Virus record (IMG/VR): IMGVR_UViG_3300037502_003029
Coordinates: 1,052-65,051 of that record
Direction: 5' to 3' (one strand)
Length of the DNA: 64,000 nt
Origin: a virus
Positions 1-64,000 of the stretch are shown here, piece by piece (positions within the stretch are counted from its first letter, which is position 1; each line of letters starts with the position of its first letter). The position numbers were made by a program, and so were the translations under genes. A model generated the notes under the pieces. That model was given only the letters and a program-made list of their open reading frames with translations, had not been told where the DNA came from and made no database searches.

Positions 1-1707
1 TCCTCCAACTCCTATTACAGGTGTAGATGCTTGCCATGTTATGGTAGAACCATCACAATTTTCAGAGGTTAATGTAAACTTTAATCCATCAATAGCATAT
101 ATATTAGACCAACAAGGACATCCTGCACTAGCTGCTATTACTATTTCATTGGTATTCTCAGTTATGGTTATATTTGATCCTTGGACAAGAGTTCTAAATT
201 GTAAGTCTACTCCAGATTTAGTTTTAAATACATCTGCACCTGTTCCTAAGTTTGAGGCAGTATTGACCTCACCCGAATCGGCAGCAGGAGCCCACGTACT
301 TCCATTCCATTTTAATACTTGCCCGTTAGTAGCTGCCTGTTGGGCTATTCTTAGAGGAGAGGCAGTAGTGCCATTACCGGCTAAAGTAGAGTCATGTTCT
401 ACAACTTGAGTTCCCCAGTTATCCCCAGTTCCACTTGTAGGGTAAGGGACAGAGGCAACGACATTATTATCTTGGTCTACTAATTTTAACATGTTATCAT
501 CTAATCTGATAATATATGTAGTATTAGTATCTAAATCAGTCCATGATGGTGATAATATTGTACCATCAGACATTGTTAAAGTTAAAGTTTTTGTAGTCGT
601 TCCAGTTACAGCTGCAGATTCTAAAAATGGATTATTCAAAAATTGAATACAACCGCAAGTATTTCTTACCCAAGCTGTTCCACTATACTCGTATACTGAA
701 ATAGCCCCTGGGTGATAAACGGTGATAACATCTCCCTTCTCTGGTGTATAGTTTTCTACGCTTGCTATGTAGTTTGATACATCTGCTGGCATGTTTGTAT
801 AAGGACAAGATGGGCAAGGATTATTTATCTCTTCACACTCTTCTTCAGAGCAGAAGACTAAATGTCTATTATCTTGTTCCCCTGTACAATTATGCCCCCA
901 ACCGCCAACTAAGTCTCCATCAGCATTGTAAATAACTTCCCAGCATAAGTCTTGAATTTGTTGGTTAGTTAATCCTGAATAAGCAGATTGACTTTTTAAG
1001 GTAGCAATCTCACCTGCTGTTAATGTAGAACCTTCTATAAAATTGGCAGTATGGTCAAAAACATCTTTATCTGCTATAATAGGATGAAGAGTCATAGTAT
1101 ATGTAGAACATATTGTAATGGTATCTTCACCTAGTATACAATTTAATCCCCAGGTAAATGAACCTGGTAGAGATGGATCTATATATTCATAATAACCCCT
1201 ACCAGTATCTTCATCAAAAGAAATTATATTTACATTTTCTTCTGAATCTGTTTCTATAAACCATTCAGATGTAGCTCCTTGTGTACATGGTGTACTACAA
1301 GTAGATAAATCAAATTCTAAACCAGTAGTACAATTTGTACCACCAGCTAAAGGATCACAAGATGCTACTTCAAATAAAATAGTATCTGTTTTTATATTAT
1401 TAACACCATTTGTATCTCCTGTTCCTGTAACAGTAGCTACAATAGTAAATTCTTCAGATATACCTGGAATTGGTCCATTAAAATTTAAAATTATATTTGC
1501 TGATAAAACCTGTCCAGCAGTCATAGCACCGATAGTCCATACGTTTGCTACAAGTGATCCTACTGGAAATATAGTTGTATTACTAATTGATATTTCAGGA
1601 GGTAATGTAAATGTTACTTGTACATTACTATTAGAAGTTGGACCATTAGTAATAGTAAGTGACCATGATAAATGATCGTTTATTGCTCTTACAATACCTA
1701 TTTGCAT
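1..1707 (-). CDS. Large Cys-rich virion protein (tail fibre/adhesin-like), partial: C-terminus lies beyond window start
   Basis: Manual reverse translation from ATG (complement of 1705-1707) gives [23 protein letters not shown]... with no stop seen to the window edge. The ORF track shows only two short plus ORFs here, consistent with a truncated minus ORF it did not list. Many Cys pairs. It sits beside other structural genes. Confidence 0.45.
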
Positions 1708-1722
1708 TTTATATTAGTTTTT

Positions 1723-2175
1723 TTAGCTTATTGAAATAGAAGGTACATTATTAATGCTAACTTCTGGTGGAATAGGAATACAATCTCCAGTGCACTTATC
1801 ACAAGTTTCATATTCATCGCAATTTACGTTTACACAATTATTAGTATAAACTATAATTATTTTACCAAAATCTGATAATCTACCACAAGCTACTTTATAA
1901 ACTATCTCACCGGGAGCGTAGTTATTATTTACAGGCGTAAATGTAACGGCTGTAGAAGTTATTGTAGGATTAGATACGTTTTTAGATGATATTATTGAGT
2001 ATACTGCAGGCGTGCTACCACAAGCTGCAATAACTGGAGATATATCAATATCAGTAACAGGATCACAAGCTGTAACTTGATCCGTAACTAACATGTTAGG
2101 TGTATATATACAGTTCCCACCGCACGCTGGTGCTGGTGGACTTATAACTGTAGGAGTACAAGTACAAAGACCCAT
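1723..2175 (-). CDS. Cys-rich hypothetical virion protein
   Basis: ORF track, 150 aa, 14 Cys, in the structural block. Confidence 0.4.
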   Translation of the reverse strand: MGLCTCTPTVISPPAPACGGNCIYTPNMLVTDQVTACDPVTDIDISPVIAACGSTPAVYSIISSKNVSNPTITSTAVTFTPVNNNYAPGEIVYKVACGRLSDFGKIIIVYTNNCVNVNCDEYETCDKCTGDCIPIPPEVSINNVPSISIS

Positions 2176-2195
2176 TATTAATTATTTATTAGTTA

Positions 2196-2741
2196 TTAAG
2201 GTGCTACTACTACAATTGCGCAAGTGGCTGTAAAGCCTCCATCAGTTGATGTAAATGTAATAGTAGATGTACCTGCAGCAATGGCTGTTACCAAACCGGA
2301 TGAATTAACTGTAGCTTTTGCAGTATTACTTGAAGTCCAATCACCTGTTTGTATTGCTCCTAGAGGTAATACAGTTGCTGTAAGTTGTCTTGTAGCACCA
2401 ACAGTTAAATTAGTACCTACTAAACATCCAGTAATAGTTACACTAGTAGCAGAAGGTGCAGCATTAGTTTTATAAGTACAAACAGCTTCAGCAGCATCTG
2501 CTAAAGTCATTATTGTTAATGAACCATCTACTACCATTAAAGCTACTTTTCTATCTATATCACCTGATACTGGATTAAAATCAGGTAAAACAATATAACC
2601 GTCAGGATGGATATAATATCCACACTCAGGGTCATTGTATATCATTTTCTCTACAGGAACTTTAGAACCATCTCTAGTAAAACGAGATGCTACTCCTCTA
2701 TGAAAATAAACAAAAGGGTCTTTAGGATTTATTCTTCCCAT
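2196..2741 (-). CDS. Bacterial Ig-like (Big_2-type) domain protein, possible capsid/tail decoration
   Basis: C-terminal ...GLVTAIAAGTSTITFTSTDGGFTATCAIVV resembles the Big_2 signature. Confidence 0.45.
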   Translation of the reverse strand: MGRINPKDPFVYFHRGVASRFTRDGSKVPVEKMIYNDPECGYYIHPDGYIVLPDFNPVSGDIDRKVALMVVDGSLTIMTLADAAEAVCTYKTNAAPSATSVTITGCLVGTNLTVGATRQLTATVLPLGAIQTGDWTSSNTAKATVNSSGLVTAIAAGTSTITFTSTDGGFTATCAIVVVAP

Positions 2742-2754
2742 TTTATATTAATTT

Positions 2755-3249
2755 TTAACATTTACAATTTAAGTGTTCAAACATTTTTTTTACAATTGTG
2801 TAGTGTTCTATAGCTTCAATAGTATTGCAAATTCGAGAGTTTGCTTTTATAAATTCTATTTCTTTAAATATTGGTAGTACAGAAGATTCGTACTTTTCTA
2901 AATCAGTAGTTATTAGTAATTTAGTATAAGAACACATTATATGTATTAGTATTGCTTCACATCTTGTATATATATCTCCACATGTTTCTATGATAAATTC
3001 GTATATACCATCGTTTCCGCAACCATTATCAGAAGGTAGATCACAATATTTTATTATTGTAGTTCCACCTACTCGTATATCTATTATTTTAGATTTATCT
3101 CCGTTTTTTATAGTTAGAGGGTGAGTTTCTAATGGAGAATTAAATTCAGAAGTAATCCATTCACTTTTATCAACAAATAATAAATAATCTTCTTTGTATT
3201 CAATTACAAAATTAAAATTATTATTTGCTATGCAGGAGCATTTCTTCAT
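2755..3249 (-). CDS. Hypothetical Cys-rich protein
   Basis: ORF track, 164 aa. Confidence 0.4.
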   Translation of the reverse strand: MKKCSCIANNNFNFVIEYKEDYLLFVDKSEWITSEFNSPLETHPLTIKNGDKSKIIDIRVGGTTIIKYCDLPSDNGCGNDGIYEFIIETCGDIYTRCEAILIHIMCSYTKLLITTDLEKYESSVLPIFKEIEFIKANSRICNTIEAIEHYTIVKKMFEHLNCKC

Positions 3250-3267
3250 TTATTTGTTATTTTAAAA

Positions 3268-3300
3268 GGATACTGCCGAAGCAGTACCCTTTTTATTTTT
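3268..3300. terminator. Hairpin GGATACTGC-CGAA-GCAGTACCC flanked by T/A runs (bidirectional terminator candidate)
   Basis: Inverted repeat read directly from the sequence, followed by TTTTTATTTTT; lies 3' of the minus gene 3306..4994. Confidence 0.45.
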
Positions 3301-3305
3301 AATTA

Positions 3306-4994
3306 TTAACCTCCGATTATGTTACCGTTTGCATTTCTATAACCTGCAGCGTTTACAGTATAGTTAGCATTCAGCGTCCTTTCAACTTGATCTTGATCTG
3401 AAGCGCATGTTACAGATTGGAAGAGTTTACCGGGTACAGAAGCAATCCACGGATTTATAATTGCTTCAAAAGATGTTTTAAACGCTGTATTAGTATTAGG
3501 TACAACAACAGTTAATCGTGTATGAATATCACTGTTATGAGCAAATACGGAAGTATCTTTAGTAACACCATCGTATTCAAAGTTGTAAATACATACAGTA
3601 TCAAAACTATCACAACCTTTAAAGATACCGTGACCCATTGCTGGAGTACGAGAACCAGGTGTAAAGTTTAAATACCTTCCAGAGAATTCATCATAACCCC
3701 AGCTAAATGGTTCGTTCATAGAAGTATCTTGTCTCAAGATATCATGAGCAACTTCGTAAACTAATCCACGAGGTATTTTGTAATCTTGGAATACAAACGT
3801 TTTGAATAAACCAATATTATTGTTGTTGTAACTAGTAGTTACGTTAATATCAGTATATAAAGTTTTTTTCCAATTATCAGGTCTATCAGCAAACTTATTG
3901 ATATCAATAGGTTTAGCAACTACCCTAATAAAGGCGCATGGAGTAACTGTAGTAGAAGTACCACAAGAACCACAATGACCTTGTTTAGTTACAGTATGAG
4001 TAGGTAATCCTGTATCGCATGGAGTAATAGGAGTAGCTTCATCACCTAACAATACGACAGGAACACAAGCGTTAATTAAAATTTTAACACCATCACAGCA
4101 AGGTTTTGCTGTACCTGTAAAAGTAGATGCGTTTAATGCATAACCTTTATCTCCTAAAGCATCGTTAATTTGTTTGATAATTTTATCTACATCAGATACT
4201 CTTGATAACGTATCATCTGCAGGATCTGTAGTTCCTACAAAAGTAGTAGTAACTTCATCCTCACCTTCTCCAATAGTAATACCAGTAATAGCAGAAATAG
4301 TATTACAACCTACACAAGCTGCATCTGCAGTAGTAAAACAGAATTGATAATCATATGGATGCAATACATATACGTGAAATGGACGATCTTTATCTTGATG
4401 CTGTCTAACCCTTCGTATTAAAGAGATATTATCTTTTAAAGAATAGTCTCTATCTTTACCATTAAATTTGTTAACAAGAGCACAAGCTACTTCTTTACAT
4501 TCTAAGGATTGTTCACAACCTTCGCAAGGATCAAAATCAAATTCTACAGTTTCAGTCCATCTTTCATAATCTCTATAATTATAGAAACGTTCTGTTTGCT
4601 CATCACGAGCTTCAATGGTCATAGAAAAAGAGTTACCTCTCTCCATACAACCAATACCTACGTCAATTATTTTAACTTGACCGCACTCAGGTGGTTCAGC
4701 AGTAACTGCATTAAGAGATGTAGCTGCAACTTTCTCAAAAGGAGCTTTTCTTAATACCATACCATCTTTTGTCTGCACACCTTGAGCTATACCCAAGTTA
4801 GGACAAGTACTAGCAGTAACACCAGCACCTACTGATACAAAAGTATCAGCATTATAGATAACGATTTGACCATCCCTAATATTAGGATTAAGTCCATAAA
4901 CATTACCTATTTCTACGAATATGGCTTGATTAGCTGGAAAAATATCTAAATTTTTATCAGCAACCAACCATCTGTCAAAAGCAATTCTAGACAT
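3306..4994 (-). CDS. Hypothetical virion structural protein (562 aa, multiple CxxC/CC clusters)
   Basis: Long ORF immediately downstream of the capsid-module genes. Confidence 0.45.
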   Translation of the reverse strand: MSRIAFDRWLVADKNLDIFPANQAIFVEIGNVYGLNPNIRDGQIVIYNADTFVSVGAGVTASTCPNLGIAQGVQTKDGMVLRKAPFEKVAATSLNAVTAEPPECGQVKIIDVGIGCMERGNSFSMTIEARDEQTERFYNYRDYERWTETVEFDFDPCEGCEQSLECKEVACALVNKFNGKDRDYSLKDNISLIRRVRQHQDKDRPFHVYVLHPYDYQFCFTTADAACVGCNTISAITGITIGEGEDEVTTTFVGTTDPADDTLSRVSDVDKIIKQINDALGDKGYALNASTFTGTAKPCCDGVKILINACVPVVLLGDEATPITPCDTGLPTHTVTKQGHCGSCGTSTTVTPCAFIRVVAKPIDINKFADRPDNWKKTLYTDINVTTSYNNNNIGLFKTFVFQDYKIPRGLVYEVAHDILRQDTSMNEPFSWGYDEFSGRYLNFTPGSRTPAMGHGIFKGCDSFDTVCIYNFEYDGVTKDTSVFAHNSDIHTRLTVVVPNTNTAFKTSFEAIINPWIASVPGKLFQSVTCASDQDQVERTLNANYTVNAAGYRNANGNIIGG

Positions 4995-5009
4995 GTTTTA
5001 AAATTTATT

Positions 5010-5729
5010 TTATTGATTAATATATACTTTTTCATTAAATAATATAGTTTCCATCGGTGTTTTAGGATTACCATTTAAATCCTTCTCAATTTGATATTCC
5101 ACTATATCTATTATTTTTCTCCAAACTATAGGGTTATCTATCATTAAATGTTTATCTTCTGTTATAGTTTCACCATCTTGATTAATATATAATCCATTTG
5201 CTACTCCACTATAATAAGCTACATCAGGTATCCATTTAAGATAATCTATGTAAACATCTGTAATATTCATTATATCTCCATGATATATATGTAAACCTTG
5301 TGAATCTTCGTTGCTAAATGTTTCTCTCCAATTAAAACTTGGTTGAACATTTACATCTCTAAGAGATTCTTCTATTTTGTGAGTTTGAATATCGTTTACA
5401 AATAAAGAATCTTCAAGTTCACATTCATATGATTTAGCTTTACAATATCTATTTAAAGTAGTATAATGATCAGAAGGTAATTTAAAAATAGTACTTTTAC
5501 TATTAGTAGATAACTTTTCTAGTTGTTTATTTTTTATTTCAAGAGATTTTAATTTATCTCCTAAAGTTCTGTTTTTCTCTACAATTGCTGAATAGTTTTC
5601 TAATAAAATCTCTTTGGCTTGATTAATATAAGCATCAATATCAACTACAGTAAGTGCTCGATCATAATCAGAGAATACTCTATTCATTCTCCGTTTAATT
5701 TCTGCATGTAATTTTTGTACTTTAATCAT
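5010..5729 (-). CDS. Hypothetical protein (head module)
   Basis: ORF track; start overlaps the upstream gene (ATGA-type coupling). Confidence 0.45.
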   Translation of the reverse strand: MIKVQKLHAEIKRRMNRVFSDYDRALTVVDIDAYINQAKEILLENYSAIVEKNRTLGDKLKSLEIKNKQLEKLSTNSKSTIFKLPSDHYTTLNRYCKAKSYECELEDSLFVNDIQTHKIEESLRDVNVQPSFNWRETFSNEDSQGLHIYHGDIMNITDVYIDYLKWIPDVAYYSGVANGLYINQDGETITEDKHLMIDNPIVWRKIIDIVEYQIEKDLNGNPKTPMETILFNEKVYINQ

Positions 5730-6702
5730 TTCCGCTGTTGAGTTTTACTGCACTCTTCATTCTTAAATAAATTTCGCTATTAGTAGGATTCATTAAATAA
5801 TCAATAACATTTTGTTTTTCTTTACCTATTGAGTTTCCAAATAAAACATAAGCTTGTGTTTCTCTATCTTTTTTGATAACACCAGTTCTCATTGCTTGAT
5901 CTATATATCTTCTAGCTTCTAAATCATCTGTAGATGATTTTGCTAAATGTATTAAGAACTGTTGCTTGCTCATTTTTAAATCTGGATTCATCTTAGTATC
6001 TAATGCTGCATCCTCTAACAACTCAGTTATATGGTCAATACTGCTATCTTCACTTCTAGTCAACCCTAAGATAAATGCTACTGCTCGTTTTTTATCATCA
6101 CTCATATTATTTATAAGTTCTTCTGCAGTTTTACGATTTTCTCTTACTTTTTTTCTAGCTTGTTTATCGACTTCAGTATCAACTATAATATATTTTGCTC
6201 TATTATTTAAAGCTGGATTTATATTTTCACCACCTATTTGAAATCTTGAATTAGATAAAGCACCTAAATATAAAAGATATTCTAAGGGGTGATCTGTATT
6301 TAAAACGCCATAACCTTCATCTAATCGTAATACTAATTTTAAATTATTAAAAAAAGGATCGTGAACATTATAAAGATCACAAGAAGTTATTGGTCTACCA
6401 TAATCAGGATGTTTTTTAATATCGTTAAATAAATTACATTTTTTTACTAGTTCATTTAATTCATCACTATTTGTATCGTGACCTTTTAAAATGTATCTTT
6501 TTTTACTAGTAGAATAACTTATTGTACGCTCTCCTTGATTAGAACCCGGTAAACGCTCTCTGTTGTATTCTCCCATACTTCTATAAGATTTTACACCAGA
6601 TTCATTTACTTCTTCTGCGTATTGAATCATTTGTCCATTTATTGAATTATTACCTCCAAATCTTTTGGATAATGGACTTGGTATTATTTTAACTATTGCC
6701 AT
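5722..6702 (-). CDS. Hypothetical head-associated protein
   Basis: ORF track; position after the capsid gene. Confidence 0.45.
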   Translation of the reverse strand: MAIVKIIPSPLSKRFGGNNSINGQMIQYAEEVNESGVKSYRSMGEYNRERLPGSNQGERTISYSTSKKRYILKGHDTNSDELNELVKKCNLFNDIKKHPDYGRPITSCDLYNVHDPFFNNLKLVLRLDEGYGVLNTDHPLEYLLYLGALSNSRFQIGGENINPALNNRAKYIIVDTEVDKQARKKVRENRKTAEELINNMSDDKKRAVAFILGLTRSEDSSIDHITELLEDAALDTKMNPDLKMSKQQFLIHLAKSSTDDLEARRYIDQAMRTGVIKKDRETQAYVLFGNSIGKEKQNVIDYLMNPTNSEIYLRMKSAVKLNSGND

Positions 6703-6826
6703 GCTTACTTACTATTTTTAATTTAAAAAAAAGAGGCTCGGTATCACACCTCTAATATATTGTCCTAAGAGTAACTATAACTTTTTGCACGAACGATGCA
6801 TGCCCGATTATTATACCGATATATTT

Positions 6827-8365
6827 TTAATATGTTACAGATGGTAACAATAATAAACACAAGTTTACGTCTTTGATTCTTGCTCCAAAAGTATCAGCAG
6901 CTACTAATTCATAACTTCTTCGCTTATGTTGAGCAGAGAATCCACCTTTACCGGATTTACCGTTGATAGGTCCAATTGGAGACCACAAACCGCAAATATA
7001 AGTAAATGCTTCTGCATCTTTTTTCTTTAACAATTCTACGTTACCGTGAGAACCTAAACCGTAATCCATTACAAAATACATGTAAGATGTTAATGGAAGT
7101 TTAGTATCAGGGTGAACAATACCACCATTTAATTCTCTATTATCAAGAATTGGTAAATGTTCAAATCGTAAAGAACCAAAAGGTAATAAATCTACTTCTA
7201 AGAAGGTAGGATTAAGTACTTTATAACCAGGACTGTTAGAACCAGGATATGCTTCACCAGATTTAACAAATTTATCCCAAGGAACTTGTACATTAAGCAT
7301 GTTATACAATTCACGAATAGAATCATGTGCTTGCATCATACCCGCTCTACCAGTTTTAACAACTATATTAGCGTTTTCTGGAGATATAGTGTCCCAACCA
7401 ACTTCTTGCATAAAATCTCTAAGAGCATCAATAGAGAAGTTACCTAAAGGATAAGTGACGATATTAGCATCTTCCATAAATTCCATGATCCCTGGACCAA
7501 TCCTTCTATGGTATCCTGAAGTCTTATCTATAATATTTTTACCAGCAGCCCTACCATACCAAATCATCAATTCTTTTTCCCATTTGGATTCTACTAAGAA
7601 TTCAGTTTCAACCCAAGATATAAGTTGTCTAGGTATTTGTTTAATCTCTAAACCCTTATCATTAACAGGTGTAAGAACTAAGTTGAGATCATGAGCTTTA
7701 TTAGTTACTTCTACAGATTTACCCCAATCGGATAACCAAGTTTTAAATCTAATATAAGAGTTATTTCCGGTAACTTGAAATGAACCATAACCTTCAGATC
7801 CTTCACTATAAGCAGCACCTACTTTAATCCATTTAAGATTTGGTTCTAACAAATCAGGATCAAAATAAGCGTTTGGATCCATTGTAACAACTTGACCAGT
7901 ATAAATATAATCCAAACCATCTTTAACAGGTAAGTATTGAATTATAATTTGCTGATCCCACGCTATTTCAGGAGCAATAATATCACCAGGTACAAAATTA
8001 GGATTATCTAATTTTACTTGTAACTCAGTAAAGTTGTGACCGGGGTATTTAACACCAGGCATCAAATTCTCTTTAGCTAAAGTTTCAATTTTACCTGAAC
8101 CTTTAAGTGACCATTCTACTTCATCCGCATCTACCGAGCGCTCTCTTCCTTGACCAATCAAAGAATCCCATAAAGTAGCTTTTTTACCACTAAGAGCTGG
8201 TCTAGCTGTAGCAGCATACTGCATAATCTTATCTGTAAGATCTGCAGCTTTTTTTGAATGAGGATGATTAACGAGTAAAACGTTTTCTGAGAAGTAATTA
8301 CCATAAGGTACTTCTTTAGCGGCTTCCTCGTATATCTCCCATTTAGTTGGTTTTAATCTTGCCAT
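6827..8365 (-). CDS. Putative major capsid protein
   Basis: 512 aa ORF directly following a scaffold-like acidic coiled-coil gene in a terminase-portal-scaffold-capsid order; the call is positional only. Confidence 0.4.
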   Translation of the reverse strand: MARLKPTKWEIYEEAAKEVPYGNYFSENVLLVNHPHSKKAADLTDKIMQYAATARPALSGKKATLWDSLIGQGRERSVDADEVEWSLKGSGKIETLAKENLMPGVKYPGHNFTELQVKLDNPNFVPGDIIAPEIAWDQQIIIQYLPVKDGLDYIYTGQVVTMDPNAYFDPDLLEPNLKWIKVGAAYSEGSEGYGSFQVTGNNSYIRFKTWLSDWGKSVEVTNKAHDLNLVLTPVNDKGLEIKQIPRQLISWVETEFLVESKWEKELMIWYGRAAGKNIIDKTSGYHRRIGPGIMEFMEDANIVTYPLGNFSIDALRDFMQEVGWDTISPENANIVVKTGRAGMMQAHDSIRELYNMLNVQVPWDKFVKSGEAYPGSNSPGYKVLNPTFLEVDLLPFGSLRFEHLPILDNRELNGGIVHPDTKLPLTSYMYFVMDYGLGSHGNVELLKKKDAEAFTYICGLWSPIGPINGKSGKGGFSAQHKRRSYELVAADTFGARIKDVNLCLLLLPSVTY

Positions 8366-8378
8366 TTGTTTTTAAAAT

Positions 8379-9515
8379 TTAATCTTCAAAATAATTTTTT
8401 CTTTTATTACTAGTAGAAGTATTTCTACTATTTAACAAATTAGTTAATTCGCTATTTACTTTAGTTTTTGCTTTATTAACAACAGATGTAAAATCAAATC
8501 CATTTGCTAATAATTGCATAAATGCTATTTGTTGTTCTAAATCTTTAGAAAATTCTTGATACCTTTTTTCTACCAAAGGTACTTTATAAGTAACTTTTCT
8601 ACCTTGGTTATCAACACCTTCAACTAATTCAGTTGGTTTAAATATCGCATCTTCCAAAGCTTTCTTTTCTAAAGCTAAACCTTTAGCAGTTCCTTTACTT
8701 ATAATTGCTTTTATTTGAGCATCTGTTTTTTGTTTCTCTTGTAACCATTGTTGTTTACGAGCTTCAGCTTCTCTTTGAGCACTTTGTAATACAATCATTT
8801 CTTGTTGCTTATGAAGAGCTATAGATTCTTCAGCTTTTTCAGCTAACAAACCTTTCTCTTTATAATTCTCGATGATATCATCTATTACATCAGGTGCTGT
8901 ATTTTTTAATTTCAAACCTGATTTAACAATAAATTCTAGATCTTCTTGCTCTTCTTCACCAGTTAAAACTACATCTGCTATATTTTTTAAGTACGCAGCA
9001 GTTTGAATAGTATCTTCATCAGCTCCATTCATTACTGCGTTTATATAATCAGCAATTTCAGCATATTGATTTGTAAGAATTTCTTTTTGTTCTTCTACTT
9101 TTTTGGTAACACTTTTTTTGATACCTTCAATCAAATCTTCTGCTTTTAGATCTTTAGATACTTCTGGTAACTCTAAAAGTTCAGAATCTACGTCTTTAAG
9201 AGCTAATGCTAATAAAGCTGTATTAGAATAATCATCAAAAGATTCAACACTATCTTCCGTAACAACAGAAGTATTGTCTACAACATCTGATACATCTTTA
9301 TCATCATTATCAGCATCATCATCTTCAGCAGATTCAATTGGATCATCAAAATCTTCATCTATTTCTGGTTCCAGAACATTTGAAGGATCATCATCCGCTT
9401 CATCTTGATAATCATCTAATAAATCAGATTCTCCGCTATCAAATAAATCTTCAATAGCATTGTTTACAAACATTTGTTCGCTTGTTTCTGTGAATTCTCC
9501 TACTTTTTTTCTCAT
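8379..9515 (-). CDS. Putative scaffolding protein
   Basis: Highly acidic N-terminus (D/E runs) plus long predicted coiled coil, between the portal and capsid genes. Confidence 0.5.
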   Translation of the reverse strand: MRKKVGEFTETSEQMFVNNAIEDLFDSGESDLLDDYQDEADDDPSNVLEPEIDEDFDDPIESAEDDDADNDDKDVSDVVDNTSVVTEDSVESFDDYSNTALLALALKDVDSELLELPEVSKDLKAEDLIEGIKKSVTKKVEEQKEILTNQYAEIADYINAVMNGADEDTIQTAAYLKNIADVVLTGEEEQEDLEFIVKSGLKLKNTAPDVIDDIIENYKEKGLLAEKAEESIALHKQQEMIVLQSAQREAEARKQQWLQEKQKTDAQIKAIISKGTAKGLALEKKALEDAIFKPTELVEGVDNQGRKVTYKVPLVEKRYQEFSKDLEQQIAFMQLLANGFDFTSVVNKAKTKVNSELTNLLNSRNTSTSNKRKNYFED

Positions 9516-9662
9516 ATTTTTTACTTTCTGTGTGCAAAGATATATATGATATATATATGAAAATAATAATGATACCTATTTAAAAAAGAAATTTTTTCAA
9601 CTTTATGTATTTTTGTTACCTTCGATATTTTATATCTATATAGTTTACACGGTTAATTAATA

Positions 9663-12194
9663 TTATTTTGAATTATTTTTTGATTTTGCAGCTATTTTAG
9701 CTTTTTCTATATCTGTTTTTAATTTTTTATCAATAATCTCTCTTTCTAAATCTCTATCTCTCTCTGCATCTTTTTGTTTAAGTTCTTCAACTTGTAAAAG
9801 ATCGCTTCTACCATCTTTATCAATATCCATTTGATTAGCCATAAGCATAGCTTTGATTTTATCTCTAAATTCATTAGATTCTCTATCTAATGCTTTTTCT
9901 CTAGATAACATCTCTTGCTGTTGTTTCATCATCTCTTGCTTCATAGCCTCAAGCTGCTGTGCTTGCTGTGCTTGTTGCTCTTGCATTTGCTGTTGTCTTT
10001 GCATCATCTTTTCTTCTGCTCTCTCAGCTATATTAAGAGCATCCGCCATATTATTAGCCATTTTTAATCTAATATATTCAGGAAAAGATATCATACCATT
10101 TTGTATCATAGCTTGACTATCCATTTTAATCTCTCTAAGATTATTAAAGTCTTCAGATGAATTTCTCAAACTAATACCAATTTCTGCACTATCTATAACT
10201 TCTTTATCTAACTCTAAATCTGCTATAGACATATCATCTAATACATAAGATGCAATATAAGTATTATCTTTTAATGCAATCTTTTCATTCTCTATGTGAC
10301 GATTTAATACTCTTTCTACAATCTCATTATGTAGAGTAAATAAATCTTGTGTTTGATATGTAGATTGTTGTATATTTTGTTGACTATTTCTAACAGCTTC
10401 TGTTGGTACAATTTGACCTAATCTCTGAGGATTATAGTTCATTGCTAAAGCAGCTTGTGCTCTAATCCAATCTAATTGTTGTAAATGACCAGCAATCTCG
10501 TTAAGTTGAGTTAAATCATACTGTTTAAATATTTGAGCATCAGTACCATTTATAAGCTCATTAGAAGTATTTAAAGGTAATATTTTACCATATTTAGCCA
10601 TTCTTAACCATTGAGCATAAGTCCACCCTTCAGGTTTATAAGTATCCGCTACGGTCATTATTTTACCGATATCAGTATTTTCTTTTTCTTGGATTATAGC
10701 TAATTTGATATTAAACTTATCTTGCCAAGGTTTAGCTAAATCTAGAGGAGCTACATTTTCTGTATTATTGAATAATTTAGAAAATTTAGCACCCATAAAA
10801 GGCATCTTAATATTCCAAGGTTCTAACATGTTTTTATATTGATTAGGTACTGGACCTAAATCAAAATATAAATAAGAATCTGTAGAACCATATTCTACTC
10901 TACAACCCATATACGCATGAGGAAACCAATGAGTAGTACAATATAAATCTTTTTTAGGATTTTTCTCATAAGTACCATCCACCCATATTTCTTCATACTC
11001 ATTCTTTTCTACATTATATCTAGTTACTAATTTAAACTTTCTAAGAGATTTAAAAGCAACTGTAGTACGAGTAAATAAAGTATCATTAGGATCTATATTA
11101 CCAAATTTACGGTGTAATTCTAAAAGTACTGATTGTCCTTCTTTTGATTTAATATTTGGTAACTTATCAAAGAATCCAGTTTCTGCATCAAACTGTGCTA
11201 CTTTAGTAGCCATTGGTTCAGGAAACTCTCCTCTAGTTCTTGTAATATTGTTATTATTAGAGGGATCAAATTCTCTTAACTTAGCTATATCTTTTTCAGT
11301 AATCTCATGACCATGATCTCTAAATAGAGTAGATAAACTTATATCTTCTCTATATACTTGCCAATCCATATCTTCTTCAAATAAAGCATCAGCAGGTCCA
11401 CCAGATAAATATCCTATAGGATTAATAATTTTGGTAAATGCTTTTTTATGCTTTATACCTGATTGATATATTTGTCTACCACTAATAAGCATATGTTTAA
11501 AATTCTCATCAGTCCAAAACTTTAACTTATCTCTTCGTATAGTAAACTCAGTAATCTTTTGTAGTAATGTTTCTCTAGGAGATTTATAATCTGAAGCCAT
11601 ATACCTTTCTATATCTTTAGGTAACATGGCTTTAGATTGTTGGTCTACCTGAGATTCAAATTCCTGTTGCATTTCAGGATCTAATTCTGATGGATCTTGT
11701 ATACTATTAGCTTGCATCCATTGCTGCATTGCTGTTTGACGAGCAGGTTCTATATATTCTTGTTGTAACCAATCTTGATATAATTCTAACTTTTTCTTTT
11801 TACGATAATTAACATTATCTACAGATGAGTCTGTAACTATTGGTTTAAAAGGCATCAATTGTTGTTGACCTAATAAAGATTTACCAATAGGCGTTATAAT
11901 ATCAAAATGAGGTATATCTTCACTATTAAAGTAATAACCAGAATCTTCTATATCATCTGCTATAAATGGACTAGAAACATCAGTTTTATAAATTCCTCTA
12001 GCATTCCATAATCTATAATTTAGTAAATCTTTTTCTAAAAGATCTGGATCGACGTAATCAAATTGATCCGCATAGTAATCAATCCAATCTTTTAACCATT
12101 TCCAGTTGTTAGCTTTTTTTTGAGAATGAGTAGTTCTATGTTGGCTAACACTTTGATGACTAATTGGTACACCTAATGTATTTAATGGTTCCAT
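9663..12194 (-). CDS. Putative portal protein with Q-rich coiled-coil C-terminal extension
   Basis: 843 aa ORF immediately downstream of and abutting terL (positional); C-terminus QQQMQEQQAQQAQQLEAMKQEMMKQQQEM. Confidence 0.4.
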   Translation of the reverse strand: MEPLNTLGVPISHQSVSQHRTTHSQKKANNWKWLKDWIDYYADQFDYVDPDLLEKDLLNYRLWNARGIYKTDVSSPFIADDIEDSGYYFNSEDIPHFDIITPIGKSLLGQQQLMPFKPIVTDSSVDNVNYRKKKKLELYQDWLQQEYIEPARQTAMQQWMQANSIQDPSELDPEMQQEFESQVDQQSKAMLPKDIERYMASDYKSPRETLLQKITEFTIRRDKLKFWTDENFKHMLISGRQIYQSGIKHKKAFTKIINPIGYLSGGPADALFEEDMDWQVYREDISLSTLFRDHGHEITEKDIAKLREFDPSNNNNITRTRGEFPEPMATKVAQFDAETGFFDKLPNIKSKEGQSVLLELHRKFGNIDPNDTLFTRTTVAFKSLRKFKLVTRYNVEKNEYEEIWVDGTYEKNPKKDLYCTTHWFPHAYMGCRVEYGSTDSYLYFDLGPVPNQYKNMLEPWNIKMPFMGAKFSKLFNNTENVAPLDLAKPWQDKFNIKLAIIQEKENTDIGKIMTVADTYKPEGWTYAQWLRMAKYGKILPLNTSNELINGTDAQIFKQYDLTQLNEIAGHLQQLDWIRAQAALAMNYNPQRLGQIVPTEAVRNSQQNIQQSTYQTQDLFTLHNEIVERVLNRHIENEKIALKDNTYIASYVLDDMSIADLELDKEVIDSAEIGISLRNSSEDFNNLREIKMDSQAMIQNGMISFPEYIRLKMANNMADALNIAERAEEKMMQRQQQMQEQQAQQAQQLEAMKQEMMKQQQEMLSREKALDRESNEFRDKIKAMLMANQMDIDKDGRSDLLQVEELKQKDAERDRDLEREIIDKKLKTDIEKAKIAAKSKNNSK

Positions 12195-14530
12195 TAATAT
12201 TTGTAGTATTGTTTAGTTAATAAAGTATTTCTTTTCGTAGTAAGTTGATTATAAAAATCATTTATAGTTTCTTTAGCTAGTTCACTACTTTGTTTTATAG
12301 GTACTTCTTTAGTTTGTTTAATCCATAACATAATTAATTTTAATGATGTTATATGGTCAAGTTTTGTTTTGTTTTCTCTAGTGTAAGCTATTAGTTGTTG
12401 AAGAATCATAGGTGATTTTAGCTTATTAAGGTTTAATAATTTAACACCATTTTCTTCTTTCCATTCAGTTAATAACCATTGTCTTATTAATTGTTCTGAT
12501 TGCTCATGTAACGCTGGAGAAGTCATATCTATACCAACATCATATTTTTTACCAGGGTTTTTAATAGAATCAGATATTGCTTTATAAGGTTTAGCCTGTA
12601 ATAAATGAGCATAACCTTCTCTTTTACAATAACGCACAAAATCCGGTATGTTTGTTTCTACCATTATTTTGGCATTATACATGATAGCTAATTGTACACA
12701 CAACTCATGTACATCCTCTACTCTATCCATCCTTCCTATATATTCTGCTACAATATCATCACTTAATCCTGTAGCCCAATTATTCTCCGATACTCCTTTA
12801 TACACTATTATAGAAGCTAATGATGGACCATCACCATCGTCCCTAACAGGGTCATATCCTATTTTATATAAAGAACTATTTTGATCTGGATTTGGTATAT
12901 TTGGTTCTGGAGCTTCATAAAATACTACCGCACCTTTTAGATTATTTTTGTATTGGTCTCTATTTAAACTTATAATAGGAATCAATCTATTTTGTAAATC
13001 TACTTCAAATATAACATCTGATTTATCTTTATTCCATTTTAGTTCACCAGTATAAGATAGTGTTTTAAATACATCTCTTATTTCTACATAAGTTAACTGT
13101 TCTCTTAATTTAGATATAGGAAATATATTTAACTGACCAGATAAAAACATTTCTGATGGTACAATAGGTCTATCCATCATATAAGCATCTAAAGCATAAT
13201 TGTTATCAGCTTTAGCTTTATCTGCTCGTATTCTCATTTCTTCCTCAAAAGCTGCTTCTAAATCTTGATTACCGTTTTCATCTCTAAATGAGTTATCAAC
13301 ATAATAACCAGGAATAAATAATCCAATAGGTTTTTTTCTACCTTCCCATAAATCAGGAAATCCTAAAAATAAATATTGTTCTGGATTCTCAAATACTGTT
13401 TTAGTATCATGAATCTTTTCCATATTACCTGCTGTACCAATACACAAATGAGAACCAAATTTATTATTTCTTTTTAAACCTGGTTCGTTAGCACCTAATA
13501 TTTTTAATAAATTAGTTACCAAACCCACCTCTTCTATAATAGAAGCTAAAGGTCCTTGTCCTACTGATGCTTCAGGATTATCTTCATAAGTAACGTGTAC
13601 TAAACGAGTACCTTTACCTTTTTTGATATCTACTCCGTTTACTTTCTCTATGTATTCATTTCTATATGGAGATTTTTGATTAGATGTGGTTAAACTACCT
13701 GATACTTGTTGATAAAACCATCCAGGTATAAAATTATCATCTTCTCCCCATGCACCAAAATTATTTTTATGGTATTCCTCTAAAAATGAAAAGTGCTTTA
13801 ATGTATCTGCAGATTTACCTAATACAGAACCAATAACAATTGCTGGTCCTCTCTTTAAGTTAAAATATTCTTCATCAAACCTAATAGCACCATGAAACTT
13901 AAATATATGAGAAAGTATTGCTACTAACCACATGGATTTACCTTGTCGTCTACTTGTAAGAACCATTATATTTAATGATTCATTTTCATATACTGGTAAA
14001 CCTAATGGTTTATCATGAGTTTTATATAAATATTCTCTAGGATCTATATATTTTTTATAACTACCATCTTTTTTATAGATATGTTTAAAATTCTTTAATT
14101 GAATTTTATCTTTAGTAGTTAATAACTCACCTGTTTCTATCTTTCTTAAAATATTATTACAACTATATTCTTCATCACCATCAAATCCGCTAAAACCTCT
14201 ACATATAAGCCAGTTATAAAAAAATAACCACTCTACATCTCGTAGTAGTGGTAAATCAATTCTAATTGAATTGGATATAGGATCTTCTTGCTCTATTGGA
14301 CAAAATGTAGAATACCAATATAGTTGTGGAGTACCATATCTCCAACCACCTTCTTGTGTTACTTCATCTTTATCTAATCCCCAATATCCTTCTACACATC
14401 TCCTTTCTTGCTCATTCCAATAATCACTATAATCTTTACTCTCTGGATGATATTCTGGATGATCCTTTATTAAAAAAGGTTTTAGATTATGGATTTTAGG
14501 AAATAATCTTACTACTTTAGCTTCACTCAT
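12194..14530 (-). CDS. terL: Terminase large subunit
   Basis: Walker A-like LTSRRQGKSMW (compare T4 gp17 SRQLGKT); 778 aa; placed upstream of portal/scaffold/capsid. Confidence 0.65.
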   Translation of the reverse strand: MSEAKVVRLFPKIHNLKPFLIKDHPEYHPESKDYSDYWNEQERRCVEGYWGLDKDEVTQEGGWRYGTPQLYWYSTFCPIEQEDPISNSIRIDLPLLRDVEWLFFYNWLICRGFSGFDGDEEYSCNNILRKIETGELLTTKDKIQLKNFKHIYKKDGSYKKYIDPREYLYKTHDKPLGLPVYENESLNIMVLTSRRQGKSMWLVAILSHIFKFHGAIRFDEEYFNLKRGPAIVIGSVLGKSADTLKHFSFLEEYHKNNFGAWGEDDNFIPGWFYQQVSGSLTTSNQKSPYRNEYIEKVNGVDIKKGKGTRLVHVTYEDNPEASVGQGPLASIIEEVGLVTNLLKILGANEPGLKRNNKFGSHLCIGTAGNMEKIHDTKTVFENPEQYLFLGFPDLWEGRKKPIGLFIPGYYVDNSFRDENGNQDLEAAFEEEMRIRADKAKADNNYALDAYMMDRPIVPSEMFLSGQLNIFPISKLREQLTYVEIRDVFKTLSYTGELKWNKDKSDVIFEVDLQNRLIPIISLNRDQYKNNLKGAVVFYEAPEPNIPNPDQNSSLYKIGYDPVRDDGDGPSLASIIVYKGVSENNWATGLSDDIVAEYIGRMDRVEDVHELCVQLAIMYNAKIMVETNIPDFVRYCKREGYAHLLQAKPYKAISDSIKNPGKKYDVGIDMTSPALHEQSEQLIRQWLLTEWKEENGVKLLNLNKLKSPMILQQLIAYTRENKTKLDHITSLKLIMLWIKQTKEVPIKQSSELAKETINDFYNQLTTKRNTLLTKQYYKY

Positions 14531-15054
14531 TTTCTACGTTTTTCTCTCATAGATAGTTGTGCATTACCTCGTATTTTATTTTTGTTTTTAGCTTCAATCA
14601 TATTATCTTTTACTGTTTGAAGACCCTTCCAAAAATTATGCAATTTATCCATGATGTTGATATATTTTTTATATTGACTATCATCAGATGGATCTAAGTC
14701 TTTAAGGTACGCAGTTAATTCTTCAAATTTAGTTATATGAATATTAAATAAAGCTTCTTCTTTACTTAAAATAAATTTAGTATAATCACTAACTAAGCCT
14801 TTATAGATTTCACTATTTATATCTACTTTATAATAGGATTTTTGAACTTCATTTATACGTTCTTCTCTATCTATAATACGAGCATAAGGATTATCATCAT
14901 CATCTGCTTCTTCTATCATATACATAGCCCAACAAATCTTACTTGCTATATCTGGTTTATTATCTTTATAAACTTTATTAAACCAAGAACAAGTAGTAAT
15001 TATTGGGTTTTGTTCTTTAAAATCAAACTCTGGTTTTCCTTTTATTGCTGACAT
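14527..15054 (-). CDS. Hypothetical protein; positional candidate for terminase small subunit
   Basis: 175 aa, basic C-terminus, overlaps the terL start. Confidence 0.3.
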   Translation of the reverse strand: MSAIKGKPEFDFKEQNPIITTCSWFNKVYKDNKPDIASKICWAMYMIEEADDDDNPYARIIDREERINEVQKSYYKVDINSEIYKGLVSDYTKFILSKEEALFNIHITKFEELTAYLKDLDPSDDSQYKKYINIMDKLHNFWKGLQTVKDNMIEAKNKNKIRGNAQLSMREKRRK

Positions 15055-15176
15055 ACTTCTTTACTTCACTATATGCAATATATACTAATAATAAAATTAT
15101 TAATATTAAGCTTGTTATAGAAAAATTATAAAAAATATTTACAGATAATGCACCTATAAATAAATAAATTAAACTA

Positions 15177-15374
15177 TTAACTATACTGCTCTTCATTCTC
15201 AATTATTACTATATCTCCTATATAAACAAATTCTTTTTCTTCTATCTCAAAATAACCAATCCCCGCCATTAGTTTATTACCATTCTCATCTTCTACAGAT
15301 CCTTCAGGAAAAAAAACTATTTCGCTATTTGCTGGTATATGTCTTAATGCTTCTTTTAAATCTCTTACTGTCAT
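15177..15374 (-). CDS. Hypothetical protein
   Basis: ORF track, 65 aa. Confidence 0.3.
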   Translation of the reverse strand: MTVRDLKEALRHIPANSEIVFFPEGSVEDENGNKLMAGIGYFEIEEKEFVYIGDIVIIENEEQYS

Positions 15375-15379
15375 AATTA

Positions 15380-15691
15380 TTAATTTATTTCATCAAGTAA
15401 TAAATGTATTACTCTATCATTAGCAACTACTTTTTTACCATTCTCATACTCTATTAAAAAACTAGGTAAAGTTCTTAATAGTGATATATCAAATTTTTTA
15501 TTATATTCTGTAAATGATGTATATACTTCGTCCCAATACGCTTTTATATCTGTAACTTTTTTATTCTCATCTATTAAAGATATATATTCATACTTAATAT
15601 TAGAATTTTTAAGTTTATTTTCAATAAGAGCTTTTGTTTGTTGACATCTTCCGCATTGTTTTGTACTAAATTGTATTATTTTACTTATCAT
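15380..15691 (-). CDS. Glutaredoxin/thioredoxin-like protein
   Basis: N-terminal CGRC (CxxC) motif in a ~100 aa protein. Confidence 0.45.
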   Translation of the reverse strand: MISKIIQFSTKQCGRCQQTKALIENKLKNSNIKYEYISLIDENKKVTDIKAYWDEVYTSFTEYNKKFDISLLRTLPSFLIEYENGKKVVANDRVIHLLLDEIN

Positions 15692-15706
15692 GCTATTTTA
15701 TTTAAG

Positions 15707-15778
15707 CGGGATATAAGAGAATCGAACTCTTATTACACGATAGACAGTCGTGGGTAATAACCATTATACCAATATCCC
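15707..15778 (-). tRNA. tRNA-Asp (anticodon GTC)
   Basis: Folded by hand: acceptor GGGATAT/ATATCCC, D-arm with GG, anticodon stem CACGA/TCGTG with loop CTGTCTA, T-arm AAGAG-TTCGATT-CTCTT. Confidence 0.75.
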
Positions 15779-15780
15779 AG

Positions 15781-15857
15781 TGGTAGCAGATGTGAGAATC
15801 AAACTCACCTTTATATAGGTTATGAGACTGATAAGTTCACCAGAACTTTAATCTGCG
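15781..15857 (-). ncRNA. tRNA-like RNA with encoded CCA but no foldable anticodon arm (pseudo-tRNA or Y-RNA-like tRNA mimic)
   Basis: Acceptor CGCAGAT/ATCTGCT (6 bp), U8-A9, D-stem AAGT/ACTT with GG, T-stem GTGAG/CTCAC with loop TTTGATT, 3' ACCA. No 5-bp stem could be found around the CTCATAA loop. Confidence 0.4.
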
Positions 15858-15867
15858 ATGTAGTAAT

Positions 15868-15905
15868 AAGAGGAGATTGTAGATGTCTCCTCTTATTATT
15901 TTTTG
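15868..15905. terminator. Perfect 9-bp hairpin AAGAGGAGA...TCTCCTCTT followed by a T-run
   Basis: Seen in sequence. Confidence 0.5.
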
Positions 15906-15971
15906 TACAGGAGAAGGAGTTGTACATAAAGAATATTATCTTGTAAGATTATACATTGAGTAATATTCCGA

Positions 15972-16337
15972 TTAGAGTTTTACTTGTCCTTTAAACGTTA
16001 ATTTAACGTGTTTCTTATCATTAAGTAATTTCTTATTTAAACCTTCTACTACCCAAATATCCTGTTCAGATTTTAAAAATACATTAATAGATTTACTAAA
16101 GTTAAATAAACCTGTAGGATAATTTTTTGGATCTTGTTTAGCACCATCACTTTCAGTAAATTTACATATTACTTTATTACCAGTATTTTGCCATTTACAA
16201 TCAGCAGTACATCCACAACTTGGTGATATGCTTTGTATTAGATTTTCATCACCTTCAAACTCAAATTCTATTGTTCTTACTTCTCCTTTTGTTAGAATAG
16301 GTTCTAACGTAATTGTTGGATTCTTAAATGTTATCAT
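15972..16337 (-). CDS. Hypothetical protein
   Basis: ORF track. Confidence 0.4.
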   Translation of the reverse strand: MITFKNPTITLEPILTKGEVRTIEFEFEGDENLIQSISPSCGCTADCKWQNTGNKVICKFTESDGAKQDPKNYPTGLFNFSKSINVFLKSEQDIWVVEGLNKKLLNDKKHVKLTFKGQVKL

Positions 16338-16725
16338 CTTTCTTTTCTATTTTTGCTGTAAATTGAATATTATAATTTTTTCTAAAAGTATTCATCTCTT
16401 CATCCGTAAGCATTGGTCCCCATTTATTTAGAGAACAAGCTTGATCTTTAGCACACATTTTACCGGAAATGTTACAACCACAATCTTTACATTTACCTAA
16501 TTCAACACAATCTGTACATTGAGATACTCTATATGCTACTTGTAAAAGTTCATTATCGGTTAATAAAAACGCATTAGGTTCTAACCAATTAAGATATCTT
16601 TTTAATAACCATACATATACTGCTTTCCACTTTTTAGGAGAGAATATATCTTTCCAAGCGTATCCTTGTTTATATCTCGCATGAAGTAGCAAAGCTATTA
16701 TTATTAATAAAATTAAATATATCAT
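16324..16725 (-). CDS. Hypothetical membrane-anchored Cys-rich protein
   Basis: N-terminal hydrophobic helix; CTDCVELGKCKDCGCN cluster. Confidence 0.4.
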   Translation of the reverse strand: MIYLILLIIIALLLHARYKQGYAWKDIFSPKKWKAVYVWLLKRYLNWLEPNAFLLTDNELLQVAYRVSQCTDCVELGKCKDCGCNISGKMCAKDQACSLNKWGPMLTDEEMNTFRKNYNIQFTAKIEKKDDNI

Positions 16726-17390
16726 TTCTTTTTTGTTTGTAAATATCTATCTGGAATACAAAATGTATGTTGATCATCCATAGAAGTATCCGTAAATGGA
16801 TTTACTTGATACATATATTGAGACCATTCGTTTAATCTACCTACATACATAGGTGGTTTAGGAAATTTTCTTTTTAAAGATGGTTGCTCTGTAGTTTGCT
16901 GCTCCCATTGAGTATATTGCTCACTAAGAATATTTTTAGCCATGGCAGCAGGTATATTAACTATATCACCTACGTTTACTTTTGGTGAGTTACTAGCTAC
17001 TACTTTAGCTATTGGAAATATTCGTAAATAACTTTCTTTTTCTTCATCTAAAATCAATAAACTTGAAGAAGGTACTTCGTAGTAATAAAATACTCTAATT
17101 ATAGCGTGATGATCTAGTACAACTTCTTCATTTACAAATTCTTTCTCATGTGGTATCTTTAACCATTCTTTAAATTTCTCTTGCGCTTTTTGTTCTAATT
17201 CAGCAACTTTTTGCTGTTCTTTAATTTTTTCTTCTAAACTACCTTTAGCAATTTCTTCCATTTTGGATTCTAATCGCTCTCTAGTTAATAGAGTATCTTC
17301 TGTATTTACAGGATCTTCACCAGCTCTTTTTTTAAACTGCATCTCACCTGATTTTTTAATTGTACCGTTTTTACTTCCTAAAATTTGCAT
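16722..17390 (-). CDS. Hypothetical protein
   Basis: ORF track. Confidence 0.4.
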   Translation of the reverse strand: MQILGSKNGTIKKSGEMQFKKRAGEDPVNTEDTLLTRERLESKMEEIAKGSLEEKIKEQQKVAELEQKAQEKFKEWLKIPHEKEFVNEEVVLDHHAIIRVFYYYEVPSSSLLILDEEKESYLRIFPIAKVVASNSPKVNVGDIVNIPAAMAKNILSEQYTQWEQQTTEQPSLKRKFPKPPMYVGRLNEWSQYMYQVNPFTDTSMDDQHTFCIPDRYLQTKKK

Positions 17391-17392
17391 AC

Positions 17393-17644
17393 TTAATTTT
17401 TAAAATAATTATTTTTTGTTTTATCAATGAATTCAATTGATTTAGGTTTTACATTTACCCTTAGCAATTGATTAATTTGTTCCTTTACACTTTCTATCTC
17501 ATCTATGTTATATACTGATTCTCTTATATATCCTCCACCTTTTGTATCAGGTTTGGTTCTACCATCTTGTAGAACAGATAAATATTGAATTAATAACTGT
17601 AAATGATGAGTTAATTCTAAACTTTCTACATCTTTAATTACCAT
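17393..17644 (-). CDS. Hypothetical protein
   Basis: ORF track. Confidence 0.35.
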   Translation of the reverse strand: MVIKDVESLELTHHLQLLIQYLSVLQDGRTKPDTKGGGYIRESVYNIDEIESVKEQINQLLRVNVKPKSIEFIDKTKNNYFKN

Positions 17645-17943
17645 AAATTAATATTTTTTTCTTCATTACTAATTGTATCTGTTTGTACATCTTCTTGAAT
17701 GTCTTCTTCAAGATACTTATCTAACTTACTCTTTTGCATCTTTGGAACTACGTATGTAACTCCTTTGTAATTAAAAAAGCTTTTACCTTGTAAGTAAGCT
17801 TTATAAGCTTTTTTAGTGTATGTCTTTGCATTAAACTCTGAATTAATTACATTACCTTCATCATCTTCAGGTATCTTCTTTAGAAGATGAGTTTGAGTAG
17901 TTAACGCAAAAACAAGCGGATCTTCTTGCTTATTCTTCTTCAT
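17638..17943 (-). CDS. Hypothetical protein
   Basis: ORF track. Confidence 0.35.
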   Translation of the reverse strand: MKKNKQEDPLVFALTTQTHLLKKIPEDDEGNVINSEFNAKTYTKKAYKAYLQGKSFFNYKGVTYVVPKMQKSKLDKYLEEDIQEDVQTDTISNEEKNINLW

Positions 17944-18310
17944 CTGATTTACTGTTTACTATATTTAATAAATTTTCTAATCCTTTTATAGGAGTTCTTT
18001 TGGTTTCTTCGCATACTCTCATATATGCTAGAATGTATTTACGAAGTCTAAGAGTTCTTTCTTTTGTTAATAGAGTAATATCTCTATTAATCATATTTTG
18101 AAAATTAAGTATTCTTTTTTCTAAAGTTGTAGCTCTAGCTGAAAACCTACCCCAATTATGTAAAAGTATATTTGGCATATCATCCATACTCATACATTCT
18201 CTTATAGAGAGAAAAGTATGTGATATTAATGCTTCTACCACATCTCTTTCTAATCTATATTTAGAAGATAGTTGTCCTATTATATCTTGATTTTTTTCGT
18301 AAAAACTCAT
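17930..18310 (-). CDS. Hypothetical protein
   Basis: ORF track. Confidence 0.35.
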   Translation of the reverse strand: MSFYEKNQDIIGQLSSKYRLERDVVEALISHTFLSIRECMSMDDMPNILLHNWGRFSARATTLEKRILNFQNMINRDITLLTKERTLRLRKYILAYMRVCEETKRTPIKGLENLLNIVNSKSDEEE

Positions 18311-18693
18311 TTTGTTATTGATAACTTATATTTAATCTCAATATCTTTAGGAATATTTCTATCACTATAATCTAAAGCACTTAATAATTCTAAACCATCT
18401 GGTGTTTGATTTAACCATCCTTTTCTTTTAAGAATGTTTCTATAATTATAAACATCATCTGGTTTAATTTTCATTAACTTACAAATAGTTTTAACAGTCT
18501 CAGAACTCTCTAAACTATAACCTTCATTAGATAAGATTATAGAGTGAATAAGAAACTCTTTTTCTCTATCTCTTAAATAATAATCATCACCTAGCTTTAA
18601 TGTGATTGCTAGATCAATCATTATTTTTAACAAATCATACTTACTATTTACTTTAATTACTTTCATATTTAAATATATAATACAAAGATACAA
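18307..18693 (-). CDS. Hypothetical protein
   Basis: ORF track. Confidence 0.35.
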   Translation of the reverse strand: MYLCIIYLNMKVIKVNSKYDLLKIMIDLAITLKLGDDYYLRDREKEFLIHSIILSNEGYSLESSETVKTICKLMKIKPDDVYNYRNILKRKGWLNQTPDGLELLSALDYSDRNIPKDIEIKYKLSITK

Positions 18694-18787
18694 TAAATTT
18701 TTTAAAAAAAATCAAGTATTATTAATATCTATATAAAATATATAGGACAAAGTGAATAATACCTATATTTTTTACATAATTATTTCG

Positions 18788-18795
18788 TATATTTG
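18788..18795 (+). promoter_or_regulatory. Bacteroidetes-type -7 promoter element TATATTTG (consensus TAnnTTTG)
   Basis: Motif 18 nt upstream of the 18813 ATG. Confidence 0.3.
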
Positions 18796-18812
18796 TAATT
18801 AAAATAATTAAT

Positions 18813-19655
18813 ATGATTTTTTCTGCAAAAGACCATAGCTATATAAAAGACGATAAAAAGTATACTTCAGTTTCTACTCTAATAGGTAAATATAAAAAAC
18901 CTTATAATGGAGAATACTGGAGTACTTATAAAGCATATGAAGCTGTGCTCGGTAAAGATGCTTTTAAAAAATTAAGAAAAGATGGTGGATTTAAACTAGA
19001 AGATCCAGCTTTTTTTGATTATTTAAAACCATTAACAGATTCGTTATTAGTAGAGCAAGCTAAACTTGATATCTTAAAGCAATGGGAGCATGAAAAAGAT
19101 AAATCTATTGTAAAAGGTAATAATTATCATTCGTTTAAAGAGAAACAATCAATAGAACTTGGCTATTGCACTAATCCTTATTTAAATAAAGATTTTAAAA
19201 CTATTGAATCTACTCTAGTAGAAAAGAAAGGTTCTAATGAGATTAGAAAACCTATAGTAACAAATCTATATGATTTAGAAGATGGGTTTCATCCTGAAGC
19301 TATTGTATGGAATGATGATGTAATGTTATCAGGACAAATAGATAAACTTTATATAGAAACTATAAAAGATAAAAGATTTATTGATATAGATGATTATAAA
19401 ACTAATAAGAAGATAGCTACTACAAATTTCTTTGGTAAAATGCTACCTCCTTTAGATCATTTAGATTGTTGTAACTATCATCATTATAGACTTCAAATAA
19501 GTACATACGCATGGTTATTAGAACAAGCAGGATTCATTCCTCGTTATATAGGATTTACTCATATAAATACACCTTATAGATTCGATTATAATCCTAAAGA
19601 AGTAGAGCTAATGCTAACCCATGCAGGTCTTTTAGAAACTAAATATGATTTTTAA
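18813..19655 (+). CDS. PD-(D/E)XK family nuclease (RecB/Cas4/lambda-exonuclease-like)
   Basis: Motifs SGQIDKL (GxID), DIDDYKT (D..D.K) and QISTYAWL (QxxxY). Confidence 0.5.
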   Translation: MIFSAKDHSYIKDDKKYTSVSTLIGKYKKPYNGEYWSTYKAYEAVLGKDAFKKLRKDGGFKLEDPAFFDYLKPLTDSLLVEQAKLDILKQWEHEKDKSIVKGNNYHSFKEKQSIELGYCTNPYLNKDFKTIESTLVEKKGSNEIRKPIVTNLYDLEDGFHPEAIVWNDDVMLSGQIDKLYIETIKDKRFIDIDDYKTNKKIATTNFFGKMLPPLDHLDCCNYHHYRLQISTYAWLLEQAGFIPRYIGFTHINTPYRFDYNPKEVELMLTHAGLLETKYDF

Positions 19656-19690
19656 AAAGAAAAGGAGAGTAAAAATACTCTCCTTTTTTG
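19656..19690. terminator. Bidirectional terminator between convergent genes (stem GGAGAGTA/TACTCTCC, A-run and T-run flanks)
   Basis: Seen in sequence. Confidence 0.6.
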
Positions 19691-19767
19691 TTAGCAGTTC
19701 TTTTTAACCTTACCACCTTTACCATACTTAGGTGTTTTAGGTTTTGGTTTTGTTTGTTTTTTCATAA

Positions 19768-20376
19768 TTAAGATTTTTGAGTAAATAAACCATCAGATTT
19801 AATATCATCTGTACTATTTGCAGACATAACACTACTTGTATATGTTTGATAAGCTAACGTTCTTTCTATACTTGCTTTCTCATATCCTAGTGATGTATCT
19901 GAAAAATACAATATATCATTAATTCCTATATTTTTAGCTACATCTAAAGCTTTTTCATCACAACCCATAAATGTTATTCCCCATCTATTTTCTTTACCTT
20001 TAGATATTAACTTTTTAGCTTCAATAGATGTACATTCTTTAGAAGAGTTTTCTTCTCCGTCTGTTATGATAGATACAAATACTCCATCTACTCCTGAAGG
20101 TATTAATTCAAATGATTTTTTAATAGCATCAAATAAAGAAGTCGATCCTCTAGTTTTATAGTTTTCTATAATATCTGCTGTTAAAAGTTTTGAATCAACA
20201 GTATTGATTAATACATTAAAATCATTAGAAAAATCACATACAATAGTATGCTGATTAATTCCTGTCTGTTGCTTAATATCAGAAAATAGTTTCATTAAAC
20301 CACCTTTAACATCGGATACTCTATTTTGCATACTTCCTGATGCGTCTACTAAAATTAAATTACAAAGTGTTTTCAT
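19768..20376 (-). CDS. von Willebrand factor A (vWA) domain protein
   Basis: MIDAS motif LVDASGSM (DxSxS) near the N-terminus. Confidence 0.55.
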   Translation of the reverse strand: MKTLCNLILVDASGSMQNRVSDVKGGLMKLFSDIKQQTGINQHTIVCDFSNDFNVLINTVDSKLLTADIIENYKTRGSTSLFDAIKKSFELIPSGVDGVFVSIITDGEENSSKECTSIEAKKLISKGKENRWGITFMGCDEKALDVAKNIGINDILYFSDTSLGYEKASIERTLAYQTYTSSVMSANSTDDIKSDGLFTQKS

Positions 20377-20654
20377 TAATATTTTATTTTTATATGTCCT
20401 ATAATATTGTGGTTATTAAATAGTATTAAACTATATGATTTATATGTTCCCATTATATTATCTGCTGCCATAAAAAATAATAAGTTATCAAATGCAGGAA
20501 CATGTATCATAGCTAATTCATCAAAAAAGTTTTCTTTTCTTAGCTTAACTAAGCTATTGTATCCACCTACTACATAAGTTACATCTAACTCTTCAAATAT
20601 AGGTTTGAGTTCTAACTTGTTATAATCTTCTATACTTACTTCAATTACTTTCAT
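20376..20654 (-). CDS. Hypothetical protein
   Basis: ORF track. Confidence 0.35.
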   Translation of the reverse strand: MKVIEVSIEDYNKLELKPIFEELDVTYVVGGYNSLVKLRKENFFDELAMIHVPAFDNLLFFMAADNIMGTYKSYSLILFNNHNIIGHIKIKY

Positions 20655-20875
20655 TAACTATTGTTTAATAAGTCTTCACCTAATTCTTTTACAAAATCTA
20701 CTAACTTATCTTCTGCTACTATAAAAAGATATAATTCATCTTTATTATAATACGCATCATTAAGTTCATCAAATTGATCTTTTCTCAATTCGGTTAATGT
20801 TCCAAAAGCTATAGTACCTGTATGGTCTGCTTTTACTTTAGGTTGGTGTGTTACTACTTTGTGTCTAATTATCAT
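20654..20875 (-). CDS. Hypothetical protein
   Basis: ORF track. Confidence 0.35.
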   Translation of the reverse strand: MIIRHKVVTHQPKVKADHTGTIAFGTLTELRKDQFDELNDAYYNKDELYLFIVAEDKLVDFVKELGEDLLNNS

Positions 20876-20881
20876 ATTTAT

Positions 20882-21253
20882 TTAATTTTTATTATTTAAA
20901 AAAGCAGCATTTTCATAATCTGTTACTCCACATAATTCTTTTGTATAATCAAGAGTAATCTCTTCTCCTGACATTATATTATATAATGGTGTTAATCTAT
21001 ATAAACTTATATTGTTAGTAATATCTTGTTTAGTTAGCGTACAGTTAGGTTTAGAAGAATGATTAATAAAACCTCCTAATGGAGTTCTTATTAACTGCTT
21101 ATTTTCTCCATTTGATATTATGTAATGTGTAATATGATCGTTATGATTTTTTACTTCTTCAGGTAAAAAACAATTAAATTTTACAAATATTCCCATACCA
21201 TGTATAGGAGATTGTTTTAATTCTAAGTATCTAGGAATTGGTAAATAACTCAT
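20882..21253 (-). CDS. SET-domain-like protein (candidate lysine methyltransferase)
   Basis: GFINHSSKPNC resembles SET motif (R)FINHSCxPNC; EEITLDY resembles ELxFDY; 123 aa, the size of minimal viral SET proteins. Confidence 0.4.
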   Translation of the reverse strand: MSYLPIPRYLELKQSPIHGMGIFVKFNCFLPEEVKNHNDHITHYIISNGENKQLIRTPLGGFINHSSKPNCTLTKQDITNNISLYRLTPLYNIMSGEEITLDYTKELCGVTDYENAAFLNNKN

Positions 21254-21265
21254 TTTTTTTTTAAT

Positions 21266-21595
21266 TTATGATTGTGAATAAACTGTTCCTATATAATGCA
21301 TATATTCTCCTATTTTAATTTTAGGGATTAACGCTTCAATATCAACTTTATTATTTTCTCCTGCTGCTATAATCTCGTATTCAAAACTTTTACCTTTTTT
21401 TATTGGAAAAGTTTGTACTACAAAAAAATGATTGGTATCATTTAATAACTGTAATATATTTCCTGGTATATAATAATCAACATCTAAATGTAAAGTTATT
21501 TTTAAACAAGATTTTATATTATAATATTCGGTTAATACATCTTTTATATCAGATATACGTATTATAGTAGCTTTATTAGAAACAGGAATATCCAT
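21266..21595 (-). CDS. Hypothetical protein
   Basis: ORF track. Confidence 0.35.
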   Translation of the reverse strand: MDIPVSNKATIIRISDIKDVLTEYYNIKSCLKITLHLDVDYYIPGNILQLLNDTNHFFVVQTFPIKKGKSFEYEIIAAGENNKVDIEALIPKIKIGEYMHYIGTVYSQS

Positions 21596-22107
21596 TATTT
21601 TAAAAGCTTTATATTAGGAAATAAATTTAAAGTCTCTTGTGCTGAAAAATATAAATCTTCTCCACGTTTAAATCTATCTATTTGCTCATCAGTAAGCCCT
21701 AGTTTTTTGAGTTCGTTTGCTATAATTGTATTATATTTTTTGATATGAGCATTACCAATAGGTTCATAACCTATAGGACGATGATTATACATCTGTGCAT
21801 CACTTTTATGTATCATACTATACATAAAGTCTTTAGTCATATAAATAGGAATATTGTATTTAGCTAGCTCCATTAACATTACAAAACCATTAGAAAACAT
21901 TTCAAAATTAATAAAAACTTTTATATAATCTTGGTATTTAACTAACGCATTAACCATAGGGTGTCTTGTATGTGAGACTCCACCATTAGTAGCTATATAT
22001 ACATCTATCCAATCTCCTTCTCTAAGAGAATATATTTTATTACTTAGCTCATCACAAAAATCAGCTACAGTATCAGGATTCATTTCGTTATCAAATATTA
22101 TCGTCAT
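21595..22107 (-). CDS. Hypothetical protein
   Basis: ORF track. Confidence 0.35.
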   Translation of the reverse strand: MTIIFDNEMNPDTVADFCDELSNKIYSLREGDWIDVYIATNGGVSHTRHPMVNALVKYQDYIKVFINFEMFSNGFVMLMELAKYNIPIYMTKDFMYSMIHKSDAQMYNHRPIGYEPIGNAHIKKYNTIIANELKKLGLTDEQIDRFKRGEDLYFSAQETLNLFPNIKLLK

Positions 22108-22109
22108 GT

Positions 22110-22499
22110 TTATATTTTTTCTAATAAATAAATAAATTCCATTTCAACATTACGAAGTTCTCTTTTTATTGTTTTAATATCATCTTTTACATTAGGAGAT
22201 GTATCTAATATTTTATTAATATCTTTTATATGTTCATAAATTTGTTGTTGACAATCAAGTATATCTTTTAATGTTAAAGTTACTTTAACTGATTTATTTA
22301 CAGTAGACTTAACATCTTCTTTTTTAAGAAGTTTTTTTCTACTAAAAGATAATTCACTTTCTTTCCCATTAGGTCTATATAATGGAGAGCAACCTGTTTC
22401 AAAATCTTCCCATGAGTAACACATATCTTTATTTTTTAAATTTTCATATCTAATTAAACCGTAGGGTGTTTGTATTCCCCATGCCGTTATAATAATCAT
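22110..22499 (-). CDS. Hypothetical protein
   Basis: ORF track. Confidence 0.35.
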   Translation of the reverse strand: MIIITAWGIQTPYGLIRYENLKNKDMCYSWEDFETGCSPLYRPNGKESELSFSRKKLLKKEDVKSTVNKSVKVTLTLKDILDCQQQIYEHIKDINKILDTSPNVKDDIKTIKRELRNVEMEFIYLLEKI

Positions 22500-22705
22500 T
22501 GTTCTTTTGTTTTTTGTAATAATTCTTTTAATTCTTGATTGCTTAATTTTTTATAATCTTTGGGTGATTTATGTACTTGAGGTTCTTTTCTTTTTCTACC
22601 ACCATCAGGATTCATGAATCTATCAAAGTATTTATTTGTTCGTGACATTATTTTATAAGTTTAAGTATTTAATAAATCTTTTCCATAATTAAACTCTATA
22701 TATCC

Positions 22706-23107
22706 TCAAGGAGAAGTATTTCTAAATATAACTAACATTGAAGGAAAAGGTGCTGAGTTTTTAGAATCTCCAAACTTTAATCTACCTTTAATAAATCTTA
22801 TCTCTGCTTTATTATAAACGTAATCATGAAACCATCGAGTGTCTGTTCTAGCAGGTACTAAATATACTAAAGTTTTAGCATTACCTTTTTTTAATTCTTC
22901 TAATCCTTTTTCTAAAAAAGCTTTTATATTAGAATAAGGGGGATTAATAAAAACGTTACCTATCCAATCTTTTTGTAAACCATTTTCACTACTTTTTAGA
23001 GGACATGGATCAAAATCAAAATTAAACTCTTTATCTAGCTTGTTATAAAACTCTTTTGGTGTAGACCAATCATCTGTTTTCTTACTAAACATTACTTCTG
23101 TATTCAT
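22706..23107 (-). CDS. dam: Phage-type DNA N6-adenine methyltransferase (Dam family)
   Basis: N-terminal DDWSTP and catalytic NPPY motif (VFINPPYS). Confidence 0.65.
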   Translation of the reverse strand: MNTEVMFSKKTDDWSTPKEFYNKLDKEFNFDFDPCPLKSSENGLQKDWIGNVFINPPYSNIKAFLEKGLEELKKGNAKTLVYLVPARTDTRWFHDYVYNKAEIRFIKGRLKFGDSKNSAPFPSMLVIFRNTSP

Positions 23108-23811
23108 ATTATATTTTAAATCTTTTCACAAAGATACAAAAAATAATTAACATAATATAGGGTATTAAAAAAAAAATCCCCATCTTAATTAAAAGATAGG
23201 GATTAATTATTTTGAGATTAAATATACTTATAGCAAAAAATAATAAGAAATATTATTTTCTTTTTTAAAGAACGGTGTACCCAGTGAAATTTTCCACTGC
23301 GGTACAAAATATAATCATAACCATATGCATTGTATATAATCTTGTTTTAGTAGGTCTCCTTAAATCATACCGCTAAAGCGGGTTAGATGTGGGGATAATG
23401 AACAATACATTTATTACTCAATGAGCGTATCCCTAAAACTTGTATTATATAATTAACAGCATCTTATAAAATCCTGTTACACCAGAGTTTCCTCTCAAAA
23501 ACAGGGTATAAGAGTTTATGCTCAAATACATAGCACAAAGATAATAAATAAAAAATTAATAAAAGGGGGTATTATGAAAATAATTAAAAAACTATATAAA
23601 AAGTATAGCATAAGCTCTATTAGGAAAGAAGTATATAGCGTGATTAGAGGTATATTTAATAATAAGTTGTGTTACTATGTGCATAGATTCAATATTGAGT
23701 TGTGCTACTATGCGTGTAGATATGTACCCCACCACCCCCCCACCAAAAATTCTACAAAAGAACATCCCCCCCTTCGCGTTTGTGGTTAAGCTTTTCTGTG
23801 TCCTAGCAGTG

Positions 23812-23826
23812 TTTTTTTTATTAACA
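23812..23826 (+). promoter_or_regulatory. T8-ATTAACA box, copy 1 of 4
   Basis: Repeated motif seen four times in 23.8-24.6 kb. Confidence 0.35.
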
Positions 23827-24005
23827 ACCACTTAGCCTATCTTTGCGTGTGTTTGTTACTCATGGGTAGCTATTGCTTAGCATCATGTGCTTGGGTAGAT
23901 ATGATTATCTACTATCAAGCTAGTGCTTAGCATTGCTGGTCCTGGGTAGCTACTGCTAACAAATGCTCTTCGAGCGCTTGCTCGTGGGATGCATATAATA
24001 AGCAG

Positions 24006-24020
24006 TTTTTTTTATTAACA
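24006..24020 (+). promoter_or_regulatory. T8-ATTAACA box, copy 2 of 4
   Basis: Same motif; 55 nt upstream of the 24075 ORF. Confidence 0.35.
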
Positions 24021-24074
24021 CACGCAGAGTTAATATTTGGTTGAGTAGTTTGCTTAACCATCAAATCTTACGTT

Positions 24075-24338
24075 ATGAACATTGCAGAAATCAAATCGAC
24101 CATCGGTATTACGCAGCTTCCGCTCAATAACCTAACAAACAAGGATGGTAGTCCATCCGAGTTTATGGGTGCATGGATGGATAACCCTCGTAGAAGGGTC
24201 TTGATCCATAAGGACGTAGCTGCAAAAGCGGCTACATCCGAAGCGCTGTTTGTTAAAGTAAACGAGATGGAAGGCCCAAAGGGGTCTTACACCCGTTACA
24301 TCATCTGTGAGGGAAAAGAACCAGATATGGTGCTTTAA
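24075..24338 (+). CDS. Hypothetical protein (higher-GC small gene)
   Basis: ORF track; followed by a strong terminator. Confidence 0.45.
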   Translation: MNIAEIKSTIGITQLPLNNLTNKDGSPSEFMGAWMDNPRRRVLIHKDVAAKAATSEALFVKVNEMEGPKGSYTRYIICEGKEPDMVL

Positions 24339-24343
24339 CCCTC

Positions 24344-24406
24344 AAACCCAGTCACGCTAAGGGAGCGTGGTAAGTAGTGCACCTCATGCGCTCACTGGGT
24401 TTTTTA
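24344..24406 (+). terminator. Rho-independent terminator (stem AACCCAGT/ACTGGGTT with nested CACGCT/AGCGTG hairpin, then T6)
   Basis: Seen in sequence. Confidence 0.55.
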
Positions 24407-24419
24407 CTTTTGTGCTTTT

Positions 24420-24436
24420 GTTTTTTTTTATTAACA
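24420..24436 (+). promoter_or_regulatory. T10-ATTAACA box, copy 3 of 4
   Basis: Repeated motif. Confidence 0.35.
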
Positions 24437-24605
24437 AACACTCTGTTTATCTATGCGGAAATATAATATATATTGTATATTTATTTTTGCAACTATATAT
24501 ATAATGCGTACGAATTGTATATATAGAATAGAGTAAAGGGTTATAATAATATCTACAACATGGTTGAGAGTTATAAGCCTCGTAAATCCCTTGTAGATAT
24601 TATTA

Positions 24606-24622
24606 TTTTTTTTTTATTAACA
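24606..24622 (+). promoter_or_regulatory. T10-ATTAACA box, copy 4 of 4 (preceded by 11-bp hairpin AATATCTACAA...TTGTAGATATT)
   Basis: Repeated motif. Confidence 0.35.
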
Positions 24623-25064
24623 CTCACTCTGACTATCTTAGGCGCATTGATTAAACATGGTGCGCTTATTCTTAGCATTTTCATGCTATGTTTTGGGTGT
24701 TATGGATAGATGCCCGATGTAATTTTGTAGATTACGCTGCATATGTGGTGTAATATTTGTTTGGTTTTATGATGTACGAAGGATTTCGTAGATGTTGTAA
24801 TAACCATCAATAGCAAAATTAGCACATCCATAACACCCATTCCTTACCCATAATAACGGGTAATTATATGTATTTTTGTTACGAATAACTACTAAAAGAC
24901 GCATTAAAACAAATCCTATTACATAGTGATTACATGTAATAGCACGTTTAATAATGAATGAAGTTTATAAATAATAAAAACATAGTAGTAGTCTAATCAA
25001 CAATATCTACAGTATGTTCTTCATTCTTTTTTATTTGCATTTTATAACCATCAAATCATAAACC

Positions 25065-25547
25065 ATGAAATCTTTAATTTTCTTTTTATTAGTAATATTG
25101 AGTTCTTGTTCAACATCAAAAAAGGATAAAGACTTAATAATAAGTTTCTATACAATTTCAGACATTTATTATGCCAATCCTAATTCACTTGAGATTACAA
25201 GCGAATCAGGACAAACATCAATAAAATGCACATCTTATAAAGAAATGTTGCAAAAAATTGATTCAATAAGTGCTGATAACACATCAATGAAACACCTAAA
25301 GTTTCATCTTGATTGGTTGATAGAAAGCGGTTATCTTACCGCTAACATCTATCCAACCATAGACACCACCTGTAAAGTTACTGATCCAATAGGTGAAGTA
25401 ATATTACAGTACTATGGTCCAGATTGGACTGTAGATGCAACAAACGATATAGAAATGCAATTAGGTACTTTTTATTTAAAAGATACCCTAAGTTTGCGTT
25501 GTTCGGATAAAATCCTAACCTGGTACAACATATCAGGTCAGGACTAA
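25065..25547 (+). CDS. Predicted lipoprotein
   Basis: Signal peptide plus lipobox LSSC. Confidence 0.45.
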   Translation: MKSLIFFLLVILSSCSTSKKDKDLIISFYTISDIYYANPNSLEITSESGQTSIKCTSYKEMLQKIDSISADNTSMKHLKFHLDWLIESGYLTANIYPTIDTTCKVTDPIGEVILQYYGPDWTVDATNDIEMQLGTFYLKDTLSLRCSDKILTWYNISGQD

Positions 25548-25643
25548 GACTTACGTTAGGTGTACGCGTTAAACACCAAAATCCAAATAACTATGCATGA
25601 TATACAGTAGCTCTGTATTGATTGCATAGTGTATTTGGTAAAT

Positions 25644-25726
25644 GCTGCGGTGGTGGAATTGGTATACACGTAGGACTTAAAATCCTATTCCATAATGGAT
25701 TGTGGGTTCGAGTCCCACCCGCAGTA
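25644..25726 (+). tRNA. tRNA-Leu (anticodon TAA), type II with long variable arm
   Basis: Acceptor GCTGCGG/CCGCAGT, anticodon stem TAGGA/TCCTA with loop CTTAAAA, variable arm TCCAT-AAT-ATGGA, T-arm GTGGG-TTCGAGT-CCCAC. Confidence 0.75.
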
Positions 25727-25980
25727 CAATAGCTATAAATCTTTCACATATGTAAATACATGAAAGATTTGATGGTTAGTAAACCTCGCAGTGAAGGTTT
25801 GACCATAGTAGACAACTCTACATTGGTATTTTGGAAGCTGCACTTTTTTTGATTATATAACCATTTAAATCATAAATATGTTTTCAACAATTACCTACAC
25901 AAAAGAAGCGTTATTACATTTGCAAAACGCAACACCTCAACAACAACGCATTCTAAGCAGAATGCAAAAAACAGGTAAAA

Positions 25981-26367
25981 ATGTTTGTATTATATTTCCT
26001 AACAAAAAGAAAAAATATCAATATGAAGCATCGTAATTTATGGTATTTGTTCATAATCTTTGCTATAGTTATAGCAGGGTTAGCTGGGGTGCAAGGCCAG
26101 TCCATTACAAAATCTGCAAATTCAGTAACTGTATCGTATCCTCTTGAAGATTACGAAAAAGCAGTAAAAGCGTCTTCAGCACAAATTGCATCCAAAGAAG
26201 GATGTAGTTGGACTGTTGACGGAATTAAGTGGGAAACCACATTTGTAAACTCGATCTACGCGCTGCGCAGAAATGGTGTTGAAATTTATTCCTCAACTAC
26301 AATTGCAGCAATCCGCGCAAAATACTTATCGGAGCTTTTAGGAGTTCCGTTTAAGAATCCGAGTTAA
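25981..26367 (+). CDS. Hypothetical secreted/membrane protein (alternative start at 26023)
   Basis: Hydrophobic segment LWYLFIIFAIVIAGLAG. Confidence 0.4.
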   Translation: MFVLYFLTKRKNINMKHRNLWYLFIIFAIVIAGLAGVQGQSITKSANSVTVSYPLEDYEKAVKASSAQIASKEGCSWTVDGIKWETTFVNSIYALRRNGVEIYSSTTIAAIRAKYLSELLGVPFKNPS

Positions 26368-26463
26368 TATACTCCATAAATCTACTCAACCATAAAAGTA
26401 TGGTTGGGTAGTTTTTCAATTGTCTTAATTTTTCTTTTTACATAACCTTTAAAAATAATTATT

Positions 26464-26805
26464 ATGGCAACTAAAACGCCTACCAAAAAACTGTCTCTTG
26501 AGAATTTAAAAGCTCAACCTGAGCTCAAGAATCTACCCGAAGTTATCGTTATTCCTTTGGATAATGGTAAAATCACCGGTAAAAGTAAGTTTAATTTAGG
26601 AGACCTGCTCTTTAAGATGAATTCAAATCTCAAACATGTATTGTATACCAAAGTTCTTGAAAACTTAGGTATTACAATTTACGAAGGTAAACTGTATGAT
26701 GCCGGTCAAACTAAAGCTCGAAGCTACTTTGAGCAGTGGTTAGAGCAAAAAGCTCGTCACGAATCAGCGTTGATGGGAGAGAAAACCGCAATAGCTAAAG
26801 ATTAA
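26464..26805 (+). CDS. Hypothetical protein (higher-GC island)
   Basis: ORF track. Confidence 0.45.
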   Translation: MATKTPTKKLSLENLKAQPELKNLPEVIVIPLDNGKITGKSKFNLGDLLFKMNSNLKHVLYTKVLENLGITIYEGKLYDAGQTKARSYFEQWLEQKARHESALMGEKTAIAKD

Positions 26806-26868
26806 CTCTTTATAGATAAATATTTGTAGATTATATTTTTTTTTATCATTTATCAAAAATCATTTATC

Positions 26869-27225
26869 ATGTCAAAATTATCTTGGACACCAAACCCGGT
26901 TACTGGTCAATTAACTGCATCATTCAATGCAAAATTGATTAACGTTGGCGACACCGTAATCAAAAACAGCAACAACACCGAGTACGTAATCGCAACAATC
27001 GAAATGCCATCCGGTAAACAAGTAAGCGGACGTATGTACGTCAAAAACGCTAACCGAGTAACACCGGAAACAATCGGTCAATCAGTATTATGTACAGCTA
27101 CGCAGTATGATGGCGGTATCGACATTACTGTATCTCACCTCACATCTGCTCCGAGAGTTACTCTCGCAGATTTTGAGCAGGAATTCGGTAGAGTCGAAGC
27201 ACCAGCAGCTGTTGCCGCTAACTAA
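26869..27225 (+). CDS. Hypothetical protein (higher-GC island)
   Basis: ORF track; about 43 % GC versus the flanking ~28 %. Confidence 0.45.
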   Translation: MSKLSWTPNPVTGQLTASFNAKLINVGDTVIKNSNNTEYVIATIEMPSGKQVSGRMYVKNANRVTPETIGQSVLCTATQYDGGIDITVSHLTSAPRVTLADFEQEFGRVEAPAAVAAN

Positions 27226-27238
27226 AACCGGGTTACAT

Positions 27239-27278
27239 CGTAGAGATTAGGAGAAATCCTTTCTCTACGGTGTTTTTA
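27239..27278 (+). terminator. Terminator: CGTAGAGA...TCTCTACG with nested AGGA/TCCT, then T-run
   Basis: Seen in sequence. Confidence 0.5.
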
Positions 27279-27379
27279 ATTATGCTGTACAATTTATATC
27301 TTGATTATATATATGAATATAAAACTATAATATTTGTTATATATATTATAATTAACATAAGTTTAATACCTTATTTATT

Positions 27380-27535
27380 ATGAGATATTTTAAATTTAAA
27401 TTAGCATTAATAAAACTATTTCCTGATACAAAAGAATTAATTAAAAATTCTGATGTACATGGAAATGACATTTATATTCCAGAATCAGAATTATTAAAAT
27501 ATAATAATACTAACCCTCAATCTCAAATCAAATGA
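27380..27535 (+). CDS. Small hypothetical protein (51 aa) absent from the ORF track, ATGA-coupled to the next gene
   Basis: Manual translation MRYFKFKLALIKLFPDTKELIKNSDVHGNDIYIPESELLKYNNTNPQSQIK. Confidence 0.25.
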   Translation: MRYFKFKLALIKLFPDTKELIKNSDVHGNDIYIPESELLKYNNTNPQSQIK

Positions 27536-28155
27536 AATCATATTGTGATATAGATTTTTCTAAAAGAAGAAAAAAAAGGTTTATTCAAACTTTTTTTTAT
27601 TCATCATCTAAAACAAAAAAAAGTAGTGCATTAATATTATGTGGACCTGATTTAGATTCTCATGTATCTGATTTTAAAATTTTAAGTAATGCTTATTTAT
27701 GTAGTTTACATATTTATGAGTTAGATAAAAAAACTTATTTAAAAAATTTAAAAGATTCTGAGAAATATTCTAAATTAAAAATTAATATTGTAAATGATAA
27801 TATTATAAATGCACGGATATGTAGATTTGTAGACTTAGACTTTTGTACTTCATTACATACAAATTTTCCTACGATAGAATCTATATATAATAAAATGAAA
27901 AACATAAAGCCTTATAACGAAAAAGTTCTAAACAAACATATTATAATAACTTTCTCACTAAGAGATGGTAGTTTTGGTACTAAACTAGAAGATTCAATTC
28001 AACAATTATGTGATTTATTTGGTATATCTAATAATTTTAAACCATTAGATTTATTACCTAAATCTTATATTATGAAGCATGCAACTAAAGATTGTATGTA
28101 TTCTACATATAAAGATGGAGCAACTATGTGTACATTTTCTTATCAGTTTAAATAA
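27532..28155 (+). CDS. Hypothetical protein
   Basis: ORF track. Confidence 0.4.
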   Translation: MKSYCDIDFSKRRKKRFIQTFFYSSSKTKKSSALILCGPDLDSHVSDFKILSNAYLCSLHIYELDKKTYLKNLKDSEKYSKLKINIVNDNIINARICRFVDLDFCTSLHTNFPTIESIYNKMKNIKPYNEKVLNKHIIITFSLRDGSFGTKLEDSIQQLCDLFGISNNFKPLDLLPKSYIMKHATKDCMYSTYKDGATMCTFSYQFK

Positions 28156-28316
28156 TCAAAATATGTCTAAAGAAAAAGAACCCATGTTAATTACATTAAC
28201 TGAGGCAATTAGAATATATGAAGAAGAAGAGAAAAAGAAAAAAAATAAAAAAAAAAAACTCAGCTAGGGAGAGTATAAAATTTTTTGCTGACGAGACCTA
28301 GACGAATAAAGACCGA

Positions 28317-28375
28317 AGACCTATAAGAAGAATCATAACCAAAGAGTATTATAGGTCTTTTTTTAATTAACTAAC
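28317..28375 (+). terminator. 10-bp perfect stem AGACCTATAA...TTATAGGTCT (32-nt loop) plus T7; terminator or small structured RNA
   Basis: Seen in sequence. Confidence 0.4.
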
Positions 28376-28389
28376 AAAAATAACAAAAG

Positions 28390-30054
28390 ATGTTTAACAG
28401 CAAACAAACTCAACTAATTTCAAAAGATGAAACTAAACAAAAAACATCTGCTTTTGTTAATGCTGGTTTAAAAAAATCAGCAGAAACAACTTCAGGTAAT
28501 GGTGCTTTAAAATATAGCACTACTGGTAATGATTTTGTAGATCAATTTGGTAAACTTGGTTCATATAAATCACCAAGAAGTTTTGAAGATATATCTCGTG
28601 ATATGTCTACATTATGGGCTCAAAACGCCTTACTTACTGTATGTTTTGTATTTTTTATAAGAATGATAACTCGTGTAGTTCAGTTCTTTGATAATACTAA
28701 AACATCAACTGTACAACGTGGAGCAGGATTAAAACATGAAGGTATTTTTAGAATGATATGGATTCATATACATCATAAAGATACCTTTTGGAAAAACATA
28801 TCATTATGGATTTCTATAGGTAGCTGGAAAGATATTATAACCATGCTCTCTTATGATCTTCAATATAATGGATGGAAAGATAGAAAATTAGATTGGGATA
28901 GTTTTGGTAAACTAATTTTAGCAGGATTAGAAAATCCTAATACTGTTAATTTAGTAAAAAAATATTTACCACAAATAAAATCTAACTCACAATGTACAAC
29001 ATTAGAAGCGCAAGCTGATAATATAATTGCAAAGTGGATATGTTCTTTATTATTTGGTAGTAAAGAAACTCCATCTAGTTATAAAAAATATAGAAAACTT
29101 AAAGCTTCAGGTACAGCGCATCAATGGCAGCAATTAATATCTCAACGTAAGCATAATCTTATTGATTTTAATACTGTTCACGGTAGAGCACTATCTCAAT
29201 TAGTATCTAGTAAATATTTGAAAAATCAAGGTTTAGAAGCTAAATATCAGAAGTGGATAGAATCTAAACCTATAGCTAAATTTACTGGATATGTACATGA
29301 ATTGTTTCACAAACTACCTCAAACAAAATATCAAATAGATACTTTAAATGCTCAATTTAATGGATTAGTAGAAACAGCAAAAAAAAATGCTACAACTGCT
29401 ACATCTATGATTGTAGTTAGAGATACATCTTATTCTATGAGAAGTTTTGCAACTGGTACTAATATGGCATGTTATAACGTTGCAAAAGCTCTTGCTTTGT
29501 TTTTTAGTGAAATGCTACCTAATGGTGCATTTGCTAATTCATGGATTGAATTTAATTCAAGTGCAAAAATGCGTACATGGAAAGGATCTACTCCATATGA
29601 AAAATGGACAAATGATACATCCAGTTATATTGGTAGTACAAACTTTCAATCAGTAATAAAACTTTTTTGTAATATTAAAGAGCAAGGAATCTCTGAATCA
29701 GAATTTCCAACAGGTATTATCTGTATAAGTGATAGTGAATTTAATCCTGCAGGTTTAAATAAGACTAATGTACAAACCGCCTTATCTACTTTAAGAAAAG
29801 AAGGTTTTTCTGAAGAATATGTTTCTAATTTTAAAATAGTTCTTTGGAATTTACAATCTAAAGCATATGGAGGAGCAGGAAATAAATTTGAAACCTATGG
29901 TAATGTACCTAATGTTTATTACTTTAGTGGTTTTGATGGTTCTATTGTAGCATTTCTCACTGGAGTAGAAGGTAAAACTTTTACACCAAGCACTGCTGAA
30001 GAATTATTTTTAGCAGCAATGGATCAAGAGATTTTGAAAAAGATAGTAGTATAA
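28390..30054 (+). CDS. vWA/MIDAS-domain protein with Ro60/Rsr-like architecture (N-terminal helical ~330 aa, C-terminal vWA)
   Basis: MIDAS IVVRDTSYSM (DxSxS) at about aa 340 of 554; the size and domain order match TROVE+vWA Ro60 orthologues. The TROVE assignment itself is inferred and not verified. Confidence 0.4.
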   Translation: MFNSKQTQLISKDETKQKTSAFVNAGLKKSAETTSGNGALKYSTTGNDFVDQFGKLGSYKSPRSFEDISRDMSTLWAQNALLTVCFVFFIRMITRVVQFFDNTKTSTVQRGAGLKHEGIFRMIWIHIHHKDTFWKNISLWISIGSWKDIITMLSYDLQYNGWKDRKLDWDSFGKLILAGLENPNTVNLVKKYLPQIKSNSQCTTLEAQADNIIAKWICSLLFGSKETPSSYKKYRKLKASGTAHQWQQLISQRKHNLIDFNTVHGRALSQLVSSKYLKNQGLEAKYQKWIESKPIAKFTGYVHELFHKLPQTKYQIDTLNAQFNGLVETAKKNATTATSMIVVRDTSYSMRSFATGTNMACYNVAKALALFFSEMLPNGAFANSWIEFNSSAKMRTWKGSTPYEKWTNDTSSYIGSTNFQSVIKLFCNIKEQGISESEFPTGIICISDSEFNPAGLNKTNVQTALSTLRKEGFSEEYVSNFKIVLWNLQSKAYGGAGNKFETYGNVPNVYYFSGFDGSIVAFLTGVEGKTFTPSTAEELFLAAMDQEILKKIVV

Positions 30055-30355
30055 ATCAAAACGAAGTAACAGAAAGAATTGGTGTATATAGCACATCTGT
30101 TATTTTTTTACATGGGGGATAATAGGCAATCGACTAATAATAAAAAATATACAATCAGCAGTGAGAATGGTAGTAGTCTCACTATAATAACTTATACCAA
30201 ACATTAAATGGCAATTTATTTAACAAATTGACTGAAGGTGCTAAAGTAGTATCTTTGGTTTCAAGTTTTAAACCACAAGTAGCAGTTGCTGCTTGATCTT
30301 GAGCAAACAAAGGTTTTTTATAATTTCTCTATTTTAGTATTAATATAAATAGAGT

Positions 30356-30480
30356 GGTGGATGCTTAACCGTACTGGTTAGCCCTTTTTATTCTTGTAGG
30401 TAGTAAAAGAACCTTCATTAAGCTGTATAAATTGTATATCGTATATTATTAACACACGGGTTCGAGTCCCGTATCCTCCA
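30356..30480 (+). ncRNA. tRNA-like/Y-RNA-like element
   Basis: Canonical T-arm ACGGG-TTCGAGT-CCCGT at 30456-30472 and acceptor 3' strand ATCCTCC+A. The only complementary 5' strand is GGTGGAT, 111 nt upstream. An internal hairpin CTTTT...AAAAG is present. Confidence 0.35.
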
Positions 30481-30505
30481 CAAATAAGCAAATTATAGTT
30501 TTTAT

Positions 30506-30578
30506 TGACTCATAGTGTAATGGTTTAGCACCACAGTTTTTGAAGCTGTTAGTTTAGGTTCAAATCCTAATGAGTCAT
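30506..30578 (+). tRNA. tRNA-Gln (anticodon TTG)
   Basis: Acceptor TGACTCA/TGAGTCA, D-stem GTGT/GCAC, anticodon stem ACAGT/GCTGT with loop TTTTGAA, T-arm TTAGG-TTCAAAT-CCTAA. Confidence 0.8.
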
Positions 30579-30599
30579 CACTTTATTAAATTTTAAATC

Positions 30600-31067
30600 A
30601 TGAAAAATGATATAGTTGTATTAAATAAAAATCATGTTGGTAAATATATATCTTTTTATTATAATAATCTTTTTTATGATAAAGGTCTTATTGTAAAAGA
30701 AAACGATATTATATATATATTAAATAACTGTCGTTCTAATAGTAATAAACATAGAATATCTAAAAATAAATATAAATATTCTTTAAGATTTGATGCGTGG
30801 GAGTATTTGAATAGTTGCATAAAAAATATAAAAATACTTGATAATGAATCATCTTTAGCATCAGATATAGAATCTAAAAAAGTTAATTCATTAGATATAC
30901 CAATATCATATATTAATTGTATTCCAGATATAATTATTTCTAAAATAGATAAAACTATAAAAACTGATATAAATATACCTAATATAGATATTCCTAAAAA
31001 GAGTTTAAAAATAAAGTTTTTTTTGAAAAATATTATTACACAACCAATTAAAAAAATCCATATATAA
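30600..31067 (+). CDS. Hypothetical protein
   Basis: ORF track. Confidence 0.4.
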   Translation: MKNDIVVLNKNHVGKYISFYYNNLFYDKGLIVKENDIIYILNNCRSNSNKHRISKNKYKYSLRFDAWEYLNSCIKNIKILDNESSLASDIESKKVNSLDIPISYINCIPDIIISKIDKTIKTDINIPNIDIPKKSLKIKFFLKNIITQPIKKIHI

Positions 31068-31432
31068 TGGCTAAAACATTATCTTATCGCGAATTACTAC
31101 TTCAAAGCAAAGATGATATAGCAAATGAACAATTAGAGTTTAAAATTGAAGAAGCGTCCTTAAAATTTAAACAAGGATTATTATCTGTAGAATCTCAAAT
31201 TATTGAACAAAAAGCTTGTGTATCTAAAAAAGAAAATGCTTTAAAAGTTGCAGAAAATTCATTAGTAACTGCAAAAAGATCTGAGCCTTCAGCTTTAGTA
31301 AATAATATCATTAAAGCAAGAGTAGATATGCTCAATGCAGAGCAAGAAATAATTGCAGCAAAAGAAAGATTACAATATCTTGAAGAAATTTATAACTATT
31401 TAGTAAATACTCAAAAAGAATTAAAATTATGA
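31067..31432 (+). CDS. Hypothetical coiled-coil protein
   Basis: ORF track. Confidence 0.4.
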   Translation: MAKTLSYRELLLQSKDDIANEQLEFKIEEASLKFKQGLLSVESQIIEQKACVSKKENALKVAENSLVTAKRSEPSALVNNIIKARVDMLNAEQEIIAAKERLQYLEEIYNYLVNTQKELKL

Positions 31433-31590
31433 TTATAAAATTATTCCCTTGGATATTTCTATTTAGTTTATTTGGCACTATTATGTATTTTGTATATAAA
31501 TACGAAAAAAAAATAGAAAAGGACAATGAAACTAAATATAAAGATTTTGATAAAGATGATTATGTAGGAGATGATTATTCTAATTTTTAA
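31429..31590 (+). CDS. Small membrane protein (53 aa) absent from the ORF track, ATGA-coupled
   Basis: Manual translation MIIKLFPWIFLFSLFGTIMYFVYKYEKKIEKDNETKYKDFDKDDYVGDDYSNF. Confidence 0.3.
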   Translation: MIIKLFPWIFLFSLFGTIMYFVYKYEKKIEKDNETKYKDFDKDDYVGDDYSNF

Positions 31591-31610
31591 CAAATCTTAA
31601 CAAAAAATAA

Positions 31611-32393
31611 ATGAAAAAATATTTTGTAATTTTATTATTTAGTTTTATCTTTGTGGCCTGTACTTCAGTAGATTCAGGACATAAAGGTGTAGAAGTATCA
31701 TGGGGTGGTAAGACCAACATGAACAAAATTTATGATGAAGGTCTGCATTCGGGATTGCACTGGATACTTGATGATATGATAGAATATGATGTAAGAGAAA
31801 GAACTCTAACCAAAAAATTTGAGTTTAACGATAAAAATAATATGAAAACTGGTGTAGAATTATCAGTTGATTATTCTTTACAAGCAAATGCTGTTAATAC
31901 TATTCATAGTAAAATAGGTAAAGACCAAATTGAAGTTAAAATTTTAACTACTATTAGTTCAGCAGCTAAACAAGTTATTCCTCAATATTCTGCAACAGAA
32001 CTCAATTTAAATAAACGAGAAGAAGCTGAAGATAAATTTTTGGAAATAGTAAAAAAAGAATTTCCAGATTTTTATGTAAATGCTTCAAGAGTTCGTATTA
32101 CTGATGTAGATATTCCTAATCAAATTGCTGAAGCTGCAGAAGCTAATGCTAAACAGCAAGAGCTTAATAAGTTATCTCAATCTAAAGTTGAACAAGCTAA
32201 AAATGAGTTTAATGCTGCTGAATATAATGCTAAAACAAAAGCTATTCTATCTAAACCAGAAATGCTTGAACTACAACGTGTAGAAAATGAGCGTTTAATG
32301 TGGGAAGGATTTAAAACCCATGGTAAATCACCATATGGTGAACATAACGTATTCGGAGGAAATCTTTTATTATCAAAACCTTTAAATAATTAA
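31611..32393 (+). CDS. SPFH/Band-7 (prohibitin/HflKC-like) lipoprotein
   Basis: Lipobox FVACTS; SGHKGVEVSWGG resembles the SPFH N-terminal motif; long C-terminal coiled coil. Confidence 0.4.
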   Translation: MKKYFVILLFSFIFVACTSVDSGHKGVEVSWGGKTNMNKIYDEGLHSGLHWILDDMIEYDVRERTLTKKFEFNDKNNMKTGVELSVDYSLQANAVNTIHSKIGKDQIEVKILTTISSAAKQVIPQYSATELNLNKREEAEDKFLEIVKKEFPDFYVNASRVRITDVDIPNQIAEAAEANAKQQELNKLSQSKVEQAKNEFNAAEYNAKTKAILSKPEMLELQRVENERLMWEGFKTHGKSPYGEHNVFGGNLLLSKPLNN

Positions 32394-32394
32394 A

Positions 32395-32688
32395 ATGCTT
32401 TATTTTCATTCCAAACATGCCCGAAACAGAGTAACTGTTTGCGGTGATTTTTGTGAAGATGGTCTTTGTTTAACTGCAGCTAGATGTAGTGATAAAGATA
32501 ATTTTTGTAGAAAAGAAGGTAGAATACGTGCAGAAGGACGCTTTAACAAAAAGCGTACTTGCGTAACAGTACCGGTTGAAGAAGCTAATTTAAAAACTTT
32601 TGTAGATTTAGCTTCAAAATTCGCTGATTTTGTATCAGCAAACATTAAATTTAAAGACCTTTTAAAACAGGGCGTAAAGCCATTTTAA
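32395..32688 (+). CDS. Hypothetical Cys-rich protein
   Basis: ORF track. Confidence 0.35.
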   Translation: MLYFHSKHARNRVTVCGDFCEDGLCLTAARCSDKDNFCRKEGRIRAEGRFNKKRTCVTVPVEEANLKTFVDLASKFADFVSANIKFKDLLKQGVKPF

Positions 32689-32711
32689 AGGTTAAGTAAA
32701 ATTAAGAATTA

Positions 32712-32780
32712 GGAAATCTTACAGCAAATTAATAACAATTTTGTTCGACCATATTTAAATTAAATTTTATATAGATTTCC
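32712..32780 (+). ncRNA. Structured RNA unit A (terminal helix GGAAATCT/AGATTTCC; ACAGCAAATTAATA box)
   Basis: Perfect 8-bp inverted repeat closing a 69-nt unit; conserved box directly 3' of the 5' strand. Confidence 0.5.
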
Positions 32781-32785
32781 GATAA

Positions 32786-32850
32786 GAACAGTTACAGCAA
32801 ATTAATACAAGCACCAAACTTTTAATTTGACACGCTAATTAATACTGTTC
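32786..32850 (+). ncRNA. Structured RNA unit B (GAACAGT/ACTGTTC; ACAGCAAATTAATA box)
   Basis: As unit A; GATAAG linker on both sides. Confidence 0.5.
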
Positions 32851-32855
32851 TGATA

Positions 32856-32964
32856 AGTACACACACAGCAAATATTAAAAAAAACGGATCAACAACATTA
32901 ATTTCTATTTAATACTTGTAAATCCTAGTTGGTTCAAATCCAGCAGGTTGAAATAAAGTGTACT
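32856..32964 (+). ncRNA. Structured RNA unit C (AGTACAC/GTGTACT) containing anticodon-like hairpin ATTTA-ATACTTG-TAAAT and T-arm GTTGG-TTCAAAT-CCAGC
   Basis: Seen in sequence. Confidence 0.5.
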
Positions 32965-32968
32965 GATA

Positions 32969-33104
32969 AAGATAGTAACAGCAACTTTTATGTTAAAGAA
33001 GATCTGTGGGTCACAAGTTCAAATCTTGTATTCTTATGTAAATAAGAATTAGCTCAGTTGGTAGAGCAATGGAATAAAACAAAATACTATCTTGTTTTTT
33101 TTTT
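32969..33104 (+). ncRNA. Structured RNA unit D (AAGATAGTA/TACTATCTT, then T10) with circularly permuted tRNA module: T-arm + acceptor 3' strand ATTCTTA, 6-nt spacer, acceptor 5' strand TAAGAAT + canonical D-arm AGCTCAGTTGGTAGAGC
   Basis: Seen in sequence; both acceptor strands are perfectly complementary but in reversed gene order. Confidence 0.5.
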
Positions 33105-33122
33105 AATTTTAAAACTTAAAAA

Positions 33123-33620
33123 ATGAATCTTAAAACAGACGATTTTTTAGTAAAATTATATAACGAAGTATATGACAAATTACCTACAAATGTATGTAGT
33201 TTTTTTTGGGGAACATTTTATATTATGTTAAATTTTTTAACAACTATATTTGGAATTATCCAATTAAGTGTTTCATATTATTATTATAATAAAGATAAAT
33301 CAAGTGCAATTGATGCTATAATTGGAATAACTTATTTAGAAAGATTTTTACAAGTCCTATTTATTAGTAATATTATTCAAAATCTTAAAATTACTACAAA
33401 TTATATACTTTTAGATTATATAATATTTATATCGTTAATAGTAGTTACTATTATTTTATTTTATTTTTTAACTAATTTTATAGGGTTTATTAGTGATATT
33501 ATAAGTAATTATTCAAATAGTCCGAGTAAACAAAAAAATAATAAACAACCTGGTTTAATAAAAACTTATTTTAAAAGTATAAAAGAAAAGTATTGTGAAT
33601 TAATCACATATACTGATTAA
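33123..33620 (+). CDS. Hypothetical multi-pass membrane protein
   Basis: Three or four hydrophobic helices. Confidence 0.45.
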   Translation: MNLKTDDFLVKLYNEVYDKLPTNVCSFFWGTFYIMLNFLTTIFGIIQLSVSYYYYNKDKSSAIDAIIGITYLERFLQVLFISNIIQNLKITTNYILLDYIIFISLIVVTIILFYFLTNFIGFISDIISNYSNSPSKQKNNKQPGLIKTYFKSIKEKYCELITYTD

Positions 33621-33628
33621 TATTATAT

Positions 33629-33744
33629 GGGGGCAGATGGAAATTTTAATCAGTATTGATTAATAACAGCAAATTATAATTAAATAAATAGCACAAATTG
33701 TCACTTTGTAGTTCATTACATCCTGAAAGTAATTGCCCCCGCCA
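33629..33744 (+). ncRNA. Structured RNA unit U1 (GGGGGCA ... TGCCCCC-G-CCA: acceptor-like stem with encoded CCA; internal hairpin TTAATCA/TGATTAA; ACAGCAAATTATAA box)
   Basis: Seen in sequence. Confidence 0.45.
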
Positions 33745-33746
33745 CA

Positions 33747-33820
33747 AGATATCATACAGCAAATTAAAAATATTTAAACACAAAAATAGGGATTTTGCAA
33801 GTTTTTATAAAATGATATCT
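33747..33820 (+). ncRNA. Structured RNA unit U2 (AGATATCAT/ATGATATCT; ACAGCAAATTAAAAA box)
   Basis: Perfect 9-bp terminal helix. Confidence 0.5.
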
Positions 33821-33828
33821 GTTTAATA

Positions 33829-33926
33829 AATTCTCATACAGCAAGTATATATATAAAAAAATCTTTTTCTAAACAAAAGCGAAGCCTGGATGGTGGGTAT
33901 TAAGGGTTCGATTCCCTACGAGAATT
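33829..33926 (+). ncRNA. Structured RNA unit U3 (AATTCTCAT/ACGAGAATT, 8 of 9 bp) containing T-arm-like AGGG-TTCGATT-CCCT
   Basis: Seen in sequence. Confidence 0.45.
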
Positions 33927-33931
33927 GATAA

Positions 33932-33992
33932 GAGTACATACAGCAAATTTAAAAACACCCTGATTTATAATTTGGTTATGTAAAATGTACTC
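33932..33992 (+). ncRNA. Structured RNA unit U4 (GAGTACAT/ATGTACTC; ACAGCAAATTTAAAAA box)
   Basis: Perfect 8-bp terminal helix. Confidence 0.5.
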
Positions 33993-33997
33993 TGATA

Positions 33998-34070
33998 AGA
34001 AGCGAAACAGCAAATTAATTATAGGACTAGACTTTTAATCTAACATTCTAAATAATCGCTTCTGTTTTTT
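33998..34070 (+). ncRNA. Structured RNA unit U5 (AGAAGCGA/TCGCTTCT, then T6) with anticodon-like loop CTTTTAA on stem TAGA/TCTA
   Basis: Seen in sequence. Confidence 0.5.
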
Positions 34071-34166
34071 AACTTTAAAAATAAAATAACATGTTTGATA
34101 TTATTATTGCTGGTTTAATTGTATATGCGTTTATAGGTATAATAATATATTTAGATAAATATACAG

Positions 34167-34535
34167 ATGAGCAAAATCAGTCTAGAAAGATTTAAACAAA
34201 GTATTAAATCAGGTAAAATACCTATTAAAAAAAGATACGGCGGTAAGCTAAAATGGTTCGGAGAACTTGCAGTTTTTGGTGATTATGTATTGGATTCAGT
34301 AACCGCAGAATTTGATTATAAAGGAGTTGATAAAAATAAAATTAAAAACTTTTTAAATTCAAATGAATTTATGCGATTTTGTACTCCAAAATTATATCCC
34401 AAAAACTGCACTTATTATAGCGGTCCATTTTTAGCTGATGCTGCCGAAGCTTATATAGGTAGATTATTTTTAAACAGTGGCGAAAAAGCTGTAACAGAAT
34501 ATATATTACACAATTTAAGAAAATATATAGAATAA
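34167..34535 (+). CDS. Hypothetical protein
   Basis: ORF track. Confidence 0.4.
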   Translation: MSKISLERFKQSIKSGKIPIKKRYGGKLKWFGELAVFGDYVLDSVTAEFDYKGVDKNKIKNFLNSNEFMRFCTPKLYPKNCTYYSGPFLADAAEAYIGRLFLNSGEKAVTEYILHNLRKYIE

Positions 34536-34588
34536 TCTCTTAATTTTTTTAAAGTCTTATAAATATTATTATAAAATTATTAATAAAT

Positions 34589-34915
34589 ATGAAGCATAAA
34601 GTATTAAAAAAACATTTAAAAGAAGGAAATATATTACCAATATATATAAATTGGCAAGAACAACAAGGTTTTAGAGGTAATGCAGTATTATTAAAACGAT
34701 TGGTAAGTAGAGAACCACCAGAAGAAGATAAAATTTATTTATTTAAAGAAATAGGTGATATAATAAAAGATCGCTTAAAAGATAAAATAAATATACTTTA
34801 TTCTTATCAGTGGTGGAGAATTGAATTTATTGATGGTCCAAATTCAGGATTTGTAACTGCTGTAAAAATAGCATATTACAAAAGAACTTTTTGGCAAACA
34901 GAAGAAGAAGAATAA
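34589..34915 (+). CDS. Hypothetical protein
   Basis: ORF track. Confidence 0.4.
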   Translation: MKHKVLKKHLKEGNILPIYINWQEQQGFRGNAVLLKRLVSREPPEEDKIYLFKEIGDIIKDRLKDKINILYSYQWWRIEFIDGPNSGFVTAVKIAYYKRTFWQTEEEE

Positions 34916-34917
34916 CT

Positions 34918-36063
34918 ATGACAATAAGATTTTTTGATTTAGAAATATATCCAAACTTATTTGTAGCTGTATTTTATAATCCTTATGATAAAGAATATAC
35001 AACTTTTACATTATGGGAGCATAATGGATTAGCACAAATAAATGAATTACCGCAATTAAAAAAATATCTTAAAGATAATTCAGATATTTATTTTTGTGGA
35101 TATAATTCTTTAGGATATGATATGCAAATTCTTACAGAAATTATAAAAAAGAATTTGTGTACTACAGACCAGATTAAGCAATTTAATGATTACTTAATAT
35201 CACAGGAATGGCCTATATATAGAGAAAAAGATTTATGTGGTAAAACACTAGATTTAATGCTTATCAATAATTATGGACCAAAAAGCGCTAAAAGTACATC
35301 ATTAAAAAAACTTGAGTTTAATCTTAGAAAAAAGAAAATACAAGATTTACCATATCATTTTAATGATTTAATAACAAAAGAATCTGAAGTAAATGATATT
35401 ATAAAATATTGTAAGTATGACGTAGAAGTTACTGTAGATGTATTTAGATTGAGTAAAGAACTTATTAATTTAAGATTAGAATTTGAACCTATAATTGGAG
35501 AATCTGTATTAAATTCACCTGAACCTGATTTAGCTAAAAAGTTTGTTTATAAAGAATTAGCTAATTATATGGATATTGATGTTAATACTTTTAAGAAACT
35601 AAGAACTTATCATGAAGAAATAAAAGTTAAAGATTTAATATTACCTTTTATTAACTTTACAAAAGAACATTATAAAGAAGTATTAGATTATTATAACGGA
35701 CTAGTTTTAAATGCTACTAATAAATCAGTATTAGGAAATCAAAAAGTAATAAACTTAAAAAATGCAGTAAACAAAACTATTAATTATGATGGTTTAGAAA
35801 CTGTATACGGTAGTGGAGGTATTCACGCTTCAGTAGAAGCTGGTGTATATTCAGAGTCTGAAGAATATATGATTACTACTGCTGATTTTACATCTTATTA
35901 TCCTCATTTACAGTTTATACATGATTGTATAGCAGGACATATACCATCTGAATTATATTCTAAATTAGTTAAATATCTTTTTGCAGAAAGAAAAAAACAT
36001 GCTAAAGGAACAAGCTTAAACTATGTATATAAAATTATGATTAATTTACTTTACGGTGGTTAA
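34918..36063 (+). CDS. Family-B DNA polymerase, exon 1 (3'-5' exonuclease domain through polymerase motif B); alternative start at 34891
   Basis: Exo I FDLEIYPN, Exo II GYNSLGYDMQIL (YGYNxxxFDxxxL), Exo III YCKYDVEV. The ORF ends exactly at motif B, KIMINLLYGG (Kx3NSxYG). Confidence 0.55.
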   Translation: MTIRFFDLEIYPNLFVAVFYNPYDKEYTTFTLWEHNGLAQINELPQLKKYLKDNSDIYFCGYNSLGYDMQILTEIIKKNLCTTDQIKQFNDYLISQEWPIYREKDLCGKTLDLMLINNYGPKSAKSTSLKKLEFNLRKKKIQDLPYHFNDLITKESEVNDIIKYCKYDVEVTVDVFRLSKELINLRLEFEPIIGESVLNSPEPDLAKKFVYKELANYMDIDVNTFKKLRTYHEEIKVKDLILPFINFTKEHYKEVLDYYNGLVLNATNKSVLGNQKVINLKNAVNKTINYDGLETVYGSGGIHASVEAGVYSESEEYMITTADFTSYYPHLQFIHDCIAGHIPSELYSKLVKYLFAERKKHAKGTSLNYVYKIMINLLYGG

Positions 36064-37035
36064 TATTATGTTAATTTCTTATTATTATTATTATATTTAT
36101 AATTATTTTTTATGCATATTTGTATAAAAATATATAAACGAGAAAATAATATAATAGATAGATACAGCCGCTTATTAGAGCAATCTAATATGAAAAACTC
36201 CTTAAATTCGGTGGACGCTCCAGAACAGAGTAATACCGAGCCAAGCATTAATTTAAATGATTAATGAAGGTGTAACGACTAGAGAAATAATTAAAACAAT
36301 TTAAAATCACAAATTAGTGTATTATGCAAAATAGAGAAAAATCATTGTTAATTGCTATGTGCATCGGAGACGGTCACATAGTAAAAGATCCTAATTCCAA
36401 ATCATGTTCGCTTATAATAAGACATTCTACAAAACAAATAGAATGGATAGAAAAAAAACATGAATTGATAGTTTCTATATTAGGAGGGTATGTTCCTAAA
36501 TTAACTAAATTTAATAATTCAGGTTATCCTGGAATTAGATTTAGTAAAAGTTCAAAATACTTTAGGGTATTAAGAAAATGGATATATCCAAATAATAAAA
36601 AAAATATATCAAGATATATATTAAATAAACTTGATGAAGAAGGTATTGCTATATGGTATATGGATGACGGTGGATTGAGTGCTAAAAGAAGAAATGGGAA
36701 AATACATGCTTATAATCTGTTTTTGAATACTCATCTTACTATTGAAGAAAATCAAATAATAATCAATTATTTTAAAGAAGTTTGGGATATTAATTTTCAG
36801 CAAGTAAAAAATAAAGGTCATTATAGATTAAGAATGGGTACTAAAGAAATTAGAAAATTTATACCATTAATTTCAAAATACATCATTCCTTCTATGCAAT
36901 ATAAGATAACAATGAATTTTAATTGAAATTATTTTTCCACGAAAAAGGAGCATCCTACAGGGATGAAGATATAGTCTGGACTGCATATATAGTTCATAAA
37001 TAAAAATGCAGAACTACAAGATAAAGAGCTTGTAG
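36064..37035 (+). other. Intervening sequence in the DNA polymerase gene (candidate group I intron carrying a homing-endonuclease ORF); the 3' boundary lies somewhere in 37036..37113
   Basis: The polymerase frame stops immediately after motif B. A LAGLIDADG ORF sits in another frame, and the polymerase reading frame reopens at 37036. Confidence 0.45.
36324..36926 (+). CDS. LAGLIDADG-family homing endonuclease
   Basis: Two LAGLIDADG-like motifs, LIAMCIGDGHI and IAIWYMDDGGL. Confidence 0.55.
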   Translation: MQNREKSLLIAMCIGDGHIVKDPNSKSCSLIIRHSTKQIEWIEKKHELIVSILGGYVPKLTKFNNSGYPGIRFSKSSKYFRVLRKWIYPNNKKNISRYILNKLDEEGIAIWYMDDGGLSAKRRNGKIHAYNLFLNTHLTIEENQIIINYFKEVWDINFQQVKNKGHYRLRMGTKEIRKFIPLISKYIIPSMQYKITMNFN

Positions 37036-37113
37036 GATAACAAATCGTTAAGTAATTCTGAATACTCTGCATTATTTGATACTAAAGCTACTCTTAAAAC
37101 TACTATAAACGGT

Positions 37114-37869
37114 ATGCTTAGTATTAGTATGATAGCTGATAAAATATATGATATTCCTAAAGCTAGAATATTAATGAAAAATACAGATGGTTTAGAAGTA
37201 TATCATTTAAGAACTGATAAAGATCTTGTTGAAAAAATACTAAATGAAATATCTGAATTGATTAATATACCTATTGAAATAGGTTATTATAGTAAAATGA
37301 TTATATTAAATGTTAACAACTATATAGCTGTAGATGTTAATAAAAAAGTAAAAACAAAAGGTCTTTTTGAAGATTATAATGATATAATAATCGCTGGTAT
37401 GTATCATAAAGATACTTCAGCTATGATAATTCCTAAAGCATTAAAAGCTTTTTTTGTTAATGATATTCCAGTAGAACAAACTATTAATGAAGAAAATTCT
37501 ATTTATGAGTTTTGTTATGGTAATAAAGGTAGTAGTTCATATAAATGGATGTTAACAGAATACGATCCTGAATTAAAAGTAGCAACTTCAGAATTATTTG
37601 ATTCTAGGTTTATACGATATTATGCAGGAGGATATCAAACTATATCACAACTTTGGACAAATGGTAAAAAAGCAGGTCAAATACAAGCAGTACAAGCTAA
37701 AACGCCTGTTACTTTAGCTATGAATATTCCAAAAGAAGATATTTTTGATTATAAAAAAGGAGAGCGTATATATAAAGAAAAAGAACGCTATCCTAATTTA
37801 AATAGGGAATGGTATATTTCAGAATGTTATAAAATTATTAACCAAATTTTAAATAATGAAAAAGTTTAG
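37114..37869 (+). CDS. Family-B DNA polymerase, exon 2 (C-terminal palm/thumb; the frame is open upstream to 37036)
   Basis: Follows the interrupted polymerase gene; KNTDGLEVY is a possible variant of motif C (YGDTDS). Confidence 0.4.
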   Translation: MLSISMIADKIYDIPKARILMKNTDGLEVYHLRTDKDLVEKILNEISELINIPIEIGYYSKMIILNVNNYIAVDVNKKVKTKGLFEDYNDIIIAGMYHKDTSAMIIPKALKAFFVNDIPVEQTINEENSIYEFCYGNKGSSSYKWMLTEYDPELKVATSELFDSRFIRYYAGGYQTISQLWTNGKKAGQIQAVQAKTPVTLAMNIPKEDIFDYKKGERIYKEKERYPNLNREWYISECYKIINQILNNEKV

Positions 37870-38200
37870 TTTACTTTTATTTTTGTTGTTTTCTTTGAGT
37901 TTATCAGCTCAAGAAAACTTTATTACTACATCTGTAGCAGCTAAGCAAGGTATTTTTACAAGTGCTAAACAGTACAATGTAGTTAGTTTTATAAATATTT
38001 ATGATAACTCAATATATCATATTGTTGATAACAAAACATATGTTTATTTAATTAATAATAGACAAATTACGCATGATTATATTATTTATACTTGCTATAG
38101 AGATGGTAAAAATTGGCAAATAAAAAAATCTAATAATCAAATAAGTTTTAAAAATGTATTTTCTAATGATGAAGTAATTTTTTATTATGAAACATATTGA
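37856..38200 (+). CDS. Hypothetical secreted protein
   Basis: Signal peptide MKKFSLLLFLLFSLSLSAQ. Confidence 0.4.
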   Translation: MKKFSLLLFLLFSLSLSAQENFITTSVAAKQGIFTSAKQYNVVSFINIYDNSIYHIVDNKTYVYLINNRQITHDYIIYTCYRDGKNWQIKKSNNQISFKNVFSNDEVIFYYETY

Positions 38201-38498
38201 TGGTCGAATATTTTTATGGGGACCAATCATACTTTATATTATATATTATATAGTTTCATTAATAACAAATCATTTAGATGGTTTAGTCGGAGAAGAAAGA
38301 GATATTTTTATACAAGACGTTGTAGTAGTTAGTTGTTTAATTTTAATAGCGTGGTCAGTATTTTCTGTATGTATGCATGTATTTTATGATAATCAGATGT
38401 ATATAATTTATAGTCCTTCAGTTATATTTATTCTTTTATGGATATTTATAGAAAAATTAAACAAATTTTTTAAAAAACATTTTACAATAAAGTTATGA
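38187..38498 (+). CDS. Small membrane protein, paralog 1 of 6 (C-terminal KKHFTIKL)
   Basis: Shared N-terminal hydrophobic pattern and C-terminal motif; ATGA overlap with the next gene. Confidence 0.45.
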   Translation: MKHIDGRIFLWGPIILYIIYYIVSLITNHLDGLVGEERDIFIQDVVVVSCLILIAWSVFSVCMHVFYDNQMYIIYSPSVIFILLWIFIEKLNKFFKKHFTIKL

Positions 38499-38818
38499 AA
38501 GGTAGAATTTTTTTTCAATTAATATTAGTAAATATAATATTATACTATTTATATATTTATATACCTATATTATGGAAATCTGAAGTGTTTAAAGCAGTTG
38601 TTTTTATATTGGGTATAATTTATATTGTATTGTCTATTGTAGTATTTTTTTCATTAATACAAAACATATTAGATGATGGTTGGAAAAACACAATTAATAC
38701 AATGTATTTAGATTACTCTTCTTATGATTATATTATGCACTGGTTATTTTGCCCTTTACCAATACTATATGAATTAATAGCTGAATTTTTTGACAAACAT
38801 TTTACAATTAAATCATGA
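38495..38818 (+). CDS. Small membrane protein, paralog 2 of 6 (C-terminal DKHFTIKS)
   Basis: As above. Confidence 0.45.
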   Translation: MKGRIFFQLILVNIILYYLYIYIPILWKSEVFKAVVFILGIIYIVLSIVVFFSLIQNILDDGWKNTINTMYLDYSSYDYIMHWLFCPLPILYELIAEFFDKHFTIKS

Positions 38819-39108
38819 AAATACCAGGTTTGACATTTATAATTGTTCCTATAATTATCTATTTAATATACTTATATTTTCCTGATATTGTTTGTTTTTT
38901 TTCAGAAGCTGACGGTGAAAGTATTCTTAAATTTATATTGTTTTTTACTTTTTTTAATGCAATATTAATAATAATACTTGGAATAAGTGGTGTAGAAAAT
39001 TCAGATCCTGAAATATTGTTTGATAAATATCTATATGTATGGGTAATTAGTAAAATAATGTTTAAAATTCTAATATATATTAATGAAAAATTAACAATTA
39101 AATTATGA
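38815..39108 (+). CDS. Small membrane protein, paralog 3 of 6 (C-terminal EKLTIKL)
   Basis: As above. Confidence 0.45.
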   Translation: MKIPGLTFIIVPIIIYLIYLYFPDIVCFFSEADGESILKFILFFTFFNAILIIILGISGVENSDPEILFDKYLYVWVISKIMFKILIYINEKLTIKL

Positions 39109-39449
39109 TACGAGGATATTGGTTTTTATATGGTCCTGTTATAATAAGTATTTTATATTATTTAATAAGTTTAATAGATTTTTCTTTAATAATCGAAAAT
39201 TGGAAACAATTAGATGAACATGGTAAAATGGATTTTATTTATTTACTTATATTGATATGTTTTACATGGATACTAATATTTTCTCCACCTATTTGCTCAT
39301 ATGGAAGCGAAGATTGGTATAAATTTACTATCTTACAAAAGATGCTTATGATTATAAATCCACTTTTTATAATTTCAAATTTATTAGATTTAATATTAAA
39401 TATTCATAAATTTTTAGACAAATATTTAACAATAAAATTAAAAAAATGA
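39105..39449 (+). CDS. Small membrane protein, paralog 4 of 6 (C-terminal DKYLTIKLKK)
   Basis: As above. Confidence 0.45.
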   Translation: MIRGYWFLYGPVIISILYYLISLIDFSLIIENWKQLDEHGKMDFIYLLILICFTWILIFSPPICSYGSEDWYKFTILQKMLMIINPLFIISNLLDLILNIHKFLDKYLTIKLKK

Positions 39450-39693
39450 AGCTAAGTCTATGTACTTATCAAACGCTTAGACAAATAATTGGATTTGGAT
39501 TATTAGGTTTATTTAACTATATGTTAATACCTAGTAATCCATCTTCATTACAGGTATTTTTACTATTTTTGCAAATAGTATAGGATTATTTTCTGTTCTT
39601 AAATTTGCTAGTGAAGGTTCTTTAAAACATATTGAGTTTGATTTTAGAACTGAAGAAGAAAAAATAACAGATGATATTAAACATAAACATGAA

Positions 39694-39939
39694 ATGATAG
39701 AAGCAGGTATGAATAACTTAATAATGAAAGCAGTACATGGAGAGATAAGTCAAGCTAAATTAAAAGATAGTTTGCAGTCTCTAGAAGAAATAAAACTTTT
39801 TATAGATTCTCAAGCTAAAACTAGATTACTTGCTGCACCAAAAGAAGAAGAAGATGATGATTCTTTTTTAATTATGCCTACAAAAAAAGAAGAATTGACT
39901 GAAGAACAAGTATTTCAAATTTTAAATCAAAAAATATGA
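39694..39939 (+). CDS. Hypothetical acidic protein
   Basis: ORF track. Confidence 0.35.
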   Translation: MIEAGMNNLIMKAVHGEISQAKLKDSLQSLEEIKLFIDSQAKTRLLAAPKEEEDDDSFLIMPTKKEELTEEQVFQILNQKI

Positions 39940-40253
39940 GAATTCCAGGTTATTGGTTTTTATATTATCCTATATATTTATTTTGTGTATATTTAATTGT
40001 TAGTAATTTTCCTACTTGGTCAGAAAATAATCAAGTAATTTTTTTAATAATTTATTTTATTATTGATATTTTATGGCTTATATATATAACTCCTGCATAC
40101 GAAGAGGATCCACTCTTTAAGTTATATAAAAGTCCAAAAGCATATATTTCTATATCAGCAATATGTATAATTATATTAGACAGATTAACAGCTATGTTTA
40201 AATATATTCATAATTTTTTAGAAGAGCATTTAACCATTAATGATGAAAGGTAG
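39936..40253 (+). CDS. Small membrane protein, paralog 5 of 6 (C-terminal EEHLTINDER)
   Basis: As above. Confidence 0.45.
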   Translation: MRIPGYWFLYYPIYLFCVYLIVSNFPTWSENNQVIFLIIYFIIDILWLIYITPAYEEDPLFKLYKSPKAYISISAICIIILDRLTAMFKYIHNFLEEHLTINDER

Positions 40254-40653
40254 ATATTTTGTATTACTTCCTATATTTATATTTTTAGGATGGTATCTTT
40301 TTACTTTAAACATAGGATATTTTATAGCATATATGATTCTTTTATACATTGCATCTTGTTTAAATATGCATTATTATCTTGCAGATATATATAAATATAG
40401 ATATAGACCTATAGGACCTAGAGGTGAAGAAAAGCATGAATTATATAATCTTTATTTACATGATGGTTGGAGTAACGGTGATTATTCTGTATGGTGGGAT
40501 ATTGAAAAAGTTATAAAACATACAAAAGATCTTAGTTTTATATATTCTATATCACCAGTATTTTTAATTATTACACCGTGGATTGTAGTAGACTACGTAA
40601 TAAAATATACAAATAAAGCTTTAATTTGGTTAGATAACAATCTAAAAATATGA
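40240..40653 (+). CDS. Small membrane protein, paralog 6 of 6 (divergent, 137 aa)
   Basis: N-terminal MMKGRYFVLLPIFIFLGWYLFTL matches the family pattern. Confidence 0.4.
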   Translation: MMKGRYFVLLPIFIFLGWYLFTLNIGYFIAYMILLYIASCLNMHYYLADIYKYRYRPIGPRGEEKHELYNLYLHDGWSNGDYSVWWDIEKVIKHTKDLSFIYSISPVFLIITPWIVVDYVIKYTNKALIWLDNNLKI

Positions 40654-41078
40654 AATATTTAATTATTTTTATATTAAATTTTTATTCAGTAGAAATTATT
40701 AATAGTTCGTTAATTAATAGAAATCTTTATGATTATATCTCTAATGATGATTTATTAATAGCTTCTACTATACAATCAGAATGTAATTATTGTTCTGATT
40801 ATGAAAAAGATTTAATCATTTCTTCAATTTTAAATCGTTGCGATAATGAGAATTATCCTATTTCTATTACAAGTGTTCTTTCAGCATACTCTACTAAAAA
40901 TAGTGAGAAGATTTCTGAAAATAATATCAAAAAAGTAATATATTTTAACAATCGAAATTACGATGTATTTTATTTTTTTAATGCTAAAAAAAGTACAGAT
41001 AAATCATTTATTAGAAAAATTCGTAAAGTTACAAACTTAATTTACAAATCCAAATACCATGAGTATAGAGGAAATTAA
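40650..41078 (+). CDS. Hypothetical secreted protein
   Basis: ORF track; hydrophobic N-terminus. Confidence 0.35.
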   Translation: MKYLIIFILNFYSVEIINSSLINRNLYDYISNDDLLIASTIQSECNYCSDYEKDLIISSILNRCDNENYPISITSVLSAYSTKNSEKISENNIKKVIYFNNRNYDVFYFFNAKKSTDKSFIRKIRKVTNLIYKSKYHEYRGN

Positions 41079-41394
41079 AAAAAAATTAATACAATATTTT
41101 GTAGAAGATGCTATAAATAAACGTCATTTAGAAATATTAGATGAAGGATCTGCTACTGCTAATATAAGAGGTTATTATACCGGAGTATCTATTCCATATA
41201 TAAAAAAATTTGTTTTAGAAAATGAAAAAATTTCTAATGAAAAATTATTTTTTGTATTAGGTCAACTTCATATTGAAAAACAAATTGGTATTTTGTTTTG
41301 TGGAGATATACGGAAAACTGTAATAGAAAATTATACGTTAAGAGCAAATCCTATAAACGGAATATTTGCTAATCAAGCATTAAATCAAATATGA
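41059..41394 (+). CDS. Hypothetical protein
   Basis: ORF track. Confidence 0.35.
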   Translation: MSIEEIKKKLIQYFVEDAINKRHLEILDEGSATANIRGYYTGVSIPYIKKFVLENEKISNEKLFFVLGQLHIEKQIGILFCGDIRKTVIENYTLRANPINGIFANQALNQI

Positions 41395-42452
41395 GACCTT
41401 TAACTCAAGCACAATTAGATTGTCAACAAAAATTAGATTTAGTAAAAAATCCATTAATTATAAAATCAATAAGAAGTGGTAAAACTCTTTGTATATTGGA
41501 TTATATTGAATCTCGTAAAATATCTCAAGTGCTATGGATAGTGCCATATACTACTAATATAATAGGTGTTTATGAAGAAATAGATAAATGGGATATACAA
41601 GGTATAAATGTTAAAGCTATTTGTTATCAAAGTTTAAAAAATTATATTGATAAAGAGTTTGATTTGATTGTTTTAGATGAGATACATAAAATTACCGAAA
41701 CGTATTACGATTATATTTCTAATATAAAACATAATCGGATTATAGGTATGACAGGTACTTATCCTAAAAAATTTAACAAACGTCATATAATTGAAAACTT
41801 ATTGCGTTTGCAGTGTGTTTATACTTATACAGTAAAAGACGCAGTAAAAGATCAAAACGTAGCGCCTTATAATATTATTATTATAAAAAAAAATTTATCA
41901 CAAGAAAAAAATATATTAGTAAAGTATATAGATAAAAAAACAAATCAACCTAAAAGTTTCTATGCTTCTGAACAATCTACTTATAATAACTTATCTAATA
42001 GAATAGAATTAAGTAGTGGTAAAAGACAAATGATGCTTCGTTTGGAAAGAATGCGATTTGTAAATACTTTAGATTCTACAATCGAATACATAAAAGAATA
42101 TATACAAAGAAACAAATCAAAAAGATTTCTTGTATTTGTAGCTACTAAAGATATGGCTGAAAGATGTTCAGAGTATTGTTACTATGGTGGTAAAACAGAT
42201 AAATACTTTAAACTTTTTCAAGAAGGTAAAATTAACCACTTAATACTTGTTGAAAAAGCAACTGTTGGCGTTACTTATGAAAATTTAGATCAAGTTTTAT
42301 TAACTAACATTAATAGTAGTAACGCCTCTGTTCAACAAAAAATATTTAGAGCTATATTATTTAGACCTGATTATGAAGCACAAATAGATATTTTGATTAA
42401 TAATAACACAGAACAAGAAAAATGGATACAATATAGTATTTCAGATATTTAA
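41391..42452 (+). CDS. SF2 (DEAD/DEAH-box) helicase
   Basis: Walker A RSGKTL, motif II VLDEIHK (DEIH), motif III-like GMTGT. Confidence 0.55.
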   Translation: MRPLTQAQLDCQQKLDLVKNPLIIKSIRSGKTLCILDYIESRKISQVLWIVPYTTNIIGVYEEIDKWDIQGINVKAICYQSLKNYIDKEFDLIVLDEIHKITETYYDYISNIKHNRIIGMTGTYPKKFNKRHIIENLLRLQCVYTYTVKDAVKDQNVAPYNIIIIKKNLSQEKNILVKYIDKKTNQPKSFYASEQSTYNNLSNRIELSSGKRQMMLRLERMRFVNTLDSTIEYIKEYIQRNKSKRFLVFVATKDMAERCSEYCYYGGKTDKYFKLFQEGKINHLILVEKATVGVTYENLDQVLLTNINSSNASVQQKIFRAILFRPDYEAQIDILINNNTEQEKWIQYSISDI

Positions 42453-42462
42453 AACAATAAAT

Positions 42463-42705
42463 ATGAACGTAAAAACATTAAATGTAAAACGATATGAGCC
42501 TGTAAAAGGTATGGATATTTTTAGCGATTTTGCAATAACAAATAAAAATATAAACAAATATGAAATAATTAACGGAGTATACCTAAGAAAAAATAGATTA
42601 TCAACAGTAATAACTGTAGATAGTTATGGAAATATTTTAAATATCGAAGGTGAAAATAAAAAACAATATAAAATAGGAGATAATATATATGAAGAACGAA
42701 ACTAA
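42463..42705 (+). CDS. Hypothetical protein
   Basis: ORF track. Confidence 0.35.
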   Translation: MNVKTLNVKRYEPVKGMDIFSDFAITNKNINKYEIINGVYLRKNRLSTVITVDSYGNILNIEGENKKQYKIGDNIYEERN

Positions 42706-43174
42706 ATTGAAATTAATAAGTTTAATAGAACCCCAGGTAATAGCTAGCTTAATAGCAAGAGGTTATGTTGAGCAAATCAATAAAGACCTTACTTGGGATT
42801 CTATAATAATAACTGATTATACTGAAGCGCTTTTATCAAAAATGGAAGATTCTTCTACAGAGTTTTTAAAACAATATAGAGAACTATTTCCTATACAATG
42901 GAGAGATCCGGTACATGTTTTAGAAAAGCGATATAAATCATGGAGAAAAAAAACACAATATGATATATCAGAAGATGAAATATTATTTTTAACTAATGAT
43001 TATATAAATAATACAGATTCTCGATTTATTGGAACTTCAGCTTATTTTTTATTTAAATATGATAAAGGAATATATTTATCTAGATTAGAAAAAAAATATG
43101 AAGAATATTTAGAGTATATAAAACAAATACAACATAGCAGTGATGAAAGGATGATGAAACCTGATCGAAGCTAA
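42689..43174 (+). CDS. Hypothetical protein
   Basis: ORF track. Confidence 0.35.
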   Translation: MKNETKLKLISLIEPQVIASLIARGYVEQINKDLTWDSIIITDYTEALLSKMEDSSTEFLKQYRELFPIQWRDPVHVLEKRYKSWRKKTQYDISEDEILFLTNDYINNTDSRFIGTSAYFLFKYDKGIYLSRLEKKYEEYLEYIKQIQHSSDERMMKPDRS

Positions 43175-43209
43175 TTTTTATAAATATTTAAATAACGATT
43201 AATAGAAAT

Positions 43210-44163
43210 ATGAAACATATATCACAAGCTATAAAAGAGCACAAAGAATTTGTAGATAGAATACTACAAGAAGGTAGTGGATGGATGACTCCATATACTT
43301 ATCTTAATAATGAATTAATGCCTGGAATACCTTTTAACACTATTACAGCAATTGGTGGTCATTCAGGAGTAGGTAAAACTTCTTTTTTATTAAGCTTAAT
43401 ATTTAATGCTCCAATTTTAAATCCTAAAATGGAGTGCCATGTATTTAGTTTAGAAATGCCAGCTAGAGCTTTAATGGCTCGTAGACACAGTTTTGTATCT
43501 GGTAAACCTGTAAAAGAAATAATTACTGAAGAAGTTGATTTATCTTTATTTACAGATGTAGAAAATTTACCAATATATTTTTATGAACATGATATTCAAC
43601 TAGAAAGAATTTATTCTATAATAGATGAAGTTTGTAAAAAAAGTCCCGATAAAGATATACTAGTAGCTATAGACCATTCTTTATTAATAGATGCAGGAGA
43701 TAGAGATGATGATAATAAACGAGTTAAAAGAGTAGTAGATACTATGTTACATTTAAAAATGACTCATAAAAACTTTAATTGTATAATCATATCTCAATTA
43801 AATGACGCTATGATGAAGGATGAAAGATTAAAAAAGAAAGGAGAATTAATGTTTCCTCAATATACAGATATGATGAATGGTAGACAATTATATCAATTAT
43901 GCGATACTGTTATGATTTTAAATGAGCCTGCTAAGTATGTAGAAAGATCTACAGATCCTAAATTAGCAGGTGTAGAATATAACGGGTTTCCATTAACATA
44001 TATAGGACCAGGTGGTACTAGAGGAACATATATTTATCTACACACATTAAAAGGTAGAGATACCGGTACATCTATTTTAGCATATAAAAATAGATTGTAT
44101 AAAAATCATTTAGAAGAAATAGATATAAGTAAAATTAATAAAAACTTTAGCGTAGCAGTATGA
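43210..44163 (+). CDS. DnaB-family (RecA-fold) replicative helicase domain protein
   Basis: Walker A GGHSGVGKTSF; IIISQLN resembles the DnaB SQLNR motif. Confidence 0.5.
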   Translation: MKHISQAIKEHKEFVDRILQEGSGWMTPYTYLNNELMPGIPFNTITAIGGHSGVGKTSFLLSLIFNAPILNPKMECHVFSLEMPARALMARRHSFVSGKPVKEIITEEVDLSLFTDVENLPIYFYEHDIQLERIYSIIDEVCKKSPDKDILVAIDHSLLIDAGDRDDDNKRVKRVVDTMLHLKMTHKNFNCIIISQLNDAMMKDERLKKKGELMFPQYTDMMNGRQLYQLCDTVMILNEPAKYVERSTDPKLAGVEYNGFPLTYIGPGGTRGTYIYLHTLKGRDTGTSILAYKNRLYKNHLEEIDISKINKNFSVAV

Positions 44164-44645
44164 GACTAATAAATAGAGAAGAATTAGTAAAACTAGTTCA
44201 AAACAGATTGCATGATTCTAATATAACAAATGTAGGAATTTTTTTACTTAAAAAAGGTAGTAAAATTTCAGTATTTAAAGATATGTTGGAAAGAGCAGCA
44301 AATGGAAAACCTTTATATATTGTTATTCCATCTAAATCAGATAAAGATACTAATGGGAATTGGATGCATGATTTAGTTAATTTTAAAATATATAAAGCAG
44401 ATAAATCATATTTACAAAGGTATGATTTAGTAGATCCTTTTGCAAATTTAGGAAATAATGTAGAATTACCAATATCTAATGATATTTTAATCTATGATTC
44501 TTCACAAGGAGAAGTACAAGCTAAGACTGAATACAGCGAGCTTAATATGTATCAAAAAGTATGTTTAGAATTAAAATTACCAATGTCAGGATTAGATTGG
44601 TTAGATAATTTAATAAAAATTTATAACAACAAAAATAATAAGTAA
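44160..44645 (+). CDS. Hypothetical protein
   Basis: ORF track. Confidence 0.35.
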   Translation: MRLINREELVKLVQNRLHDSNITNVGIFLLKKGSKISVFKDMLERAANGKPLYIVIPSKSDKDTNGNWMHDLVNFKIYKADKSYLQRYDLVDPFANLGNNVELPISNDILIYDSSQGEVQAKTEYSELNMYQKVCLELKLPMSGLDWLDNLIKIYNNKNNK

Positions 44646-44647
44646 AA

Positions 44648-45160
44648 ATGGGATTACGTATCGCAGTAGTGGGAGAACCCACAAAAGGAAAAAGTACAGG
44701 TATTTACCCTAACAAAGATTACGGTATTAAAGGATTAGATCCTGCAGAAACTGTAATATTAACATTTAGTGGTAAACAACCGCCAGTAAGAGGAGCTAAC
44801 ACCATGTATCCTAAAGATAAAAAGATTTCTGAAGGAGGTAATTACATGTATGTACAAGATGTAAAATCATTACCAAAAATTATTTCTTTTATATCAGATA
44901 ATAGACCTGATATTAAAAATATAGTACTTGAGGACGCACAATATAGCATGAGTTTAGACTTTATGAATAGAGCTAAAGAAAAAGGGTATGATAAATTTAC
45001 AGATATTGGTGTAGCATTTGCAAATTGGATGACTGAAGCACAAAACTCAAGAGAAGATCTTAAAGTATTTGTAATCTGGCATCCAGAAAAAGATAGAGAT
45101 GGAGAGTTTAAAATGAAAACTGTAGGTAGTATGGTAGAATGTCTGCCATTATCTGCTTAA
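44648..45160 (+). CDS. P-loop NTPase domain protein
   Basis: Walker A GEPTKGKST. Confidence 0.4.
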   Translation: MGLRIAVVGEPTKGKSTGIYPNKDYGIKGLDPAETVILTFSGKQPPVRGANTMYPKDKKISEGGNYMYVQDVKSLPKIISFISDNRPDIKNIVLEDAQYSMSLDFMNRAKEKGYDKFTDIGVAFANWMTEAQNSREDLKVFVIWHPEKDRDGEFKMKTVGSMVECLPLSA

Positions 45161-45379
45161 TTGCTGGAAACCCCTAAAGATTTAACAACTACAAAGTAAT
45201 CTGTAAAGATAAGCTTGAATGTTAAAAAATAGTTAAATATGTATAATTATTAAACAATTAATTAAATAATTTGTTTAGTAATTATTAAATGGGCAATCAG
45301 CAGCGAAGATCCCTTATAGGGATAACGTTCAGAGACTATCTCCTTTGTAGGAGAGTACATTTAAAACTAATTACTTTAA

Positions 45380-46018
45380 ATGGAAACAGCAGATACTAAT
45401 AATTATTTTATTTATTGCTTAAAAGATCCTATTTCTTTAGAAATACGATATATAGGTTTTACTAGTAAAACTTTAAAATATAGATTATCAAAACATATTG
45501 ATAACGCAAAATATAATAAACACAATAAACATTTGTGTAATTGGATTTTGAAATATTTAAAGTTAGATTTAAAACCTATTATTGAACTAATAGAAATTTG
45601 TAATGAAGATAATTGGATAGAACGTGAAAAATATTGGATAAAATGTTATTCAAATCTATTAAATATTTCAGAAGGTGGAGATAAAAATATAATAAATCAC
45701 ACAGAAGAAACAAAACAATTATTAAGAATACAAAAATTAGGTAAAAAACCTAGTAAAGAAACTTTAGAAAAAAGAAGTAAATCTTTAAAAGGTAGAATTT
45801 TTTCAGAAGAGCATAAGAAAAAAATTTCTGAATCTAATAAAAAGAGATCTTTAGAAAAAAATAAAATAAAAGTTATTGATATAGTTAATAATATTGAAAC
45901 TATTTATTTAGGTAGACAGGCTGTAAAAGAAGCTTGTAATATAGGTTTAATGACTATATATAGAAATCTAAATAAAGATAAAATTATTAAAAATCAATAC
46001 AAATTAGTAAAGATATAG
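45380..46018 (+). CDS. GIY-YIG homing endonuclease with NUMOD-like C-terminal repeats
   Basis: YFIYCL...RYIGFTSKTLKYRLSKHI is a GIY-YIG module; repeated K.S..LKG / EEHKKKISESNKKR segments are NUMOD3-like. Confidence 0.65.
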   Translation: METADTNNYFIYCLKDPISLEIRYIGFTSKTLKYRLSKHIDNAKYNKHNKHLCNWILKYLKLDLKPIIELIEICNEDNWIEREKYWIKCYSNLLNISEGGDKNIINHTEETKQLLRIQKLGKKPSKETLEKRSKSLKGRIFSEEHKKKISESNKKRSLEKNKIKVIDIVNNIETIYLGRQAVKEACNIGLMTIYRNLNKDKIIKNQYKLVKI

Positions 46019-46341
46019 TCCAAACTATATAGAAATATATAGAGTATATACTGGGTTTAAGTAATTAATAAACTAATTAAACAGTATTTACAAAAAATGA
46101 GACAATTATTTAACTCCCGAAGGTTTAATGGATATTATTTTATACGCTACTTGTACAAAAGGAGCAAATGGAGTAATGGAATATCGTTTTGTAACTAATA
46201 ATGATGGTACGTTTCCAGCAAGAAGTCCAATAGGTATGTTTGAAGATATTACAATACCAAATGATTTTGGATATATTGTAGAAAAAATTGATGAATATTA
46301 TAATTAAAATTAATTAATAAGAAATAGTAAATAAATAAAGT

Positions 46342-46980
46342 ATGTTTGATTTTAGTAAAAAAAGTGAAGGTGGAAATCAAAAAGTAGATTTCCCATTAGG
46401 AATTGCAGTAGATAATGTAGTTTTAAGAAATATTGAAGTAAATCGTAATATCTTAGGATTACAATTTAATTTTCAAAGAGTGTTAAATGGTACTATAGCG
46501 TTTTTATCAGATACCTTATTACCACCTAAACAAGAGTGGTTTACAGAAGATAAACAAATAGGAGATAAACTTTTATCTGCTGAAGAGCAATATAATTTGC
46601 AAATACGTGTATTTTCAGGTTATGTAAGACATTTATTAACTAATTGTGGTTTAGATAATAATGATTTAGCAAAAGTACCACCTTCTGAAGATTTGAAGGA
46701 ATATTTAATAAAATTTTGTGAGATTATTAATCCTATTATTGAAAGAAAAAGAATACCTGTATACTTAAAAACAGTAGTTGATAAGCAAGGGTATATTAAA
46801 TTACCTAAATTTAGAGGCAAAGGTGTAGCATCTCCTATGGATGCTGGTAAACCAGCTTTTGAGTATAGTGAGTATGAATTAGAACTTATACAAGGTTCTA
46901 GAAAGGAAGGAGTAGAAGAAGTTACTCAAGCAGGAGATAATACTCCTAAAGCTACTACAGGTACAGGTATGGATTTTTAA
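46342..46980 (+). CDS. Hypothetical protein
   Basis: ORF track. Confidence 0.4.
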   Translation: MFDFSKKSEGGNQKVDFPLGIAVDNVVLRNIEVNRNILGLQFNFQRVLNGTIAFLSDTLLPPKQEWFTEDKQIGDKLLSAEEQYNLQIRVFSGYVRHLLTNCGLDNNDLAKVPPSEDLKEYLIKFCEIINPIIERKRIPVYLKTVVDKQGYIKLPKFRGKGVASPMDAGKPAFEYSEYELELIQGSRKEGVEEVTQAGDNTPKATTGTGMDF

Positions 46981-47004
46981 AATCTGTTATTAATTAATTT
47001 TAAT

Positions 47005-47038
47005 AAGCAGGGGGAGAAATCCTCCTGCTTTTTTTTTA
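47005..47038 (+). terminator. Terminator (AGCAGG...CCTGCT then T9)
   Basis: Seen in sequence. Confidence 0.5.
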
Positions 47039-47039
47039 T

Positions 47040-48008
47040 ATGATAGATATAAATGATTTTGAAGTAAATCTTAGCGATTTAAATGGTAAAGTATCTGATG
47101 AAGATATATATTATCATTATTTAGGAGATTTTGAAGATAATAGTTGGTTTTCTGCTCCTTGGAGAAGCGATACTGATCCTTCATTACGAATTTCTTATTA
47201 TAAAAACAGATGGGTATGGACTGATTTTGGAGAAGATAATAGACCTAAACATGCTATCAATTTTGTAATGCGTTTATACAATATAACGTATTTTGAAGCA
47301 TTAGAAAGAATTTATAAAGAAGTATATTTAAATAATGAACCTAATAACAAAAGTAAATCAGTAATTAAAACTGAATCAACATCTTATTGTAAGATAAGAC
47401 AAGAATTTTTTACTTTTGAGTTAGATTATTGGAAACCTGCGGATATAACTAAACAAGATTTACTGTATTGGGATATATATTCAGGAGAAATAAGACATAA
47501 TGGTAGAGTATGGCATCAATCTAAAGAATCTGATCCATTATTTATATATATGTTTGATAAAAAAATTCCAATATATAAAGGTTATAGACCATATGCTAAA
47601 GATAAACATTGTAAATTTTATGCTAAAAATGTATCAAATCATATACAAGGTTTAGATAAATTAACAGGTAAATCAAAAATATTAATCATAACTAAAAGTT
47701 ATAAAGATGTAATAGTTTGGAACAAATTAGGATATGATGCTATAGCTCCTCATACGGAAAATATGTTTATAAGTCCTTTTGATTTTTATGATTTACAATT
47801 AAAATATCCTATAATATATGTAAATTATGATAACGATGATGTAGGTGTAAAAAAGTCAATAGAATATACTAATATGTATGGTATTAATTACTTTAATATT
47901 CCTTTAAGTACATGCTGTAAAGATGTGTTTGAATTTGTATGTAATAACTCTTATAAGGAATTAGATGAATTATTTAAACAAAAATTAAAAAGAGATAATG
48001 TCTATTAA
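47040..48008 (+). CDS. Hypothetical protein; weak primase-like (TOPRIM-like) features
   Basis: Sits in the replication block after the DnaB-like helicase; no zinc-finger Cys seen; low confidence. Confidence 0.25.
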   Translation: MIDINDFEVNLSDLNGKVSDEDIYYHYLGDFEDNSWFSAPWRSDTDPSLRISYYKNRWVWTDFGEDNRPKHAINFVMRLYNITYFEALERIYKEVYLNNEPNNKSKSVIKTESTSYCKIRQEFFTFELDYWKPADITKQDLLYWDIYSGEIRHNGRVWHQSKESDPLFIYMFDKKIPIYKGYRPYAKDKHCKFYAKNVSNHIQGLDKLTGKSKILIITKSYKDVIVWNKLGYDAIAPHTENMFISPFDFYDLQLKYPIIYVNYDNDDVGVKKSIEYTNMYGINYFNIPLSTCCKDVFEFVCNNSYKELDELFKQKLKRDNVY

Positions 48009-48357
48009 ACTTACAGAAGAGCAAAAAGATAAGATTTTAGAAATGTGTAAAGTATTATTTCCTGAATATGATTTTGTATTTTACCATACAATATCTAAAG
48101 CAAATATGCTTACAGGATTTTTAAAAACAAATGATTCAGACCTTTATGATAATTGTGACATATTTATACATTGGTTTGAGTTTTGTATGACTCATTTAGC
48201 TGAAAAAATAGCTAAACATGATAGATATGATGATTTAAATCTACATGTTGATACTATACTAGCTTGTTGGGTAAACCATACAGAGAATTTTCCTAGAAAA
48301 CACCCAGTAGATTATTTATATGAAAAATTTAAAAGAATAAAAAATGAGAATACATGA
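47998..48357 (+). CDS. Hypothetical protein
   Basis: ORF track. Confidence 0.35.
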   Translation: MSIKLTEEQKDKILEMCKVLFPEYDFVFYHTISKANMLTGFLKTNDSDLYDNCDIFIHWFEFCMTHLAEKIAKHDRYDDLNLHVDTILACWVNHTENFPRKHPVDYLYEKFKRIKNENT

Positions 48358-48510
48358 GTCTATAACTTGTGATTTAAAATTAGTAGATGAAGAAGTTAAT
48401 AAATATTTAAGAGAATATCCTCCTGCAGGATACGGAACTCGTGAAACAAAGCGAGAAATTAACAATAATAAAGTAACAATAACATTTATAAGATCTAAAA
48501 GTTGTGATTA

Positions 48511-49458
48511 ATGAAAAATAAAGTAATTTTAACAGCTCAACATGGAAGACCTAGTACTAAGTTAGTTTGGTCTAAAGTGCAACACAATCGTGAAAACCCT
48601 ATTGTATTAGTACAACGAAGAAGATTTACTAAAAGAAATGGTAAAGTTGTATCTTATTATAGAGTGTTTGGAGATCCAAATGTATATAATGAAAAACAAC
48701 TATATCAGTTAAAAATGAAAACATTTAATTTTAATAATACTGTATTAATTAGATGGGGAACTAGAGAAGAGATTGAAGGTGAAAACTTAATAGTTTATAA
48801 TCAATCTAAATCTATTAAAAATGCTACTGATAAAAAATTAAGTAGAGAAATATTTGAGCAAAACAACGTATCTACTCCGAGATTATTAAAAAGTGTTAAT
48901 GATTGGAATAATGTTTGGGTAATTGCTAGACCTTCAGTACATTCTAAAGGTAAAAACTTTGTAATATTAAAAACAAAAGATGAGTTAAGACAACATTGGA
49001 GACAAGGTTGGTATTATAGCGAATTTATTAATAAACAAAGAGAATTTAGAGTACATGTAGGTCATTCTAAGGTATTAGCATTAATGGAAAAACATAATCC
49101 TAATAATGGTAATATTGCTTGGAATAGAGCAATAAATCAAAATGATCCTTTTACTTGGGTAGGCCAACAGCAAAGCGATAACGAAAATTTAAAACCTGTA
49201 TTAATAGAAGCCATTAAAGCAGTAAATGCTTTAGGTTTAGATATGGGAGGAGTAGATGTAATGTTACGAGATGGAGTAGCTTATGTTTTAGAAGTAAATA
49301 CTGCACCTACATTAAATACTTCACCTAAAGTTGCTAATATGTGGGCTAAATATTGGGAATTTTTATTAAGAAGAGACGATAGAAGATTGCATTGGAATTA
49401 TAAACAATTTACTAAGGCTAGTAGTTTATTTTGGAAACAAAATCAACTTGAAGAATGA
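48511..49458 (+). CDS. ATP-grasp fold ligase (RimK/glutathione-synthetase-like)
   Basis: WVIARPSVHSKGKNFVIL, EFRVHVG and GLDMGGVDVMLRDGVAYVLEVNTAPTL are typical ATP-grasp motifs. Confidence 0.55.
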   Translation: MKNKVILTAQHGRPSTKLVWSKVQHNRENPIVLVQRRRFTKRNGKVVSYYRVFGDPNVYNEKQLYQLKMKTFNFNNTVLIRWGTREEIEGENLIVYNQSKSIKNATDKKLSREIFEQNNVSTPRLLKSVNDWNNVWVIARPSVHSKGKNFVILKTKDELRQHWRQGWYYSEFINKQREFRVHVGHSKVLALMEKHNPNNGNIAWNRAINQNDPFTWVGQQQSDNENLKPVLIEAIKAVNALGLDMGGVDVMLRDGVAYVLEVNTAPTLNTSPKVANMWAKYWEFLLRRDDRRLHWNYKQFTKASSLFWKQNQLEE

Positions 49459-49823
49459 ATTTAATTGCAACACCTTTTGATGAATATTGTTTTTATAAAG
49501 TAGATAGTAAAGTATTTGTAGCATGGACAGGCGCATTTGGTAATTGCCAAAATATTACAATTAGATTTTGTAATTACTTGTTAACAGAATCATCTACTTA
49601 TATAAATAATTATTTTTTTGAATTATATAATAAAACAGGTAGACCTTATGTAATAATTGACATAAATTATATCTACTTTAACAAATTAACTGAATTTATG
49701 AAAGAAAACTCATTGAGTAAATTAAAAATAGTTTCACACCAACCTTATAAAAATGGTAATGGTTCTAATATGAACCTGATAGTTTTAGATATTAAAAATT
49801 TAAGAAAAATAACAAATGAATAA
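49455..49823 (+). CDS. Hypothetical protein
   Basis: ORF track. Confidence 0.35.
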   Translation: MNLIATPFDEYCFYKVDSKVFVAWTGAFGNCQNITIRFCNYLLTESSTYINNYFFELYNKTGRPYVIIDINYIYFNKLTEFMKENSLSKLKIVSHQPYKNGNGSNMNLIVLDIKNLRKITNE

Positions 49824-50661
49824 TTTTATACTTGGAGCAGATCCTGAATTTTTTGCTCGAAACGTAAAAACAGGTGAATATATTAGTTTAGTACCTTTTT
49901 TAAAGGGTACTAAAAGTAAACCAGAAGTATTAAAAATACCATTAGTAGATGGTTGTTTTAAATTAAAAGATAATGTTGCTGTAGAATTTAATATGCCTCC
50001 AGTACCTGAATACTGGATGCTAAAGATTTTAATTGATCAATGCATACAAGAAACTAACGATTGGTTAAAATCTATAGATCCTGATTTAGAGTTGGCTATA
50101 ACATCATCTGCTGAATTTGATGATAGAGAATTAAGCTCTGAAGAAGCAATGGAGTTTGGATGTGAACCTGCATATTCTGTATATTCTGAAGATGTAGTTT
50201 ATAGACCTTCTCCAGTAGAAGTAGGTAATTTAAGAACATCCTCATATCATATTCATTATGGATGGGATAAGAATTATAGTAGAGAAGATTTATTTAAATT
50301 TATAGTTTTAAACGATGTATTTTTAGGTTTTCCAGCTATTTTTAAAGATGAAACTGATAAATTACGAAAAGTAGTATATGGTAGTTTATCTGAACATAGA
50401 ATTAAAGCTAAAGAGCATTATTTTCATATCGAAGCTGCTAATAGAATAGAATATCGAAGCTTAGGTGCAGGTATACATAATCATCCTGAATTTGTAAATA
50501 ATGGTATAAATTTAATTAGAAAAAATACTCAAAATATAGATGATATCTATGATAGATATTTTGATGATTTATATTTATTAAACTATGATTTATATAACGA
50601 TAAATTAAAAACTAATTTAAAAAATAAATTAATAAAAAATGGACATTGGAACAACGCGTAA
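49816..50661 (+). CDS. Putative carboxylate-amine ligase (amidoligase/GCS2-like)
   Basis: N-terminal GADPEFF (GxExE-like) and HIHYG motif; lies within the ligation cassette. Confidence 0.35.
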   Translation: MNNFILGADPEFFARNVKTGEYISLVPFLKGTKSKPEVLKIPLVDGCFKLKDNVAVEFNMPPVPEYWMLKILIDQCIQETNDWLKSIDPDLELAITSSAEFDDRELSSEEAMEFGCEPAYSVYSEDVVYRPSPVEVGNLRTSSYHIHYGWDKNYSREDLFKFIVLNDVFLGFPAIFKDETDKLRKVVYGSLSEHRIKAKEHYFHIEAANRIEYRSLGAGIHNHPEFVNNGINLIRKNTQNIDDIYDRYFDDLYLLNYDLYNDKLKTNLKNKLIKNGHWNNA

Positions 50662-51007
50662 GTTAGCTGTTTATGGTACACTAAGAAACGGTTTTGGTAA
50701 TCACCGGTATTTAAAAAATTCAAAATTTATAGGAACAGGGAAAACTGTAGAAAGTTTTACACTAAGTGCAAATGGTATTCCATTTGTACATAAAGATCCT
50801 TTACATAATGTAGTAGTAGAAGTATATGAAGTAGATGATAATGATTTTAAAAATATAGATTCATTAGAAGGTCATCCTAACTGGTATAAAAGAGAAATAA
50901 CTGATATCCAAATAGGAAATCAGATAATACCAGCATGGTTATATTTTTATCCTAAAAAAGCAAATGAAATAATAGAATCAGGTGATTATAAAGATTATAA
51001 ATTATGA
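50639..51007 (+). CDS. Gamma-glutamyl cyclotransferase (GGCT/AIG2-like)
   Basis: LAVYGTLRNGFGNH (YGTL motif) and LEGHPNWYKRE (E..Y.R). Confidence 0.55.
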   Translation: MDIGTTRKLAVYGTLRNGFGNHRYLKNSKFIGTGKTVESFTLSANGIPFVHKDPLHNVVVEVYEVDDNDFKNIDSLEGHPNWYKREITDIQIGNQIIPAWLYFYPKKANEIIESGDYKDYKL

Positions 51008-51774
51008 TAGTAAGTTCTCAAAACTATGCTAAAATAAAACAAAATAGTGATGTTCGTCTATACACAAAATACGACTGTAACGGTTGGTATAAAAATTCTA
51101 GACATAAAGGTGAAGATCCTAAATTTTATGTAGATAAATCAATTGCCGATCAAACTTTAAACTTTTGGAATATTTCTTTAGAAAGATTTTTAGAAGAATT
51201 ATCTTTAATAGGTTTTACTTTTAGTGTAACTGTTTATAATCGTAAATTAAAATGGAAAAATAATAATGAGATGACTCCGCATTATGAGTTTAAATTATTA
51301 GTACCTAAAAAATACAAAGAGTCATCCTATTATAGATATTTAGGTTTTTGTTTATTTCGTCATTTATATTATTATCAAAATTATTTTAAAATATATTTTG
51401 ATTATATAGATAACAATACAACTGAACATACTAAAATTCTTGTATTAGGTTTGTTAAGAGGTATACCAACGCATACTTATTTGCAAGCTACACCAACAAA
51501 AGTTACTACGTTTGCAGAATTATTAGAAAAATTATTAAAAAATGGTAGTAATTATAGTGTAGATGGTAGTGATGCTTCTTTGCGTTTTAATTTTCTAGCG
51601 ATGAATAGTGCGTTAGTTAATAAAAAAATACTTAACGATGTACTATCTATAATTCATTTATCAAGAAATGAGTTGCTTAAATTAAATAACGATTTATTTA
51701 AAGTATCAACACCTATTTATGGAAATATTAATCAATTAAATTACAAAAAAATCCAAAACGCTTTAAGATTTTAA
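51004..51774 (+). CDS. Hypothetical protein
   Basis: ORF track. Confidence 0.35.
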   Translation: MIVSSQNYAKIKQNSDVRLYTKYDCNGWYKNSRHKGEDPKFYVDKSIADQTLNFWNISLERFLEELSLIGFTFSVTVYNRKLKWKNNNEMTPHYEFKLLVPKKYKESSYYRYLGFCLFRHLYYYQNYFKIYFDYIDNNTTEHTKILVLGLLRGIPTHTYLQATPTKVTTFAELLEKLLKNGSNYSVDGSDASLRFNFLAMNSALVNKKILNDVLSIIHLSRNELLKLNNDLFKVSTPIYGNINQLNYKKIQNALRF

Positions 51775-51775
51775 C

Positions 51776-53251
51776 ATGTGCGGACTTGCTGGTTTTTATC
51801 CCAAAAAAGGAAAAATGGCAAATATAGATTTTATATTTGCAATGGGAATTATGAATGAAAATAGAGGTACTGATTCTTGTGGAATTAGTATAGGAGATTA
51901 TGTAGAAAAAGGTATAGCTAAAGAATCAGATGCTAGAACTTTTATTGAGATTAATAAAAAAAAAATCACAAATAGATTAACATCAGAACCTATAATATTT
52001 CATACAAGAAAAAGTACTTACGGTACTCATACTTATGATAATGCACACCCTTTTCATTGGTATATGCCAAATGATAAAAAGAATTATTTCGTATTTGCAC
52101 ATAATGGTACTTTAGACGCTTGGAGAAATATGATTGATAGTTGGAATATTCAAGGAGATTCAAAACTAGCAACTATAGATTCTCACGCCTTAGGTTTAGC
52201 AATGTTTAAAGCTATAAGAAACGGACAAGATTTTGATCGCATATTAACCAAATATAAAGGTGCTGCTGCATTTTTAGGTTATACTGGTGATACATTTTTT
52301 GTATGGAAAGGTGCTAGTAATAACATTGTAGAAAGACCGATGTATTATATAGAAAATGCTGATGGTTGGTATTTTCATTCTCAAGAAATAGTACTAAGTT
52401 TATTATTTCCTAATAAACATGTTTATGAAGTAGATAATAATACTCTAATAACGTTTAAAAATAATAAACTATTTAGCAAAACTGAATATAAAAGAGAATT
52501 TAAAACTATAGCAGAAACTGCTCATACAGCATCGCAAAACGTTAAAGAGTTATTTAAAAAGATTAATCCATTACATATGTTAATCTTAAATTCTAAAACG
52601 TTAATTAAAAGAAAAGCTAATAAATTCGATAAATATGAATCTAAAAAAAGTAGAAAACATAAAGCAAAATATCAAACAGATAGTCAAATGATGATACCAT
52701 TTGATGTTGATAATACTGAAGAAGAAGAAGATCTTTTATTAGATTTTAATTTTCCATATTCTTGTGGTGTAAATGCAAATATAAACTCTTATAATTATGC
52801 AAAATATACATCGTCTAAAGGAGCTATTTTAAATGGTACATACTATTTTAAACTTAGTAAAATAAATGATGATTTTATTATTGAAAATAAATATTCACAT
52901 AATCCACCTGATAATGGTTATATACCTATAATATTTATCAATGGAATTGCCTTCTATAATATAACAAATTCTTTAAAAATATCTGATACTATTTCGGTAC
53001 TTACTGAAAAAATTGAATCTTGTACAAACATTCAACAATTAAATGAATTAGTAGATAAAGAATATAGATCTAGTATATTTAAAAATTTAGCAAGTTATAT
53101 GCATGTATATAATGATATATTAGGTAAACATGTTGTCATATATAAATCAGTTAATGGCTTGGTTTATGCAGAAGTAACAGAAGATGTACCAACATTGATT
53201 ACTTTTTATGAAGAGGTTGTAGGAGTAAAAACATTTAAAGCGCTTGTATGA
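51776..53251 (+). CDS. Class-II glutamine amidotransferase (Ntn) domain protein
   Basis: N-terminus MCGLAG (catalytic Cys2), as in GlmS/AsnB-type GATases. Confidence 0.5.
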   Translation: MCGLAGFYPKKGKMANIDFIFAMGIMNENRGTDSCGISIGDYVEKGIAKESDARTFIEINKKKITNRLTSEPIIFHTRKSTYGTHTYDNAHPFHWYMPNDKKNYFVFAHNGTLDAWRNMIDSWNIQGDSKLATIDSHALGLAMFKAIRNGQDFDRILTKYKGAAAFLGYTGDTFFVWKGASNNIVERPMYYIENADGWYFHSQEIVLSLLFPNKHVYEVDNNTLITFKNNKLFSKTEYKREFKTIAETAHTASQNVKELFKKINPLHMLILNSKTLIKRKANKFDKYESKKSRKHKAKYQTDSQMMIPFDVDNTEEEEDLLLDFNFPYSCGVNANINSYNYAKYTSSKGAILNGTYYFKLSKINDDFIIENKYSHNPPDNGYIPIIFINGIAFYNITNSLKISDTISVLTEKIESCTNIQQLNELVDKEYRSSIFKNLASYMHVYNDILGKHVVIYKSVNGLVYAEVTEDVPTLITFYEEVVGVKTFKALV

Positions 53252-55212
53252 AAAAGATATTAAAAAAAAAGATAAGAAACCGATGGTATCCTATGTCAGA
53301 GGTAGTTATTGATACATATACTAATGAGTATGAAGTAAAAAAGAAAACTAAAGCTTATTTAGGTTTAGACAATACTATACAATTTAGTAGTAAAGTAGTT
53401 GATTATTATAATATTAAAAATCGTAATTATCAATCTATATGTCTTTCGATTATTGAAAAAAATATAGATTCTTTTATTTTCTATAAAAATGCATATTATC
53501 ATTTAACAGCTACCAATAACTTTCCCAAATATAAAAAACCTAATAATAAAATATATGAAATTCGTAGTTATCCGTTTATTGTAAATGAACCTATAGTTAA
53601 TATTCCAAATAAATTATCAAATATATTAAAGAATACAACTATTGGAATTGAGTTAGAAACTTCTAGTAGCGTAATACCAAAAATAGAAGCAGAAAAGTTA
53701 CATTTTGCTGAATTATATGATGGATCAATTAAAGGTCCTGAGTATACTTCTAAAGTCTTTACAGCTAATAATTTACATTATGTATATAAGATGTTAACAT
53801 TGTTAAAATGTATGACAACTTCTGATGAATATTGTTCTCTTCATATACATTTTGGTAACATTCCTTTTAGTGATGATAATTTATTAGCTATTTATAACTT
53901 ATACCAAAGATTACAAGATGAGTTAAATTTTATAATTGCGCCCTTTAGAAAAGATTATAGGTATTTAGCAAGCAAAGATAAAGATCATTGCAAAAATCTT
54001 CCTAAGTTATTAAATAATACTTCTAAAGAGATTTATCAATTATTAAAATTAGATAATTTATCACAAGAAGACTTACGACAATATAAAGATAGAAATAATA
54101 AATGGAATATTTTAGGAAGATATTATAATATCAATTTTATTAATTTTATTTGTAATAACTCTAATAGTAAAACTATTGAAGTAAGACCTTTACAAATGAC
54201 TACTAATTTTGATTATTTTATAACATTTTTACTTGTTAATTATTATATAATTAATTATGCTACAAATCATGTATCAGTAATAAATAATAAAGAAAAAAAG
54301 ATAGAATTATCTGATGTAATTTCATATCATAAAGATGAAATATCATCTACAGTATACAAAAACATTGTAATTATAAAAGATTTTTTCTATAACTTATTTC
54401 ATATAAAAAATTTAGATATAAGAAATATAGCAAAAATTGATTTAGATTTAGCTAAAAATATAATACCATATAATTTATTTCCTGATACTATAAATTTTGA
54501 TATATATAATAAATTAGTATCATTAGATTATAATGTATATATTAAATATTTAGCAGAAAATAATTTAATTAGTGACCATATCGAGTTAATAGAAAAAAGT
54601 AAATATTTTAATAAATCTATAAAATATGATAAAACAACTAGTTTTTTTGATTATTTGTATAAAACTGACGAGAGCGATGATATTAAACAAAAGCTTTTAA
54701 GTTCATTTATTATTAATTCTATAGTACATTATAATAGTCATATAAGAAATGATTATTATAGAAATGAGCAAGAATCTCTTTATGATTTAAATACTAACAA
54801 TTATGACTCAGGATCTTCTACATCTTCTGCTTATGTAACTTTTAATCATTTTGATGGTGATGAACAAAAATTATCAGCTAAACTTGATAAATCATCTTTT
54901 TTAAAATTAAAAATGAACTTAGATTCTGTATACTTAGATATGGAAAATATGTTTTTAAAAAATGATGATGTTGGTAGCATAGCAGTACTAGAAAATGGTA
55001 TAATAATTAAAAGAGAATTTTCTGATATATTTACTGCTATATTAGATGATACTTGTTTTTATTTACCTATAACTAAAAATATGGTTAATAGATATTTTAC
55101 TTTAAATCCTAATTTATCTATACCTGAAAAATATAAAAAACTTATTACTGAAAAACATTTTAATAAATCTTATACTGTTTTTAATCTCAGAGATGTTGAA
55201 GAAGAAGAATGA
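53248..55212 (+). CDS. Amidoligase-family domain protein (654 aa)
   Basis: GIELETSS (GiElE), ELYDGSI, SLHIHFGN. Confidence 0.45.
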   Translation: MKKILKKKIRNRWYPMSEVVIDTYTNEYEVKKKTKAYLGLDNTIQFSSKVVDYYNIKNRNYQSICLSIIEKNIDSFIFYKNAYYHLTATNNFPKYKKPNNKIYEIRSYPFIVNEPIVNIPNKLSNILKNTTIGIELETSSSVIPKIEAEKLHFAELYDGSIKGPEYTSKVFTANNLHYVYKMLTLLKCMTTSDEYCSLHIHFGNIPFSDDNLLAIYNLYQRLQDELNFIIAPFRKDYRYLASKDKDHCKNLPKLLNNTSKEIYQLLKLDNLSQEDLRQYKDRNNKWNILGRYYNINFINFICNNSNSKTIEVRPLQMTTNFDYFITFLLVNYYIINYATNHVSVINNKEKKIELSDVISYHKDEISSTVYKNIVIIKDFFYNLFHIKNLDIRNIAKIDLDLAKNIIPYNLFPDTINFDIYNKLVSLDYNVYIKYLAENNLISDHIELIEKSKYFNKSIKYDKTTSFFDYLYKTDESDDIKQKLLSSFIINSIVHYNSHIRNDYYRNEQESLYDLNTNNYDSGSSTSSAYVTFNHFDGDEQKLSAKLDKSSFLKLKMNLDSVYLDMENMFLKNDDVGSIAVLENGIIIKREFSDIFTAILDDTCFYLPITKNMVNRYFTLNPNLSIPEKYKKLITEKHFNKSYTVFNLRDVEEEE

Positions 55213-55838
55213 AATTTGAAAAGATATTTAAAAAGTATAATACAAGTTTAGTATTAATTTTACCTATATTTAAAAAAATTATCCAACACGTAAAAAATAG
55301 ATATAATCAAAACTATTCTATTCAAGGATTATTTTGTCAATATGGTTTGATTAATACTTACTTGTATAATACTAACGGGTTTAATGGTACTTTAAAATTA
55401 TTATTTGATTCTAATAAATTACTAGATTGTAAATTAAAAGCTCAAGTTCAACAACCTATTAATAATTTATTAGATTTAATAATAAATTCTGAATATTTTT
55501 ATTCTATCGTTTATAGGGAAAAACATATATTAATTGAATTAAAAATTCCTGAAGAATTTTTAAACGATATTAAGTTAATTGAAAATTCTCAGTATTCAAA
55601 AGTATCTGATAAATATAAAGAATATATTAAATATGTAGGTAGTTATATCTTAACAGAAGATGATGTTTTAAATTATTTATATATTGAAAACATACCATCT
55701 AAAATAATAGAAAAGAAAAAAAGTTTAGAAGATATAATTAGGAAAACTTTTGGTTTAGATACAAGCATATCTTCAGAAGAGCTTGAAGAGTATTATTCAC
55801 AATTTAATAAAAAAAAAGAAACATATTCTAATGAATAA
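55209..55838 (+). CDS. Hypothetical protein
   Basis: ORF track. Confidence 0.35.
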   Translation: MKFEKIFKKYNTSLVLILPIFKKIIQHVKNRYNQNYSIQGLFCQYGLINTYLYNTNGFNGTLKLLFDSNKLLDCKLKAQVQQPINNLLDLIINSEYFYSIVYREKHILIELKIPEEFLNDIKLIENSQYSKVSDKYKEYIKYVGSYILTEDDVLNYLYIENIPSKIIEKKKSLEDIIRKTFGLDTSISSEELEEYYSQFNKKKETYSNE

Positions 55839-56337
55839 ATTATATGACCTTTTAGAAAGTTTTAGAAAACAACATTTATCTGCTTCGGATAGAAAATCTT
55901 CTTCTGCTATTATATTTGTTAAATTTTTATCTTTATATTCAGATGTTTATTCAAAATATAATGATGAAAATGTAAAAGATACAAAAGAATTTATTGAAAA
56001 AGTAGAGCATCTTATAGTATGGACGTTATTATTAAAGCATTCTACAATAAAAGATTTAGTTTATGTAGAAGGTGATTTTACAGAATCTTCATATGCTACT
56101 AATCAAGTGTTTTCGTTATCGAACGTTGCTGAGACTATATATACATATTTAAATACCAATATTGATACTCTTCCTTATAATAGTATTTGGAATTTTAGAG
56201 TATTTGTTAATACAGTACTTAACGATTCTATTGATATGTTAAATTATGCAGTAGATAAAAAACTTTTAATACCTTTTTTTATAGATCTTTTTGAATTATA
56301 TATGGATGACAAAAAAATTATCGAATCAAGAATTTAA
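55831..56337 (+). CDS. Hypothetical protein (start moved to the ATGA-coupled Met; the ORF track begins at 55783)
   Basis: ORF track plus overlap logic. Confidence 0.35.
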   Translation: MNKLYDLLESFRKQHLSASDRKSSSAIIFVKFLSLYSDVYSKYNDENVKDTKEFIEKVEHLIVWTLLLKHSTIKDLVYVEGDFTESSYATNQVFSLSNVAETIYTYLNTNIDTLPYNSIWNFRVFVNTVLNDSIDMLNYAVDKKLLIPFFIDLFELYMDDKKIIESRI

Positions 56338-56749
56338 TGAATTATTACTTTTACATACGGATTATGTAAAGAATATTCGATCATATGCAATAAAGATACA
56401 GTTATCTAATACTAAAGACGTAGATATATTAACAGATAATTTTAACTCAATAACTGAAAAATTAACATTAAATATTTTAAAGTTTTGCAACATTTTAGAT
56501 TTAAGACCTGTAGAAGTTTTTAATCTTAAATCAAAAGATGAAAAAATGTATGATTATTTAATAATTAGTACTTTTATATTAAACTTAAAAGAAGATTTAA
56601 ACGTAGGAGAAAATAAAAAAACATTATTTACTAAAGTATTTAATAGTTTATTTAAGTTATTGCAAACTAATAACCCAAACCTAGATTTATATGATATTAT
56701 GCTTAAACAAATAGAAAATAAAAAATATTATGGATTTAAAAAAATATGA
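56291..56749 (+). CDS. Hypothetical protein (start uncertain, possibly 56306)
   Basis: ORF track. Confidence 0.3.
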   Translation: MNYIWMTKKLSNQEFNELLLLHTDYVKNIRSYAIKIQLSNTKDVDILTDNFNSITEKLTLNILKFCNILDLRPVEVFNLKSKDEKMYDYLIISTFILNLKEDLNVGENKKTLFTKVFNSLFKLLQTNNPNLDLYDIMLKQIENKKYYGFKKI

Positions 56750-57227
56750 AACAATAATAGCTCAAACAGCAGTATATCCTAGAACAGTAGAAAACTTTGA
56801 TGTTGCTTACTGTTATTTAGGAATAATAGATGAAACATTTGAATTATTTGAAAAAATAGAAAATAATGCTTCTGATATTGAAATAAAAAAAGAAATAGGT
56901 GACGTAATATGGTATCTTACAGCTTTTGCTGTATTTTATAAAATACCATTAGAAACCGTATTTATAACACTTTTAAACCCGGATTATGAAGAGGATATGT
57001 TTTTATTTTATCGTTTTGCAGGTAAAGTTAAAAAGTTTTATAGAGATAATAAAGAAATTCCTAAAGAAGAAGTATCTAGATTTATAACTATTGTTTGGAA
57101 TAGATTACTCCAATATACTTCTCAAGAAGATATTGGTAGCATTCTTCAAATGAATTACGATAAATTAATTAAAAGGAGAGAAACCGATACTTTACACGGA
57201 GATGGTGATAATCGAGAAATACAATAA
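56730..57227 (+). CDS. MazG-like nucleoside triphosphate pyrophosphohydrolase
   Basis: EIGDVIWYL (E.GD.LWYL) is typical of all-alpha NTP-PPases. Confidence 0.55.
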   Translation: MDLKKYETIIAQTAVYPRTVENFDVAYCYLGIIDETFELFEKIENNASDIEIKKEIGDVIWYLTAFAVFYKIPLETVFITLLNPDYEEDMFLFYRFAGKVKKFYRDNKEIPKEEVSRFITIVWNRLLQYTSQEDIGSILQMNYDKLIKRRETDTLHGDGDNREIQ

Positions 57228-57229
57228 TT

Positions 57230-58030
57230 ATGGAACATAAAGGATTAAGATATAATAAAGGTAAACTAAGATATGATTTAGTTCATCCTGATGCTCATCA
57301 AGAAATGGTTAAAGTATTAACTATGGGAGCAGAAAAATATGCAGAACGCAATTGGGAAAAAGGTATGAAGTGGAGTAATATAATTGCTTCACTTAAACGT
57401 CATATTGCAGCTATTGAGATGGGTGAAGATTATGATGCAGAATCTGGGTTATTGCATGCTGCTCATGTGGCGTGTAATGCTCATTTTCTTACTGCGTATT
57501 ATAAAATATACCCACAAGGTGATGATAGACCTCATTCATATTTAAACTCTTTAAAAATAGGATTAGACATAGATGGTGTACTTGCTGATTTTGACTTACA
57601 TTTATGTAATACTGTAGGTATAGATTTGCATAATATTACACATTGGAATGATCCTATTATTAAAAAACATTATGAAGCAATAAAACATGATGAAAACTTT
57701 TGGTTAACTATGCCTACGCTTATTAAACCAGAAGATATTCCTTTTGAACCTCACGTTTATATAACTAGTAGAAGTATAGATAGTAAGATAACAAAAAAAT
57801 GGTTACATGATAATGGATTTCCTGATGCTCCTGTGCATAGTATAGGTACTAATGAATCTAAGGTAGATACTGCTATAAAATCAAATATTGATATATTTAT
57901 AGATGATAAATGGCAGAATTTTATAGAATTAAATGCATCAGGTATATGTACATTTTTAATGGATGCTCCTCATAATAGAAAATATAACGTAGGTTATAAA
58001 AGAATTTTTAATTTTGATAATTTTAAATAA
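57230..58030 (+). CDS. Fusion: N-terminal dATP/dGTP-pyrophosphohydrolase-like domain + C-terminal HAD 5'(3')-deoxyribonucleotidase
   Basis: GAEKYAERNW...DAESGLLHAAHVACNAHFL N-domain; LDIDGVLADFD (DxDGVLxDF) HAD motif I and IFIDD C-terminal motif. Confidence 0.5.
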   Translation: MEHKGLRYNKGKLRYDLVHPDAHQEMVKVLTMGAEKYAERNWEKGMKWSNIIASLKRHIAAIEMGEDYDAESGLLHAAHVACNAHFLTAYYKIYPQGDDRPHSYLNSLKIGLDIDGVLADFDLHLCNTVGIDLHNITHWNDPIIKKHYEAIKHDENFWLTMPTLIKPEDIPFEPHVYITSRSIDSKITKKWLHDNGFPDAPVHSIGTNESKVDTAIKSNIDIFIDDKWQNFIELNASGICTFLMDAPHNRKYNVGYKRIFNFDNFK

Positions 58031-58033
58031 GAT

Positions 58034-59140
58034 ATGATTAAAGCAGAAGTAGTAGCTGATAGTTTATCACCACAAGGTGATAGACTTATTAGCTTATTGG
58101 TTACATTCCCTAGAATTATTCTTGCTGAAGTTAATACACATCGTATGCTTTCTAAGAATACATCTAGTAGTAGAGCTATACCATTTAATAAAATGGTAGA
58201 ATCTGTGCAAAATGATCCTTTTATACCTATTGCTTGGCAAAAAGAACATAAAGGAATGCAAGGTAGTGAGTATATTAATGATGAAAACGATATTTGGTTA
58301 GCAAAAGCCAATTGGTTAAGAGCAAGAGATTATGCTATTGATTATGCTAAACATAATAATGAGCAGGTTGGAGTAACCAAACAACTATGCAATAGACTTC
58401 TTGAACCTTTTATGTGGACTACTATGTTAATTACAGGTAGTAGAGAAGGTTGGGATAATTTTTTTAAATTAAGATGTCCTCAATATCATTTTCCAGTAGA
58501 TACACATTTTCGCTATAAAAGTAAAAAAGACTGTATTGCTGCTCATAGTAACCCTATTAATTTAGAAATATTTGAAAAGTTTTCAACAGTAGATTGGTTA
58601 AAAATTAATGAAGGTCAAGCCGAAATTCACATGATGGCTTTAGCTGAATCTATTTGGGATTCAGTTAATGAAAGTAAACCCAAACAATTACAAACTGGTG
58701 AATGGCATATACCTTTTGAGAATAAGATAAATTTACAAGATTGGTATAATAATAATAAAAGACCTACAGTAGCTTTTTGGAATGAGTTAGAAGGGTATGA
58801 AATGGATAAATATAAAGTTAAAGTATCTACAGCTATGGCTGCTCATACTTCTTATACAGTAGTAAGTAATGAAGCTGTTAAAGATTATTCTAGATGGGTA
58901 GAGTTACATGACAAATTAATAGCTTATGATCCACCTCATAGTAGTCCACTAGAACATTGCGCTAAGGTTATGGGTTATAATGAATATTATGATTATTTAA
59001 AAACTAATGGTGAAGTAATTGATTATACTCTTGATGGAGATAATATATATTCAGAGAGAAGTTTTGGTTGGTGTGGACCTTATAAAGGATTTATGTCTTA
59101 TAGATATTTTATTGATAATAAAATAAATGCTTTTAATTAA
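58034..59140 (+). CDS. thyX: Flavin-dependent thymidylate synthase (ThyX-like), unusually long at 368 aa
   Basis: ThyX signature NTHRMLSKNTSSSRA (RHR...S...S.R). Confidence 0.5.
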   Translation: MIKAEVVADSLSPQGDRLISLLVTFPRIILAEVNTHRMLSKNTSSSRAIPFNKMVESVQNDPFIPIAWQKEHKGMQGSEYINDENDIWLAKANWLRARDYAIDYAKHNNEQVGVTKQLCNRLLEPFMWTTMLITGSREGWDNFFKLRCPQYHFPVDTHFRYKSKKDCIAAHSNPINLEIFEKFSTVDWLKINEGQAEIHMMALAESIWDSVNESKPKQLQTGEWHIPFENKINLQDWYNNNKRPTVAFWNELEGYEMDKYKVKVSTAMAAHTSYTVVSNEAVKDYSRWVELHDKLIAYDPPHSSPLEHCAKVMGYNEYYDYLKTNGEVIDYTLDGDNIYSERSFGWCGPYKGFMSYRYFIDNKINAFN

Positions 59141-59146
59141 TAAAGT

Positions 59147-60205
59147 ATGAATCTTAATCAACTTAAAAAAAGTGGATGGATAATTCATGAATGCATAGTA
59201 GGTTCACATTTATATAACACTAACAAAGAAGGTAGTGATGTTGATGTAAAAGGTGTTTATATACAACCTACAAAAGAAATATTAAAAGGTAATTATATTG
59301 AACAAATAAGCGATGATAAACAAGATCATACTTATTATGAAATTGGTAGATTTATAGAGTTATTATGTAAAGCTAACCCTAATATGTTAGATATTATAGG
59401 AAGCGATCAGATACTTTATACTACAAATTTATGGAAACAATATTTTTCTAATCCTCAAGAATATATAACAAAAAAAATAAAACATACTTTTAATGGATAT
59501 GCACATAGTCAGATTCAAAAAGCTAAAGGTATGAATAAAAAAACTAATTGGGAAAAATCCAGAATGGAACGTAAAACACCATTAGATTTTTGTTATATAC
59601 TTTTAAATAATGAAAGTTCTATTAAAATTAAAGATTTTTTTGAAATACCAGAAAACGAATTTAATAAATTTAGACATTGGGGGTTAGCGTCTATAAATAA
59701 TTTTCCTGATTGTTATGCTATGTATTATTTTAAAGAAGGAAACGCAGGAATATGTAATAAAGAGTCTAATGATATTTGTTTAACATCTATACCTAAAAAC
59801 TATAATAGAAAGTATATATTACGTTTTGATCGGAATGCTTATTCTACTCATTGTAAAGATTATAGAGAATATCAAGAATGGTTAGAAAAACGTAATCCTC
59901 TTAGATATCAAGATAATGCTAAAGTAGATGATGAATATGATACAAAAAATATGATGCATTGTGTTAGATTATTGCTTACATGTAAAGATTTACTTTTAGG
60001 TAAAGGTTTACTATTAAAGCGACCTGAAAGAGATTTATTATTAAGTATTAGAAATGGTGAAGTTTCATATAATAGCATCATAGAGTTATCTGAATCATTA
60101 AAATTAGAAGTTGAAAGTTTATATGAAACTTCTAAATTACCAAGAGAAGTAAATATTAATATGGTTAAAGAGTTATTATTAAAAATCAGATTAAATCATT
60201 TATGA
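59147..60205 (+). CDS. Pol-beta superfamily nucleotidyltransferase domain protein
   Basis: VGSHLYNTNKEGSDVDVKGV matches hG[GS]x(9-13)DxD. Confidence 0.45.
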   Translation: MNLNQLKKSGWIIHECIVGSHLYNTNKEGSDVDVKGVYIQPTKEILKGNYIEQISDDKQDHTYYEIGRFIELLCKANPNMLDIIGSDQILYTTNLWKQYFSNPQEYITKKIKHTFNGYAHSQIQKAKGMNKKTNWEKSRMERKTPLDFCYILLNNESSIKIKDFFEIPENEFNKFRHWGLASINNFPDCYAMYYFKEGNAGICNKESNDICLTSIPKNYNRKYILRFDRNAYSTHCKDYREYQEWLEKRNPLRYQDNAKVDDEYDTKNMMHCVRLLLTCKDLLLGKGLLLKRPERDLLLSIRNGEVSYNSIIELSESLKLEVESLYETSKLPREVNINMVKELLLKIRLNHL

Positions 60206-61509
60206 ATTTACAAATAGCGAAAGATAGCGAAAATTATGCAGGAATAGTTTGTAAAGTATCTAATATAATTCCTATAGAAGGTGCTGATAAAATACAACTT
60301 GCAATAGTAGAAGGTAATAGTGTAGTAGTTAGTAAATCTACTAAAGTAGGAGATTTAGGTCTTTTCTTTTGTTCTGGAACGCAGTTATCTGAAGATTATT
60401 GTAAACTTAACAATTTATATGATGATCCTAATAAAAATTTAGATACTTCTGAAAAAGGTTATATATCTTCAAGACAAAGAAGAGTAAAAGCTATAAAACT
60501 CAGAGGAGTTATATCTAATGGTATGTTTATGCCTATTCATTCTTTGGATTATATATCTGAAGATGTATTTAATTTAAAAGAAGGTCAGTCATTTACCTCT
60601 ATAAATGGGTTAGAAGTATGTAGAAAGTTTATAGTTGTAGAACAAAAAGGTCCTGCTAATACACTAGCAAAACCTAAAAGTCCTAAGTTTAATAGATTAA
60701 TTGATAACCAATTTATTCTTCATAATAATACATCTAATTTAAGACATAATATTAAAAATATCGAACCAGAGGATATTATAGGAATTCATTACAAAAAGCA
60801 TGGTACAAGTGCTGTTTTTGCTAATATTCCTACGTTACGAAAATTAAGTTGGTGGGAAAGATTTTTAATGAAAATAGGTATTAAAATTAACACAACTGTA
60901 TATGATATAATATACTCTTCTAGAACTGTAATTAAAAATAAAAATATTAATTTAGAAAGCGGAGAAGGGTATTATGGAGAAGATATATGGAAAGTTGTTA
61001 AAAATGAGATATCTCATTTAATACCTAAAAATTGGACTTTATATGGTGAGATTATAGGATTTATGCCTTCAGGTCAATCTATACAAAAAAAGTATGATTA
61101 TGGTTGCAAATTAGGAGAACATAAATTTTATGTATATAAAATATCAGTAAATAATCCTGACGGTAAAGTAATTTATCTAACAGATTTACAAATAAAAGAA
61201 TTTTGTGATTCTGTTGGTTTATTATATTCTGATACTTTTATGTACTATGGTAAAGCTAAAGATCTATTTCCTATTCGTAAAAATGGTAATATAAAAACTT
61301 GGAGACAAAACTTTTTAGAGTTTTTAGAAAAAACTTATAACGATAAAGATTGTTATATGTGTATTAATAAAGTACCAGAAGAAGGAATAGTGTTGCGTAA
61401 AGAGTCTTTATTTAGTTATGAAGCTTATAAATTAAAAAGTAAAGGGTTTATATTACAAGAATCTAAACAACAAGAAGATAATGAGTACAACATCGAAGAT
61501 GAAGCTTAG
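60202..61509 (+). CDS. ATP-dependent RNA ligase (Rnl2/Rnl5-like nucleotidyltransferase domain preceded by an N-terminal domain)
   Basis: Motif I KKHGTS (KxHGT[NS]) at about aa 199; Rnl-like downstream motifs. Confidence 0.5.
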   Translation: MNLQIAKDSENYAGIVCKVSNIIPIEGADKIQLAIVEGNSVVVSKSTKVGDLGLFFCSGTQLSEDYCKLNNLYDDPNKNLDTSEKGYISSRQRRVKAIKLRGVISNGMFMPIHSLDYISEDVFNLKEGQSFTSINGLEVCRKFIVVEQKGPANTLAKPKSPKFNRLIDNQFILHNNTSNLRHNIKNIEPEDIIGIHYKKHGTSAVFANIPTLRKLSWWERFLMKIGIKINTTVYDIIYSSRTVIKNKNINLESGEGYYGEDIWKVVKNEISHLIPKNWTLYGEIIGFMPSGQSIQKKYDYGCKLGEHKFYVYKISVNNPDGKVIYLTDLQIKEFCDSVGLLYSDTFMYYGKAKDLFPIRKNGNIKTWRQNFLEFLEKTYNDKDCYMCINKVPEEGIVLRKESLFSYEAYKLKSKGFILQESKQQEDNEYNIEDEA

Positions 61510-61906
61510 AGTAGAATTTGCAGTTAATAAATATCAAATATTATGCAATAATACATATACTGGAGCTTTTTTTGTTAAAACAACTAATTGTAAAATAAAT
61601 ATTTTTCAAAATTTTAATTCTCTCATGTATTATATTAGGAAAGAAATTCCTGATATTACTAAGGAAGAGTTTAAAAAACTTTTTATAACCGTTTTAAAAG
61701 AATGTGATATAACAGTATTATTTGATATAACTAATGATGAGTTTGTTCCATACTTATTAGAAAATTTTGAATATTATTATGCAATGCAAATTCCAATAGG
61801 TTATGGAAAAAATCCTACAACAATGATATGTTTAAAAAATCAGCATAGTAGTAATAATAATTATCATAAATATTTATTAGACAAATCATTAGTAAATAAC
61901 TTATAG
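61481..61906 (+). CDS. Hypothetical protein
   Basis: ORF track. Confidence 0.35.
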   Translation: MSTTSKMKLRVEFAVNKYQILCNNTYTGAFFVKTTNCKINIFQNFNSLMYYIRKEIPDITKEEFKKLFITVLKECDITVLFDITNDEFVPYLLENFEYYYAMQIPIGYGKNPTTMICLKNQHSSNNNYHKYLLDKSLVNNL

Positions 61907-61930
61907 GAGGGGTTTTCCCTCCATTTTTTT
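61906..61930 (+). terminator. Terminator (GGAGGG-TTTT-CCCTCC then T7)
   Basis: Seen in sequence. Confidence 0.5.
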
Positions 61931-61941
61931 AATTTAAAAAC

Positions 61942-62460
61942 ATGAAACATATTATTATATGTGTAGGTATATCAGGAAGTGGTAAATCTACATGGAGTGA
62001 AAATTTTATGGCATTAAATCCTTCATTTTTAAGGATAAATAGAGATGATATACGAAGAGTATTAGTTAAAAATCTAGTAGGATATTACAATAGTAAGAGA
62101 GTAAGTTATGTAGAACCTATAGTTAATACTATTGAATATGATATGTTTTTAAGATTATCGGCTAAAGAAGCTGATATTATAATTGATAATACAAATCTTA
62201 CTAGAGATTATATTAAAAACTGGATAAAAATATCTGAATTTAATAATTACGACATTAAGTTTAAATTATTTGATTCTAAAGTAAAAGATGCTAAATGTAG
62301 AGTTTTAAACAGAGATTATAAAGAACTTGTTGAAGATTTAGATAGTCCTATGAGTATTAGACCTACTTTAGAAAACTTAGAATATATAGATAATCAATAT
62401 AATCAATATAAAGAAATTTCAAAATGGATTTTAGAAAACTTTAAAGATAAAGTTATATGA
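61942..62460 (+). CDS. Polynucleotide 5'-kinase (T4 Pnk kinase-domain-like P-loop kinase)
   Basis: MKHIIICVGISGSGKSTWSENF closely resembles the T4 Pnkp N-terminal P-loop. Confidence 0.55.
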   Translation: MKHIIICVGISGSGKSTWSENFMALNPSFLRINRDDIRRVLVKNLVGYYNSKRVSYVEPIVNTIEYDMFLRLSAKEADIIIDNTNLTRDYIKNWIKISEFNNYDIKFKLFDSKVKDAKCRVLNRDYKELVEDLDSPMSIRPTLENLEYIDNQYNQYKEISKWILENFKDKVI

Positions 62461-63164
62461 TTAAAAAAATTTGGTTAATTAGTGATACACATTGTAACCA
62501 CAAGCAGTTGCGTGTTCCAGAAGTTGATTTAGTTATTCACGCAGGTGATAGTACTAATAGTAAAGGTTTTATGAATTATGACCAAGCTAGCGATTTTTTT
62601 GAATGGTATCACAATTTACCAATAAAAGATAAATTATTAATCGCTGGAAATCATGATTATTCTTTATATAATAAAGTATTTAATCTTGTTCAATATTCTT
62701 TTAAATATTTAGAACAAGATATTTATAAATATTATAAAAATCAGATTTATGGAACACCATATACTCCTGAATTTAGTGATTGGTATTTTATGTTATCTAA
62801 AGAGAAAGAAGAAGCTCATGCTAAAAATATTCCACCATGTGATATTCTTATTACTCATGGTCCTCCTAAATTTATTTTAGATAGTGTTTATAGAGAAAAT
62901 ATATTTTACGAACATTGTGGTGATTTAAGCTTATATCATAGAGTTATTAAAATAAAACCAAAATTACATGTTTTTGGTCATATCCATTCTTCACATAATA
63001 ATAAATATCCTGAAAATAATGGAGTATTTTTTAACGGAGATACATGGTTCGTAAATGCAAGTTGCTGTGTAGATGGTAATATGACTAATATATATACTCA
63101 TGGTTTTATTTGTGAATATGATATAGAAACTAAAGAAGTACTTAAAATTTATAGAAATAAATGA
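62457..63164 (+). CDS. Calcineurin-like metallophosphoesterase (candidate RNA 2',3'-phosphatase)
   Basis: ISDTHCNH, AGDSTN, IAGNHDY, ITHGPP and HVFGHIH are MPE motifs. Confidence 0.55.
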   Translation: MIKKIWLISDTHCNHKQLRVPEVDLVIHAGDSTNSKGFMNYDQASDFFEWYHNLPIKDKLLIAGNHDYSLYNKVFNLVQYSFKYLEQDIYKYYKNQIYGTPYTPEFSDWYFMLSKEKEEAHAKNIPPCDILITHGPPKFILDSVYRENIFYEHCGDLSLYHRVIKIKPKLHVFGHIHSSHNNKYPENNGVFFNGDTWFVNASCCVDGNMTNIYTHGFICEYDIETKEVLKIYRNK

Positions 63165-63346
63165 TACGAGTATGTTTTATAGTTAATCATCAACTTATAG
63201 TAAAAGATGTTATAAGCGATACTTATGATGATCTTGTAAATTTTATGTTAAATTATGAGCAAGATATATTAGAGCAAATACCTGTAGCCACTAATATTAA
63301 ATTAGTTAGTGGTTACATTACTATAGGTGAATGTTAAATTAATTTT

Positions 63347-63814
63347 ATGAAAACAAAAATATATATTCTAACACCTAAATCTCCACCTTTAAAACTTGAA
63401 GGTAAATCTAAATCAATATTTTTAGCAGGTACTATAGATAATGGAGATAGTGAAGATTGGCAGTCTAAGTTTATAGATAAAATATTAGAAAAAGAACATG
63501 CTAGATCAGAACAACTAGTAATATTTAATCCAAGAAGAAATAATTGGAATAATAATGCTACAGAACAAGAACAACATGCTCAAATAGATTGGGAATTTAA
63601 AGCTTTACACAAAGCAGATTATATAATAATGAATTTATTACCAGATAGTAAATCCCCAATAAGTCTTTTAGAACTAGGATTATTTGCTGATAAAAAAAAG
63701 TTAATAATTATATGTCCTAAAGAATTTTATAGATATTATAATGTATATTATATAGCTAAAGCATATAACCTTCCAATATTTGAATCTATTGAGCAAGTAT
63801 ATGAATTTATATAA
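63347..63814 (+). CDS. Nucleoside 2-deoxyribosyltransferase-like protein
   Basis: SIFLAGTIDNGDSEDW and LLELGLFADKKK resemble NDT family motifs. Confidence 0.35.
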   Translation: MKTKIYILTPKSPPLKLEGKSKSIFLAGTIDNGDSEDWQSKFIDKILEKEHARSEQLVIFNPRRNNWNNNATEQEQHAQIDWEFKALHKADYIIMNLLPDSKSPISLLELGLFADKKKLIIICPKEFYRYYNVYYIAKAYNLPIFESIEQVYEFI

Positions 63815-63822
63815 TTAATTAT

Positions 63823-64000
63823 ATGTCAAGATCAATAAAAAAAACTCTAATAATAAAATCTGGTAGATGGTTAAAATCTACATGGTGGAAAATTATAAGA
63901 AAAAATTGGAAACAAGAATTAAAAATTAAAGGAGAAGATGCTGAATTTAAAAATCAATATGCTATAAATAATCAATGTAATCATTGTGATTATAAGTATA
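63823..64000 (+). CDS. Hypothetical protein, partial (runs off the window end)
   Basis: Manual translation MSRSIKKTLIIKSGRWLKSTWWKIIRKNWKQELKIKGEDAEFKNQYAINNQCNHCDYKY... with no stop to the edge. Confidence 0.35.
   Translation, partial: MSRSIKKTLIIKSGRWLKSTWWKIIRKNWKQELKIKGEDAEFKNQYAINNQCNHCDYKY

What the first reader, a model, noticed from the sequence alone, without database searches (positions are those of the whole stretch)
32712..34070. Two arrays of nine stem-closed RNA-like units sharing an ACAGCAAAT(T)AA box and a (T)GATAAG linker: candidate Y-RNA-like / tRNA-mimic array
Nine consecutive 60-125 nt units are each bounded by a perfect 6-9 bp inverted repeat, and the 3' strand of one unit is joined to the 5' strand of the next by (T)GATAAG. 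The strand pairs are GGAAATCT/AGATTTCC, GAACAGT/ACTGTTC, AGTACAC/GTGTACT, AAGATAGTA/TACTATCTT, GGGGGCA/TGCCCCC, AGATATCAT/ATGATATCT, AATTCTCAT/ACGAGAATT, GAGTACAT/ATGTACTC and AGAAGCGA/TCGCTTCT. In eight of the nine units the box ACAGCAAAT(T)AA follows the 5' strand immediately; in U1 it is internal. The interiors are not homologous to one another, so this is not a simple tandem repeat or a CRISPR array. Several units carry tRNA parts: T-arms with TTCAAAT or TTCGATT loops, a canonical D-arm, anticodon-like 7-nt loops on 4-5 bp stems, and in U1 an acceptor-like stem followed by G-CCA. Two arrays end in T-runs (33094-33104 and 34064-34070). The architecture of a terminal helix plus an adjacent conserved bulge/box plus a tRNA-like module is what is described for bacterial Y RNAs (YrlA) bound by Ro60/Rsr. 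A protein with Ro60-like size and architecture is encoded 2.7 kb upstream (28390..30054). A phage carrying a nine-member array of such RNAs would be undescribed as far as I know.
Basis: partly seen in the sequence, partly recalled or inferred. Interest (0 to 1): 0.92.

Follow-up and report, generated by a model that had tools for sequence, protein, structure and literature searches.

The report
Phage Y-RNA-like tRNA-mimic RNA array
This phage carries nine small RNA genes that share one "handle" (a 7-bp end helix followed by ACAGCAA) and display tRNA pieces. The same RNAs sit beside a Ro60-shaped protein gene (DUF2828) in many phages and some bacteria, which points to an undescribed, widespread relative of the Ro60/Y-RNA particle.

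Summary
Nine + strand units lie at 32712-33093 and 33629-34063. Each has a 7-bp helix, 2 nt, then ACAGCAA(AU). Neighbouring units are joined as ...CU|GAUA|AG..., and each array ends in a T-run.

The helix covaries strongly: 83.6% of cells pair in register, against 33-43% at slid registers.

The interiors carry tRNA parts: T-arms, a YrlA-like elbow in U4, anticodon-loop mimics (CUUUUAA in U2 and U9), and an acceptor-like stem plus GCCA in U5.

RNAs with the same grammar lie next to DUF2828 genes in every environmental array locus that could be tested. They also flank DUF2828 genes in Leptolyngbya, Bacillus, Listeria, Enterococcus, Klebsiella, E. coli and Fusobacterium phages, and in Saprospiraceae and deltaproteobacterial MAG contigs.

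The DUF2828 mRNA itself starts with a handle mimic that contains its AUG, which suggests autoregulation.

Best reading: a Ro60/Y-RNA-like particle with a new protein family and a new RNA handle. No Rfam family reaches its threshold and I found no literature on it.

The handle grammar matches Dictyostelium Class I RNAs (up to 39.3 bits against a threshold of 41.5). That lead remains untested.

The parts
28390..30054 (+). Gene for a 554-aa DUF2828/DUF7788 protein with a Ro60-like fold (helical-repeat ring plus vWA domain). It is the inferred protein partner of the RNAs.
28388..28449 (+). Handle mimic at the start of the DUF2828 mRNA: AG-AUGUUUA-ACAGCAAAC...AAAACAUCU-G. The AUG lies inside the 5' strand. 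It is the inferred autoregulatory operator.
   Evidence: Among close-family gene starts, 9 of 11 keep AGAUGUU..(A)CAUCU-G pairing of 6-8 bp at L=50-71, and 6 of 11 keep the exact ACAGCAA. The rare codons AAC-AGC are used (joint usage about 0.011). KVP40 has an independent version in which the AUG lies in the 3' strand.
32712..32780 (+). U1: a short unit. Stem GGAAAUCU/AGAUUUCC, box at 32721.
   Evidence: Dicty_Class_I_RNA model 19.7 bits.
32785..32851 (+). U2: a short unit with an anticodon-stem-loop mimic, CAAA-CUUUUAA-UUUG (32815-32829). The loop is that of tRNA-Lys(UUU).
   Evidence: Dicty_Class_I_RNA model 18.6 bits.
32856..32964 (+). U3: a unit with a T-arm, GUUGG-UUCAAAU-CCAGC (32928-32944).
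32969..33093 (+). U4: a YrlA-like unit. T-arm 33013-33029, loop-closed acceptor stem 33030-33049, D-arm 33050-33067. It is followed by G and a T-run (33094-33104).
   Evidence: Rfam YrlA 28.2 bits, local E 0.0017, with a full-length model alignment..
33629..33744 (+). U5: an inside-out unit. Its termini form a 7-bp acceptor-like stem GGGGGCA/UGCCCCC followed by G-CCA. The handle is an internal hairpin, UUAAUCA-GUAU-UGAUUAA-UA-ACAGCAAAU (33646-33674).
   Evidence: The same layout (handle hairpin inside a tRNA-like frame) occurs in Myxococcota locus L159.
33747..33820 (+). U6: a short unit. Its interior (AGGGAUUUUGCA) is conserved with unit 1 of the Leptolyngbya phage array.
   Evidence: Dicty_Class_I_RNA model 22.5 bits.
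33829..33926 (+). U7: a unit with a T-arm, AGGG-UUCGAUU-CCCU (33903-33917), stacked next to the 3' strand of the closing stem.
   Evidence: An equivalent unit occurs in L001.
33931..33993 (+). U8: a short unit.
   Evidence: Dicty_Class_I_RNA model 21.6 bits.
33998..34070 (+). U9: a short unit with an anticodon-stem-loop mimic, UAGA-CUUUUAA-UCUA (34028-34042). It ends ...CU-G-UUUUUU (T-run 34065-34070).

Best explanation
The two arrays encode nine small non-coding RNAs, probably made as two multi-unit transcripts on the + strand and cut at the 4-nt GAUA joints.

Each RNA has a common 'handle': a 7-bp helix whose first pairs are A-U and G-C, then 2 nt, then single-stranded ACAGCAA(AU). In eight units the two ends of the RNA form the helix. 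In U5 a local internal hairpin forms it.

I infer that the handle is the docking site for the phage's Ro60-shaped DUF2828 protein, in the way the terminal helix of a Y RNA docks on Ro60.

The variable part of each RNA displays a piece of tRNA: an anticodon stem-loop, a T-arm, a T/acceptor/D 'elbow', or an acceptor end with CCA. I infer that these pieces let the particle engage, or act as a decoy for, enzymes that recognise tRNA. Candidates are anticodon nucleases, repair ligases, modification enzymes and exonucleases.

The protein probably also binds a handle copy that contains its own start codon, and so limits its own translation.

Shown here: the RNA grammar, the covariation, the tRNA mimicry, the Ro60 fold, and the gene linkage across distant phages and bacteria.

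Inferred, not shown: transcription and processing, direct binding, autoregulation and the cellular role.
For: 1. Grammar and covariation. I defined 40 units purely by the positions of consecutive boxes. On average 7.5 of 9 positions pair in register, against 2.4-3.9 at shifted registers. Formal count: 83.6% of cells paired, against 54% in shuffles (0 of 500 reach it) and 33-43% at slid registers. There are 114 double-sided changes, and the covariation score is 0.76 against 0.22.

2. Linkage. The Leptolyngbya phage Lbo-JY46 protein is 47% identical, and a 5-unit array lies directly after its gene. IMG/VR relatives L002-L005 show the same. In a blind motif scan of viral contigs, all 12 loci with at least 3 units and readable upstream sequence have a DUF2828 ORF just upstream on the same strand. 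The other 2 loci are cut at that edge. Phages whose DUF2828 is only 20-25% identical also carry units beside the gene: Bacillus Tsamsa and Fusobacterium phiKSUM; Listeria LMTA-94, Enterococcus CCS1, Klebsiella phi1_175008 and E. coli phiSUSP1. Units also directly follow DUF2828 genes on long Saprospiraceae and deltaproteobacterial MAG contigs.

4. tRNA mimicry. 16 of 75 non-redundant units have a CUNNNAA loop on a stem of at least 4 bp, against 0.72 +/- 0.88 in dinucleotide shuffles. CUUUUAA occurs 6 times against 0.01. The T-loop GGTTCGA occurs in 15 of 75 units. U4 gives a YrlA alignment. The tRNA model (positions 6-65) scores 52.6 bits at L084 239-299, inside that array.

5. Handle mimic on the gene's own start codon, conserved at the RNA level and re-invented in KVP40.

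6. Context. DUF2828 genes lie in tRNA clusters and next to RNA ligases.
Against: No expression, processing or binding data exist.

In this window the array is 2.7 kb from the gene rather than adjacent to it.

No sequence-level relation to Ro60/TROVE was found. The fold match has TM of only about 0.5.

GAP32 has no unit that my search could find, and KVP40 is atypical. Several high-GC Myxococcota loci show none by regular expression.

Closing stems of at least 7 bp arise by chance at about 20% of random positions in this AT-rich DNA. Single units, including the start-codon mimic, therefore depend on the comparative evidence.

The decoy/adapter role is inference only.
Confidence: 0.7

Rival explanations
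1. The handle is recognised by some other factor, such as a host RNase, a chaperone or a tRNA-processing enzyme. The units would be tRNA-like stable RNAs of the phage tRNA island, and DUF2828 would only be a frequent neighbour because both live in tRNA clusters.
For: DUF2828 genes and the units both lie in or near tRNA clusters in Tsamsa, Klebsiella phi1_175008, phiSUSP1, Listeria LMTA-94 and Enterococcus CCS1. In Dictyostelium the only protein named in the text I could read as directly binding RNAs with this grammar is an RRM protein, Rnp1A.
Against: Arrays occur next to DUF2828 without any tRNA cluster (L001-L005, L136, L141, Saprospiraceae L167). In the blind scan, 12 of 12 testable loci had DUF2828 immediately upstream. 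A handle copy lies on the DUF2828 start codon in many relatives. That is hard to explain unless the protein reads the motif.
Confidence: 0.15
2. The units are ordinary members of the known YrlA/Y-RNA family bound by a canonical (TROVE) Ro60, so this is an already known system.
For: U4 aligns full-length to Rfam YrlA. YrlA RNAs near Ro60 genes are reported in 22 phages (PMC4201824). The protein fold is Ro60-like.
Against: The YrlA score is 28.2 against a gathering score of 69, and only 1 of 9 units hits. Neither phmmer nor a profile search finds a PDB Ro60. Pfam gives DUF7788/DUF2828, not TROVE. The conserved handle (ACAGCAA) is absent from the YrlA consensus shown.
Confidence: 0.05
3. The units are decayed or split tRNA genes (pseudogenes, permuted or intron-bearing tRNAs) with no common function. 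The shared box would be a remnant of duplication.
For: Many interiors contain tRNA parts.
Against: ARAGORN and the Rfam tRNA model call none of them in the window. Interiors are unrelated to each other, while the handle is kept. The helix covaries. Phages whose proteins are only 20-47% identical keep the same grammar. This is purifying selection, not decay.
Confidence: 0.05
4. It is a DNA-level feature: promoter/terminator cassettes, a MITE-like mobile element with terminal inverted repeats, or recombination sites.
For: Inverted repeats bound each unit, and T-runs end the arrays.
Against: Repeat sequences differ in every unit but stay complementary, so there is no shared terminal repeat. The promoter and terminator scans are at background. 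The orientation of tRNA-like parts and box is strictly on one strand. In phiKSUM and Tsamsa, sigma-70-like hexamers visible in the sequence lie upstream of the unit, so the box would be transcribed.
Confidence: 0.03

Closest known systems
Ro60 (Rsr) with Y RNAs / YrlA (Rfam RF02553), including phage cases such as Thermus phage phiLo Ro60 with Yrl1/2
   Different: The protein belongs to DUF2828/DUF7788, and no sequence or profile link to TROVE was detected. The handle is a 7-bp helix plus single-stranded ACAGCAA, not the Ro-binding bulged helix. There are up to nine RNAs per array instead of one or two. Many units are minimal 'handle plus anticodon stem-loop' RNAs. There is a handle mimic on the protein's own start codon.
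Dictyostelium Class I RNAs (Rfam RF01414; Kjellin et al. 2021, PMC7919456)
   Same: Nearly the same grammar. Class I RNAs start with (A)AG, have a 6-bp end helix whose sequence covaries, carry the conserved motif CCUUACAGCAA directly after the 5' strand, have a variable interior, and end in CUGU. They are 42-65 nt long. The Rfam model hits phage units and essentially nothing else in the loci scanned: 18.6-22.5 bits in the window, and up to 39.3 bits (E 5.8e-4) in the Leptolyngbya phage.
   Different: All scores are below the gathering score of 41.5. The G-to-box spacing is one nucleotide shorter. Class I RNAs are single genes with a DUSE promoter in a eukaryote and are reported as unique to Dictyostelia. 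Their one named direct binder is an RRM protein (Rnp1A). Whether Dictyostelia have a DUF2828 protein could not be tested here.
Phage tRNA gene clusters and their tRNA-like stable RNAs
   Same: They are located in or near tRNA islands, contain T-arms, D-arms and anticodon loops, and have a polycistronic layout with short spacers.
   Different: They are not called as tRNAs. They have a shared non-tRNA handle. The tRNA parts are partial or permuted. They are linked to a specific protein gene.

Membership tests
YrlA / bacterial Y RNA (RF02553) | Scores at or above the Rfam gathering threshold (69 bits) | tested here: not met
   Only U4 hits, at 28.2 bits. There are no hits at gathering thresholds.
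YrlA / bacterial Y RNA (RF02553) | tRNA-like module in the order T-arm, loop-closed acceptor stem, D-arm | tested here: met
   U4 33013-33067. Equivalent modules are seen in L003, Tsamsa, Enterococcus, Klebsiella and phiSUSP1 units.
YrlA / bacterial Y RNA (RF02553) | Encoded near, and bound by, a TROVE-domain Ro60 ortholog | tested here: not met
   The neighbouring protein hits DUF7788/DUF2828 and not TROVE. No PDB Ro60 is found by sequence or profile search. Binding cannot be tested with these tools.
Ro60 / TROVE protein fold | Helical-repeat ring plus C-terminal vWA domain with a MIDAS motif | tested here: met
Dictyostelium Class I RNA (RF01414) | Scores at or above the gathering threshold (41.5 bits) | tested here: not met
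   Window units score 18.6-22.5 bits. The best related phage unit scores 39.3 bits.
Dictyostelium Class I RNA (RF01414) | Short end helix that covaries, ACAGCAA-containing motif directly 3' of the 5' strand, AAG start and CUG(U) end | tested here: met
   The Class I definition is taken from PMC7919456. The last units of arrays and the cellular units end in CUGU.
Dictyostelium Class I RNA (RF01414) | Own DUSE promoter about 60 nt upstream, in a dictyostelid genome | tested here: not met
   This is a phage window. The units are in tandem with 4-nt spacers.
tRNA | Cloverleaf recognised by ARAGORN or Rfam RF00005 | tested here: not met
   No call falls inside 32712-34070.
CRISPR array / simple tandem repeat | An identical direct repeat separated by unrelated spacers | tested here: not met
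   The conserved part is only about 13 nt (CU-GAUA-AG plus box). The flanking 5-7 nt differ in each unit and pair across the 'spacer'.

The most novel reading that the evidence does not exclude
The handle RNAs form one ancient family that spans phages, Bacteroidota and deltaproteobacterial/Myxococcota MAGs, and the Class I RNAs of dictyostelid amoebae. In all of them the AG-helix-ACAGCAA...CUG(U) handle would dock a DUF2828 (Ro60-like) protein. Class I RNAs are currently regarded as a Dictyostelia-specific invention of unknown mechanism. On this reading they would be the eukaryotic branch of a Ro/Y-like particle, possibly acquired from bacteria or viruses, and their protein partner could be predicted.
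Probability: 0.3. Interest if true: 0.92.

Novelty: new variant of a known kind. Interest (0 to 1): 0.85.

Why it matters
DUF2828 is a very large family of unknown function. I counted 2,490 clusters at 50% identity and more than 7,900 clusters at 90% identity. It occurs in phages of Listeria, Bacillus, Enterococcus, E. coli, Klebsiella and Vibrio, and in cyanophages, and the name also appears in plant gene lists and for mimivirus-like proteins.

Tying it to a defined RNA ligand turns it into a testable ribonucleoprotein. The RNA has a simple handle and displays tRNA anticodon loops, elbows and acceptor ends.

It would be a second, sequence-unrelated lineage of Ro60/Y-RNA-like particles. It sits exactly where phages fight host tRNA-targeting defences.

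The multi-unit arrays suggest a programmable 'display rack' of tRNA mimics.

The near-identity of the handle to Dictyostelium Class I RNAs gives a concrete hypothesis for RNAs whose mechanism has been open since 2004.

Tried and rejected
1. Rfam at gathering thresholds found nothing in the arrays.

2. blastn of the array against 50,697 phage records found no match, so conservation lies in the grammar and not the sequence.

3. The ACAGCAA clusters at 9915-9987 on the - strand are a Gln-rich coding repeat, not RNA units.

4. The ORF at 34167-34535 gave a weak RNase III-like hit (E 0.0023, below cut-off). I considered it as a processing enzyme and rejected it. Neither it nor the other small flanking ORFs (32395, 33123) are conserved beside arrays elsewhere.

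5. Promoter and terminator scans were at background level.

6. I tried to test whether Dictyostelium encodes DUF2828 and could not:
- The afdb50 fold library was unavailable.
- The exhaustive HMM search returned only close phage relatives among its best 150.
- Searches with a family-consensus query and with a query from a long deltaproteobacterial MAG contig returned only phage or bacterial proteins.
- Avesson 2011 is not held.
- The partial D. discoideum proteome in the Kjellin supplement yielded only an unrelated vWA protein.

7. I did not build a covariance model of my own. MAFFT cannot anchor the 3' strands across interiors of 30-100 nt, and a model built from spliced mini-constructs would misjudge the insert. 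I used box-defined register counts instead.

8. Literature searches for DUF2828, for the ACAGCAA motif, and for Ro60/phage/anticodon/decoy found no description of this system.
Full report
**What is in the window**

The region 32712-34070 holds nine + strand units in two blocks. U1-U4 span 32712-33093 and U5-U9 span 33629-34063. A 165-aa membrane-protein ORF (33123-33620) lies between them.

Eight units follow one grammar:
- 5'-A-G-N5 forms a 7-bp helix with N5-C-U-3' at the other end of the unit.
- Two further nucleotides, often unpaired, follow the 5' strand.
- Then comes ACAGCAA(AU), then a variable interior of 30-100 nt.

Consecutive stems are separated by exactly 4 nt, usually GAUA. The last unit of each block runs ...CU-G-U(6-10).

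U5 is inside-out. The 7-bp helix plus 2 nt plus ACAGCAAAU is a local hairpin (33646-33674). The ends of the unit form a 7-bp acceptor-like stem followed by G-CCA.

ACAGCAAAT occurs seven times on the + strand of the whole 64-kb window, and all seven are here. A strict grammar search finds the eight array units plus very few other hits. Shuffled windows give 2.7.

ARAGORN and Rfam at curated thresholds call nothing in the arrays.

**Is the helix real?**

To avoid circularity I defined strands only from the positions of consecutive boxes. The 5' strand is the 9 nt before a box. The 3' strand is the 9 nt ending 13 nt before the next box. I applied this to 40 units from the window and 10 related loci.
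- In register, 7.5 of 9 positions pair, and 85% of units have at least 7 pairs.
- At registers shifted by 1-6 nt, 2.4-3.9 positions pair, and at most 5% of units have 7 or more.
- On the same set, the count of structure pairs gives 83.6% paired cells, against 54% in shuffles (0 of 500 reach it) and 33-43% at slid registers.
- There are 114 cells with changes on both sides, and the covariation score is 0.76 against 0.22.

Positions 1-7 are solid, with A-U in 34 of 40 units at position 1 and G-C in 28 of 40 at position 2. Positions 8-9 are often open.

**The interiors are tRNA parts**

- U4 carries a T-arm, a loop-closed acceptor stem and a D-arm in the order typical of YrlA. It aligns full-length to Rfam YrlA at 28.2 bits, well under the threshold of 69.
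- U3 and U7 have T-arms.
- U2 and U9 have a 4-bp stem closing CUUUUAA, the anticodon loop of tRNA-Lys(UUU).

Across 75 non-redundant units from all loci:
- 16 have a CUNNNAA loop on a stem of at least 4 bp, against 0.72 +/- 0.88 in dinucleotide shuffles.
- CUUUUAA occurs 6 times against 0.01.
- The other loops read as Thr, Pro, Phe, Cys, Ser or Leu anticodons.
- 15 units contain GGTTCGA.
- The tRNA model (positions 6-65) scores 52.6 bits at L084 239-299, inside that array.

**The protein**

ORF 28390-30054 (554 aa) hits Pfam DUF7788 and PHROG 850. Its relatives carry PF11443 (DUF2828) plus PF25043.

Sequence and profile searches of the PDB find nothing.

The AlphaFold2 model has pLDDT 85 and pTM 0.87. 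Its best matches are all Ro60:
- Foldseek: 1yvr, 2i91 and 9nep over the full length.

It is therefore a Ro60-shaped protein from a family with no detectable sequence relationship to TROVE.

**Linkage of RNA and protein**

- The closest isolate is Leptolyngbya phage Lbo-JY46 (47% identity). It has a five-unit array starting 8 nt after the stop codon, with the same box and joints but different, complementary stems.
- IMG/VR relatives show the same.
- A blind scan of viral contigs for TGATAAG-N7-ACAGCAA returned mostly chance hits. The 14 distinct loci with at least 3 conforming units on one strand comprise 12 with a DUF2828 ORF directly upstream on the same strand, and 2 whose upstream side is cut off.
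- Phages whose protein is only 20-25% identical also carry units at the gene. Bacillus Tsamsa has four, in and after its tRNA cluster. In Fusobacterium phiKSUM a single unit lies between promoter-like hexamers and the gene. Listeria LMTA-94 has three just upstream. Enterococcus CCS1 has three, Klebsiella phi1_175008 five and E. coli phiSUSP1 four.
- A clade of DUF2828 genes lies on long bacterial contigs, up to an 8-Mb chromosome assembly. It includes Saprospiraceae, Chitinophagales, Lewinella and deltaproteobacterial MAGs. I did not test whether these copies sit in prophages. Here too one to three units follow the stop codon, reading AAG...[A/U/G]CAGCA...CUGU(G).
- GAP32 shows none, and KVP40 is atypical.

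**A handle on the gene's own start codon**

The strict search also hit 28388-28449: AG-AUGUUUA-ACAGCAAAC...AAAACAUCU-G. This is a unit whose 5' strand contains the DUF2828 AUG.
- Among 11 distinct starts of close relatives, 9 keep AGAUGUU paired with a downstream (A)CAUCU-G at 50-71 nt, and 6 keep ACAGCAA exactly.
- Codons 3-4 are AAC-AGC, which are rare in this phage (0.17 x 0.06).
- The corresponding residues lie in a low-confidence N-terminal tail.
- KVP40, a very distant member, has its own version, with the AUG in the 3' strand.

I read this as a translational operator that mimics the ligand. This is inference, but it is the strongest argument that the protein itself reads the handle.

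**Comparison with what is known**

The architecture works like Ro60 with Y RNA or YrlA, which are known in bacteria and 22 phages next to TROVE proteins (PMC4201824; phiLo, PMC12135203). It fails the membership tests for YrlA and for TROVE.

The only other Rfam family that matches repeatedly is Dicty_Class_I_RNA:
- Four window units score 18.6-22.5 bits.
- Eight units in other loci score 23-39.3 bits, the best with E 5.8e-4 and a threshold of 41.5.
- Every hit of that family is one of my units.

Kjellin et al. define Class I RNAs by an AAG start, a covarying 6-bp end helix, the motif CCUUACAGCAA next to the 5' strand, a variable interior and a CUGU end. They state that none exist outside Dictyostelia. 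The phage and bacterial RNAs share all of this except one nucleotide of spacing and the promoter.

DUF2828 is named in plant gene lists and for mimivirus-like proteins. I could not determine whether dictyostelids have it.

I found no literature describing a function for DUF2828 or this RNA motif.

**Verdict**

The arrays encode a new family of handle-bearing tRNA-mimic RNAs. They are most likely the ligands of a Ro60-shaped DUF2828 protein. The system is widespread in phages and is also found on long bacterial contigs.

The mechanism (docking, autoregulation, and a decoy or adapter role toward tRNA-directed enzymes) is inferred. The link to Dictyostelium Class I RNAs is an open and potentially important lead.

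Noticed in passing
window 30114-30483 (+): A tmRNA-like gene lies right after the DUF2828 stop codon. It aligns full-length to Rfam tmRNA at 23.4 bits (threshold 47; local E 1.4e-7), and ARAGORN missed it. The tag frame reads ...KPQVAVAA-stop, a typical ssrA-type ending. The acceptor is GGGGGAUA/UAUCCUCC, followed by ACAA.
   Followed up: partly
window 15786-15856 (-): A non-canonical tRNA-like gene lies directly upstream of tRNA-Asp. It scores 27.7 bits on the tRNA-Sec model (threshold 47), has a T-arm and ends ...AUCUGC-U-ACCA. ARAGORN does not call it.
   Followed up: partly
L167 5041-5310; L165 5090-5260; L159 about 5270-5400: DUF2828 genes on long bacterial contigs (Saprospiraceae 8-Mb chromosome assembly, deltaproteobacterial and Myxococcota MAGs) are followed by 1-3 handle RNAs that start AAG and end CUGU(G), with box variants UCAGCAA and GCAGCAC. 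L159 has a tRNA-like RNA with the handle hairpin between its D-arm and T-arm, like window U5.
   Followed up: partly
L130 3290-3750 (Enterococcus phage CCS1): Each of the three units is preceded by a conserved hairpin element of about 45 nt, GGTTTTGnCA...GTTCCnnCCTnAnnGGnnGCCGGAAC-ATA. It may be a promoter or a processing signal.
   Followed up: no
L129, L133, L007, L131, L134: DUF2828 genes lie next to RNA ligases (GAP32 RNA ligase; a gene annotated 'tRNA-splicing ligase' in Listeria LMTA-94) and inside large tRNA clusters. This is consistent with a role in tRNA damage or repair.
   Followed up: partly
window 33747-33820 versus L001 6923-6990: U6 and the first Leptolyngbya-phage unit share the interior AGGGAUUUUGCA(A/C)GUUU, although their stems differ. 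UUUGC could pair with the GCAAA of the box, which might mask the handle.
   Followed up: no
window 31611-32393 (+): An SPFH/Band-7 protein gene lies between the DUF2828 gene and the array. A 51%-identical copy lies a few kb from the array in L002.
   Followed up: no

Follow-up and report, generated by a model that had tools for sequence, protein, structure and literature searches.

A probable permuted tRNA mimic without an anticodon loop in a Y-RNA-like unit of a crAss-like phage, near a gene for a protein with a predicted Ro60-like fold

Ro60 together with its Y RNAs is a conserved RNA quality-control particle, in which a terminal helix of the RNA binds the Ro ring while a variable distal module tethers an effector, which is PNPase in the case of Deinococcus radiodurans Yrn1. 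One bacterial branch, YrlA (Rfam RF02553), carries a tRNA mimic in the order T arm, closed acceptor-like hairpin and D arm, and YrlA-type RNAs next to canonical Ro60 genes are already known in phages (PMC4201824, PMC12135203). YrlA is modified by TruB and DusA, and the YrlA of M. smegmatis, which has a 7-bp acceptor stem, is cut by RNase P and receives CCA, whereas Salmonella YrlA and D. radiodurans Yrn1 are not cleaved (PMC4201824). How the tRNA-like module of bacterial Y RNAs is used is not known. A comparable gene order is found in the circularly permuted tRNA genes of the red alga Cyanidioschyzon merolae and a few archaea, as well as in two-piece (permuted) tmRNA genes, where the T arm and acceptor 3' strand are encoded upstream of the acceptor 5' strand. 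The Class I RNAs of Dictyostelium (Rfam RF01414) have a short terminal helix and an adjacent conserved motif, have had no known function since 2004, and were reported as unique to dictyostelids (PMC7919456).

Here we examined a module of this kind in a 64,000-nt stretch of a crAss-like phage (IMG/VR record IMGVR_UViG_3300037502_003029, positions 1,052 to 65,051; hereafter the window), which encodes a Crass_capsid protein. A sequence-only reading had described a T arm, two complementary acceptor strands with the 3' half preceding the 5' half, and a D arm, and each of these elements is present at the position given for it, so that the observation holds. The parts of the unit, termed unit D, are as follows:

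32969 to 33093, plus strand: unit D as a whole, a terminal helix, the ACAGCAA motif, a permuted tRNA-like module and an A-rich 3' strand
32969 to 32977, plus strand: 5' strand of the 9-bp terminal helix (AAGAUAGUA), pairing with 33085 to 33093
32978 to 32984, plus strand: scaffold motif ACAGCAA, directly 3' of the helix strand
33003 to 33012, plus strand: 3' strand of an anticodon-stem analogue (UCUGU, 33003 to 33007), then a variable-loop analogue GGGUC (33008 to 33012)
33013 to 33029, plus strand: T arm ACAAG-UUCAAAU-CUUGU
33030 to 33049, plus strand: closed acceptor hairpin, with 3' strand AUUCUUA (33030 to 33036), spacer UGUAAA (33037 to 33042) and 5' strand UAAGAAU (33043 to 33049)
33050 to 33068, plus strand: U8 and A9 (33050 to 33051), D arm GCUC-AGUUGGUA-GAGC (33052 to 33067) and A26
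33069 to 33084, plus strand: 5' strand of the anticodon-stem analogue (AUGGA, 33069 to 33073), then the A-rich strand AUAAAACAAAA, which lies opposite the ACAGCAA motif
33085 to 33104, plus strand: 3' strand of the terminal helix (UACUAUCUU, 33085 to 33093), then G and a run of 10 U (33095 to 33104), the likely end of the array 1 transcript

In the DNA, AAGATAGTA pairs with TACTATCTT to form the terminal helix, and the D arm reads GCTC-AGTTGGTA-GAGC. Three points of the earlier description require correction or addition. The acceptor hairpin reads as 7 bp, but can extend to 8 bp capped by a GUAA tetraloop. The statement that no anticodon arm follows the D arm is not right, since A26 is followed by ATGGA, which pairs with TCTGT directly before a canonical variable loop, so that the terminal helix extends a 5-bp anticodon-stem analogue rather than occupying its place, and only the anticodon loop is absent. 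Finally, a second copy of TAAGAATTAG at 32703 to 32712 is real, but the proposal that it hints at duplication or recombination was rejected as a chance match, because two copies were found against 0.84 expected and 21 of 100 shuffles gave at least two.

Folding of the unit, which had been suggested beforehand as a check on the arrangement, recovered the T, acceptor and D hairpins in the minimum free energy (MFE) structure (z = -2.1). This fold also pairs ACAG of the motif with CUGU, but that pairing was rejected, since the partner is not conserved in orthologues, whereas the alternative pairing with AUGGA covaries. The Rfam tRNA model, likewise put forward in advance as a test, and ARAGORN called no tRNA at the locus, and a blastn search of 32000 to 34000 against GenBank phages found no match. 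By contrast, a leave-one-out covariance model (CM) made only from other contigs hits 33001 to 33079 at 75.5 bits (E 1e-21) with all 21 pairs standard, while the next hit in the window scores 18 bits. Loss of the complementarity in related phage genomes had been named as grounds for abandoning the observation, and was not seen: of 22 CM hits, 18 lie inside ACAGCAA units from 13 viral contigs, and 89.7% of cells are paired against 58.5% in shuffles and 36-46% when the partners are slid, although the covariation counts were made on a model-fitted alignment that includes the seeds. All seven acceptor pairs change on both sides in 10-12 of the 22 sequences and this helix is 92% paired, with most units scoring 7/7 pairs, each with a different sequence. 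The T helix is 96% paired and covaries, the D helix is 100% paired, and the anticodon-stem analogue is only 71% paired, but all five of its pairs show changes on both sides. U8, G10, A14, G15, A21, C25, C48, G53, T54, A58 and C61 are invariant in 18/18 units, T55 and C56 are found in 17/18, and G18/G19 are mostly conserved. Furthermore, after in-silico un-permutation with a synthetic anticodon loop ARAGORN calls a tRNA in 16 of 18 units, including unit D, but in none of 4 tRNA-tRNA junction controls.

Unit D is one of nine units with a terminal stem and ACAGCAA that form two arrays in the window. The other units, and the gene of the presumed protein partner, are:

32712 to 32964, plus strand: units A (32712 to 32780), B (32785 to 32851) and C (32856 to 32964) of array 1, joined by (C)UGAUAAG linkers; unit C carries a T-arm-like hairpin (GUUGG-UUCAAAU-CCAGC)
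33629 to 34063, plus strand: array 2, units E (33629 to 33740), F (33747 to 33820), G (33829 to 33926, with a T arm), H (33931 to 33993) and I (33998 to 34063)
28390 to 30054, plus strand: gene for the 554-aa DUF2828/DUF7788 protein, predicted to consist of a helical repeat region followed by a vWA domain
28388 to 28449, plus strand: scaffold-like unit spanning the start codon of the DUF2828 gene (AG-AUG-UUU-A-ACAGCAA, an A-rich stretch, then AACAUCU), a candidate autoregulatory site

The window holds 27 copies of ACAGCAA against 6.7 expected, nine of which are clustered on the plus strand at 32721 to 34013. Unit I is 76% identical to unit B, and the arrangement at the end of unit D recurs after unit I at 34057 to 34071, with similar downstream sequence (repeat D5). 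The loop of unit F matches the loop of the first unit in Leptolyngbya phage Lbo-JY46, but the terminal helix differs. A sigma-70 promoter and terminator scan was uninformative, since its promoter count was no higher than in shuffles and it has no model for Bacteroidota promoters, and the U-run after unit D was not flagged because the enclosed loop is large. A weak RNase III-like Pfam hit of the ORF at 34167 to 34535 (E 0.002) was not confirmed by PHROGs. To find relatives, a first scan with the pattern CTGATAAN{7,10}ACAGCAA was too unspecific, nearly all of its 120 loci being chance hits, and a second scan requiring two motifs still returned many non-array loci, only about 30 of 119 holding stem-closed arrays. 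A terminal helix of 6-9 bp is present in 155 units from 25 loci, with a median length of 73 nt; ACAGCAA is exact in all 155 because it was the search term, but its flanks are conserved as (U/A)(U/A)ACAGCAAAU, and the tract before the 3' helix strand is generally A-rich (44-63% A against a 37% background). The arrays carry many different tRNA-like cargoes, including permuted modules with two D-arm flavours, normal-order tRNA-like units and T-arm-only units, and lie in tRNA/tmRNA-rich regions.

The DUF2828 protein matches Pfam DUF7788 and PHROG 850 ("RNA-binding protein"). Its AF2 model (pLDDT 83, pTM 0.85, with the N-terminal 30 residues below pLDDT 50) matches Ro60 and Rsr over its full length, the top Foldseek PDB hits being Ro60 (2i91, 1yvp; E 1e-6) and Rsr (2nvo). 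However, the TM-scores are modest (0.39-0.45), and phmmer and profile searches against PDB sequences returned nothing relevant, so that the similarity rests on the fold comparison. All arrays of at least three units with readable flanks lie next to a DUF2828 homologue, whereas none of 117 control loci has one. The scaffold is found beside DUF2828 genes in crAss-like phages and a cyanophage, and the same units accompany DUF2828 genes that are only about 25% identical in Bacillus phage Tsamsa, Fusobacterium phage phiKSUM and Enterococcus phage phiSHEF16. The Enterococcus phage also has two permuted tRNA-like modules (73.3 and 44 bits), which are conserved in 29 phage records. By contrast, GAP32 and Erwinia jumbo phages have DUF2828 genes with no ACAGCAA unit within 2.5 kb, and in the window the gene lies 2.9 kb upstream, separated from the arrays by a tmRNA-like gene (30115 to 30483), tRNA-Gln and several ORFs (five of 53 aa or more), while in most relatives it is adjacent. 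The 5' end of the DUF2828 ORF itself forms a scaffold unit around the start codon in most homologues, the exact motif plus a CAUCU partner occurring in 7 of 18 homologous loci and a degenerate motif with the partner retained in another 6, which is what an autoregulating RNA-binding protein would show. The window also encodes an RlaP and RNA ligase pair at 59147 to 61509, and in GAP32 and an Erwinia phage the DUF2828 gene lies beside an RNA ligase gene.

We consider the most likely reading, at a probability of roughly 0.65, to be that unit D is a small non-coding RNA, a Y-RNA-like partner of a Ro60-like protein carrying a YrlA-style tRNA mimic. In this view the internal loop formed by ACAGCAA and the A-rich tract, together with the terminal helix, is the binding site of the DUF2828 protein, and from it rises the anticodon-stem analogue bearing a tRNA body that is opened at the anticodon loop and closed at the acceptor end. 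The RNA should fold into the L shape, with the elbow and the acceptor-T minihelix exposed. The array would be transcribed as one precursor that ends at the U-run after unit D, the precursor cut at the CUGAUAAG linkers, and each RNA bound by the Ro60-like protein, so that the variable module would decide which partner the particle meets. For unit D this would be a protein that recognises tRNA shape, candidates being modification enzymes, RNase P, the CCA-adding enzyme, the RlaP/RNA-ligase tRNA repair pair of the phage or host tRNA-targeting nucleases. The structure, its conservation and its genomic association are shown, whereas transcription, processing, protein binding and the identity of the partner are inferred, as no expression, processing or binding data exist. 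Of the two interpretations offered by the sequence-only reading, a YrlA-like tRNA mimic is supported and a permuted tRNA gene is not, so that its interpretation is partly supported, and its remark that either would be unusual in a phage needs qualifying, given the phage YrlA-type RNAs already described.

Other explanations appear less likely. The RNA could be processed further at the closed acceptor end, with RNase P cutting 5' of U33043, trimming of the 3' side and addition of CCA, giving a nicked, possibly aminoacylatable molecule held together by the scaffold, as reported for M. smegmatis YrlA. This would extend the main reading rather than replace it, and is consistent with the 7-bp acceptor stem of most units, with an acceptor loop so variable that it looks like a dispensable intervening segment (4-8 nt in most units, a conserved 22-26 nt insert in the loci numbered L211, L215 and L216, and about 90 nt in L146), and with RlaP, an enzyme that adds nucleotides to damaged tRNA 3' ends (preprint 10.64898/2025.12.29.696909). 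We regard it as unlikely, since in unit D the loop can close to a stable GUAA tetraloop on an 8-bp stem, which leaves no single-stranded leader for RNase P, no CCA is encoded, and not all Y RNAs are cleaved; aminoacylation identity elements were not tested, but position 3:70 is A:U, so it does not carry the alanine identity pair. It is similarly improbable that the RNAs act on their own as decoys or sponges for host tRNA-binding enzymes or tRNA-targeting defence nucleases, the scaffold being only a processing or stability signal. The diversity of tRNA-like cargoes, the tRNA/tmRNA-rich surroundings and the investment of the phage in tRNA repair would fit this, but most units, including A, B, F, H and I, have no tRNA-like part yet keep the scaffold, there is no anticodon loop to bait anticodon nucleases, and a mere processing signal would not explain why the scaffold follows such divergent DUF2828 genes and reappears over the start codon of the gene itself.

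A genuine circularly permuted tRNA gene, whose transcript would be circularised and re-opened to give a decoding tRNA, is already disfavoured and very improbable, although the 3' half does precede the 5' half, the unit ends pair with each other and the un-permuted sequence is called a tRNA. The anticodon-stem strands are joined to the termini by 25 nt and 11 nt that hold the family-wide ACAGCAA and A-rich elements, so that joining the ends would give about 54 nt in place of a 7-nt loop with an anticodon. Inspection shows no bulge-helix-bulge (3-nt/4-bp/3-nt) geometry, bacteria lack the splicing endonuclease (established knowledge that was not tested here), and the acceptor ends are covalently closed by a 4-6 nt loop with no CCA, in several members by tight GNRA tetraloops. 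Non-functional debris, such as the junction of two decayed tandem tRNA genes or a recombination scar, is for practical purposes refuted by the compensatory changes. Phage tRNA clusters are common in these regions and the CM does pick up real tRNA-tRNA junctions at 31-40 bits, but these show unpaired "acceptor" positions, whereas unit D and its relatives keep a perfectly paired acceptor through complete sequence turnover in 13 contigs and in Enterococcus phages, and always lie inside a stem and ACAGCAA unit.

The wider family appears undescribed in the literature searched. The locus shows the tRNA-like module of bacterial Y RNAs built on a different scaffold, next to a different and only structurally Ro60-like protein, in phages ranging from crAss-like viruses to therapeutic-candidate Enterococcus phages such as EFDG1, where it is unannotated in 28 of 29 records. 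This convergence, or deep homology, argues that displaying a tRNA shape on a Ro-type particle is functionally important during infection, the likely setting being tRNA damage, tRNA repair or defence evasion, and it provides many natural variants for experiments. More tentatively, the stem and ACAGCAA RNAs and the DUF2828 proteins may form a widespread, undescribed phage ribonucleoprotein system in which one protein-binding scaffold displays interchangeable cargo modules (permuted tRNA mimics, normal-order tRNA mimics, T-arm-only modules and others), and the Class I RNAs may be the eukaryotic counterpart of this scaffold. That would imply that they too are Y-RNA-like partners of a Ro60/DUF2828-type protein, which offers a concrete and testable lead for these unexplained RNAs; whether dictyostelids have a DUF2828 protein was not tested.

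Compared with two-piece tmRNA genes, unit D shares the order of the T arm and acceptor strands, and tmRNA genes lie next to these arrays (in the window and at loci L002 and L176), but unit D has a full D arm, A:U rather than G:U at position 3:70, no tag reading frame and no pseudoknots, and ARAGORN reports no tmRNA. With permuted tRNA genes it shares a break point in the anticodon-loop region, but the acceptor ends are closed by a loop instead of being separated by a processed linker, the context is that of a bacterial virus, and the same terminal scaffold is shared by eight neighbouring units, among them units that are not tRNA-like. With Yrn1 and metazoan Y RNAs it shares the principle of a terminal helix and a variable distal module, but the binding motif differs, as does the module orientation (Yrn1), and there is no evidence here for PNPase recruitment.

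The scaffold strongly resembles Class I RNA, in which the conserved motif (CC)UUACAGCAA lies directly 3' of the 5' strand, an A-rich tract precedes the 3' strand and the interior is variable, and the termini are alike, the 5' end being AAG and the 3' end CUGU in Class I against CUGAU at the phage linkers (PMC7919456). Class I RNAs have a terminal helix of about 6 bp, an adjacent CCUUACAGCAA motif and AAG/CUGU termini, for which the phage units show a helix of 6-9 bp, (U/A)(U/A)ACAGCAA and CUGAU|AAG linkers, with GUAACAGCAA in unit D; as the mature ends were not mapped, these features allow no call either way. No phage unit reaches the Rfam gathering score of 41.5 bits, since units A to C score only 15-20 bits, the best short phage unit scores 39.3 bits (locus L001), and none of 14 loci had a hit at this score. 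Furthermore, Class I genes are dispersed in dictyostelid genomes, have the DUSE promoter about 60 nt upstream, are 42-65 nt long and have the RRM protein Rnp1A as their known binder, whereas the phage units are tandem within arrays and unit D is 125 nt long with a tRNA-like cargo.

YrlA is the best Rfam family hit for unit D (28.2 bits, E 5.8e-4 in a 601-nt search) and for seven orthologous units (29-39 bits), where the model aligns at positions 23-86 in relatives, but these scores are far below the gathering score of 69 bits. As in YrlA, the ends pair into a helix, which in YrlA is protein-binding, the distal tRNA mimic has the same order of T arm, closed acceptor-like hairpin and D arm, and YrlA is often encoded alongside further Y-like RNAs. 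A further trait of YrlA is that it is encoded near a Ro60/Rsr (TROVE) gene and bound by its product; here a gene for a protein with a predicted Ro60-like fold lies nearby, but it does not match TROVE and binding was not assayed, so that the locus neither gains nor loses a claim to this trait. The conserved GNCGAA(N0-1)G motif of the Ro-binding helix (PMC4201824) is absent and is replaced by ACAGCAA plus an A-rich strand, the units come in processed-looking arrays of 4-5, and a 5-bp anticodon-stem analogue and a canonical variable loop are retained. Thus, relative to the YrlA-type RNAs known in phages, what differs here is the scaffold, the protein partner and the arrayed layout.

Inspection of positions 32400-33700 of the window confirmed every element listed in the sequence-only reading, so that its observation of a rotated tRNA-like arrangement held. 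The components of this unit (unit D) are arranged as follows, all on the plus strand:

32969-32977, AAGATAGTA, 5' strand of the terminal helix
33003-33007, TCTGT, paired with ATGGA at 33069-33073
33008-33012, GGGTC, canonical variable loop
33013-33029, ACAAG-TTCAAAT-CTTGT, T arm
33030-33036, ATTCTTA, first acceptor strand
33037-33042, TGTAAA, spacer between the acceptor strands
33043-33049, TAAGAAT, second acceptor strand
33050-33051, T8/A9
33052-33067, GCTC-AGTTGGTA-GAGC, D arm
33069-33073, ATGGA, preceded by A26
33085-33093, TACTATCTT, 3' strand of the terminal helix
33094-33104, a G and ten T's following the unit

Two features had been missed, since it was claimed that no anticodon arm follows the D arm. 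Instead, the D arm is followed by A26 and ATGGA, which pairs with TCTGT, and the latter lies directly before the canonical variable loop, so that the unit contains every part of a tRNA except the anticodon loop. The structure prediction that had been asked for recovered the T, acceptor and D hairpins in the MFE fold (z = -2.1), and the acceptor hairpin can also be drawn as 8 bp with a GUAA tetraloop. By contrast, ARAGORN and the Rfam tRNA model, the latter also put forward beforehand as a check, call the three ordinary tRNAs of the window but nothing at this locus. The second TAAGAATTAG at 32703, which had been taken to hint at duplication or recombination, is a chance match, since two copies were found against 0.84 expected and 21 of 100 shuffles gave at least two.

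Unit D belongs to an array with a shared scaffold. The motif ACAGCAA occurs 27 times in the window against 6.7 expected, and nine copies are clustered on the plus strand, each of which lies just 3' of a 6-9 nt strand whose complement closes the unit. The units are joined by (C)TGATAAG linkers and form two arrays, each of which ends in a T-run followed by a small ORF:

32712-33093, plus strand, array 1, units A-D
33629-34063, plus strand, array 2, units E-I

An Rfam search in E-value mode gave two leads, namely YrlA, which hits 32989-33097 at 28.2 bits (E 5.8e-4; gathering score 69), and Dictyostelium Class I RNA, which hits units A, B and C at 15-20 bits. Other units carry only a T arm, as seen for unit C (32856-32964), unit G (33829-33926), and in the related viral loci collected for comparison (designated by L numbers) at L001 7057-7150 and in the L146 and L132 arrays. 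In the unit G type the T arm is preceded by a conserved CCUGGAUGG-like element and the terminal helix follows the T stem directly, as an acceptor stem would, which looks like a second, non-permuted tRNA-like or tmRNA-TLD-like design. Furthermore, some array units (L146 239-299; L215 866-939) contain a normal-order tRNA body with D arm, anticodon arm and T arm, which the Rfam tRNA model detects (52.6 bits over model positions 6-65, and 32.8 bits), while the scaffold helix takes the place of the acceptor stem. A larger conserved structured insert (aataatggccctaaggt...caaaggccc(c/t)aaggggtactgg) occurs inside units of two distant arrays, L146 (663-810) and L132 (array on the minus strand), and matches no Rfam family at the gathering score.

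The 554-aa ORF at 28390-30054 matches Pfam DUF7788 and PHROG 850 “RNA-binding protein”, and tblastn finds homologues annotated as DUF2828 proteins in 114 GenBank phages. The closest of these is Leptolyngbya phage Lbo-JY46 at 47% identity, which has five stem + ACAGCAA units immediately after the gene, scoring up to 39.3 bits with the Class I model, whose gathering score is 41.5. Five IMG/VR relatives show the same layout, and a two-motif pattern scan added more arrays, although only about 30 of the 119 loci returned hold true stem-closed arrays. All arrays of at least three units whose flanks are readable lie next to a DUF2828 homologue of 47-69% identity, whereas none of 117 control loci has one. 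The scaffold also sits beside DUF2828 genes that are only about 25% identical: Bacillus phage Tsamsa has two units between its tRNA cluster and the gene, Fusobacterium phage phiKSUM has one unit in the 5' leader of the gene, after a TTGACA-N17-TATAAT promoter, and Enterococcus phage phiSHEF16 (L246) has three units upstream of the gene (L246 1300-1800), each preceded by a conserved hairpin (GGTTTTGACATATGTCATAGTTCCAACC...GGAAC). However, GAP32 and an Erwinia jumbo phage have no unit within 2.5 kb, so the association is broad but not universal.

The loss of complementarity in related phage genomes, which the sequence-only reading had named as grounds for rejecting its observation, was not what the relatives showed. 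An anchor-based scan in which only the T arm and the D arm were fixed found modules whose intervening 7 + 7 nt are complementary yet differ in sequence in every contig. A covariance model of the module then found 22 hits with E below 1e-6, of which 18 lie inside ACAGCAA units from 13 contigs, while four are junctions between real tandem tRNA genes and serve as internal controls. On that alignment 89.7% of cells are paired, compared with 58.5% in shuffles and 36-46% when the partners were slid; the acceptor helix is 92% paired, the T helix 96%, the D helix 100% and the anticodon-stem analogue 71%, and all seven acceptor pairs change on both sides in 10-12 sequences. Since this alignment is fitted to the model and includes the seeds, a second model was built from six units of other contigs only, which hits 33001-33079 of the window at 75.5 bits (E 1e-21) with all 21 pairs standard, while the next hit in the window scores 18 bits. 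Across the 18 units the residues that build the tRNA core and elbow are conserved, such that U8, G10, A14, G15, A21, C25, C48, G53, T54, A58 and C61 are invariant in 18/18, T55 and C56 are 17/18, and G18/G19 are mostly conserved. When the halves were re-joined in silico with a synthetic anticodon loop and CCA, ARAGORN called a tRNA in 16 of 18 units, including unit D, and in none of the four junction controls.

Two D-arm flavours exist, UAGCUCAGUUGGUAGAGC and UCGUCUAGUGGUUAGGAC, which can co-occur in one array. In some permuted modules (L211 4687-4781; L215 562-657 and 711-805; L216 2249-2343) the acceptor loop holds a conserved 22-26 nt insert (ACAAAGTTAAATCTAGAAATCT), while in L146 (348-495) the insert is about 90 nt and looks structured, suggesting an excised or functional intervening segment. 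The Enterococcus phage units score 73.3 and 44 bits, and their sequence is present at 94-100% identity in 29 Enterococcus phage records, including that of EFDG1, and is unannotated in 28 of them. The hairpin-preceded units upstream of the DUF2828 gene are noted for phiSHEF16 and 28 other Enterococcus phage records, and the whole region is unannotated in GenBank records of therapeutic-candidate phages such as EFDG1.

An AlphaFold model of the 554-aa protein (pLDDT 83, pTM 0.85) best matches, over its whole length, Xenopus Ro60 (2i91, 1yvp; E 1e-6) and D. radiodurans Rsr (2nvo; E 4e-4), and its C-terminal part matches vWA domains. The TM-scores are modest (0.39-0.45), and sequence searches against the PDB found nothing, so that this is a predicted Ro60-like architecture rather than a demonstrated orthologue. 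A Ro60-like protein of phage Bas63 has been reported in a preprint to lie upstream of tRNA genes and to counter a defence system (PMC11482910); whether that protein belongs to DUF2828 was not examined. A hint that the scaffold is the binding site of the protein comes from the start of the DUF2828 ORF, the first 60 nt of which form a stem + ACAGCAA unit enclosing the start codon:

28388-28449, plus strand, AG-AUG-UUU-A-ACAGCAA, an A-rich stretch, then AACAUCU

The same is seen at this position in L002, L132, L155, L211, L216, L239 and others. Seven of 18 homologous loci have AAG-AUG-UUU-(G/A)-ACAGCAA together with a downstream (A/G)CAUCU partner, and six more have a degenerate motif but keep CAUCU, at distances of about 42-66 nt from the start codon, so the partner is conserved at a variable distance even where the motif has decayed. 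This pattern, which makes the unit a candidate autoregulatory site, fits autogenous translational control by an RNA-binding protein, although this is an inference; the N-terminal 30 residues are predicted to be disordered.

The window comes from a crAss-like phage, as shown by a Crassvirus major capsid gene at 6827-8365 on the minus strand. Further features of its context are:

30115-30483, plus strand, probable divergent tmRNA gene
34891-36063, DNA polymerase-like ORF (PHROG 1252)
36324-36926, plus strand, LAGLIDADG homing endonuclease ORF
59147-61509, plus strand, overlapping RlaP nucleotidyltransferase and PHA02142-type RNA ligase gene pair

The probable tmRNA gene lies directly after the DUF2828 gene, between it and the arrays, in an interval that also contains tRNA-Gln. 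The Rfam tmRNA model aligns full length at 23.4 bits (gathering score 47), the acceptor GGGGGAU/AUCCUCC has G3:U70, and the T arm is ACGGG-UUCGAGU-CCCGU, but both ARAGORN and the gathering-threshold scan missed it. Clear tmRNA genes lie next to the arrays in L002 (8806-9208) and L176. The RlaP and RNA ligase pair is a tRNA/RNA repair module, RlaP adding nucleotides to damaged tRNA 3' ends (preprint 10.64898/2025.12.29.696909). In GAP32 and the Erwinia phage the DUF2828 gene lies beside an RNA ligase gene, with the same ligase type lying directly upstream of the DUF2828 gene in GAP32 and one gene upstream in Erwinia phage pEa_SNUABM_47. The LAGLIDADG ORF lies just downstream of the polymerase-like ORF and may be an intron-borne or free-standing homing element. 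In a related viral contig (L005 1065-1249), a Hatchet ribozyme match above the Rfam gathering score (55.4 bits against 51) lies about 5 kb upstream of the DUF2828 gene.

Taken together, unit D is best read as a Y-RNA-like RNA, in which a terminal helix and the ACAGCAA/A-rich loop form a scaffold that continues into an anticodon-stem analogue carrying a full tRNA body with a closed acceptor end. The arrangement of the module and its conservation are observed in the sequences, whereas protein binding by the scaffold is inferred. The interpretation offered by the sequence-only reading is therefore supported in part, namely in its comparison with the YrlA mimic. Its alternative, a permuted tRNA gene, is not borne out in the functional sense, since there is no anticodon loop and no BHB junction, and the scaffold is shared with non-tRNA units. 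Debris from tandem tRNA genes is excluded by the compensatory changes.

The design is that of YrlA as described by Chen et al. (PMC4201824), in which TruB and DusA modify the mimic. Nevertheless, unit D is not a member of Rfam YrlA, because the score is far below threshold and the GNCGAA motif is absent. Known phage Y RNAs accompany canonical Ro60 and carry the CGAA motif (PMC4201824, PMC12135203), and literature searches on DUF2828, YrlA in phages, Y RNAs of bacteriophages, Ro60 in crAss phages and the motif itself found no description of the RNAs reported here. What is new is a variant of the known YrlA-type mimic on a different scaffold, while the wider family and a link to Class I RNAs are possible and would be newer still.

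As for the Class I RNAs, Kjellin et al. (PMC7919456) define them by an AAG start, a 6-bp terminal helix, the 11-nt motif CCUUACAGCAA next to the 5' strand and a CUGU end, and found none outside Dictyostelia. No phage unit reaches the Rfam threshold, the best score being 39.3 bits against 41.5, the mature ends of the phage RNAs are not known, and dictyostelids were not examined for a DUF2828 protein, so that the relation stays a lead. The resemblance, noted for the window (32712-34063), L001 (6923-7274) and the consensus of 155 phage units from 25 loci, is nonetheless striking: the consensus is CUGAU|AAG, then a helix, (U/A)(U/A)ACAGCAAAU, an A-rich tract, the closing helix, and CUGAUAAG, and at the level of the DNA sequence the phage scaffold resembles the Class I RNAs in an AAG start, a short terminal helix, UUACAGCAA, an A-rich tract and a CUG(A)U end.

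Follow-up and report, generated by a model that had tools for sequence, protein, structure and literature searches.

DNA polymerase genes are typical targets of phage group I introns, the endonucleases of which usually belong to the GIY-YIG, HNH, PD-(D/E)xK or EDxHD types (PMC3984707), and group I introns have already been reported in the PolB genes of crAss-like phages of the Delta and Zeta groups (PMC7886860). The locus described here lies within a 64,000-nt stretch of phage DNA (the window) and adds a further case to those documented in phage polymerases, leaving the current understanding of group I introns unchanged; as in the polymerase introns of the Bacillus phages SPO1 and Bastille and in crAss-like PolB introns, a group I intron with an endonuclease open reading frame (ORF) occupies a conserved catalytic region of the polymerase. 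The SPO1 and Bastille polymerases are, however, family A enzymes and their intron endonucleases are of HNH type, whereas the window polymerase is a divergent family B enzyme. Its intron-borne endonuclease is a LAGLIDADG protein, outside the list of usual phage-intron types (PMC3984707). An IA architecture, including a P7.1 pairing between P7 and P3', is common to the window intron and the T4 td, nrdB and nrdD introns (IA2), and the J8/7-P7 sequence, GAUGAAGAUAUAGUC, fits the Rfam consensus. In both systems a peripheral hairpin carries an endonuclease ORF in its loop, with a GIY-YIG enzyme in relatives of the window intron; the T4 ORFs sit in P6a or P9.1, whereas here the sites are L1 (GIY-YIG) and P7.1 (LAGLIDADG), and the host gene also differs. 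The closest described enzymes are those of the I-SceI family, likewise encoded by group I introns and with two LAGLIDADG motifs of the LAGLIDADG_2 type in a chain of ∼200 aa, although identity to the window protein is only ∼25–30% and the host is a fungal mitochondrion rather than a phage.

The locus is, very probably, one family B polymerase gene of a distant crAss-like phage, split at motif B by a 990-nt IA-type group I intron that bears a LAGLIDADG gene, with splicing and endonuclease activity predicted from these features (Table 1). The gene spans 34918–37869 on the plus strand and is divided directly after motif B (KIMINLLYG), at the interruption of ∼1 kb recognised in the initial annotation. 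Exon 1 carries the exonuclease motifs FDLE, NSLGYD and YCKYD, motif A (DFTSYYP) and motif B, whereas exon 2, beginning LSNSEYSALFDTKATLKTTING, carries motif C (NTDG, versus DTDS) and the C-terminal domain. The two halves match contiguous parts of the PHROG 1252 profile, which identifies them as one gene in two pieces. Joining T36057 to T37048 restores the reading ...LLYG|LSNSEY... seen in hundreds of uninterrupted homologs of ∼656 aa, to which the joined protein aligns without a gap at the junction, with 71–72% identity over 99% of its length. Both exons are intact, with every catalytic motif in place and zero frameshifts.

Assignment to family B, as first claimed, was upheld by a comparison of the family profile with solved structures, which retrieved archaeal (Thermococcus, Pyrococcus) family B polymerases at E 3.7e-10 with motifs A, B and C aligned. 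The profile was required for this result: a single-sequence search of the PDB gave no match, and a Pfam scan of the window protein itself gave no family B match, while PF00136 and PF10108 are present in its distant homologs. Megablast of the region against phage records found no close relative. The polymerase is a divergent family B enzyme of an environmental, very AT-rich, distant crAss-like (Crassvirales-related) phage, and has ∼2,360 homologs.

The intron starts GGUUAA and ends ...AACAAAUCG, and is inserted between the motif B glycine codon (KxxxNxxYG) and the next leucine codon. With U at position −1 and an intron-terminal G (omega-G, 37047), the U / omega-G rule is obeyed exactly at both boundaries, and the equivalent of G37047 is G in 6/6 aligned introns. 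The upstream ORF (34891/34918–36063) does end ...YKIMINLLYGG followed by TAA, as the initial annotation had it, but the second G is intron read-through, since homologs have a single G; exon 1 therefore ends at 36057 and the 5' splice site lies one codon before the ORF end. A 5' splice site after T36060 (LLYGG|L) was ruled out by the single G of all uninterrupted homologs and the one GGT of the related locus L005. Similarly, the polymerase frame is open again from 37036 to 37869 as described, but conserved exon 2 residues begin at 37048, neither at 37036 nor at the first ATG of that frame (37114). Between 37048 and this ATG lie 22 conserved codons (LSNSEYSALFDTKATLKTTING), and no in-frame ATG, GTG or TTG was found within 37036–37113; with no start available to these codons, splicing would be needed.

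Table 1. Coordinates within the window of the polymerase exons, the intron, its ribozyme elements and its endonuclease genes.
Feature	Position	Strand	Evidence or remark
PolB exon 1	34918..36057	+	PHROG 1252 positions 54–412, E 2e-60; alignment to uninterrupted homologs; family profile vs PDB family B polymerases
Group I intron, subgroup IA-like, 990 nt	36058..37047	+	Homolog alignment and regex on relatives; structure and covariation; single-sequence fold
PolB exon 2	37048..37869	+	PHROG 1252 positions 414–656, E 1.5e-43; stop codon 37867–37869
P1 5' strand CGGU (last four exon 1 bases)	36054-36057	+	Pairs with internal guide sequence
P1 loop (L1) region, conserved small hairpins	36058..36166	+	5'-region comparison with relatives; blastn vs L034
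GIY-YIG remnant, C-terminal 42 codons	36136..36261	+	tblastn, L001 GIY-YIG residues 304–345: 92.9% identity, E 4e-19
Internal guide sequence GCCG (P1 3' strand)	36167..36170	+	Pairs in 6/6 introns; U.G wobble at splice site
Ribozyme core, 5' half	36174..36281	+	Rfam RF00028 match; covariation; identity to L001, L005
P2	36174-79 / 36184-89	+	GCAA loop
P3 5' strand	36198-203	+	5' core half
P4	36207-12 / 36235-40	+	5' core half
P5	36218-20 / 36228-30	+	5' core half
P6	36241-42 / 36269-70	+	5' core half
P6a	36246-52 / 36260-66	+	5' core half
P7 5' strand GACUA	36277-81	+	5' core half
P7.1 hairpin, 11-bp stem GAGAAAUAAUU (36282-92) / AAUUAUUUUUC (36927-37)	36282..36937	+	Read from sequence; unconstrained MFE fold; equivalent stem covaries in relatives
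LAGLIDADG homing endonuclease gene, 200 aa, double-motif, I-SceI-like	36324..36926	+	Pfam LAGLIDADG_2; PHROG 11023; PDB 6x1j, I-SceI
Ribozyme core, 3' half	36945..37047	+	22-mer GGATGAAGATATAGTCTGGACT; covariation in P9, P9.1
P3 3' strand AAGGAG	36945-50	+	3' core half
P8	36951-55 / 36961-65	+	3' core half
J8/7 AAGAUA	36966-71	+	3' core half
P7 3' strand UAGUC	36972-76	+	3' core half
P9	36981-86 / 37006-11	+	Covariation
P9.1	37014-20 / 37029-35	+	Covariation

Searches with the Rfam Intron_gpI model (RF00028), suggested in the initial annotation, gave a divided answer. No group I match was returned for the whole window, for 35900–37300 or for the 3' core half alone, while the 5' half alone gave a 3'-truncated match (36143–36283; 25.4 bits, E 5.2e-5). 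The miss on the full intron is a false negative rather than an absence, caused by the 634-nt ORF insert that splits the core; the orthologous element of L005, with its core unsplit, scored 50.7 bits (E 9e-12; gathering score 50), a borderline match found by a smaller search and dropped in gathering mode on five loci together. The intron is of subgroup IA type, with the P7.1 pairing placed after the 5' strand of P7 and before the 3' strand of P3, and its core helices are all intact. An unconstrained single-sequence minimum free energy (MFE) fold of the window core recovered P2–P6a, P7.1, P8, P9 and P9.1 (z = −4.18).

Covariation was assessed on a P1–P9.1 structure drawn by eye, over six aligned introns (window, L001, L002, L005, L006 and L022). 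Across 13 helices 99.0% of cells are paired, against 33–44% in slid controls, a contrast inflated by the drawing of the structure on the same sequences as were tested; both sides have changed in 28/66 pairs, a level reached by 0/500 shuffles. P7 and P8 are invariant across the six introns and are neutral in this respect. The P7.1 stem is present in 6/6 introns and covaries (GGUGU/AUACC, GUUAU/AUAAC, GAUUU/AAAUC), and P1 covaries with the exon (CGGU/GCCG versus UGGU/GCCA), the latter in the single sequence of L022. The 22-mer J8/7-P7 pattern GGATGAAGATATAGTCTGGACT occurs once in the window, with 0 occurrences expected by chance, and recurs in 22 IMG/VR contigs, where the surroundings are mostly group I core sequence by eye; these are mostly unrelated introns, the pattern being a general group I consensus, and the insertion site is shared only by L022. 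Exact scans of IMG/VR and JGI metagenomes with the 19-mer from the internal guide sequence to P2 returned no matches, and close relatives of the window intron were found solely through protein-based look-ups.

Some features speak against the intron reading: the P1 loop is of unusual length (∼110 nt in the window, >1 kb in relatives), and no convincing P10 pairing was found for exon 2 with the nucleotides on the 5' side of the guide. The P7.1 stem encloses the 634-nt insert (36293–36926), so that the LAGLIDADG ORF occupies the hairpin loop; as first noted, it begins 260 nt past the upstream ORF, in a different frame and with its own start codon. The encoded protein matches LAGLIDADG_2 (PF03161) over model positions 4–168 of 168 (98.1 bits, cut-off 25; E 6.8e-28), and in the PDB matches 6x1j (E 5.5e-9) and I-SceI (2e-7) with both motifs, LLIAMCIGDGH and IAIWYMDDGG, aligned. 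IGDGH and YMDDGG align with LGDVY and FMDDGG of 6x1j, placing an acidic residue in each LAGLIDADG helix, as in the monomeric type. The GIY-YIG remnant lies within a spurious 50-aa ORF (36112–36264) and overlaps the ribozyme from the internal guide sequence to P6a. The window intron is without the conserved P7.1 interior (UGAAAC-stem-GAAUAUAAU) kept by L001, L002, L005, L006 and L022, a loss by which its folding efficiency could be lowered or made protein-dependent.

Several other explanations of the divided gene were considered. Certain T4-related Aeromonas phages have a two-subunit polymerase encoded by genes 43A and 43B, and the halves found here might by analogy be translated separately beside a free-standing homing endonuclease, with no splicing; gene callers do annotate two polymerase ORFs both in the window and in the cultured phages Fpv1 and phi14:2, and the downstream ORF offers the ATG at 37114. 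Translation from that ATG would nevertheless omit the 22 conserved codons (LSNSEYSALFDTKATLKTTING), the break cuts through motif B and the helix after it, and between the halves lies a complete group I core that covaries, with boundaries that fit the U / omega-G rule exactly, making this arrangement very unlikely. Archaeal family B polymerases harbour inteins at catalytic motifs, so translation of the intervening sequence followed by its removal as protein, or read-through of its stops, also merits attention. Some crAss-like phages reassign TAG or TGA (PMC7886860). The 990 nt are, however, interrupted in frame by 31 stops (18 TAA, 7 TAG, 6 TGA), the endonuclease is in another frame with its own start codon, Pfam searches of the three ORFs (two polymerase halves and the LAGLIDADG ORF) found no Hint/intein domain, and no suppressor tRNA was found in the window; intein and recoding readings are accordingly given no credence. 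The preference of the initial annotation for a group I intron over an intein agrees with these stops, the RF00028 match, the covariation and the boundary bases. The intein, recoding and two-cistron readings are all rejected.

A decaying intron is a different matter, since here the group I origin is accepted and its function is disputed: removal of the P7.1 interior by the LAGLIDADG insertion might have abolished splicing, leaving the polymerase non-functional or the phage defective, and the window is alone in being without the P7.1a element found in the five other aligned introns. Against this stand the intact core helices and the intact exons, with their full complement of catalytic motifs and no frameshifts. 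Moreover, the LAGLIDADG-in-P7.1 arrangement recurs, with an intact 200-aa ORF, in the window and in L034–L036, at least two diverged lineages (96–97% identity), which indicates that the configuration has been propagated, and decay is regarded as extremely unlikely.

Under the preferred reading of a spliced gene, a single pre-mRNA would be transcribed from the whole polymerase gene and the intron would fold into a P1–P9.1 ribozyme, the exon bases CGGU pairing with the guide GCCG and P3 and P7 forming the pseudoknot. External guanosine would attack after U36057 and the freed exon 1 after omega-G 37047, ligating the exons at the predicted junction ...TTTACGGT joined to TTAAGTAAT..., in an mRNA encoding a 653-aa polymerase (...KIMINLLYG-LSNSEYSALFD...). 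The presumed role of the LAGLIDADG enzyme is to cleave, near TTACTTTAYGGT|TTAAGTAATTC, polymerase alleles without the intron in related phages that infect the same cell, and repair of the cut allele would copy the intron in (homing); the intron-less junction of the type found in L008 gives the putative endonuclease target TTACTTTATGGTTTAAGTAATTC.

Comparison with relatives points to such mobility. Identity to L001 is 99%/97% in the intron core but 78–81% in the exons, and identity to L006 is 85–90% in the core but 67% in the exons, a pattern that reads as a mobility signature; the 5' core half is 99.2% identical to L001 and 91.7% to L005, the element of which is 92–93% identical to the window core. 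Homing endonuclease genes reportedly pass through a cycle of gain, degeneration and loss, attributed to Goddard and Burt in 1999, and its stages can be recognised at this site in an empty, intron-less allele (L008), introns whose P1 loop bears an intact GIY-YIG gene (L001, L002 and L006), an intron in which the endonuclease ORF is reduced to a 5'-truncated remnant (L005), a compact ORF-less intron of 375 nt (L022) and the near-complete deletion of the window. L034, 96–97% identical to the window, has a 1900-nt intron bearing both GIY-YIG and LAGLIDADG genes, the latter 96% identical to the window copy and in the same position. Blastn of the window against L034 leaves a 914-nt gap between window positions 36138 and 36140, a deletion scar in L1 (∼36138–36140) where relatives have a GIY-YIG ORF of ∼1040 nt; the window lost its GIY-YIG gene by one 914-nt deletion.

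Ordered as a history, an original intron with a GIY-YIG gene in L1, as L001, L002 and L006 still have, would have gained a LAGLIDADG gene in P7.1 to give the two-gene state of L034, and the GIY-YIG gene would then have been dropped in the window lineage. The presence of a second endonuclease family in another loop, and its sole survival in the window, extend the cycle from simple loss to replacement, and the relatives provide a clean natural series of homing-endonuclease turnover within one intron. The combined proposal, that one endonuclease family was replaced by another in a single intron (GIY-YIG, then both, then LAGLIDADG only) and that the LAGLIDADG protein may also be a maturase offsetting the P7.1 interior destroyed by its own insertion, is as a whole speculative and rather improbable; if the maturase role were true, splicing of an essential phage polymerase mRNA would be protein-dependent.

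For annotation, two 'DNA polymerase' ORFs with 'hypothetical' ORFs between them in the phage group of the window would best be labelled as one spliced gene, as would those of the cultured Flavobacterium (Fpv1-type) and Cellulophaga phi14:2 phages, in which the gene is interrupted at motif A. Rfam gave no match on Fpv1 or phi14:2, though inspection by eye shows group I core sequence; introns of this kind escape routine Rfam scans because endonuclease ORFs split the core. Practical value lies in an I-SceI-like LAGLIDADG enzyme with a predictable putative target of ∼20 bp, and in the compact ribozyme of L022, suited to splicing assays. Across different phages, all three catalytic motifs of the polymerase family (A, B and C) appear to have been invaded, in agreement with the idea that endonucleases find their best targets in the most conserved DNA.

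The polymerase gene is divided much as first described, with a frame that runs through LLYGG into a stop codon and reopens over 37036-37869, and its two pieces map to adjoining parts of one profile (PHROG 1252, 'DNA polymerase', positions 54-412 and 414-656). The conceptually joined protein as query gives 2,360 matches in the protein search, with ~20 uninterrupted homologs of 652-658 aa at 70-72% identity and 99-100% coverage, bearing out one polymerase in two halves. The window protein itself is not recognised by Pfam; the family B label is valid, for a divergent subfamily, because a profile of 29 family members matches archaeal family B polymerases of known structure (8s84_A, E 3.7e-10) across motif A (DxxSxYP), motif B (KxxxNSxYG) and motif C (here NTDG), and because PF00136 and PF10108 are present in distant homologs.

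Uninterrupted homologs carry a single glycine at the junction (...LLYG/LSNSEY...), so the second G of 'LLYGG' is translation into the intron, and homolog alignment ends exon 1 at T36057 and starts exon 2 at T37048, which refines the boundaries of the initial annotation. The predicted boundaries, a preceding U and a terminal G, obey the rules of group I splicing. The stretch from 37036 to the first ATG (37114) has no in-frame ATG, GTG or TTG, and the 22 codons from 37048 (LSNSEYSALFDTKATLKTTING), among the family's most conserved, precede the first available start codon, so that on the sequence their expression could only occur with the exons joined.

Positions of the interrupted polymerase genes, their intervening sequences and the tRNA genes
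Feature	Locus and position	Strand	Details
Upstream polymerase ORF	window, 34891-36063	+	probable start ATG 34918; ends ...NYVYKIMINLLYGG, then TAA
Putative group I intron	window, 36058-37047	+	990 nt; preceded by U, last base G
P7 5' strand, GACUA	window, 36277-81	+	11-bp stem directly 3'
11-bp stem	window, GAGAAAUAAUU 36282-92 / AAUUAUUUUUC 36927-37	+	encloses 634-nt insert with LAGLIDADG ORF
LAGLIDADG ORF	window, start 36324	+	200 aa; Pfam LAGLIDADG_2, 98.1 bits, E 6.8e-28
Downstream polymerase frame	window, 37036-37869	+	open again after the intervening sequence
tRNA-Asp (GTC)	window, 15706-15778	-
tRNA-Leu (TAA)	window, 25644-25727	+
tRNA-Gln (TTG)	window, 30506-30579	+
Intron of relative L034	L034, 1825-3724		1,900 nt; GIY-YIG 1904-2941 in P1 loop; LAGLIDADG 3001-3603 in P7.1, 96% identical to the window's
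Motif A element (...DVDF / ASYYPH)	L031:3975-5004		group I-like, GIY-YIG ORF; partial Rfam matches, 43.8 and 26.5 bits
Motif A element (...DVDF / ASYYPH)	L032, Flavobacterium phage Fpv1, NC_031914.1:2550-3480		group I-like, GIY-YIG ORF
Motif A element (...DVDF / ASYYPH)	L033, Cellulophaga phage phi14:2, KC821624.1:2439-2860		group I-like, without GIY-YIG ORF
Motif C element (...NT / DG...)	L039:4787-5806; L040, same coordinates		246-aa GIY-YIG ORF

Rfam gives a divided answer on the ribozyme core: no group I match is returned for the whole window or for 35900-37300, the 5' half alone (36143-36283) matches Intron_gpI at 25.4 bits (E 5.2e-5; 3'-truncated, model positions 1-150), and the short 3' half gives no match on its own. 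The 556-nt intervening sequence of L005, a relative interrupted at the same codon and without an intact endonuclease ORF, reaches 50.7 bits (gathering score 50; E 9e-12). An L005-type core is present in the window, where the LAGLIDADG ORF splits it into halves that are 91.7% and 92.8% identical to those of L005 and 99.2% and 97.3% to those of a second relative, L001. A structure drawn by hand (P1, P2, P3, P4, P5, P6, P6a, P7 as a pseudoknot, P7.1, P7.1a, P8, P9, P9.1) was aligned across six introns with ORF-bearing loops excised (window, L001, L002, L005, L006 and the more distant 375-nt intron of L022 at the same site); standard pairs fill 99.0% of 393 cells and both partners differ in 28 of 66 pairs, for a structure derived from the same six sequences on which it was scored. 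The observed values are reached by 0/500 shuffles for four of five measures and by 2/500 for the number of additional pair types, and sliding the partners by 1-3 columns leaves 33-44% of cells paired and 2-5 pairs that covary. P7 and P8 are invariant; P1 covaries with the exon, as CGGU/GCCG in five introns and, through the one sequence of L022, UGGU/GCCA. Folded without constraints, the window's composite core again forms P2-P6a, P7.1, P8, P9 and P9.1 (z = -4.18, 0/200 shuffles). The L005 match, shared core, covariation and U and G boundaries support the proposed group I intron at motif B, and the intervening sequence is very probably one.

The LAGLIDADG ORF, correctly placed in another frame some 260 nt downstream, has a stop codon abutting the 11-bp stem, and stem plus insert occupy the position of the P7.1 hairpin of the other introns, between P7 and P3', the hallmark of subgroup IA. 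Its product matches known structures (6x1j, E 5.5e-9; I-SceI, 2e-7) with both motifs and the acidic residues conserved, and is a putative I-SceI-like LAGLIDADG endonuclease.

An intein, already disfavoured in the initial annotation, is excluded together with stop-codon recoding by 31 in-frame stop codons, TAA, TAG and TGA all among them, with no suppressor tRNA among the window's three tRNA genes. Separate cistrons for the polymerase, with a free-standing endonuclease, are very unlikely given a group I core, exact U and omega-G boundaries and 22 conserved codons lacking a start. That the intron is dead and no longer splices would fit the loss of the inner P7.1 element (UGAAAC, a short stem and GAAUAUAAU), which is absent only in the window (36282-36937), where the LAGLIDADG insert stands in its place, and is kept by the five other aligned introns (L001, L002, L005, L006, L022); the exons are intact, however, a second lineage (L034-L036) has kept this arrangement, and this reading is very improbable. 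Loss of the inner element may impair folding, or a maturase activity may compensate for it.

Documented endonuclease turnover, together with a lesson for annotation, is the main interest of the group I intron. L001, L002 and L006 carry a ~345-aa GIY-YIG ORF in the long P1 loop, and the final ~42 codons of this ORF extend over the ribozyme between guide sequence and P6a; the window retains precisely these 42 codons (92.9% identity, E 4e-19), which accounts for a spurious 50-aa ORF at 36112-36264. L034 (Logan SRR31107531 contig) shares 96-97% identity with the window and harbours both endonuclease ORFs, and the window equals this form minus one 914-nt deletion, which runs from the GIY-YIG start codon to a point ~125 nt short of the GIY-YIG stop codon. 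In L005 the GIY-YIG ORF is reduced to its 3' ~290 nt, no ORF is found in the L022 intron, and the site is empty in L008 and most homologs. Core identity exceeds that of the flanking exons (99%/97% vs 78-81% for window and L001; 85-90% vs 67% for window and L006), which fits horizontal spread by homing, with RNA constraint also contributing.

In other phages, genes of this polymerase family are broken at further catalytic motifs, motif A (L031, Fpv1, phi14:2) and motif C (L039, L040). Group I core sequence occurs in all these elements, with the signatures CAATCAGCAGC, ACAGACTA and AAGATATAGTC in the L039/L040 element, and a GIY-YIG ORF in all except phi14:2; Rfam returns no match for the Fpv1 and phi14:2 motif A elements. 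Public records of these two cultured phages annotate two separate 'DNA polymerase' genes.

The window intron belongs to an already known kind and its novelty is low, because phage DNA polymerase genes are a classical location of group I introns (SPO1, Bastille; cited in PMC3984707), and crAss-like phage introns in PolB, MCP and primase, as well as an intron-encoded LAGLIDADG, have been reported (Yutin et al. 2021; PMC7886860). The same pattern is described for jumbo gut phages, where metatranscriptomes confirm splicing (PMC12880540). The usual phage-intron endonucleases in one review are GIY-YIG, HNH, PD-(D/E)xK and EDxHD (PMC3984707), a list without LAGLIDADG, which makes the latter a less common type. 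The window's LAGLIDADG protein nevertheless has 465 relatives, some in other phage polymerase genes; at L038:766-4684 (Logan DRR438531 contig) another phage's family A polymerase gene is split into three or more pieces that are separated by LAGLIDADG_3 and LAGLIDADG_2 ORFs, of which the LAGLIDADG_2 one is 65% identical to that of the window.

Among 114 matches of the large terminase, Cellulophaga phage phi14:2 ranks first (Crassvirales; 34% identity), ahead of Flavobacterium phages (26%), and Bacteroides phage records also occur; head, portal and terminase proteins are recognised by PHROGs and regional G+C is ~24%. The phage is a distant crAss-like phage and its host probably belongs to Bacteroidota. 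Two genes upstream of the polymerase, a 122-aa ORF (34167-34535, +) has a weak RNase III-like match (Ribonucleas_3_3, E 0.0023, below cut-off). Downstream, four tandem paralogous small hydrophobic ORFs (38187-39449, +; 103, 107, 97 and 114 aa) overlap at their stop and start codons; identity to the first is 25-37%, and all have a C-terminal TIK motif (...TIKL, ...TIKS or ...TIKLKK). A 212-aa ORF with a GIY-YIG motif (YFIYCL...IRYIGFT; 45380-46018, +), between two unrelated ORFs and weakly similar to the L001 intron GIY-YIG protein (31%, E 8e-4), is probably a free-standing homing endonuclease.
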